Assembly: GCA_046726415.1 (NCBI GenBank)
Contig: JBKPAK010000128.1
Location: 1 to 26,026 of the forward strand
Direction of reading: 5' to 3'
Length of the DNA: 26,026 nucleotides
Origin: Candidatus Methylomirabilota bacterium
Lineage (GTDB): Bacteria > Methylomirabilota > Methylomirabilia > Rokubacteriales > CSP1-6
Translations under genes and position numbers: made by a program
The notes under the pieces: generated by a model
Database searches by the model: none
Seen by the model: only the letters and a program-made list of their open reading frames with translations
Told to the model about the DNA's origin: nothing
Shown here: piece by piece, positions 1 through 26,026 of the stretch
Numbering within the stretch: the stretch's first letter is position 1
How the letters are laid out: each line of letters begins with the position of its first letter

Positions 1-56
1 CCCCAGGCTCGTGCGAACCTCGGAGCTAGCTAATGCCGCACCTCGGGGAGGCCTCC

Positions 57-1286
57 ATGTCCGCGAACGTGTCCGACTTCACTTTCCTGCAGGGCGTGAA
101 GATCGTCGATTTCACGCAGTTCGAGGCTGGTCCGTCCTGCACCGAGGCCCTCGCCTGGATGGGTGCCGATGTCGTGAAGATCGAAAACCCTAAAATGGGC
201 GACCCCGGCCGCCGTCTCCGCCCCGGTCAGCCGGACGACGACCCCTACTACTTCCACGCCTTCAACGCCAACAAGCAGTCCATCACGGTCAATCTCAAGT
301 CGCCCAAGGGACTCGAGCTGGTCAAGGGCCTAATCCAGAAGGCCGACGTGATGATCGAGAACTTTGCTCCCGGCGCCATCGAGCGGCTGGGCCTGTCGTA
401 CGACGTCGTGCAGGCTATCAATCCGGGGATCATCTACGCGCAGGTCAAGGGCTTCGGCGAGGGCAGCCCGTTCGAGCAGAACCTGGCCTTCGACATGATC
501 GCTCAGGCCTGCGGCGGCACGTTCAGCGTCACCGGGGACAAGAACGGCCCACCCATCCGGCCCGGCATCTCGATCGGAGATACCGGGACGGGCATGCTGA
601 TGGCCATCACCATCCTGAGCGCCCTGTACAAGCGCCGCGAGACCGGCGAGGGTCATCGCCTGCAAGTGGCCATGCAGGACGCCATGCTGCACTACATGCG
701 GATTAACTTCGCGACCCAGGGTCTGACGGGCAAGGCGGCCGAGCGCGGAGGCAGCAAGGTGCCGGGCGTGACCAACGCGCCGATGGGGCTCTATCCCTGC
801 GCGCCCGGCGGGCCGAACGACTATGTCTACATCATGACCAGCCGAGCGAACCCCGACCACTGGGACCGCCTGCTGAAGCTCATGGGACGGGAGGATCTGA
901 TCGGCGACGAGCGCTATCGCGCCCCGGCCGACCGCGTCGCGCGGGAAGTCGAGGTGGACGAAATCATCTCCACCTGGACCCGCACGCACACCAAGCTCGA
1001 CGCCATGAAGCTGATCGGCGACGCTGGTATTCCGGCCGGCGCAGTGCTCGACACGGACGAGCTCAACAAGGACGTCACGTTCGAGCAGCGAGGGATCATG
1101 CAGACGATGGTCCATCCCGTGCACCGGCCCTTCAAGATGCCGGGCTGGCCCGTGCGTGTTGATGGTCAGCCCACGCGCGTCAAAGCGTCGCCCGTGCTGG
1201 GCGAGCACACGGACCGAGTGTTGAACGAATGGCTCGGCCTGAACGCCCAGGCCGTGGCCACGCTGAAGAGCGAAGGCGTGGTCTGA
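57..1286 (+). CDS. Family III (CaiB/BaiF) CoA-transferase, formyl-CoA transferase-like
   Basis: LQGVKIVDFTQFEAGPSC..LAWMGADVVKIE, FNANKQSITVNLK, IENFAPG, catalytic Asp in ISIGDTGTG, C-terminal PVLGEHT. ATG57 preferred over ATG33 because of a GGGGAG RBS at 45-50. Confidence 0.92.
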   Translation: MSANVSDFTFLQGVKIVDFTQFEAGPSCTEALAWMGADVVKIENPKMGDPGRRLRPGQPDDDPYYFHAFNANKQSITVNLKSPKGLELVKGLIQKADVMIENFAPGAIERLGLSYDVVQAINPGIIYAQVKGFGEGSPFEQNLAFDMIAQACGGTFSVTGDKNGPPIRPGISIGDTGTGMLMAITILSALYKRRETGEGHRLQVAMQDAMLHYMRINFATQGLTGKAAERGGSKVPGVTNAPMGLYPCAPGGPNDYVYIMTSRANPDHWDRLLKLMGREDLIGDERYRAPADRVAREVEVDEIISTWTRTHTKLDAMKLIGDAGIPAGAVLDTDELNKDVTFEQRGIMQTMVHPVHRPFKMPGWPVRVDGQPTRVKASPVLGEHTDRVLNEWLGLNAQAVATLKSEGVV

Positions 1287-1400
1287 TCGGCTGATCCGCG
1301 CACGACACGCGGCACTCGAGCTGCGCGATCCGAGGGCGACAAGGTGAATGGCGCGCTCGCCGCGAGAGCGAGCGCCCGAAGGATTTTTTCCGCAAAGCGT

Positions 1401-1433
1401 CTACCTGCCCTTGAGCTTCACATCCTCGTAGGG
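1401..1433 (-). pseudogene. 3' tail remnant of an ABC substrate-binding protein gene
   Basis: Minus strand reads PYEDVKLKGR*, nearly identical to the PYEDVKLKGK* end of the intact gene at 14823-16361. The shared ACGCT continues past the stop in both. Confidence 0.75.
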
Positions 1434-1485
1434 ACACGCGCGAGCCGGGGGCAGCCGGGGTGCCTGGGTGAGGAGGGAGGAGGAG
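1431..1485. repeat. Dispersed 55-bp repeat, copy 1
   Basis: 49/55 identical, ungapped, to 6915-6969 by manual alignment; core GCAGCCGGGGTGCCTGGGTGAGGAG. Confidence 0.9.
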
Positions 1486-1624
1486 CACCACGAGGAAAGG
1501 CCTCGAGCTCTTCATCGCGCTGTGGCGCTTCGTCGACGGCGGCCTCCTGCCGCCGGGCGCGGTGCTGCGCGCCGCCTGAGCGGCCGCGACGGGTCGCGGC
1601 CGCGGATCACACCAGGAGGAGGCA

Positions 1625-1810
1625 GGGGTTGGTCAACGCGCTCGTTGGGGGGCCGGATCGCCCGCGGCGACCGTTTTCGAGAGGGAGCGCGTTGCCCCCG
1701 CGGTTCCGCCTGCGCCACAGGCGCATAGTGATCGGGTGCCTGACCCAGAGTCAGCACGGATAGAAGGTGGTCGAGCCCTCGCCTCGGCTCTCATGGAACC
1801 GGCCAACCCC
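1625..1810 (+). ncRNA. Putative bridge/seek RNA of the IS110-family remnant
   Basis: Nested helices read from sequence: 1625-1632/1803-1810; 1634-1643/1685-1694 enclosing an internal loop and hairpin 1654-1673; 1702-1707/1795-1800 enclosing hairpins 1708-1722, 1736-1757 and 1773-1790. Lies downstream of the transposase stop. Confidence 0.6.
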
Positions 1811-1867
1811 CCGCTGCCCTCGCCCGCTCACGGCAGCGACTGCGATGCGGACACGGAGCGCGGAGAC

Positions 1868-1873
1868 TTGACA
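1868..1873 (+). promoter_or_regulatory. Outward-facing -35 box (TTGACA) at the IS right end
   Basis: Perfect TTGACA with no -10 at 17-bp spacing in situ. IS1111-like elements complete this promoter at the circle junction. Confidence 0.5.
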
Positions 1874-1920
1874 GGGGGCCCCTCATAGCAGGCCCCCCAT
1901 GTTATTAACCAAGGCGGGAT

Positions 1921-2337
1921 AAGACGGCGGCCGGCCGGCACCTCTCCGTGTGCCATCCGGACAATCCCCAAATCCGCGATGTGACCTTCACCGAGTTCGC
2001 CATGCCCTTCGCCGGCCCGGGCACGGTGAGCCGGAACGCGGTGATCGTCTCCCCAGGCCGCATCGACCGCAGCCCGTGTGGCACCGGGACGTCGGCGCGA
2101 CTGGCGGTGCTGCACGCGCGCGGGCAGCTCGCCCCGGTTCGGGGGTTCATTCACGAATCCATCATCGGCTCGCGCTTCGAGGCGGCCATCGCTGGCCACA
2201 CGACGGTGGGAGGACAGCCGGGTATTGTTCCGACCATCGCCGGCCAGGCGTGGATCACCGGCGTGTTCCAGCACGGCCTCGATCCGTCCGACCCGTTCCG
2301 GAACGGCTACACGCTGCCCGATCTGTGGTTCGCCTGA
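1921..2337 (+). pseudogene. Proline racemase/hydroxyproline epimerase family, C-terminal fragment
   Basis: Contains the signature DRSPCGTGTSA plus ESIIGSRF, IAGQAWITG and DPSDPFRNGY. An in-frame TAA lies at 1906-1908, and the N-terminal half with the first catalytic residue (MCGH-type motif) is absent. Confidence 0.85.
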
Positions 2338-2489
2338 TCCGCCTGCGGCGACCGGGCCAGAGAATCAACGACCCTGGTTGGTGAGATCCGCCGCCCTTAC
2401 CGGGATCGGCGAGCCCGGACTTTCGCTGAAGTTCCCGTCACCCTGTCCCACCGCCTGCGGCTCACCCTCGCAGGTGAGACAATGGCGCG

Positions 2490-3266
2490 ATGCCCTCGGT
2501 CGCGCTTCCCGGCGTGGACCTCTGGTACAAGGACTGCGGCGGCTCCGGTAGGCCGGTGCTCTTCCTGCATGCTGCCTCAGGCACCTGCGACAGCTGGGTG
2601 TACCAGGAACCGGTCTTCACGGCCGCTGGCTATCGCTGCATCGCTTACGACCGGCGCGGATGGGGTCGCTCGCGGCCCGTCCCGACTGGGGAGCAGCCTG
2701 GCTATGCGAGCGACGACCTGCATGGCCTGGTGGATCACTTGGGCCTGGACCGCTTCCACTTGGTGGCGACGGCGGCCGGTGGTATCTGCGGGTTGGACTA
2801 CGCGCTGCTTCACCCGGAACGGGTCCGGAGCCTGGTGGTCGCCAGCAGCATCGGCGGTGTCCAGGACCCGGCGTACCTGGAAGTCCAGCATCGGCTCCGG
2901 CCACCGGAGATTCAGGCTTTGCCCGTCGAGCTGCGCGAACTGGGGCCCTCGTATCGCGGCGTCAACCCTGAAGGCACTCGCCGGTGGATCGACATCGAAC
3001 GGGCCAGCCGCCTGGGGGACGCCCACGGGCCGGGGCAGCCGCTGCGGCACCCGATGACGTTCGCCCGGCTGGAGACCATGCGGATCCCCGTGCTCGTGCT
3101 CGTCGGCGAAGCCGACCTGCTTTCACCGCCCGCGCTGATGCGGCTGCTGGCGGCGCACATTTCCCAGCACCAGTTCGCGTCGGTGCCCGCGGCGGGGCAC
3201 GCCGCCTTCTGGGAGCAGCCGGAGATCTGGAATCGTCTCGTACTTAAATTCATGGGCCTGCACTGA
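2490..3266 (+). CDS. Alpha/beta fold hydrolase-like protein lacking the nucleophile Ser
   Basis: PVLFLHA, YDRRGWGRS, elbow HLVATAAGG, LVGEAD, AGHAAFWEQPE. Confidence 0.88.
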   Translation: MPSVALPGVDLWYKDCGGSGRPVLFLHAASGTCDSWVYQEPVFTAAGYRCIAYDRRGWGRSRPVPTGEQPGYASDDLHGLVDHLGLDRFHLVATAAGGICGLDYALLHPERVRSLVVASSIGGVQDPAYLEVQHRLRPPEIQALPVELRELGPSYRGVNPEGTRRWIDIERASRLGDAHGPGQPLRHPMTFARLETMRIPVLVLVGEADLLSPPALMRLLAAHISQHQFASVPAAGHAAFWEQPEIWNRLVLKFMGLH

Positions 3267-3640
3267 ATCTCGCGCATCTCGAGCATCGAGGGAGTGAACG
3301 TCGCGCGCAACGGTCGGCCCTGGCGTGGCTCGCAGGCCACTCGGGGCCAAGAACCGGCCTCCCCTACGAGTCCGGCGCCGTACGTGCCGGCGCGGTGAGG
3401 CGCCATCATCGCCGATCCGGCCGCGGTTGACGTCGGCGGTGTGTCTCCCATAGCATGCCGCTTGCCCGGGCCAGCTCTTTCGACCCGCGAACGGGCCCAC
3501 CCCATGCGCTGTGCCTGGCACTCCAGCGTACGCGCTGGGGATGCCGTCATGGGGACGGCGGCCAAGCAGCGGGGGTGGAAGGTGTCATGGTGACCAGGCT
3601 CATGCAGATCCTGTAGCCCACCCGGAAAGGGAGACTCGCG

Positions 3641-4513
3641 ATGGCCGTAAGGACACAGACGACGTATGACATCGATGTCGCGGACGTGGAATACCTCCGA
3701 CACGGAGACAAGCCTCTCCTGGCGCGTGTCTTCAAGCCGCGCGGCAGCGGACCGTTCCCGATCATGGTCGAGCTGCATGGCGGAGCCTGGGTCCGGGGGG
3801 ATCGTCAGAACGGGAACGCGGCGAACGAGGCGCTGGCCAAGAACGGTGTGATCGTGGCAGCGCTGGATTTTCGCGTGCCGCCCGCGGCACCGTATCCGGC
3901 TTCTCTGGCCGACATTCACTACGGGATTCGCTGGTGCAAAAGCCAGGCTCAGGCGTGGAGCGGTCGCCCGGACCGGATCGGCGCCATGGGCACGTCCAGT
4001 GGCGCGCACCAGGCCATGCTGCTCGGCATGCGCCCGCGCGATCCACGCTACGCCGCGCTGCCCCTTCCGGCGGGCGCCGCGACGGTGGATGGCACCCTGG
4101 GCTGCGTGATCATGGTCTCTCCCGTGATCGATCCGCTGGGCCGCTATCACTATGCGAAAGGCCTGCGACGGGATTGCACACCGCCCGCGGGGCTGGCCGA
4201 CCGCGTGGTGCCCATGCATGACCAGTACTGGCTGACGGAAGAGGCCATGGCCGAGGGAGCGCCCGCGCGTATCCTGGCCCGTGGCGAGCGGACGGCCACG
4301 CCGCGGGTGTTGTGCGTCGCGCGCAGCTATGAGGAGGCGCACCCTCGCCCGGACCTCGACGAGTTCGTCCGACAGTATCGTCAGGCCGGCGGCCAGATCG
4401 AGGTAACGATCTTCGAGGGCGAGGGTGAAGGTCTGCTGCGCAATCTCTCTTCGTCAGTTGCGCAGCGGGCGCTCGAGCAGATGACCGCGTTCATACATCA
4501 GCACCTCGGGTAA
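3641..4513 (+). CDS. HSL-type alpha/beta hydrolase (esterase-like)
   Basis: HGGAW oxyanion motif, DFRVPPAAPYP, GTSSG nucleophile elbow; GGGAG RBS. Confidence 0.9.
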   Translation: MAVRTQTTYDIDVADVEYLRHGDKPLLARVFKPRGSGPFPIMVELHGGAWVRGDRQNGNAANEALAKNGVIVAALDFRVPPAAPYPASLADIHYGIRWCKSQAQAWSGRPDRIGAMGTSSGAHQAMLLGMRPRDPRYAALPLPAGAATVDGTLGCVIMVSPVIDPLGRYHYAKGLRRDCTPPAGLADRVVPMHDQYWLTEEAMAEGAPARILARGERTATPRVLCVARSYEEAHPRPDLDEFVRQYRQAGGQIEVTIFEGEGEGLLRNLSSSVAQRALEQMTAFIHQHLG

Positions 4514-4811
4514 GCACGGAGTTCTGCCACACGTCCTTCGCGCGCCGTCCACCCTGCTTCAACTTCCCGGGGTGAGCGGCGCCGGGACGCGTGGCGCTCG
4601 TGGGGGCAGCGCTGTCAGACGCGACTCGGGACGGCCGCAGCACGAGCGCGGGTGGCGTGCGCTGCGCTCAATTGGCCTCGTCGGGCGACCGCCGAAGACA
4701 CCGCCCGCCCTCACGAGGGAGCCGGCACCCCGCGGCGCGATCGTCTGACGGTGCGGATGGAGGAGAGCGGCCCTCGATTCCGGTCGACGCCCGGTCCCTG
4801 ATAGGGAGGAC

Positions 4812-5888
4812 ATGACCATGAAATTTGGGCTCATGTACGAAATTCAGATACCGCAACCCCACTATGATGGTATCGAGCACCAGCGCTACAAACAGGTCAT
4901 GGCCCAGGTCGAGCTGGCGGATGAGGTCGGCTTCCAATACTTCTGGACGGTAGAGCACCACTTCCTGCGGGAGTTTTCCCATTGCTCGGCCCCGGAAGTC
5001 CTTTACGGGGCGGTCTCGCAGCGCACCAAGCGGATTCGCATTGGCCACGCCGTCGCCCTGCTGCCGGGCCAGTACAATCACCCCGTGCGGGTGGCCGAAC
5101 GGGCCGCCGTGCTCGATATCGTCAGTGATGGCCGCATGGATCTGGGTACCGGGCGGTCCACCACGCTCATTGAAATGGACGGGTTCCAGGTCGACCCGGA
5201 AGAGACCAGAGCCCAGTGGGAAGAAGCCATCGCCATGATCCCCCGGATGTGGACCCAGGACCCCTTCGCCCACGAGGGGCGCTTTTACCAGATCCCGCCG
5301 CGCTCCGTCATCCCCAAGCCTGTCCAGAAACCCCATCCCCCTCTGTGGGTCGCGTGCAGCCAGCCCGACAGCTTCCGGGCTGCCGGGGAAATGGGTCTGG
5401 GGGCACTCTGTTTCAATCTGGGTGGGTATGCGCAAATGGCCGAGCGGGTCGGTATGTATCGCGAGGGTATCAAGCACGCCAAGCCCGTGGGAAGCTTCAT
5501 CAACGACCAGATCGCGGCGCTGTGCGTCACTCACTGTGCCGATACCGACGAAGAGGCGCACGAATTCGCCGGGCCAGAAGGGGTATGGTTCGTCAAGATG
5601 GCGGAGAAACTCTACGCACCCTGGCAAGGCCGCCACGTGCCCGATTCCTACAAATTCGCCGTCTCGGCCATTCAGCAGGAGCGCACGGGCAAGACCTTCG
5701 AAGACCATATGCAGTCAGGGGCCTTTGCCATGGGCAACCCGGCCAGCGTCATCAAGGTCCTCAAGAAGTACCAGGAGGCCGGGGTGGACCAGATCCTCTG
5801 CTTCATGCAGATGGGCAACCTGGCCCATGCACGGATCATGAGCTCAATCGCCTTGTTTGGCCGTCACGTCATCCCCGCTTTCGCCTAG
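4812..5888 (+). CDS. Luciferase-like (LLM class) flavin-dependent oxidoreductase
   Basis: MKFGL, WTVEHHF, RIRIGHAV, HPVRVAERAAVLDIVSDGRMDLGTGR, PKPVQKPHPPLW; GGGAGG RBS. Confidence 0.93.
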   Translation: MTMKFGLMYEIQIPQPHYDGIEHQRYKQVMAQVELADEVGFQYFWTVEHHFLREFSHCSAPEVLYGAVSQRTKRIRIGHAVALLPGQYNHPVRVAERAAVLDIVSDGRMDLGTGRSTTLIEMDGFQVDPEETRAQWEEAIAMIPRMWTQDPFAHEGRFYQIPPRSVIPKPVQKPHPPLWVACSQPDSFRAAGEMGLGALCFNLGGYAQMAERVGMYREGIKHAKPVGSFINDQIAALCVTHCADTDEEAHEFAGPEGVWFVKMAEKLYAPWQGRHVPDSYKFAVSAIQQERTGKTFEDHMQSGAFAMGNPASVIKVLKKYQEAGVDQILCFMQMGNLAHARIMSSIALFGRHVIPAFA

Positions 5889-6008
5889 AGGGAAGAGCCT
5901 CGGCACGCGCCTGTGATTCCAGTCCGACCGCATGAGGCGTGCGACACCCGTCATGCTGCCGGACCGTGCTACTTCGCAACGTAGCGGGGGAAAGCGCCCC
6001 CGGTGTGA

Positions 6009-6203
6009 ATGGGAGGGAACCCGTGGGAGGGTTGCGGTTCGATCCAGACGACGGACGAGCTGGTCGAGGCCTTGAGCCGGGCCTCCGAGGCTGCGTGGGG
6101 GGCTGAAGCCCTCCCCGACCTGCGCGCGTCTCTGACCACGAGGGCTCAGGCGATCCGGTTGATCAACCAGGAGGCGTTCGCGCCGGGGGATGTCGAGCCA
6201 TGA
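6009..6203 (+). CDS. Small acidic protein coupled to the amidase (possible GatC/AtzG-like partner)
   Basis: 64 aa; its TGA overlaps the amidase ATG (ATGA at 6200-6203); ends ..GDVEP. Start codon uncertain. Confidence 0.5.
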   Translation: MGGNPWEGCGSIQTTDELVEALSRASEAAWGAEALPDLRASLTTRAQAIRLINQEAFAPGDVEP

Positions 6204-6900
6204 GCGTCGCCGCGACGGCGCCCCACGAGCTCACCGCGCGCGAGGCCGCCGCCCTCATCCGGCGCCGGAAGGTCTCGTCCCTGGAGCTGGTCAAGGCGTT
6301 GCTGGCCCGCATCGAGCGAATCGAGCCCACGCTGCGCTCGTTCGTCACGGTCGATGCTGACGGGGCGCGCGCGGCCGCCAAGGCGACCGACGCCGCGCTC
6401 CAGGCCGGACAGAAACTGAGCGTCCTTCACGGCGTCCCGTTCGCGGCCAAGGATATCTATGACGCCGAAGGCCTGCCGACCACGGCCGGCTATCCGACGC
6501 TGTCCGGCAACGTGGCGCGGGCCGATGCGTTCACGGTCGCCCGCATGAAATCCGCGGGCGCGGTGCTCATCGGCAAGACGGTGACGACTCAGTTCGCCGC
6601 GGGCGACCCGTCGCCCACGCGGAATCCATGGCGGGCCGATCGCACGCCGGGCGGATCGAGCAGCGGGTCGGGCGCCGCCGTGGCCGCTCGGCTCGTGCCC
6701 ATCGCGCTCGGCACGCAGACGGGTGGGTCGCTCCTGCGCCCCGCTGCCTACAATGGCGTGGTCGGGCTCAAGCCCACGTACGGCCGCGTCAGCCGGCGCG
6801 GGATCGTCCCGCTCTCGTGGACGCTCGACCACGCGGGCCCTCTGGTGCGCAGGGTGCGGCAGAGGACGGAGCCCTCCGGCTGGCGGCGCTGATAGGTCGG
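6200..6900 (+). pseudogene. Amidase signature family protein, 3'-truncated and frameshifted
   Basis: LHGVPFAAKD, TPGGSSSGS, GTQTGGSLLRPAAYNG, LDHAGPL. The expected continuation (EDGALRLAALIG) is in another frame after about 6857 and homology ends near 6900, about half the usual length. Confidence 0.85.
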
Positions 6901-6914
6901 CAGGGCACAGAGCA

Positions 6915-6969
6915 GGGGCACGCGCACGCCGGGTGCAGCCGGGGTGCCTGGGTGAGGAGCGACGAGGAG
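6915..6969. repeat. Dispersed 55-bp repeat, copy 2
   Basis: 49/55 identical to 1431-1485, same orientation. Confidence 0.9.
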
Positions 6970-7186
6970 ACAAGGACCTCACACGCATCATCCTGGAACT
7001 TGACCGCGTGGCTCTGCCCACCGCAGTGGGCAGGGCGCCTGGCTGGCTGAAGAGACGAGGGGTTCGCGACAACACGGTCTCCCCTGGGATGCGGTCTGAG
7101 CGCGCCGGGCCAGAGTCGGACTGGCGGTTCGGGTTCCGCAGCCGGCCTGCACCGGTCTCCCCTCGATCGGTCTGCGTCCCGCCTCT

Positions 7187-7216
7187 TTGACTTGAGACAC
7201 CCAGAACACCTACAAC
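7187..7216 (+). promoter_or_regulatory. Possible sigma70 promoter of the CoA-transferase operon
   Basis: TTGACT-N18-TACAAC about 115 bp upstream of ATG7331. Confidence 0.3.
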
Positions 7217-7330
7217 TGGCTGGTGGCCGTTACGCCGGGTGGAACGCGGGGGGCAAGCCCACGGCGGAGGTCATGGGCCGCGGCAAGTCAAGGGGGATCC
7301 CGAAGGACCCATCGTGAGGGGGAGGCGACG

Positions 7331-8569
7331 ATGAGTGGTGTGTACGACGGCCTCACCGTGGTCGAGCTGGCCGATCGCCGCAACCAGTGGGCTGGCAAGC
7401 TTCTGGCCGACGGCGGCGCGCGGGTGATCCAGATCGAGCCGCCCGGTGGCAGTCCGGGACGATGGTGCGGCCCCTTCGTCGACGACGCGGTCGATTCCGA
7501 CCGCTGCCTCGACTACTGGTGGTACAACACCGGCAAGCAGAGCGTCGCCCTCGACATCGGCCGCCAGCCGGCCCAGGACCTTCTCCGGCAACTGCTAGCC
7601 AGGGCGGACATCTTCCTCGAAAGCACGCCGCCGGGAACGCTGCGTCCGTACGGCCTCGACTACGGGTCCGTCTCGAGCCACCGTGCGCTCATCTACGCGT
7701 CGCTGACCGACTTCGGTCAGGACGGCCCGTGGCGCGATTACCAGATGAACGACGCCGCGCACCTGGCCCTGGGCGGCCACATGGCGAGCACCGGATATTC
7801 CGACCCGAGCCTCACACCGATCGGCGGGCAGGGTCACCAGGCGTGGCACATGGGCTGCGTCTTCGCACTCCACGGGATCACGCTCGCTCTCTTCGACCGC
7901 ATGACGAGCGGACAAGGCCAGCACATCGACGTGGCGATCCACGACGCCTGCGCGATCGGCACCGAGGCGGCGGTGCCCGAGTGGCTGTACAACGGCGCGA
8001 CGCTCTACCGGCAGACCGGCATGCACGCCTCGACGCGGCGGCAACCTGACCTCGAGCTGCCCACGGCAGACGGCATGTACGTGATCGCAGTGAACCAGAC
8101 CTTTGGCGACCAGGGCTGGGCGAAGCTGATCGAGTGGATGGAGGAGAAGGGCGTTGCCGGCGAGCTGACCGACCCGAAGTACCGCGACGAAGCCGTCCGC
8201 ATGACCGACTATCGCCAGGGGACGGCCGTCCGCGACGGGATCCGCCGATTGATCGCCGCCACCAAGGGCGAGGAGGTTTTCGCCCGCGCGCAGGCGTACG
8301 GCATCTCGTGGGGGCTCGTCCGCGCACCGGAGGAGAACTACGATGTCCCGCATTACCAGCAGCGCGCCTTCTGGCGTGCCGTCGAGCACCCGGAGATCGG
8401 CCGGGCCGTTCCCTACCCGCGCGGCCCGTTCATGTCGGAGGCGCTCGGGATCACCCCACGGGGGCGAGCACCGCATCTGGGCGAGCACACGCGGCAGGTT
8501 CTGGAAACCGATCTTGGTCTGCCCGCCGCTCAAATCGATGCGCTCGCCGCGGCCGGAGTCATTCGATGA
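7331..8569 (+). CDS. Family III CoA-transferase, BbsE-like subunit lacking the catalytic Asp
   Basis: GLTVVELAD..AGKLLADGGARVIQIEPP, YNTGKQSVALD, RAPHLGEHT; GHQAWHMG at the catalytic Asp position; GGAGG RBS before ATG7331. Confidence 0.9.
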   Translation: MSGVYDGLTVVELADRRNQWAGKLLADGGARVIQIEPPGGSPGRWCGPFVDDAVDSDRCLDYWWYNTGKQSVALDIGRQPAQDLLRQLLARADIFLESTPPGTLRPYGLDYGSVSSHRALIYASLTDFGQDGPWRDYQMNDAAHLALGGHMASTGYSDPSLTPIGGQGHQAWHMGCVFALHGITLALFDRMTSGQGQHIDVAIHDACAIGTEAAVPEWLYNGATLYRQTGMHASTRRQPDLELPTADGMYVIAVNQTFGDQGWAKLIEWMEEKGVAGELTDPKYRDEAVRMTDYRQGTAVRDGIRRLIAATKGEEVFARAQAYGISWGLVRAPEENYDVPHYQQRAFWRAVEHPEIGRAVPYPRGPFMSEALGITPRGRAPHLGEHTRQVLETDLGLPAAQIDALAAAGVIR

Positions 8570-9906
8570 ACGCCCCGGGGACACTGCCCAAGGGCATCCT
8601 CAGCGGCGTCCGCATCCTCGACTTCACGTGGAAGACGGTGGGGCCGTGGGCTCCCCGCCTGCTCACCCACTTCGGCGCGGAAGTGATCCATGTCGAGCGG
8701 GTCGGATCGTGGGACGATCACCGCTACGCGGCCAACCCGAGCCCGATCGTCGAGGGCCCGCAGAAGGAGTTCACGTCGGGACAGGGCACCGGCCCCCTGC
8801 ACGGCGGGGGTCACGCCGACGGGAAAAAGCCCTACTACTCCACCCCGTACTTCACGATCCTGCACCACGGCAAGCTGGCGATCAGCCTGAACACGCGGCA
8901 TGCCAAGGGCCTCGCGCTGGCCAAGCGGCTCATCGGCATCTCCGACGCGGTGGTCGAAAACTTCAGCGGCGAGGTCTTCCCGAGCTGGGGGCTCACCTGG
9001 GAGCGCATCCACGAGATCAACCCGCGGACCGTGTACATGAGCACGTCGGGCTTCGGCCACTCCGGCCCCTTCAAGGCCTACCGGAGCTTCGGTCCCACCG
9101 CCGCGGCCCAGTCCGGTCTTTCGCTGACCTCCGGGCTGCCCGACAAGCCGCCGGCGGGCTGGGGCTTCTCCTTCATGGACGTGATGGGCGGATGGATGGG
9201 CAGCCTGGCCCTCATCATGGGGTTGCTCCAGGCCAGGAAAACCGGTGAGGGCCTCTACGTCGACTACGCGGTCACCGAGGGCGCGATGTCGCTGCTCGGG
9301 ACATACATGCTCGACTACCAGGTGAATGGCCGTTCCACCCGCCGCCCGGGATTTCCGCCCGGCAATCGATCCCGCTGGCCCGCGGTAGCGCCCCACAACA
9401 CCTATCGCTGTTCCGGCCAGGATCGGGTCGGGCAGGACTGGTGGGTCTTCATCGCCTGCGAGACGCAGGCGCAGTTCGAGTCGCTGGCGCGCCTCATGGG
9501 CCAGCCCGAGCTGTGCGTGGACCCGCGCTTCGCCACCAATGAGGCCCGCGTGGCCAACCAGGACGCGCTCGACGCGATCGTGGGCCGGTGGGTGCGGCCG
9601 CGACGGCGCTACGACGTCATGCGGCGGTGCCAGGAGGTCGACATCATCGCGGCGGTGGTGCAGAGCGCCGAGGACCGGGTCGAGCACGATCCGCAGCTGA
9701 AGCACCGCGACATGCACCCGGTTGTCCACCATCCGGAGATCGGCGACTTCGAGTACGAGGGCTATCCCGTCAAGCTCTCGCGGACGCCGGCCTTCGTACA
9801 CGGGCGGGGGCCGCTCCTGCGCGAGCACAACCGCTACGTCTACGGCGAGCTCCTCGGCCTGAGCGACGAGGAGATGAAATCGCTCGAAGACGAGAAAGTG
9901 ATCTGA
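8566..9906 (+). CDS. Family III CoA-transferase, BbsF-like catalytic subunit
   Basis: LSGVRILDFTW..GP, VVENFSG, SGFGHSGP, GFSFMDVMGG (Asp present), GPLLREHN. ATGA overlap with the upstream stop; the ORF-track start at 8134 is spurious. Confidence 0.9.
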   Translation: MNAPGTLPKGILSGVRILDFTWKTVGPWAPRLLTHFGAEVIHVERVGSWDDHRYAANPSPIVEGPQKEFTSGQGTGPLHGGGHADGKKPYYSTPYFTILHHGKLAISLNTRHAKGLALAKRLIGISDAVVENFSGEVFPSWGLTWERIHEINPRTVYMSTSGFGHSGPFKAYRSFGPTAAAQSGLSLTSGLPDKPPAGWGFSFMDVMGGWMGSLALIMGLLQARKTGEGLYVDYAVTEGAMSLLGTYMLDYQVNGRSTRRPGFPPGNRSRWPAVAPHNTYRCSGQDRVGQDWWVFIACETQAQFESLARLMGQPELCVDPRFATNEARVANQDALDAIVGRWVRPRRRYDVMRRCQEVDIIAAVVQSAEDRVEHDPQLKHRDMHPVVHHPEIGDFEYEGYPVKLSRTPAFVHGRGPLLREHNRYVYGELLGLSDEEMKSLEDEKVI

Positions 9907-9916
9907 GGAGGGGACG

Positions 9917-11119
9917 ATGGCGGTGAGCTTCGATCGGGCGCGGCTCGGGCGACTGAAAGACACGGTGGCGGTCGTCGGTGTCGGCGAGACCGACTACGCG
10001 AAGGACTACCGGGGAGCCGGCGGCCAGGCCGTGAGCAAGGGTGAGGCCCGGTACGACTCGTACACCTTGGCGTCGAGGGCGCTGAAGCGCGCGCTGGACG
10101 ATGCGGGTTTGAAGAAGGACGACATCGACGGCCTGTGCACCTCCGGCACGCTGTCCGGCGAGCGGGCCAGCGAGCTGTGGGGTCTGAACCCACGCTGGAG
10201 CGGCGGAGGCGACGCCGCGCAATGCATCATCGAGGCAACCCTGGCCATCGACGCCGGGCTCTGCACGACCGTCGCGCTGGTCTACGGCAACGCGCAGCGC
10301 TCGATGGACACGGCCTACGGCGGCGCCCGGGTGACCGGCGGCGCCATCACCTCCTACTTCTATTACGCCCCGTGGGGCATGACGTCGCAGGGCGCGCTCT
10401 ACGCGCTCTTCTTCCAGCGCCACAAGCTGCTCTACGGCACCACCGAGGAGCAGCTCGGCGCGGTCGCGGTGGCCTTCCGCAAGCACGCCTGCCTGAACGA
10501 CAACGCCGTGATGCAGAAGCCGCTCACCATCCAGGATTACCTGAGCGCCCCGTACATCGCCGAGCCGCTCCGGCTCTACGACTACTGCCTCATCAACGAC
10601 GGTGGCGTGGCCATCATCGTGCGCCGCGCGGACATCGCCAGAGACCTCAGGCACCGGCCGATCATGGTGAGCGGGTTCGGATGGTCCGAGGAGAACGTCG
10701 ACGCCACCCAGCTGCGGCCACGGCTCAAGACCTTCTATCACGGCGCGCATCGCGACGTGGCCGCCCAGGTCTATCCCATGGCGGGCGTCACCCCGAGTGA
10801 CGTCGACGTATTCGCCACCTACGACAGCTTCAGCGTGCACCTGCTCGCCTCGCTCGAGGGCTTCGGCTTCTGCAAGGAAGGCGAGGCCGGCGCGTTCGTG
10901 CAGGGAGGCCGCATCGAGATCGGCGGCGATCTGCCGTGCAACACCAGCGGCGGCATGCTGTCCGAGAGCTACATGCAGAGCTGGAACCACCAGCCGGAGC
11001 TGGTGCGCCAGCTGCGGGGCGGTCTCGGCACGCGGCAGGTGGAAGGCGCCAAGGTCGCCCAGTACGTCCACGACGTCGCCGGGAAGTGCAAGAGCCTGAT
11101 CTACACGAGGGGGGCGTGA
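9917..11119 (+). CDS. Thiolase-fold SCP-x/Ltp2-like protein (probable retro-aldolase)
   Basis: VAVVGVGET, EPLRLYDYCLINDGG, YDSF, NTSGGMLSESY, VRQLRG; no nucleophilic CxS motif; GAGGAGG RBS. Confidence 0.9.
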   Translation: MAVSFDRARLGRLKDTVAVVGVGETDYAKDYRGAGGQAVSKGEARYDSYTLASRALKRALDDAGLKKDDIDGLCTSGTLSGERASELWGLNPRWSGGGDAAQCIIEATLAIDAGLCTTVALVYGNAQRSMDTAYGGARVTGGAITSYFYYAPWGMTSQGALYALFFQRHKLLYGTTEEQLGAVAVAFRKHACLNDNAVMQKPLTIQDYLSAPYIAEPLRLYDYCLINDGGVAIIVRRADIARDLRHRPIMVSGFGWSEENVDATQLRPRLKTFYHGAHRDVAAQVYPMAGVTPSDVDVFATYDSFSVHLLASLEGFGFCKEGEAGAFVQGGRIEIGGDLPCNTSGGMLSESYMQSWNHQPELVRQLRGGLGTRQVEGAKVAQYVHDVAGKCKSLIYTRGA

Positions 11120-11121
11120 CG

Positions 11122-11541
11122 ATGGCCACCGCCCGTCCGGTCCGCGCGATGGACCCGTACGCCGAGCAGTTCTGGGCCTTCACCCTGGAGCGCGAGCTGC
11201 GCCTGCAGCAGTGCGCGGCGTGCGGGAAGTTCCGCTGGCCGCCCGGCCCCACCTGCGACCGCTGCCTCTCCGACGACTTCGTGTGGTCGGCGCTCAGCGG
11301 CGTGGCGAAGGTGCTCTCGTGGACGACGTTCCGCCGCGGCTACTTCCCGGAGTATCCGCCGCCCCACACGGTCGTCGCGCTCGAGCTGGCCGAGGGCCCG
11401 CTCTTCATCTCCTATCCCGTCGGCCTCGAGCCGAACGAGCTGCGGGAGGGCATGACCCTGGAGGTTCGGTGGGCGGACGCCGCCGACCGGTTCGGCGAGT
11501 ACAACCTGCCGGTCTTCGGCCCGCCCGCCGCACGCGGCTGA
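11122..11541 (+). CDS. DUF35-type Zn-ribbon/OB-fold protein
   Basis: FW....ELRLQQCAACG..RWPP...CDRC, VLSWT, LELAEGP; starts 2 nt after the thiolase stop. Confidence 0.92.
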   Translation: MATARPVRAMDPYAEQFWAFTLERELRLQQCAACGKFRWPPGPTCDRCLSDDFVWSALSGVAKVLSWTTFRRGYFPEYPPPHTVVALELAEGPLFISYPVGLEPNELREGMTLEVRWADAADRFGEYNLPVFGPPAARG

Positions 11542-11568
11542 GGCCACCGGCGAGCCCGGCGGCCGCCG

Positions 11569-13137
11569 TCAGGTGCCGCAGAAGGTGCGATAGACGCGCT
11601 GCTCGGGGCCGGGGGGCTCGGCGTAGCCGGCAAACGCCGGCTGGTCCTCGTAGGGCCTCGACAGCACGAGGAGTAGTTTCTCAAACGGTCTGGAGTCGTT
11701 GTGCTCGATGGCCGCGGCCAGCGCCTCCTCGACCCGGTGGTTGCGCAGGACGAAGGCGGGGTTGGCCTGCCGCATCAAGGCGGCATGCTCCTGAGGCGTT
11801 TGCGGTTCCTCGGCCAGGCGTTCGCGCCAGCGCTGCGCCCATTCGTCCCACGCCTCGGGCCGGGCGAACAGCTCGCGCACCTCCGCGCCGCCGTCGGCCG
11901 TCTCTGCCGCGGCGCACATGCGCCGGAAGGTCAAGGTGAAGTCGGCGTGGTTGGCAGCCATGGCGTCGAGCAGGGCCTGACCCAGTGTGGCATCGCGCTC
12001 CTGTTCGGTGAACAGGCCGAGCTTTTGCCGCAGGCCGGCCACGAACGCCCGGGAGAACACGGCCGGGTACGTGCCGATCACCTCGTTGGCCATAGCCACG
12101 GCGCGCTCACTGTCGTCGGCCAGCAGCGGCAGGATCGCTTCCGCCAGCCGCGCGAGGTTCCAGGCCGCGATGTGCGGCTGATTGGCATAGGCGTAGCGAC
12201 CGCAATGGTCGATGGAGCTGAACACCGTCGCCGGATCGTAGGCGTCCATGAAAGCGCAGGGCCCGTAGTCAATGGTCTCGCCGGAGACCGCGGTGTTGTC
12301 GGTGTTCATCACGCCGTGGATGAACCCCACCAGCAGCCATTGCGCCACCAGGCTGGCCTGGCGCGCGACCACCCCCTCGAGGAAGGCGCGATAGGGCTCA
12401 GCACCGGTCGCCGCACTGGGATCGTGACGTGCGATCGCGTGGTCGGCGAGGAGCCGCAGGGCCTCGAGATCGCCCCGCGCCGCGAAGAACTGGAACGTGC
12501 CGACACGGAGGTGGCTGGAGGCAATGCGGGTCAGGACCGCACCAGGCAGCGCCGTCTCGCGATACACGGTCTCGCCGGTGGTCACGGCCGCGAGCGAGCG
12601 CGTGGTGGGAATCCCCAGGGCCGCCATCGCCTCGCTCACGACGTATTCCCGCAGCACCGGCCCGAGTGCGGCACGCCCATCGCCGTTGCGTGAGAACGGC
12701 GTGATGCCAGAACCCTTGAGCTGGATGTCGCGGCGCCGGCCTGCGCGATCCACCACTTCGCCCAGCAGGATTGCGCGGCCATCGCCGAGTTGCGGGACGA
12801 AATGGCCGAACTGGTGGCCGGCATAGGCAAGCGCGATCGGCTCGGAGCCCGGGGCGATGCGGTTGCCGGCGAGGATCTCCACACCCTCGGGCGAGGCGAG
12901 CGCGTCCGGGTCGAGTCCGAGTTCCGTGGCCAGCCCACGGTTGATCTTCACCAGCCTCGGCTCGGCAACCGGCGTCGGGGCGAGGCGCGCGTAGAAGCGC
13001 TCCGGGAGGCGGGCATAGGAGTTGTCGAACGCGAAGCGAGGTGCCGATGGATCGCAACGAGTCGCTTGGGGCCGGGTCGCCGGCGTCGGCGCGGCCGGGT
13101 TCTCGCGGGGCGGACTATCGAGGACGCCTGCCATCAC
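11569..13137 (-). CDS. selO: Protein adenylyltransferase SelO/YdiU
   Basis: [43 protein letters not shown]-terminal YRTFCGT. Confidence 0.96.
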
Positions 13138-13195
13138 ATCGCCTTCTCATCTGTGCGCATGGGGGTCGGCAACGTCCGGCGGGGCTGAAGCCCGG

Positions 13196-13522
13196 TCACG
13201 GATGCGGTCCCCACGGGGCGGCGGTCAACAGCTTGACCTCCTGGGAGGCGAGGAGCGGACGGAACTTCACGGCAAAGCCCTCGACGAAGTCCTTGTTGGC
13301 GAAGACCGACGCCCAGTGCGCGCGGCGGTCGGCATCGTCGTCGAACTTCCAGAGATGGACGAGTTGATTGATCGTGCCCGTGTCGGCCTGGAAGTATCCG
13401 ATCAGCTTCTTGTCCTGGCCCCCCTTCTGCAGCGCGGGGTAACCCAGCTCGGTATACAGCTTGACGGCCTCGGCCATCTTGCCGACGTGAAGCGTGTAGG
13501 TCCGCATTTCGTACACCGTCAT
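13196..13522 (-). CDS. NIPSNAP family protein
   Basis: YEMRTYTL..GKM, LIGYF..DTG.INQLVHLW; GGGAGG RBS. Confidence 0.92.
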   Translation of the reverse strand: MTVYEMRTYTLHVGKMAEAVKLYTELGYPALQKGGQDKKLIGYFQADTGTINQLVHLWKFDDDADRRAHWASVFANKDFVEGFAVKFRPLLASQEVKLLTAAPWGPHP

Positions 13523-13590
13523 GGCGATCCTCCCGAGTCCTTCGTGGTGTTTCGTTCAGCGAGCCGACCGGAGCCGTCCGACTGACGCCG

Positions 13591-13599
13591 ATCATAGCA
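13591..13599 (-). promoter_or_regulatory. Extended -10 element upstream of NIPSNAP-selO
   Basis: TGC-TATGAT on the minus strand about 70 bp upstream of the start. Confidence 0.4.
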
Positions 13600-13697
13600 G
13601 GGACGGCGCGCACCCAGAGTGGTGAGCATCACGGCCCTTCCTCTGCGCCGAATCCGGTCGCGGTCCTGGCCGCCGCGGTCCGGCGCGGGGCGCAGGA

Positions 13698-13725
13698 GCA
13701 CCTCGCCGCCGCGGCGGCGAGGTGC
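13698..13725. repeat. Perfect 28-bp palindrome in a divergent intergenic region
   Basis: GCACCTCGCCGCCG|CGGCGGCGAGGTGC. Confidence 0.9.
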
Positions 13726-13826
13726 GGCGAGATGGGCGGACTTGACGAGACCCGGCCGAGGTCGCAGGCTCGTGCGCGAACTGGTTGGCGCGAGCTCCGC
13801 GATCAGATGACCGGGAGGAAAGGGAG

Positions 13827-14612
13827 ATGGCGGGACGCCTCGAGGGCAAGGTGGCGCTGGTGACGGGAGGGGGGAGTGGCATCGGGCGAGCGTGCGCGGT
13901 GCGATTCGCCAAGGAAGGGGCCAATGTCTGCGTCGCCGACATCGATCTGGCCGCGGCTTCGGACACCGCGCGGCAGGTCGATGCGGCCGGTCGGAAGTCG
14001 GTGCCCGTGCCGGTCGACACCACCGACGAGGCCGCCAACGACATCATGGTCAGGCGGTGCGTCGACGGCCTCGGGGCGGTGGACGTCCTCGTGGCCGCGG
14101 CGGGCGTCGGTGCCGCGCGAGTGCCGGGCGCGGCCTCGTACCAACCGTACGCGGTGCTGGACATTCCGATAGAGCAGTTCCGGCGGGTCATCGACGTCAA
14201 CCTCTACGGTGTCCTGTTCTCGAACCGTGCGGTGGCGCGCTGGATGACCGAGAACCGGCGAAGCGGGAGCATCATCAACCTCGCGTCCATCATGTCGAAG
14301 ATGCCGTCGACGAGCGCGCCTTACAGTGTGAGCAAGGCAGGGGTCTGGATGCTGACGAAATGCCTGGCGCAGGAGCTCGCCGGCCACGGAATCCGCGTCA
14401 ACGCGATCGGTCCGGGCTTCATCGAGACACCCATGACGGCGGCCATGCGTGAGGACGCCGCGCGCTCGCGGTGGGCGATGGGGCTGACGCCGATGGGGCG
14501 ATACGGCAAGCCGGAGGAGATCGCGGCGACCGCGCTCTTTCTCGCCTCGGACGACGCGTCGTACTTCACCGGTGAGCTCCTGCACCCCGCGGGCGGCGTG
14601 TTCGTCGGCTGA
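13827..14612 (+). CDS. Classical short-chain dehydrogenase/reductase (probably NAD-preferring)
   Basis: TGGGSGIG, Asp after beta2 (ADID), catalytic S..YSVSK, IRVNAIGPG; AGGGAG RBS. Confidence 0.94.
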   Translation: MAGRLEGKVALVTGGGSGIGRACAVRFAKEGANVCVADIDLAAASDTARQVDAAGRKSVPVPVDTTDEAANDIMVRRCVDGLGAVDVLVAAAGVGAARVPGAASYQPYAVLDIPIEQFRRVIDVNLYGVLFSNRAVARWMTENRRSGSIINLASIMSKMPSTSAPYSVSKAGVWMLTKCLAQELAGHGIRVNAIGPGFIETPMTAAMREDAARSRWAMGLTPMGRYGKPEEIAATALFLASDDASYFTGELLHPAGGVFVG

Positions 14613-14691
14613 GCGCGAGCGGTCGCGACGGGAGCCCCGCGTGGGCGGGGGCGTCTCCTCGGTCCGGTGCCGATTGGGGGCGATCGATGGG

Positions 14692-14720
14692 TTGATCTGA
14701 GTCGAAGGCGACGCTACCCT
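14692..14720 (+). promoter_or_regulatory. Possible sigma70 promoter of the substrate-binding protein gene
   Basis: TTGATC-N17-TACCCT. Confidence 0.4.
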
Positions 14721-14822
14721 CTCCGCACGAGCCCACCCTCCGCCACGGAGGTGGCCGTCATGCGGTTCCGGCCATCCGCGTCGCACACCACGTCCGGCGC
14801 AAAGGGCAATAAGGAGGCTTCC

Positions 14823-16361
14823 ATGATGAGACAGGTTCGAGGCCTCTTCGTGTCGTTGCTCGTCATCACGCTCGTGACGCTTGGTCCGTCGCTGTGCGCA
14901 GCGGCCCCCGAAGGTCAGATGATCTGGGGGGCCCACATCTCGCTCGCGCCCACCTGGTTCGACCCGGCCGAGACCTCGGGGATCATCACGCCGTTCATGG
15001 TGATTTACGCGTTGCACGACGCCGTGCTGAAGCCGATGCCGGGTCAGCCCCTGGCGCCAAGCCTCGCCGAGTCGTGGAGCATGTCCCCCGATGGTCTCGC
15101 CTACGACTTCGCCCTCCGCAAAGGGGTCAAGTTCCACAACGGTGAGACGGTCACCGCCGAGGACGTGAAGTTCTCCCTCGAGCGCTACCGGGGCGCCTCC
15201 GCCAAGGCTCTCCGGGAGAATGTCGCGGCGGTGGAGACCCCGGACCCCGGGCGCGTCCGCATCCGCCTCAAGCGACCGTGGCCCGACTTCATGACCTTCT
15301 ATATCGGCGCGACCGGTGCCGCCTGGATCGTCCCGAAGAAGTACGTCGAGAAGGTCGGCGACGAAGGCTTCAAGAAGGCGCCGGTCGGGGCCGGCCCGTA
15401 CAGATTTATCTCGTACACCCCGGGGGTGGAGCTGGTCCTGGAGGCCTTCGATCAGTACTGGAGGAAGGTGCCGAACGTCAAGCGGGTGATCCTGAGATCG
15501 ATCCCCGACGAGACCACGCGCCTGGCCGCGCTGAAGCGAGGCGAGATCGACATCGCTTATAACCTTCGGGGCGAGCTGGCCCAGGAGATCCGGCGCACGC
15601 CGGGGCTCACCCTCAAGCCCAACGTCGGCCAGGCCACGCACTGGGTCTACTTCGCCGACCAGTGGGATCCGAAATCGCCATGGCACGACCGGCGCGTGCG
15701 CCTGGCGGCGAACTACGCCATCGATCGGCCCGCGATGAACGAGGCGGACGCTCTCGGATTCGCCAAGATCACCTGGAGTATCATTCCCTCGAGCTTCGAG
15801 TTCTACTGGCAGCCGCCCGGCTATGCGTATGATCGGGCCCGCGCCAAGCAACTCCTCGCCGAGGCCGGGTACCCCAACGGCTTCGACGCCGGCGACTACT
15901 TTTGCGACGCCGCGATCACCAATATCGGCGAGCCCGCCGTCAACTATCTGAACGCGGCGGGCATCCGGGTGAAGCTCCGTCCGGTGGAGCGCGCCGCCTA
16001 CTTCAAAGGATGGTCCGAGAGGAAGTACAAGGGGCTCATCCACGGCGCCAGCGGTGCCTTCGGCAACGCCGCCACCAGACTCGAGGCCTTCATCGTCGGG
16101 GGCGGCACCTACGCCTACGGCAGCTACGCCGACATCGATGGCCTCTTCGCGGAGCAGGCCGGCGAGCTCGACCCGAAGCGGCGCGAGGCGACCCTGCACC
16201 GCATCCAGCAGCTCGTCCACGAGAGGGTGATGGTCGCGCCGATCTGGCTGAACGCTGGCCTGTCCGGTCTGGGGCCACGCGTCGAGGAGTCGGGAATCGG
16301 GCTCATCGCCGGGTTCGCCTGGTCCGGCCCGTACGAGGACGTGAAGCTCAAGGGCAAGTAG
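14823..16361 (+). CDS. ABC transporter substrate-binding protein, family 5 (DppA/OppA-like), orphan
   Basis: Signal peptide, PSLAESW, LRKGVKFHNG..VTAEDVKFS, PVGAGPY, D.RVR.A.NYAIDR, AKQLLAEAGYPNGF; AAGGAGG RBS. Confidence 0.95.
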   Translation: MMRQVRGLFVSLLVITLVTLGPSLCAAAPEGQMIWGAHISLAPTWFDPAETSGIITPFMVIYALHDAVLKPMPGQPLAPSLAESWSMSPDGLAYDFALRKGVKFHNGETVTAEDVKFSLERYRGASAKALRENVAAVETPDPGRVRIRLKRPWPDFMTFYIGATGAAWIVPKKYVEKVGDEGFKKAPVGAGPYRFISYTPGVELVLEAFDQYWRKVPNVKRVILRSIPDETTRLAALKRGEIDIAYNLRGELAQEIRRTPGLTLKPNVGQATHWVYFADQWDPKSPWHDRRVRLAANYAIDRPAMNEADALGFAKITWSIIPSSFEFYWQPPGYAYDRARAKQLLAEAGYPNGFDAGDYFCDAAITNIGEPAVNYLNAAGIRVKLRPVERAAYFKGWSERKYKGLIHGASGAFGNAATRLEAFIVGGGTYAYGSYADIDGLFAEQAGELDPKRREATLHRIQQLVHERVMVAPIWLNAGLSGLGPRVEESGIGLIAGFAWSGPYEDVKLKGK

Positions 16362-16409
16362 ACGCTCGGCGGGAGGACCGCCGGACGGCGGTGTGGGTGA
16401 CCGCCTGGG

Positions 16410-16870
16410 CTAGGAACGCGGTACTCCCGCGTCTTCCAGTGTCGAGGCCTCCGAGATCGCGAAGACGCGCACCGGCGCCTCGCGACCGCGCAGGTGCTGG
16501 GGCCCGAGGTCCTCGAGCGCGAAGGCGCCGTCGAGGCTCAGGCGGTCGAGGGCGTCGGCGGAGGCCAGGGAGGGCCGGCCGAGGTCGCGCGTGGCCTGCT
16601 CGATCCCGCGACGTCGTGTTCACGACGTCGCCGTGGAACACGATCGCCCGCCGGCGCGCGCCGACCTCGCCGGTGACGACCGGCCCCGCGTGCAGCGCCC
16701 CCCGCACGCGCGGCGCCGCCGCGAAGTCTCGCTCGAAGCCCGGCCGCGCCGCCTCCAGAGCCCGCGCGATCGCGAAGAAGCAGGTCACCGGGGCGGCGCC
16801 GCGCCGGGTCGACCGCGCTGTCCACGTCACGACCATCTCGTCACCCACGCTCGTACGCGTGAACCTGGGC
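16410..16870 (-). pseudogene. Class III adenylate/guanylate cyclase catalytic-domain remnant
   Basis: (QVHAY)VGDEMVVTW, GALHAGPVVTGEVG, IVFHGDVVNTTSR, a frameshift near 16605, then IEQATRDL..LASAD..LGPQHLRGREAPVRVFAI to a TAG at 16410. N-terminus missing. Confidence 0.85.
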
Positions 16871-16909
16871 ATCGATGATTGGCATGGCCGCGATCCTCAT
16901 TCCTCCGGG

Positions 16910-17968
16910 TTAGCCGCTGAGCGCGACTGCCAGCACCGCGGCGGGCCGCCGTCCCACCGTGTAGATTTCGAGCGGAGTCAGCGCGCCGGTCTCGCCGTTG
17001 ACCCGGTACGAGGCGAGACGCCCGGACGCCGTCCCGGCTGCGAACAGGAAGCTCCCGGTCGGATCGAGGCCAAAGGCGGTGGGGACCGCCTCGGTCGGCG
17101 CGTGCCCGGCCGGCGTCAGGCGCCCGGTAGCCGGGTCGACCGCGAATCCGGCGATGCTGTTGTGGCCGCGGTTGCCAACATAGAGGGACCGGGCCGACGG
17201 CGTCAGGTAGATCTGCGAGCAGGTATTGCGCACGGTGACGCCCTCGGGCAGCGACCGGGTCCTGTCCACGACAGAGAGGGTCCCCAAGGTGCGATCGAGG
17301 CGGTAGGCCGTGACGCTGCAGCCCTGCTCGTCGGAGAAATAGGCGATATCGAGCGTGGGATGGAAGCAATAGTGCCGCGGTCCGATGGGCTCGCGCGGTT
17401 CGAGCTTGAACGGCGCGTTGGGGCTCAGGCGCCCGCTGGCAGGGTCGAACCGGAACTGCGCGATGAAGTTGGGGCCCGGGATGTTCTTCGGCGGCTCCAG
17501 GACGTTGTCGTTCTGCCGGGCGATGTGCGGCACGAAGGCGAAGCGGTTCGACGGGTCGGTGAGGATCGCGTGCGCTCCCTGCGCGGTGTTCTGCCGGTCG
17601 AGCGCCGGCCCCCGCACGCCACGATCTGTTCCCAGCGCGTGCACTGTCGCGTAGGCGCCCTGGTAGTAGGCCGACAGGAGGTATTTGCCAGCGCGGTCGG
17701 TGGCGAGATAGGTCGGCGGATGCTCGGTCGCGATGCGCCCCAGCGATGTCAGCGCGCCGCTGGCCGAGTCGATGCGCCAGCTCTCGATCGCCGGGGTCCC
17801 GCGATAACCGACATGCAGGGTGTGCTGGTCCGGGCTCACGGCGAAGACCGATGGCGCGCCGGCGGCCGGGATCTCGGCCCTGGGGGCCAGCGTGCCGGCG
17901 CTGGCGTCGATGCCAAAGCTCAGAACCTTGTCGTCGTCCTGCAGTCCAACGTACAGCACGTCGGGCAT
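16910..17968 (-). CDS. Lactonase family beta-propeller (6-phosphogluconolactonase-like)
   Basis: AHAILTDPSNRFAFVP, GPRHYCFHP, LYVGNRGHNSIA; GGAGG RBS before ATG17968. Confidence 0.92.
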   Translation of the reverse strand: MPDVLYVGLQDDDKVLSFGIDASAGTLAPRAEIPAAGAPSVFAVSPDQHTLHVGYRGTPAIESWRIDSASGALTSLGRIATEHPPTYLATDRAGKYLLSAYYQGAYATVHALGTDRGVRGPALDRQNTAQGAHAILTDPSNRFAFVPHIARQNDNVLEPPKNIPGPNFIAQFRFDPASGRLSPNAPFKLEPREPIGPRHYCFHPTLDIAYFSDEQGCSVTAYRLDRTLGTLSVVDRTRSLPEGVTVRNTCSQIYLTPSARSLYVGNRGHNSIAGFAVDPATGRLTPAGHAPTEAVPTAFGLDPTGSFLFAAGTASGRLASYRVNGETGALTPLEIYTVGRRPAAVLAVALSG

Positions 17969-18002
17969 GTTTTTTCCTCCTGCGCCTCGCATAGACCTTC
18001 CT

Positions 18003-19100
18003 CTAGACCTTGACCCCCAGAAACTTCGCGGCGGTCTCGCCGAGCATGGCCCGACGCTCGGCGTTGGTGAAGCCCGGCGCTTTCAGGATGTGGTCCACCG
18101 CCTTGTCCTGCCACGGAATGGGATGGTCGGTCCCGATGACGAGACGATTCGAGCCGACTTCCGCCGCGAGATGCCGCAGGGCCTCCGAGGTGAAGACCAG
18201 CGTGTCGTAGTACATCCGCCGCAGATACTCGGTCGGCTTTCGCTTCAGCTTCACGCCGGTGTCCATGTCCGGTGCCACCCGCAGACTATTGTCGGAGCGC
18301 GCCGCGTAGGAGGGCAAGTAGCCGCCTCCGTGGGCCGAGCAGATCTTCAGCCCGGGGAAGCGATCGAGCGTGCCCTCGAAGATCAGGTGCGAGAGCGCGA
18401 TCGTGGTATCGAGCGGGTTGCCGATGGTGTTCTCCAGCCACCCCTGGCCCTGCAGTCTCCGCTTAAGGTCCGGCGTGCTCTGGGGATGGATGAAGATGAG
18501 CACGCCGAGCTCCTCGGCCTTGGCCCAGAACGGATGAAACTTCGGGTGCGAGAACTCGTCGTCGGCGACGCTGGCGCCGACGGCCGCGCCGCGGAGCCCG
18601 AGCTTCTTGACGCCGTCAACGAGTTGCTGCACGGCCAGGTCCGGAAACTGGAGCGCCACCGAGGCGAAGGCCACGAATCGGTCCGGGTACGCCGCGCAGA
18701 ATTCGGCCAGCCGCTCGTTCTGGATCTTGATCACCTGGGTGACGAGGTCGCGCTCCGCCCGGTACCAGCGCGGGTTGATGCTGAGGGCCTCCATGTCGAT
18801 GCCCTGCGCGTCCATCTCGCGGATACGCCGGGGTCCAACCTCGGCGATCCCCGGGCCCCGATGGTCGCTCACTTTCAGCCCCAGCAGGTCGTACGCCTCC
18901 GGGATCACACAGTGCGCGTGGACGTCGATGGTCTTCACGCGCCGGCCGCCGATCACGACTTGCCGGCGACGACCGACCGCGGACAGCTTGCGGCCACCCT
19001 GGGCGGGCTTCGATCGCGCGTTGCCTCGCGCCGGCGGTCGCGCCTGAGCGCGCGCGGCGGCAACCAGATCACATTCGGTGAAGGCGATGGCGTGCTCCAT
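18003..19100 (-). CDS. Amidohydrolase family 2 (ACMSD/LigW-like decarboxylase or hydratase)
   Basis: IDVHAH, FIHP, AHGGGYLP, YYDTLV, IGTDHP. Confidence 0.92.
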   Translation of the reverse strand: MEHAIAFTECDLVAAARAQARPPARGNARSKPAQGGRKLSAVGRRRQVVIGGRRVKTIDVHAHCVIPEAYDLLGLKVSDHRGPGIAEVGPRRIREMDAQGIDMEALSINPRWYRAERDLVTQVIKIQNERLAEFCAAYPDRFVAFASVALQFPDLAVQQLVDGVKKLGLRGAAVGASVADDEFSHPKFHPFWAKAEELGVLIFIHPQSTPDLKRRLQGQGWLENTIGNPLDTTIALSHLIFEGTLDRFPGLKICSAHGGGYLPSYAARSDNSLRVAPDMDTGVKLKRKPTEYLRRMYYDTLVFTSEALRHLAAEVGSNRLVIGTDHPIPWQDKAVDHILKAPGFTNAERRAMLGETAAKFLGVKV

Positions 19101-19101
19101 G

Positions 19102-19290
19102 TCAGATCACTCCTTCTTCGGCGATTTGATGTCTTGAGTCGACACCCCCCTGCAGCTCGCCGTAGATATATTCGTCGTCGATATCGTTCGTCGTCCTCGC
19201 CGTGACGGCGGCGCCGGCGGTCGAGGCATCCGGCGATGTAGGCGGGGCTCTCGCTCATCTTGACCGGGACCTTGGAGGAGTAGGTCCTGC
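19102..19290 (-). pseudogene. C-terminal remnant of a family III CoA-transferase
   Basis: Across frameshifts it reads PVKMSESPAYIAG..HGED..EYIYGEL..STQDIK..AEEGVI*, parallel to the PVKLSRTPAF..YVYGELLGLS..EDEKVI* end of 8566-9906. Its stop abuts the amidohydrolase ATG. Confidence 0.72.
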
Positions 19291-19524
19291 CGGCGGTGCA
19301 CGCGATGCCGACCCTGATCAATCCCGCCTCGCTGGGCCAGCCCAGGAGTTGAGCGCGAACACGATGCCGCAGGCCGTCGTGTCAGGGTGACTGCCTGATC
19401 GCGATGGCGGCCAGTTCAGTCTCCTCGTGGAAGTGAGCCGATAGACGGTTGACGTGTCAGGGCCGTGTCCGCGGCCCGAGATTCAGGTCGCGACCGCATG
19501 AATCCGCCGCGCGTGGTTGCGCTG

Positions 19525-20547
19525 TCAGCCGGCAAAGGTCGGCTTGACGTCGCGGGCGAAGCGGCGCAGGCTTTCGCGCCCGCGAGCGCCACCACCCGAA
19601 CCGCCGCCGTTGATTAGGACATAGCCGACCCCGACGTCGCGCAGCTCTTCGAGCTTTTTCGCGATGTCGTCGGGACTGCCGTACATGGCACTCTGCTCGT
19701 TGATGACCCGGGGATCGCCGGTGGCCCGGTCGGGGCCGCCGTGGACAGTGCCGTCGGGCCGGGTGGCGAGCTTCAGCTGGCGGACCCGATTCTGCAGCCG
19801 GCGCTCCAGTGCCGCGTCTCGTTCCTCAGCAGCGTCGGCGACGAAGAAGGCGCGGGTTACCCCGACCTGCATCGGGTCGAAGCGGCGGCCACGAGCCTCC
19901 ACCTCGGATTTGTAGGCGGCGATGTGCGAGGCCACGTCCGTGGGCGACGCGTATTGCCCGAGGAGCAGGTTGAAGCCCTGGGCGGCAACCTGGCGGATCG
20001 AGCGCTCACTGCCCGCGCCCATCCAGATTTTCGGGTGCGGTTTCTGCGCAGTCGGCGGCTCGACGACGATGTTGTCGAACTCCCAATACTTGCCCCGGTG
20101 AGAAAAGGGCTCGTCGGCGGTCCACGCCTTCAGCAGGACCTCGAGACACTCGTCGAACCTCGCGTCGGCTTCCTCCATCGGCACGCGGAAACCAGCGAAC
20201 TCGTTGTACCGATAGCCCTTGCCGATACCGAAATCGAGCCGCCCCCCGGACAGAAGATCGAGGGTCGCGGCCTGTTCCGCCAGCAGCACCGGGTTATGCC
20301 ATGGCAGCACGATGACCGCCGTGCCGAGACGCAAGGTGCGCGTGCGCGCCCCGAGCCAGGTCAGGAGATTGAGCGTGGCCGAAACTTGACCGTAGCCCGT
20401 GAAGTGGTGCTCCACGACGAACGTGCTGCGAAAGCCAAGCGCTTCAGCCTCGATGTTGTATTCGATGAAATCGCGAAATCCCTCGCTGCTGTCGAATTCC
20501 GCACCACCGCGCCTCGCCGCCGCACTGCCGAACAGGCCGAAGTGCAT
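19525..20547 (-). CDS. Luciferase-like (LLM class) flavin-dependent oxidoreductase
   Basis: MHFGLF, VEHHFTG, LRLGTAV, HNPVLLAEQAATLDLLSGGRLDFGIG, QKPHPKIW; GGAGGTG RBS. Confidence 0.93.
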   Translation of the reverse strand: MHFGLFGSAAARRGGAEFDSSEGFRDFIEYNIEAEALGFRSTFVVEHHFTGYGQVSATLNLLTWLGARTRTLRLGTAVIVLPWHNPVLLAEQAATLDLLSGGRLDFGIGKGYRYNEFAGFRVPMEEADARFDECLEVLLKAWTADEPFSHRGKYWEFDNIVVEPPTAQKPHPKIWMGAGSERSIRQVAAQGFNLLLGQYASPTDVASHIAAYKSEVEARGRRFDPMQVGVTRAFFVADAAEERDAALERRLQNRVRQLKLATRPDGTVHGGPDRATGDPRVINEQSAMYGSPDDIAKKLEELRDVGVGYVLINGGGSGGGARGRESLRRFARDVKPTFAG

Positions 20548-20657
20548 TCGTCTCACCTCCATTATGGGGCATGAGGTAGCGACCCGGCCGGCGATGCGCG
20601 TGATGATCGCCGCGCTGCCCAGGGTTGCCGACCTCAACGGGCGTTCTCCCGGGCCGC

Positions 20658-20666
20658 ATCATACCA
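20658..20666 (-). promoter_or_regulatory. Extended -10 element upstream of the LLM gene
   Basis: TGG-TATGAT on the minus strand about 110 bp upstream of the start. Confidence 0.35.
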
Positions 20667-20762
20667 GCTGCGCTCGCAACTTCGGCTCCGCGTGCTGCGC
20701 ATCGTGCGCCGGTTCGGGTTCCGCGCCCATACCTCTGGCGTCGACACGGAGGACCCGTCGAT

Positions 20763-21274
20763 CTAGCGCCCGGCATAGGCCCCGGCCTGGATCAGCGGCG
20801 CTAGCCGCACGGTCGGGTCGAGCGGGTTGTTCTTGCGCGCCGCCGCGATGAAGCGGTCGGCGTCCTCCTGGAGCATCAGACGCTCGGCCACCCCCTGTTC
20901 GCAGACGCGGGCCACCGCGGCCACGGAGGCCTCGTGGCTCGGGTAGCGCTCCTCGATCGACGGGCGCGGATCGCCGCTCGCTTCGCGCTCCGCGCGGGTG
21001 CGGGCGAAGGGGACGAAGCTGCCGGTGTTCCACCACTGCTCGCCCTCCGCGTACCCCGCCTTGCGCAGCGACCAACCGTTGTACCGACGAGGCCCGCGGC
21101 ATTGCGCGGCGCCAGGTCGAGATCGACGATCGAGGGTAGGCCGGCCTCGGCCGGGTCGATCGCGAAATGGGCATTGCCGAGCAGGCGCTCATAGGGGCCG
21201 GTATCGCCGAAAGACACGCCCCCGGCGAAGGGCTCCCGGCGCTCGATGTCGAGCCGGACCTGGTTGCGTGCCAT
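20763..21274 (-). pseudogene. Internally deleted large alpha/beta-hydrolase-domain protein gene
   Basis: N-terminus MARNQVRLDIERREPFAGGVSFGDTGPYERL.G.AHFAIDP..IVDLDLAPRNAAGLV is joined out of frame near 21085 to the C-terminus YNGWSLRKAG..GSFVPFART..GDPRPSIEERY..ERLMLQEDAD, ending at a TAG at 20763. Confidence 0.8.
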
Positions 21275-21393
21275 CACTGGCCCCAGTGTGGGCGGTGGCC
21301 GATTGGCCTTGCCTCGCGCTCCTCGGCAGCTGCAGCTCTCGCGGACGGCTTCCGGTCGGATGCCTGGTGCTGCCGCGCTGAGGCAACATAGCC

Positions 21394-22845
21394 TCAGAAC
21401 GCCGGCCGCCGCAACACCCTCGGATCGATCTTGCGAGGAATGAGCTGCCCATCGCTGGGCGAGCCCAGCAGCTGGCCGTTCGCCACCATGACTTTCCCCC
21501 GTAAGATGACCGTCGTCGGCCAGCCCTCGACCTGCCACCCCTCCCAGGGGCTATAGTCCCGCACGTGCAGGTCGGCCATGCGCAGCGTCTTCTTGATCGC
21601 TGGGTCGATGATGGTGATATCGGCGTCGCTGCCCACGGCGATGGCGCCCTTGCGGGGATAGAGGCCCAGCAGCTTGGCGGCGTTGGTGGAGGTGACGGCA
21701 GCGTAGTCCTCAAGGGACATCCCCCGGCGGACCACCCCTTCCGTGTAGTTGACCCCCATGCGAATCTCGATGCCGATGTTCCCACCCCTGACGTCCACGA
21801 CGTTCCGCCCAGCGATCTTGTCCAGATAGGTGGTGAAGCTGCTGTCGGTGGCCGTGAAGGAGAGATCGCCCCGCAACAGGCCATCCCACAGGAACCGCTG
21901 GTCCTCCGGATACTTCAAGGAGGGGTACGTGTGGTACTTCATCCCGTCGGCCTCTCGGTAGCGGTCGCAGGTGAAGGACAGGGCCAGCGTCAGCACTTCG
22001 CCGTAGACCGGCAATCCCCGGCCGCGGGCCTCCGCGATGGCATCCAGGCCTTCGCTGGCCGTGACGTGCACGAAGTAGGTGCCGGCTCCCGTGCGCGCGG
22101 CCAGTCGGACAGCCTGCTGGAAGGCGAGCTCTTCCACCAGCTTGGAGTGGATGAGATGGACGTTGTACCAATCCCACTGGCCGCGCTGCTGGGCCAGGAG
22201 ATAGTTGTACATGACCAACTCATCGTCCTCGCCGTGGACCGCCAGCACACCCCCGTGCCGGGCAATCTGCCGCATGAGGTCCTCGAGGCGCCCGGTGTCG
22301 ATCTTGGCGATCGGAGTCAGGCTCGTTTGTCGCCCTTCGGGGGGGCGGATGTCGGTCGTAAAGATCTTGACGCTGGGGAATCCCGCCTCGACGAGCTCAT
22401 GGTACCGGGCGATCGCGTCGGGAGGAGTGCGGTTGGAGTAGATACAGTGGGTGGAGTAGTCGGTATACGCCTGGCCGCGCCAGGGCGTCAGGTAGTCATG
22501 GATCCCCTGGGCGAGATCCCCCGCGTGCGGCACGGGGGCAAAATCGATCACCGTCGTCGTCCCACCCCAGATGGCCCCCAGCGAGTGCTCCAGCGGCCCG
22601 GCGTTGGGGACCCCGGCCACCAGCGTGCGGGCTCCGGGCTGGACGTTGGCGACGGCGTGGGCGTGGGTCTCGATGCCGCCGGGCACCACAATCTTTCCGC
22701 GGGCGTCGATGACCCTGGGCGCCGCGGCCGGGAGCACGCCCGGAAAGGACACGGACACAATCTTCTCGCCCTCGATTCCCACGTCCCAGTCGCCGACCCC
22801 GGCCGGGGTGACAACGCGACCGCCTTGAATGAGCATGTCAAGCAT
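21394..22845 (-). CDS. Dihydropyrimidinase/hydantoinase-like cyclic amidohydrolase
   Basis: IDARGKIVVPGGIETHAH, GGTTTVIDF, SVKIF (Lys), VHGED, VHVT, ATD, LYPRKGAIAVGSDAD; GGAGG RBS. Confidence 0.9.
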   Translation of the reverse strand: MLDMLIQGGRVVTPAGVGDWDVGIEGEKIVSVSFPGVLPAAAPRVIDARGKIVVPGGIETHAHAVANVQPGARTLVAGVPNAGPLEHSLGAIWGGTTTVIDFAPVPHAGDLAQGIHDYLTPWRGQAYTDYSTHCIYSNRTPPDAIARYHELVEAGFPSVKIFTTDIRPPEGRQTSLTPIAKIDTGRLEDLMRQIARHGGVLAVHGEDDELVMYNYLLAQQRGQWDWYNVHLIHSKLVEELAFQQAVRLAARTGAGTYFVHVTASEGLDAIAEARGRGLPVYGEVLTLALSFTCDRYREADGMKYHTYPSLKYPEDQRFLWDGLLRGDLSFTATDSSFTTYLDKIAGRNVVDVRGGNIGIEIRMGVNYTEGVVRRGMSLEDYAAVTSTNAAKLLGLYPRKGAIAVGSDADITIIDPAIKKTLRMADLHVRDYSPWEGWQVEGWPTTVILRGKVMVANGQLLGSPSDGQLIPRKIDPRVLRRPAF

Positions 22846-23055
22846 GGCGCACCTCCATTGAGCTTTACACTGCCCTCCTTCGCTACCAACCGTGGCAGAC
22901 CGGCAGCCGCTCAGGCAGATAGGCTGGCGGTGGCCGATGTCATCGAGGCATTTGCCTTCGTCAGCGCGGAATCACCGCGCCCACCCTCGTGTATCCGAAT
23001 GCGCTGCCCGAGGCCGCGCCGGAGACCATCGTCCACCGCTTGGTCCCGGCTGCGC

Positions 23056-23084
23056 TTGACTCCACCATCGGGGCGGGCAATGCT
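23056..23084 (+). promoter_or_regulatory. Possible sigma70 promoter of LLM-PPOX
   Basis: TTGACT-N17-AATGCT, 50 bp upstream of GTG23134. Confidence 0.4.
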
Positions 23085-23133
23085 GGCCCCGCCGCGGTCG
23101 AGCGATCCGACGGACCGACAGAGGGAGGCACGC

Positions 23134-24318
23134 GTGATCACGAAGTTCGACAGCCTATTTGCCGGACACATCGATATGGACAACATCGGCTACGCGGGCG
23201 CCGCGGTCAACGAACGCCGGTTCTCCAACGACGAGCTGGTGACCGTCTTCGACAAGACTCAAGCCATTGCCAAGCTCATGGATCGGGTTGGCTATGACAC
23301 CTTCTGGATGGCCGAGCACCACTTTCAGCACGAGGGCTACGAGTGCATCCCCAACGTGCTCATGACCGCGGTGCATCTGGCCCATCTCACGCGAAGGCTG
23401 CGCTTTGGGTGTGGCTTCAACATCACACCCATGTGGCACCCCCTGCGGCTGGCCGAGGATTTCGCCACGGCGGACGTTCTCACCGGGGGGCGGGTCACCT
23501 TCGGGGTCGGCCGGGGGTATCACACCCGCGAGGTCGAGACCTTCGGGGCTCCGCTGCTCGATCAGCCGGCGAACCGCGCGCTGTTCGAGGAGCAGGTCGA
23601 GATCATCCTCAAGGCCCTGCACCAGGAGTCCTTCTCGCACCATGGCCTGCACTACAGCTTGCCCCCGTCCGTTCCCTATCGCGGTTACGAGCTCAAGGAG
23701 CTGACCTTGGTCCCGCGCCCGCTGCGGCAGCCCGTCGAGTGCTGGCAGCCGATTCAAGGGGGAACGGGGCGGGCCATCGACTTCATGGCCGCTCACGGCA
23801 TCAAGGGGGTCGTTGGCGGCGGCTCGGCCGAAGGGGGCGCCATGCACCGAGTCGTGATGGCGTGGCAAGAGGCGCACGCTCGCCTGGGACGCCACCTCGA
23901 GCTCGGCGAGGGTCTGTGCTTCGGGTTTCATTTCTACATCGCCAACAGCCGGGAACAGGGCATCCGGGAGGCCGGCAAGTATTACGAGGAAAACCTGAAG
24001 ATGTTCGGCCCGCTGCGGTTGGTGCGGGCGCTGACGGACGAGCAGATTGCCGCGATGGCCGACCCTACCCGGGCGCCCCACGCCGGGCTGCCGAGGATCG
24101 CGGACGCCATCCAGGCTGGCGGGGTCCTGTGCGGATCGCCCGATGAGATCATCGAGCATCTCAAGAAGCTCGAGGAGCGGTATCCGGGTCTCGAACGCGT
24201 CATGGTCAGCCTGTCCGTGGGCGTGCCGCAAGCGGTGGTCGTGGAGCAGCTCGAACGCTTTGCCGCGGACGTGATGCCGGCCTTCCAGGGCGTCCCGGAA
24301 GCCGCCCTCCCCGATTAG
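23134..24318 (+). CDS. Luciferase-like (LLM class) flavin-dependent oxidoreductase
   Basis: GTG start after GGGAGG; WMAEHHFQHEG, HPLRLAEDFATADVLTGGRVTFGVGRG, LVPRPL, LERFAADVMP. The ORF-track start at 21565 is spurious. Confidence 0.92.
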   Translation: MITKFDSLFAGHIDMDNIGYAGAAVNERRFSNDELVTVFDKTQAIAKLMDRVGYDTFWMAEHHFQHEGYECIPNVLMTAVHLAHLTRRLRFGCGFNITPMWHPLRLAEDFATADVLTGGRVTFGVGRGYHTREVETFGAPLLDQPANRALFEEQVEIILKALHQESFSHHGLHYSLPPSVPYRGYELKELTLVPRPLRQPVECWQPIQGGTGRAIDFMAAHGIKGVVGGGSAEGGAMHRVVMAWQEAHARLGRHLELGEGLCFGFHFYIANSREQGIREAGKYYEENLKMFGPLRLVRALTDEQIAAMADPTRAPHAGLPRIADAIQAGGVLCGSPDEIIEHLKKLEERYPGLERVMVSLSVGVPQAVVVEQLERFAADVMPAFQGVPEAALPD

Positions 24319-24371
24319 CGGGGCCCGGGCGGCGCGTTGCGCGCGATCCCCGTCGCTCGCCGATTGTCGTA

Positions 24372-24785
24372 GTGGACCGCGCGGCCGAGCTGGACCGCCA
24401 TCGCTACCTGATCCTCGCGACCTACCGCGCGAGTGGCGCCGAGGTCGCCACACCCGTGTGGTTCGCCGCAGTGGACGGCACGCTGTATGTCTTCACGGCC
24501 GGTGACTCGGGCAAGGTGAAGCGGCTGCGGCGCTCGTCGCGCGCACGCGTCGCTCCGTGCGACATGCAGGGCACCGTCACCGGTCCGTGGCGCGATGCCA
24601 CCGCGAGGATCGCGACCGATCCCGCGGTGATCGCCCGCGCGCAGGCGGCGCTGCGCGCGAAGTACGGCTGGACGAAATGGCTCGTCGACCTGGGCTCGCG
24701 GCTGACTGGCCGCATCCATCGACGCGCGTGGATCGCGATTGACGCGCTGAGCACGCCGGTCAGGAACGACTCGTCGATGGCCTAG
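24372..24785 (+). CDS. PPOX-class split-barrel oxidoreductase, probably F420-binding (Rv2061-like)
   Basis: YLILATYRASG..VATPVWFA, SGKVKRLR, VAPCD..G, KYG. Confidence 0.9.
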   Translation: MDRAAELDRHRYLILATYRASGAEVATPVWFAAVDGTLYVFTAGDSGKVKRLRRSSRARVAPCDMQGTVTGPWRDATARIATDPAVIARAQAALRAKYGWTKWLVDLGSRLTGRIHRRAWIAIDALSTPVRNDSSMA

Positions 24786-24833
24786 CCCTCGGTGCCCTCG
24801 GCCCGCGCTCGAGGGTACGCGCGCCTTTGGCGG

Positions 24834-25691
24834 TTAACCACCCTCCAGGGCGCTCGCGGTGGCCACGATGATTTTGGTTCCGTCGGCTTTCTCGCAGAAG
24901 ACCGTGACCTCGGCGCGCGGCTGGCCGCCCTCGGAGCTACGACCTGTGATGATACCTCGCGTGGTGAAGGGCTCGTTCGGCCACAGCACGTTGGTGAATT
25001 TCACGTCCAGACGTCCACCCAGGTAGAAACCGCGACCGAAATGCCGGGTCAGCAGCTCGGTGACGCACGAGAGCGTCATGCGGCCCCCGATCACCGTGTC
25101 CCCGAAGCCGAGCTCCCGCGAGGCGGCCTTGTCGTTGTGATAGTTCCGGCTCCGGTAGAAGAAGTCGTTGCACATCGCTTCGCTGAACGTCTTCCGAAGT
25201 TCCACCGACAACGGCTTCCCCGGGGGCTCGACATGTTGTCTCGCGCCTTCCTTCTCCGCCGGATCGCGCAGCGCGACCTCGCCGCTGGTCTGCTCCGCCA
25301 AAAAGCTCTGGTGATGGACGCTGCGCGCGATCAGTTGCCCGGCCTCGTCTCGCACCCACATCTCCTGTGCGACGACGTCGCGATCACGCCTCCGGTAGCG
25401 CTCGGCCACCCGCGCGCTGCAGCGCAGGGTTTGTCCCACGCGCGTCGGCGCGTAGATCTCCCATTCCTGGCGTCTCCACAGGTTGCCGAAGAGATTGTCC
25501 AGGTACCAGCCCTTGAACTGGCTGTCCGCGTCCTGGTAGACGATCACCGGGGCCACCGGTCCGCCGAAGGGCGACGCCGTCGTGTACCAGGGATTCGGTT
25601 CGTCGAGTCCCCTGATGTAGTGCTGGACCATCTCCTCCGTGATCGTGAGATCGAGCGTCCCAAGATCCTTGCCCGGGTACACGTCCATCAT
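24834..25691 (-). CDS. Double hotdog-fold MaoC-like dehydratase/hydratase family protein
   Basis: EPNPWY...SPFGGPVAP, P.RVGQTL, NYHND..A..LGF, LDVKFTNVLWP; AGGAGG RBS. Confidence 0.85.
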   Translation of the reverse strand: MMDVYPGKDLGTLDLTITEEMVQHYIRGLDEPNPWYTTASPFGGPVAPVIVYQDADSQFKGWYLDNLFGNLWRRQEWEIYAPTRVGQTLRCSARVAERYRRRDRDVVAQEMWVRDEAGQLIARSVHHQSFLAEQTSGEVALRDPAEKEGARQHVEPPGKPLSVELRKTFSEAMCNDFFYRSRNYHNDKAASRELGFGDTVIGGRMTLSCVTELLTRHFGRGFYLGGRLDVKFTNVLWPNEPFTTRGIITGRSSEGGQPRAEVTVFCEKADGTKIIVATASALEGG

Positions 25692-25923
25692 GGGTGCGAT
25701 CCTCCTGGTCGATCCGGACCTGGTTGGTCAGGGTGTCAATCCTGATACCGCAATCGCATGGCGTCGGCAAGCCCAGCACCTCTTGACAGGAGTGCGGGCG
25801 GCGTGCGAACAGCTTGTCAGACCAAGATACTGTGCACGTAGGTGGAGAGGTGGCACCATACGTCACGGTGTGATGTGAACCGTGTGCGCACCTAACCGTT
25901 CTCGCGAAGAGGAGAGTTCCACC

Positions 25924-26026
25924 ATGTCGCAGAAGACCGCGCTAGAGGATGTGAAGGTCCTCGATCTGACCCAGTTCGAGGCCGGAACCTCATGCACTGA
26001 GGCGCTCGCCTGGCTGGGCGCCGATG
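25924..26026 (+). CDS. Family III CoA-transferase, 5' end (runs off the window)
   Basis: [34 protein letters not shown], a close paralog of 57-1286; GAGGAG RBS. Confidence 0.88.

Follow-up and report, generated by a model that had tools for sequence, protein, structure and literature searches.

A probable 3' stump of an IS110-family insertion sequence that retains a predicted guide RNA gene and the right end

Features of the locus

The window (the whole stretch of DNA that was analysed, 26,026 nt) contains, downstream of a CoA-transferase gene, the end of a transposase gene, which is followed by a hairpin, a candidate guide RNA gene and the right end of an insertion sequence (IS). We assigned the following features:

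1505..1579, +: last 24 codons and stop codon, remnant of an IS110-family transposase (blastn and tblastn homology)
1580..1603, +: perfect 10-bp GC hairpin with a 4-nt loop, directly 3' of the stop codon (-22.3 kcal/mol)
1625..1810, +: predicted guide (bridge/seek) RNA gene of ~186 nt, closed by the outer helix P0 (match to covariance model R3; P0 duplex energy)
1634..1694, +: arm 1 with the putative target-binding loop; stem 1634-1643/1685-1694, inner hairpin 1655-1672, all pairs canonical
1646-1654, +: 5' loop strand of arm 1, TGGGGGGCC, putative right-target guide (reverse complement of 1891-1899)
1674-1682, +: 3' loop strand of arm 1, TTTTCG-AG-A, putative left-target guide plus core (by a rule read by eye from relatives)
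1701..1801, +: arm 2 with the putative donor-binding multiloop; stem 1701-1707/1795-1801, hairpins 1711-1725, 1736-1757 and 1773-1790
1760-1767, +: single strand of arm 2, ATAGAAGG, putative left-donor guide plus core (matches the right-end junction at 7/8 positions)
1868..1891, +: right end of the element; TTGACA 1868-1873, repeat arm CCCCTCAT 1879-1886, AGC 1887-1889, core AG 1890-1891
1891..1899, +: right half of the putative cognate target site, GGCCCCCCA, outside the element (complement of 1646-1654)

The reading frame that closes at TGA 1577-1579 reads ...LELFIALWRFVDGGLLPPGAVLRAA (also given as ...GLELFIALWRFVDGGLLPPGAVLRAA). When 1400-1950 was compared to plasmids with blastn, the match was confined to 1514-1579, which corresponds at 78.8% identity to the final 66 nt of two annotated plasmid IS110 transposase genes. 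One of these is Swit_5197 on pSWIT01 (locus L001), and its product has the C-terminus ...ARKLLIALWRFVETGLVPQGAELRAV*. With tblastn, the tail aligned to the transposases of L001, L002, L003 and L093 over 21-24 aa (58-70% identity, E 4e-5 to 1e-3), and the alignments with L005, L014 and L109 run on to 37-43 aa (49-54% identity). The initial annotation had described 24 codons of a transposase-like tail at this position, and we find them there, with matches to IS110 transposases in both searches.

Nothing else of the transposase was detected. A tblastn search of the whole 26-kb window with the transposases of 20 relatives gave nothing credible beyond the tail and no other IS110 transposase homology, and a DNA profile that covers the transposase gene over the 150 nt before the tail motif had no match upstream of ~1505. 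Pfam detected no domain in the 24-codon remnant, which lies beyond the positions covered by PF01548 and PF02371. The earlier statement that nearly all of the transposase is gone is borne out by these searches. An extension of the remnant to ~1430-1454, suggested by tblastn alignments that ran through an in-frame stop, was rejected, as the DNA profile of the preceding 150 nt was empty there.

The hairpin at 1580-1603, which had also been noted before, is more stable than expected (z -3.66), with none of 200 shuffled sequences being equally stable. Its stem lacks a downstream U-run and a terminator scan finds 0 sites, which rules it out as an intrinsic terminator. In the predicted fold of at least two relatives from subfamily A (L059 and L014), a stem-loop likewise separates the stop codon from the RNA.

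Relative to the stop codon, the predicted RNA gene starts 46 nt and the right end lies 312 nt in the 3' direction. This is the placement of IS1111-type elements, and the relatives have the same arrangement. The segment of ~186 nt has complementary ends, as proposed: GGGGTTGG at 1625-1632 pairs with CCAACCCC at 1803-1810 to form P0. It had further been proposed that the segment encloses two arms, each with a helix, a loop and an inner hairpin. Arm 1 has this form, whereas arm 2 is a multiloop with three hairpins.

When the window was threaded by hand onto the family structure, 51 of 51 pairs were canonical, which agrees with the proposal that the helices are still intact; this threading was derived from the window sequence itself. 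In the automatic alignment of the window, 33 of the 42 scorable positions are paired and 8 are gapped. The homology structure has an energy of -79.5 kcal/mol and lies 13.9 kcal/mol above the minimum free energy (MFE) fold (-93.4 kcal/mol). The z-scores of the MFE are at chance level on the plus strand (-0.09 for 1575-1900, -0.95 for 1621-1815). By our own estimate, one 8-bp inverted repeat in about 400 GC-rich bases is close to the chance expectation. Rfam 15 gave 0 matches in the window at the gathering threshold and chance-level matches for 1300-2000 at E up to 10. The support above chance comes from homology: the match of the tail, the best covariance-model match, the covariation in the family and the matches between guides and flanks. 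As a separate observation, the minus strand of 1575-1900 folds better than shuffled sequences (z -2.99, 1/100), whereas the sense strand does not.

At the right end, TTGACA is a -35-like hexamer, CTCAT lies at 1882-1886 and CTCATAGCAG spans 1882-1891. The motifs of the previously described TTGACA...CATAG terminus are present, and the position of the terminus itself depends on how it is defined: the element ends at 1889 or 1891, according to the side to which the common AG (1890-1891) is assigned. The layout TTGAC, ~10-12 nt, CxCAT, NNN, AG is also found in 9 relatives. In subfamily A, left ends begin with AGATGCTATGGGGCG and right ends close with CGCCCCAT-NNN, followed by AG; the sub-terminal repeat measures 6-9 bp by eye, with extensions of 7 nt on the left and 3 nt on the right and an AG core. 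The window has the corresponding right side (CCCCTCAT, AGC and the core AG), and the comparison of repeat and extension is one-sided, since the left partner is absent.

We searched for the missing parts of the element in several ways. An nhmmer profile of the left end, built from one other subfamily only, had no match upstream of the stump, and a search of the window for inverted-repeat partners of the right end with up to 2 mismatches was negative. Neither a sigma-70-like promoter nor a terminator was predicted in 1200-2000. A GC hairpin at 1350-1377, 3' of the CoA-transferase gene, has a run of six U 7 nt behind it (1350-1390 in total); it looks like the terminator of this upstream gene, although the consensus scan flagged none.

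Relatives in other genomes and covariation of the RNA

Relatives were collected by scanning genome contigs with a degenerate 20-mer for I-A-L-W-R-F-V, which yielded at least 119 loci and, together with the plasmid locus L001, 120. For 39 of the 119, the sequence comprised flanks of 300 nt only. Burkholderiaceae loci that contain the 20-mer word in an unrelated frame were left out. The tail type IALWRFV..G..P.G/S together with a non-coding region of the same build was found in 29 of the 120 loci among the matches listed. From the tail-type loci among the matches listed, 19 were tested with five full-length transposase queries, and transposase homology was present in all of them. The gene is full-length in a single frame in 10 loci, near full-length in one, frameshifted in three (L003, L016 and L021) and 5'-truncated with the downstream non-coding region kept in four (L008, L017, L066 and L057, the last with 47 residues remaining); one locus was left unclassified because its contig ends.

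The transposases of the relatives comprise 379-393 aa. The proteins of L001 and L059 pass the NCBIfam model NF033542 'IS110 family RNA-guided transposase' (196.9 and 170.1 bits; cut-off 140) and both match Pfam PF02371 (Transposase_20) above the cut-off. For PF01548 (DEDD_Tnp_IS110), L001 scores above the cut-off (30.3 vs 29) and L059 just below it (27.0 vs 29). A DEDD/RuvC-like recombinase with a Transposase_20 domain is thus found in these relatives and not in the window, where the surviving coding piece is homologous to IS110-family transposases. The initial annotation had suggested to check whether homologues of 1625-1810 lie downstream of IS110 transposases and whether the helices covary. 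The first is the case, as judged by Pfam and NCBIfam for two relatives and by homology for the 19 loci.

The DNA downstream of the L001 transposase carries the landmarks of the window, with a GGGTTGGT start and a TTGACA...CCTCATACAAG end. L001 and L082 contain the same IS, and their sequences diverge directly after ...CATACAAG. The non-coding regions of the window and of the relatives show very little identity; with blastn, the best match covers 23 nt and was obtained with L083. In Rfam, nine relatives' loci match group II intron families alone, and no family was found for their non-coding regions. Taken together, the relatives appear to form a clade without Rfam 15 match in which the core is AG, arm 1 holds the target loop and the donor guides lie in the multiloop. 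By its sequence features, the stump RNA is a further member of the known IS1111-type bridge/seek RNAs. The clade may already be included in the supplementary lists of predicted bridge/seek RNAs (Durrant 2024, Siddiquee 2024).

Covariance models were built stepwise, and the window was kept out of every training set. Model R1 was built from 7 alignable close relatives (alignment A3), R2 from 12 R1 matches among the matches listed for 21 searched loci, and R3 from 15 R2 matches among the matches listed for 84 searched loci, after duplicates had been dropped. L052 was left out of R3 because of its reverse-strand match. In alignment A6 (15 sequences), 89.6% of the cells are paired, compared to 69.3% after shuffling and 36-42% with slid partners. 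Double changes occur in 38 of the 50 pairs, and none of 500 shuffles reaches the observed values. These pair counts are inflated, as the alignments A5-A7 were fitted to the model.

The outer closing helix P0 is absent from the models and was tested apart, by comparing the duplex energy of cognate and non-cognate flanks in 15 rows (L093, whose 3' flank is cut, was dropped). Across the family, own flanks have a mean of -14.4 kcal/mol, compared to -9.7 +/- 3.7 kcal/mol for mismatched partners, and 0 of 20000 permutations were as good. The P0 of the window is the strongest, with -22.6 kcal/mol vs -9.3 +/- 3.6 kcal/mol for non-cognate flanks. The expected covariation of the helices is therefore found both in A6, with its fit to the structure, and in the permutation test of P0.

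The region in the window is recovered by R2 and R3 under permissive settings. The R1 search gave no match at the site, and R2 with default filters had 0 matches in the window; R2 and R3 recover the region with the filters turned off only. In this mode, 1631-1806 on the plus strand ranks first for R2 in positions 1-8000 (8.6 bits, E 0.026). It also ranks first for R3 on both strands of the 26 kb (15.4 bits, E 0.011, with E-values being rough), and the runner-up has 9.1 bits and E 0.32. The top R3 match thus falls on the expected strand, 52 nt past the transposase stop, within a search space of ~52 kb. A further candidate, 36 nt at 22963-22998 on the minus strand, resembles the arm-2 guide and the next hairpin; it matched R1 with E 0.18, was not reproduced by R3 and is probably due to chance. 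This stretch is intergenic and lies upstream of an amidohydrolase gene.

Some relatives have notable surroundings. In L059, Rfam group II intron domains (1471-1606 and 3627-3728) lie on either side of the IS on the opposite strand, and L002 has group II intron pieces near the IS (2548-2831). L059 and L014 come from different assemblies and have an identical right flank. At least one subgroup is thus located within group II introns, and the subgroup with L059 and L014 may target such introns, judging from these flanks. In L014, a partial arm 2 of another copy (768-858 in locus coordinates) abuts the left end of the element, and the left junction falls within the guide-coding word ATGCAAG. This suggests that the L014 element inserted into the guide DNA of a sister copy.

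Guide sequences and the target site

IS110-family elements encode an RNA that binds the DEDD recombinase, as described by Durrant 2024 (PMC11208160) and Siddiquee 2024 (PMC11187229). According to the description in Durrant 2024 (PMC11208160), the IS1111-type RNA lies in the right end, has its donor-binding nucleotides in a multiloop and includes the core within its pairings. Siddiquee 2024 (PMC11187229) describes that the top strand is bound by the first target match of IS1111 elements and the bottom strand by the second. We compared the loops of the predicted RNA to the flank and to the end of the element.

In arm 1, the 5' loop strand (1646-1654) and the flank at 1891-1899 are reverse complements at 9/9 positions; this 9-mer has 3 occurrences on both strands of the window. 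The same register of the right-target guide is found in L021 (9/9) and L014 (8/9). Over 11 rows, cognate right-target guides have a mean score of 6.9/9, compared to 5.2 +/- 1.0 for 110 non-cognate pairs, and scores of at least 8 were reached by 3 of the 11 cognate and 3 of the 110 non-cognate pairs.

The donor guide is the strand that follows hairpin P2b and repeats the right-end junction (AT NNN AG G). Among 16 rows, the junction was found in 12, and the locus was too short in the other 4. The repeat is exact in 8 rows; L001, L016 and the window each deviate from it at one position and L057 at two. In the window, the donor guide faces ATAGCAGG in the right end at 1885-1892.

For the left-target guide, the rule that we read by eye is that the 3' loop strand of arm 1 repeats the left flank, AG and the first base of the element. 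This rule holds for L059 (9 nt), L052 (8 nt) and L038 (8 nt); it fails in L014, where the left end abuts the fragment of another copy's arm 2. In the window, 1674-1682 predicts the left junction TTTTCG-AG-A. The left flank itself is missing, and the predicted junction occurs nowhere else in the window. The order of the target matches is that of IS1111 elements: 1646-1654 precedes 1674-1682, and the latter has the same sequence as the predicted left flank on its top strand. The loops of the RNA are hence complementary to the target flank (9/9) and to the element's own end (7/8), with AG as the common core.

From these matches, the predicted target of the guide would be TTTTCG-AG-GCCCCCCA, and arm 1 would pair with both target strands. 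Arm 2 would pair with the joined ends of the excised circle, for which TTGACA in the right end would provide the -35 of a junction promoter. The orphaned IS110/IS1111-type guide RNA that the initial annotation had postulated is thus corroborated by its position, which is that of the relatives, by covariation, by the R3 match and by the pairing between guides and flanks.

Origin and state of the stump, and comparison with known systems

We consider it highly probable that 1505-1891 is the ~387-bp 3' stump of an IS110-family IS with an IS1111-type layout, most likely a dead relic in which guide RNA and right end are kept. A deletion or rearrangement with a breakpoint at ~1486-1512 would have taken the left end, the left flank and ~360 of the ~385 transposase codons (~94%). 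What would remain is a piece of 24 codons and the hairpin, together with the guide RNA gene in full and a right end that still borders the right half of the original target. As the right-target guide matches the flank at the right end, the right junction is an authentic insertion junction, and the left junction is gone. Since the right junction is original, the deletion would have been located to the left of the RNA.

With the left end missing, formation of the junction promoter and excision of the stump are both impossible. We infer that this copy would be neither excised nor mobilised, even with help in trans, as the recombinase, the left end and a predicted promoter are all missing. The stump is most likely a silent relic, whose RNA-coding part appears undecayed except for the one mismatch between donor guide and right end. 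A recent deletion is plausible because all 51 pairs are intact by hand threading, and the intact helices suggest that little time would have passed since the deletion. Because 4 of the 19 tested loci are similar stumps, we rate the stump as an ordinary IS relic.

A different possibility is that the RNA is expressed and acts in trans with a cognate transposase from full-length copies at other genomic sites; it might then contribute or preserve a target specificity, or sequester the transposase as a decoy. In favour of this, neither the helices nor the right-target guide are disrupted, and bridge/seek RNAs work when supplied in trans, as reported in the descriptions by Durrant 2024 (PMC11208160) and Siddiquee 2024 (PMC11187229); the latter source also describes that a seekRNA is able to serve diverged transposases. 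However, no promoter was predicted, a terminator-like hairpin with a U-run (by our reading) follows the upstream gene, and the junction promoter is impossible without the left end. Furthermore, any full copy would supply its own RNA, the donor guide mismatches its own right end as in the decayed relatives L016 and L057, and 5'-truncated copies recur among the relatives as plain decay. We thus regard such a functional guide as improbable. It is slightly less probable still that the stump has been retained because its RNA is used, as a stand-alone guide locus that would be expressed by read-through or from an unrecognised promoter and would load onto the recombinase of related full-length copies at other sites of the genome. 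If this were true, the RNA would steer the recombinase to TTTTCG-AG-GCCCCCCA sites or damp it as a decoy, and the stump would be a guide-only locus that occurs naturally, a counterpart of orphan CRISPR arrays among RNA-guided recombinases. A search of literature titles and abstracts on IS110 bridge RNA with orphan or non-autonomous returned none about stand-alone guide loci.

The stump could also be a complete non-autonomous mini-element, in which an internal deletion fused the left end to the transposase tail and which would be mobilisable in trans. For this, one could cite that a 56-nt stretch (1430-1485) recurs at 6914-6969 with 89% identity and that 1430-1485 holds, by eye, motifs faintly like the left ends of subfamily A. 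Yet the left-end profile is empty at both repeats (nearest hit 6958-6970, E 13; a profile from one other subfamily and so of limited weight), the right end has no inverted-repeat partner and the predicted left junction TTTTCGAGA is found solely in the guide itself. Beyond the 56 nt, the two loci score 53.5, compared to 48.4 +/- 7.1 for shuffled and 55.3 +/- 9.4 for real-sequence controls, which is noise. The searches thus give no sign of a second element end, and the earlier suggestion of a non-autonomous element finds no support in the profile, inverted-repeat and junction searches; we consider it highly improbable. Finally, the region might not contain an RNA gene at all and instead represent a GC-rich fold that arose by chance, a regulatory RNA of another kind or coding sequence. 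The insignificant z-scores of the MFE and the missing Rfam match would fit this, as would several overlapping GC-type ORFs (e.g. 1344-1763). These ORFs, however, belong to no Pfam family, and the site directly after the transposase tail, the model match, the complementarity between guides and flank and the covariation in the family all argue for an RNA gene, which makes its absence extremely improbable.

The relic that we favour can be compared to several known systems. Like the IS1111-group seekRNAs of ISEc11, ISPa11 and ISKpn4 as described in PMC11187229, the stump has its RNA in the right end, with the top-strand complement first. IS1111 elements have sub-terminal inverted repeats with extensions of 7 nt on the left and 3 nt on the right; of these, the stump has at its right end a repeat arm with a 3-nt extension, next to a -35 hexamer, and it also has in common with this group a core dinucleotide at the junctions. 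This likeness to ISEc11, ISPa11 and ISKpn4 concerns the layout and is a comparison by description. Unlike IS1111 elements, the stump is without recombinase gene and left end. The transposases of the relatives (379-393 aa) differ in size from the 330-350 aa given for IS1111 transposases (Siddiquee 2024, PMC11187229), and their sub-terminal repeats of 6-9 bp by eye are short compared to the 11-13 bp (Siddiquee, PMC11187229) or 7-17 bp (Durrant, PMC11208160) described. Because of the protein length and the short repeats, we withhold strict IS1111-group membership: the stump appears to be derived from, and its parent to have worked like, an IS1111-type element, and the assignment to the group is left at the level of layout. 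Without a recombinase, the stump is best described as a derivative of an IS110-family member, not as a functional one.

The bridge RNA of IS621 from the IS110 group (PMC11208160) is similarly divided into two parts, of which one has the target-binding loop and the other binds the donor. Both its left and its right guide extend to the core dinucleotide, and it works in trans experimentally, as that paper describes (PMC11208160). It differs in that the left end harbours the RNA, 5' of the gene, and both loops are simple internal loops (PMC11208160), and in that its core is CT, in contrast to AG here, and the guide order is reversed (PMC11208160). Another comparison is the small-RNA gene ssr9 of ISPpu9 in Pseudomonas putida KT2440, which is described as normally located 3' of an IS110-family transposase and also occurring solo in the chromosome (PMC12288879), with an AG dinucleotide at the ends (PMC12288879). 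Solo ssr9, however, has boxes of its own at its boundaries, circularises separately and is dispensable for transposition, which makes it a separate mobile module (Pares-Guillen et al. 2025, PMC12288879). The stump RNA would instead be the guide itself, and the stump has one end only and looks like a deletion product. From ordinary truncated IS copies, in which one end and a gene fragment are left, the stump does not differ in kind; its sole special point among IS remnants is that the surviving piece is a guide-RNA gene with all helices intact.

The stump leaves the known mechanism unchanged, and would gain greater weight only if the RNA were expressed and used in trans. It suggests that sequence alone suffices to recognise and decode guide RNA genes of the IS110/IS1111 type, even after the recombinase gene has been lost, and that such stumps should be annotated as IS remnants instead of empty intergenic DNA.

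The neighbourhood of the stump includes several broken genes. A gene of the proline-racemase family at 1909-2337 retains the C-terminal 40% only (Pfam profile positions 196-325 of 325) and begins ~20-30 nt past the right end of the stump. On the other side, an isolated 44-nt fragment (1390-1433, minus strand) has 89% identity to 16329-16372 and comprises the last 11 codons, the stop codon and 11 nt beyond from a paralogue of the SBP_bac_5 gene at 14667-16361. An amidase ORF at 6200-6892 is truncated as well (profile positions 1-197 of 445). A deletion to the left of the RNA would help to explain the proline-racemase fragment, the tail of the solute-binding protein and the truncated amidase 5 kb away, and the locus appears to have gone through several rearrangements.

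The 56-nt direct repeat mentioned above lies just upstream of the stump, and its second copy is located between the truncated amidase ORF and a CoA-transferase gene. The repeat is unexplained by the left-end and transposase-gene profiles, and homology stops at its limits; an apparent homology of 1486-1900 with 6970-7240 is at noise level and was dismissed. The region 6893-7222 might be a second, far more decayed non-coding relic of IS110 type, with weak model matches at 7047-7177 (E 0.03-0.4) and a ...CTCCCCTCGATCG motif that resembles the 3' ends of subfamily A.

Follow-up and report, generated by a model that had tools for sequence, protein, structure and literature searches.

The intergenic stretch at about positions 1508–1891 of the window (the whole 26,026-nt stretch of DNA, contig C128 of the genome G000, which spans 7.6 Mb in 352 contigs) is very probably what remains of the right-hand part of an IS110-family insertion sequence of the IS1111 type, truncated at its 5′ side, with a right-target guide in arm 1 of its non-coding RNA and a donor reader in arm 2. 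Elements of this kind combine a DEDD transposase with a downstream two-arm non-coding RNA, the target being read by arm 1 and the element's own ends by arm 2. This reading is carried by homology to full elements, a covarying RNA fold, the covariation of guide and flank in relatives and the position of the right boundary; actual base-pairing during transposition is what we infer from them. From 5′ to 3′, the remnant holds the last ~23 codons of the transposase gene (all that lay upstream being lost), a structured RNA of ~185 nt, a TTGACA box, the right subterminal inverted repeat and a 3-nt extension (Table 1). The stop codon is separated from the element end by a 313-nt non-coding region, and the same layout is found in four relatives (L051, L053, L055 and L056).

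Table 1. Features of the remnant and of its right flank, in window coordinates.
Feature	Position	Strand	Sequence or content	Evidence
Transposase C-terminal end	1508–1578	+	last ~23 codons, …LFIALWRFVDGGLLPPGAVLRAA; stop TGA at 1576–1578	frame-3 translation against the C-termini of L051 (…LLIALWRFVDAGLIPDGATLRAA), L055 and L053; DNA alignment
Structured non-coding RNA, bridge RNA / long seekRNA type	1625–1810	+	closing helix 1625–1633/1802–1810	RNAalifold, covariance model
Arm 1, putative target-binding loop	1634–1694	+	outer stem 1634–1643/1685–1694, 5′ strand 1644–1654, inner hairpin 1655–1672, 3′ strand 1673–1684	consensus fold
Predicted right-target guide	1646–1654	+	TGGGGGGCC, complementary to the top strand of 1891–1899	cognate versus non-cognate matrix, chance test
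Arm-1 3′ strand	1673–1684	+	GTTTTCGAGAGG; GTTTT, predicted end of the lost left target; CGAGAG, copy of the start of the element's left end	left junctions in relatives
Arm 2, putative donor-binding part	1700–1801	+	covarying outer stem around three hairpins and two single-stranded linkers	consensus fold
Arm-2 5′ linker	1721–1736	+	GCGCATAGTGATCGGG, includes CATAG 1724–1728; complementary to the left end (…ACTATGC) of L051-type elements	longest-complement comparison
Arm-2 3′ linker	1758–1767	+	GGATAGAAGG, invariant in 8/8 RNAs; identical to the right terminus ATAGAAG and the flank base after it	identity runs with own right junction
TTGACA hexamer, candidate −35 box	1868–1873	+	outward-facing, 15 nt from the end	8/9 right ends (TTGCCA in G003)
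Right subterminal inverted repeat	1874–1888	+	GGGGGCCCCTCATAG, outer end CATAG	inverted repeat with the left end in relatives; the window's left copy is lost
3-nt terminal extension	1889–1891	+	CAG; AAG in the other 8 right ends	flanks of 9 right ends diverge right after
Rest of the original target locus	1892–1924	+	33 nt; first 8 nt GCCCCCCA, the putative right half-target	proline racemase homology (G002) begins only at 1925

What did the element look like before it was truncated? Searched at the DNA level, 60 relatives yielded a single real match, on contig C22 of G003, at 85% identity to window 1843–1895; G003 has a 301-bp derivative that has kept both ends without gene or RNA. A pattern built on the two ends found L051, a 2,770-bp soil metagenome contig with a complete element of 1,528 bp, made of a 7-nt left extension, the left inverted repeat, the transposase gene, a non-coding stretch and the right end. 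Its 3′ part (non-coding stretch and right end) aligns with window 1508–1898. The L051 transposase has one in-frame stop and scores 62.6 bits against PF02371 and 21.1 bits against PF01548, below the 29-bit cut-off of the latter. The transposase of L055 is intact, with 381 aa as in L053, and matches the NCBIfam model NF033542 ('IS110 family RNA-guided transposase') at 170.7 bits (cut-off 140), PF02371 at 55.1 bits and PF01548 at 20.7 bits (cut-off 29). The motif GL-P----S(t)G reads GLTPTPYQSG in L053 and L055 and GLTPTPYASD in L051, and the region that would carry it is deleted from the window copy. The ~23 C-terminal codons of the window have no Pfam match, and a sequence search of solved chains gave 0 matches at E up to 0.01. 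Homology to the transposase end may start slightly earlier, at ~1491, with an indel. The place of the element in the IS1111 clade is taken from features rather than from a tree, and it may stand on a side branch that has its non-coding region on the 3′ side.

Two further searches, one with the transposase half as protein (matches in 4/251 genomes) and one with a 14-nt RNA motif, GCACGGATAGAAGG (9 places in 8/251 genomes, set beside 4 matches of the reversed control pattern), added further copies from Methylomirabilota genomes (L053, L055, L056, L057, L068 and L075). Two motif matches, L071 and L073, lie in coding DNA without other features and were dropped as chance matches; L054, a fifth transposase match, has no recognisable RNA or end in its 385 downstream bases and was excluded from all counts. 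The strict end pattern occurs in 2 of the 183 genomes of the order, in one metagenome contig and in one genome contig, the latter being the G003 record.

The structure of the RNA became apparent only once these relatives were included. Folded alone, the sequence does not stand out from its shuffles (z +0.50 for the + strand, −1.34 for the − strand), Rfam has 0 matches at the gathering score over the whole window, and at E up to 10 the region 1250–2000 gives only three unrelated matches of 14–18 bits. Eight RNAs (the window, L051, L053, L055, L056, L057, L068 and L075) were aligned over about 195 positions, and their RNAalifold consensus is a two-armed fold with 53 pairs, 18 of them compensatory (both sides changed). 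Paired cells make up 94.8%, compared with 31–44% when the partners are slid by 1–3 columns, and on four of five measures none of 500 shuffles attains the observed values (16/500 do for the count of further pair types), although the eight RNAs are related, four of them closely, so that these figures overstate independence and the slid controls are the fairer comparison. The outer stem of arm 2 (helix 5, alignment columns 84–91/193–200) has compensatory changes in 7/8 pairs. The covariance model, R1, scores 131.7 bits on the window and finds matches in 5/151 family genomes, all of them copies already known. The consensus places 1644–1654 as the 5′ strand of an internal loop in arm 1, where the first-pass annotation had put 1646–1654 almost entirely in an unpaired strand. 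The same annotation took the CATAG of arm 2 to be single-stranded, and the fold agrees for TAG, but C1724 and A1725 are paired in a small hairpin.

The observation from which the analysis started is a complementarity: TGGGGGGCC (1646–1654) was described as the exact reverse complement of GGCCCCCCA (1891–1899), and this is verified in the sequence. The positions given along with it are also correct, namely CATAG at 1724–1728 and 1884–1888, TTTTCGAGAGG at 1674–1684 and GGGGGCC at 1874–1880. Is arm 1 then the target-binding loop, and does its sequence follow that of the flank in other copies? The covariation of loop and flank, proposed as a check, was scored as unbroken complementarity between the arm-1 5′ strand and the last element base plus flank, for every RNA against every right end. 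The runs against the own right end are 9 nt for the window, 7 nt for L051 (9/10 in all), 6 nt for each of L053, L055, L056, L068 and L075, and 1 nt for L057; between groups, non-cognate runs reach only 1–3 nt. The window and L051, whose loops are nearly identical, cross-match over 7–8 nt, and each matches the G003 flank over 5 nt. With the last element base included, the target groups read GGCCCCC, GGCGGC and GGTGCC, and the RNAs have GGGGGCC, GCCGCC and GGCACC; the groups thus differ at three flank positions (GCCCCC, GCGGC, GTGCC) and the RNA is altered to match. The outcome is favourable in 7/8 copies with three distinct targets, to be counted as only three independent target groups, the four L055-group copies being close kin. 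Because the 5′ strand tracks the last base and the right flank over 6–9 nt in these seven copies, and non-cognate runs stay at 1–3 nt, the role of arm 1 as target-binding loop is supported, and 1646–1654 would be the right-target guide, the matching flank marking the former insertion site of this copy. Among the points against it, L057, one copy of eight and one of four specificity groups, is without a guide–flank match, and a near-identical strain, X2, has G at 1896, which cuts the run from 9 to 5 nt. The shortened match in X2 is as expected for an unconstrained fossil.

The opposite strand of the loop gives a view of the side that the window has lost. The first-pass annotation expected 1674–1684 to predict the left half-target, which seems right for about GTTTT and wrong for CGAGAG, since the junctions of relatives mark the latter as a copy of the element's left end (first bases CGAGATA, TTAGATC and CGAGATC in relatives). 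In L053 the RNA, CGCGTTAGA, agrees with the left junction CGCG/TTAGA (slash at the junction) in 9/9 positions, in L055, CCACTGAGAT agrees with CCAC/CGAGAT in 9/10, and in L056 the agreement is 8/10; the G003 junction, CGTTT/GGAGAT, fits the loop of L051, CGTTTCGAGAT. Against this, the own left flank of L051 (CCCGT) disagrees with its 3′ strand (CGTTT). As the 3′ strand equals the left junction in relatives, only its first 4–5 nt would read the left target, the remainder copying the element's left end, and for the window, whose own left junction is lost, the left half-target would have ended in GTTTT. Uninterrupted versions of the predicted target were looked for in G000: GTTTTGCCCCCCA has 0 matches, TTTTGCCCCCC 2 and TTTGCCCCCCA 3, none of them hairpin-like by eye. 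An empty-site pattern gave 49 matches in 43/159 genomes. Most of these are of the type CCACGTGCC[C/G]ATGCA[C/T]CTGAT, one per genome, and look like a conserved gene; four read CCAGGTGCCCATGCGGCTGAT, and the single one inspected is L087. The two same-genus genomes, G001 and G002, contain neither the remnant nor an empty site, and DNA similarity searches of G000 and of relatives found no relative of 1892–1924.

How would the element recognise its own ends? Here arm 2 comes into play, as the first-pass annotation had suggested, and the matches of its two linkers to the two ends point to a putative donor-binding loop. The 5′ linker would be complementary to the left end: the window's GCATAGT pairs with the left end of L051 over 7 nt and the L053 and L055 groups have AGGAT/ATCCT over 5 nt, cognate groups reaching 5–7 nt and non-cognate ones 2–5 nt. 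The 3′ linker, GGATAGAAGG, would recognise the right end by identity, and the identical run with the copy's own right junction is 7–9 nt in 7/8 copies. In the window it is merely 4 nt, because position 1889 is C (extension CAG). Both GGATAGAAGG and the right end are invariant, which leaves no covariation to score, and because the ends hardly vary the case for arm 2 as donor reader is supported more weakly than that for arm 1. The CATAG of arm 2, proposed as the donor match, does have the sequence of 1884–1888, but it is not conserved at this place (CATAG in one of the eight RNAs, CATAT in one and different in the other six) and is better taken to pair with CTATG in the left end. The invariant GGATAGAAGG at 1758–1767 matches the right end more clearly and is the strongest donor match.

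The CATAG at 1884–1888 is not the terminus of the element, as had been assumed, but the outer end of the subterminal repeat. Nine right ends share the order CTTGACA (CTTGCCA in G003), 8–11 nt, [C/A]ATAG and 3 nt, and then diverge. On the left, relatives have CTATG preceded by 7 nt (CGAGATA, GGAGATG, TTAGATC or CGAGATC). The subterminal inverted repeats are 8–14 bp long (~14/15 with one indel in L051 and G003, 9 bp in L053, 8 bp in L056 and ~8 bp with one indel in L055). In the L055 group the right flank consists of the beginning of a gene for a secreted protein (GTGCCC ATG CGG CTG ATC…), and an uninterrupted paralog in G096 reads …CCAG/GTGCCCATGCGG…, its match beginning at the same base as that flank; host DNA therefore starts at precisely this base. 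With a 7-nt left extension assumed, the L055 flanks join as CCAC/GTGCCC…, to be compared with CCAG/GTGCCC… in the paralog. Given this divergence of the nine right ends 3 nt beyond CATAG, with which the paralog agrees, the element in the window ends at 1891. The stretch 1891–1899, placed outside the element by the first-pass annotation, is therefore flank for 1892–1899, and G1891 is element DNA.

A different boundary would change the meaning of the loop match. If 1891–1897 were part of the element, GGGGGCC (1874–1880) and GGCCCCC (1891–1897) would form a terminal hairpin, a terminator or an end structure, and the complementarity of the loop would be a by-product. Such a hairpin can be drawn in 3/3 copies of the group (7 bp in the window, 10 bp and perfect in L051, 5 bp in G003), and both single-sequence folds predict it. 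Yet the three flanks have only GCCC in common after CATAG plus 3 nt before they diverge, and L053 and the L055 group have no comparable hairpin (3–4 bp by eye) while their loops still track the flank, which in the L055 group is host coding DNA with an uninterrupted paralog. Moreover, the left flank of L051 (…AGGGGGCCCGT) and its right flank (GCCCCCT…) together form a terminator-like hairpin just after the upstream gene, as do, less perfectly, the flanks of G003; the right arm of the hairpin can therefore be explained as half of a palindromic target. We read the right half as pairing by happenstance with a subterminal repeat of similar sequence, and consider an end hairpin within the element improbable. 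Even less probable is that the 9-nt complementarity is a chance match between G/C runs in a genome of 70% G+C, with no target reading here. The first-pass annotation had itself warned of a low-complexity G-run, and the warning is fair, as the 9-mer is about four-fold over-represented in the genome (235 copies on both strands, 58 expected for a uniform genome); the single-sequence fold (z +0.50) and the X2 strain, which is without the full run, also lean towards chance. But among 200,000 random 22-mers drawn from the window's own genome, only 58 have a complement of at least 9 nt to the 11-nt strand 1644–1654, 86 when either arm-1 strand may pair, and 2 with the same offset as in the window. 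The complementarity exceeds chance, and low complexity weakens the match without explaining it. In 6 other copies, besides, the same position of the loop pairs with the flank through two other sequences.

Could the remnant still be in use? Its RNA might be made and act in trans with another IS110-family transposase of this genome to guide recombination, or the outward TTGACA might drive downstream genes. G000 does have 11 PF01548 matches (9 above the family cut-off) and 12 PF02371 matches, the remnant sits at a spot rearranged relative to both same-genus genomes, and the X2 strain differs from the window at no more than 3 places from 1375 to 1971. However, the left end is missing, and the nearest transposases of G000 are either a truncated L055-type copy (78.6% identity, residues 1–206) or only 25–36% identical, which makes continued use the least likely of these alternatives, hardly to be expected. 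The window copy is a dead fossil, its transposase gene, left end and left flank gone, and no intact cognate transposase was found in the assembly. The truncated copy, on contig C13, is the sole close transposase fragment in G000; it lacks its 3′ part (residues 1–~206 are kept) and is cut off beside IS21-like genes. Its left junction, GCCAG/TGAGATC, fits the guide of the L055 group and not that of the window, so the fragment and the remnant are not halves of one element.

On the main reading, the 5′ strand of arm 1 would pair with the right target, the 3′ strand would have about GTTTT from the target and CGAGAG from the left end, and arm 2 would read the donor through a 5′ linker complementary to the left end and a 3′ linker, GGATAGAAGG, identical to the right end. 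The arm-1 3′ strand corresponds to 4–5 nt of left target plus 5–6 nt of left end, and the arm-2 3′ linker to the right end together with one or more bases at the start of the flank. This hints that in this Methylomirabilota clade the bottom-strand guide of each arm might span the recombinant junction and not a substrate, and that the L051/window group might aim at the loops of G/C-rich terminator-like hairpins; we hold this combined idea only tentatively and think it rather unlikely. If true, junction-spanning guides would mean either a very long 'handshake' pairing (5–6 nt, where IS621 has 2 nt) or an RNA adapted to recognising the integrated element for its excision, and the L051/window group would rebuild a similar hairpin after insertion from its own subterminal repeat and the right half-target.

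The mechanism itself is already known from the bridge RNA and seekRNA of IS110/IS1111 elements, and the finding leaves it unchanged. Siddiquee et al. 2024 (PMC11187229) describe IS1111-type elements whose non-coding region follows the transposase gene, whose subterminal repeats are flanked by extensions (7 nt at the left end, 3 nt at the right) and in whose seekRNA the complement of the top strand stands 5′ of the match to the bottom strand. Like ISEc11, ISPa11, ISKpn4 and ISPst6 in that text, the elements seen here have the downstream non-coding region, the subterminal repeats, the 7/3-nt extensions and this order of matches, with the arm-1 5′ strand against the right flank and the 3′ strand against the left junction. 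Shared as well are different loops with different targets in related elements, and the GL-P----SG motif. Differences are the transposase of 381 aa (330–350 aa stated in PMC11187229), the repeats of 8–14 bp (usually 11–13 bp in PMC11187229, 7–17 bp in PMC11208160), the Methylomirabilota host and, for the window copy, the missing transposase gene and left end. An apparent further difference is that the bottom-strand match also copies 5–6 nt of the element's own left end. On the family description, TTGACA would be a candidate −35 box of the promoter that forms on the circular junction (PMC11187229); inspection by eye of the junction deduced for the circle gave no convincing −10 box.

The likeness to the IS621 bridge RNA (Durrant et al. 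2024, PMC11208160; Hiraizumi et al. 2024, PMC11208158) lies in a first loop for the target and a second for the donor, both strands being read per loop, in guides that extend across the crossover point and in a promoter said to arise on the circular junction. Unlike here, the IS621 RNA is in the left end, upstream of the gene (PMC11208160), and its subterminal repeats are only 2–3 bp; arm 2 of the present RNAs is a three-hairpin multi-branch, and the 5′ side reads the top strand, the reverse of the IS621 order (PMC11187229, PMC11208160). ISPpu9 of Pseudomonas putida, with its small RNA Ssr9, likewise belongs to the IS110 family and has its small-RNA gene on the downstream side of the transposase gene, and extra copies of the RNA gene occur without transposase; there multiple copies in repetitive palindromes of one genome are described (PMC12288879), whereas we have a single remnant and found no repeated target family. 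The novelty lies in a small, previously undescribed clade, found in this analysis only in Methylomirabilota genomes and soil metagenomes, with a 381-aa transposase, an RNA of ~195 nt and three natural targets. A genome fragment is enough to read the target specificity of an IS1111-type element directly, even where the copy is dead and comes from an uncultured phylum of soil, and the natural changes of target can serve without further preparation as test cases for how RNA-guided recombination works.

The remnant lies between a CoA-transferase III gene (33–1286) and the last third of a proline racemase gene (1948–2337; Pfam positions 205–325 of 325), in an intergenic region of 1287–1947; six ORFs tested across 1344–2274 have no Pfam match, and BLAST with words of 11 and 7 gave no second copy of 1600–1900 in G000. 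Homology to the proline racemase gene of G002 begins at 1925, and after the CoA-transferase gene G001 and G002 each carry a different gene. The patchwork around the remnant is real DNA, and contigs from other studies cover it: X2, of 741 nt, spans 1231–1971 with 12 differences (no more than 3 of them within 1375–1971), and X4, of 285 nt and from a third study, spans 1725–2010. The runs X2 and X3 also contain contigs from full elements of related type, with loose ends at 1512 and 1774; all four runs compared with the stretch are DNA contigs, and no RNA run was found for it. Two further pieces of the patchwork can be recognised: 1390–1433 belongs to a solute-binding-protein gene of the opposite strand, whose 3′ end it represents, and forms an inverted repeat with 16329–16372, and 1430–1485 is repeated at 6914–6969.

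Is the gene order around the IS remnant original? The CoA-transferase gene of the same-genus genome G001 (L065 = G001:C47) has the solute-binding-protein gene (97% identity to window 16374-14776) as its immediate downstream neighbour, the two being convergent. The window carries, in reverse complement, the 3' end of such a gene (…PYEDVKLKGR*), and its counterpart falls at the end of the intact gene further along. Because this stretch is the 3' end of the gene and the G001 gene adjoins the CoA-transferase gene, the comparison indicates that the window is rearranged, with a breakpoint near 1433. A 56-nt direct repeat occurs just twice in the genome, at 1430-1485 and 6914-6969; an amidase gene that lacks its 3' part (Pfam positions 1-197 of 445) precedes the second copy. 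The 5.4-kb block between the copies contains the IS remnant and a truncated proline racemase gene, and is absent from the corresponding place in the same-genus genome G002. At both its start and its end the contig carries the 5' part of a CoA-transferase III gene; these two genes are paralogs, and two further paralogs lie within the contig.

Coordinates of the features discussed (window positions unless a contig is named)
Feature	Position	Counterpart	Likeness
CoA-transferase III 5' part	91-171	25946-26026	81 nt, 80%
Solute-binding-protein gene 3' end	1390-1433	16329-16372	89%
Direct repeat	1430-1485	6914-6969	89%
Truncated amidase gene	6200-6892		
Further CoA-transferase III paralogs	7223-8569; 8134-9906		
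Intact solute-binding-protein gene	14667-16361		
Second clade copy	G000:C13:20434-21170		
Transposase-less derivative (L030 / L052)	G003:C22:169-469		
Transposase gene, metagenome copy	L051:588-1757		

The genome of the window holds a second, 3'-truncated copy of the clade of the IS remnant. What survives is the left end (TGAGATC CTATGAAGG) with the ~206 initial codons, which show 78.6% identity to L055 (a copy in a Methylomirabilota genome); beyond these it joins IS21-like genes (IstB-like, read by eye). The left junction of this copy, GCCAG|TGAGATC, matches the L055-group RNA strand, the 3' strand of arm 1 of the guide RNA (CCACTGAGAT). The L055-group elements themselves (L055, L056, L068 and L075) lie immediately before the ATG start of secreted-protein genes that are paralogs of one another (GTGCCC ATG CGG CTG ATC…), and uninterrupted paralogs with CCAG ahead of GTGCCC occur in two genomes, three in G096 (L087 = G096:C8) and one in G076. 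The transposase gene of the full copy on a soil metagenome contig (L051) has one in-frame stop and the first half of the L056 reading frame is garbled, by what looks like a frameshift; these defects indicate that several copies of the clade are decaying. In the related genome G003, a 301-bp derivative with two ends and two inverted repeats, devoid of transposase gene and RNA, has the appearance of a miniature, non-autonomous copy or of one that suffered an internal deletion.

Contigs from sequencing runs were also compared with the window. Runs X2 and X3 contain contigs whose loose ends fall at window 1512 and 1774; they match 1512-1533 and 1750-1774 only and continue as other sequence beyond these, resembling upstream of 1512 the conserved transposase segment …IGIVAVARKL…. 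These are related full elements from other soil samples. Run X2, from another study, also holds a near-identical strain, with 12 differences over window 1231-1971 (nine of the ten listed fall within 1296-1374) and with G at 1896, where the window has C. In run X1, a single 207-nt contig with 94% likeness to window 1195-1371 resumes at 2517, skipping 1145 nt, and may represent a related strain that lacks the entire scar; its far side, from 2517, is only 30 nt long.
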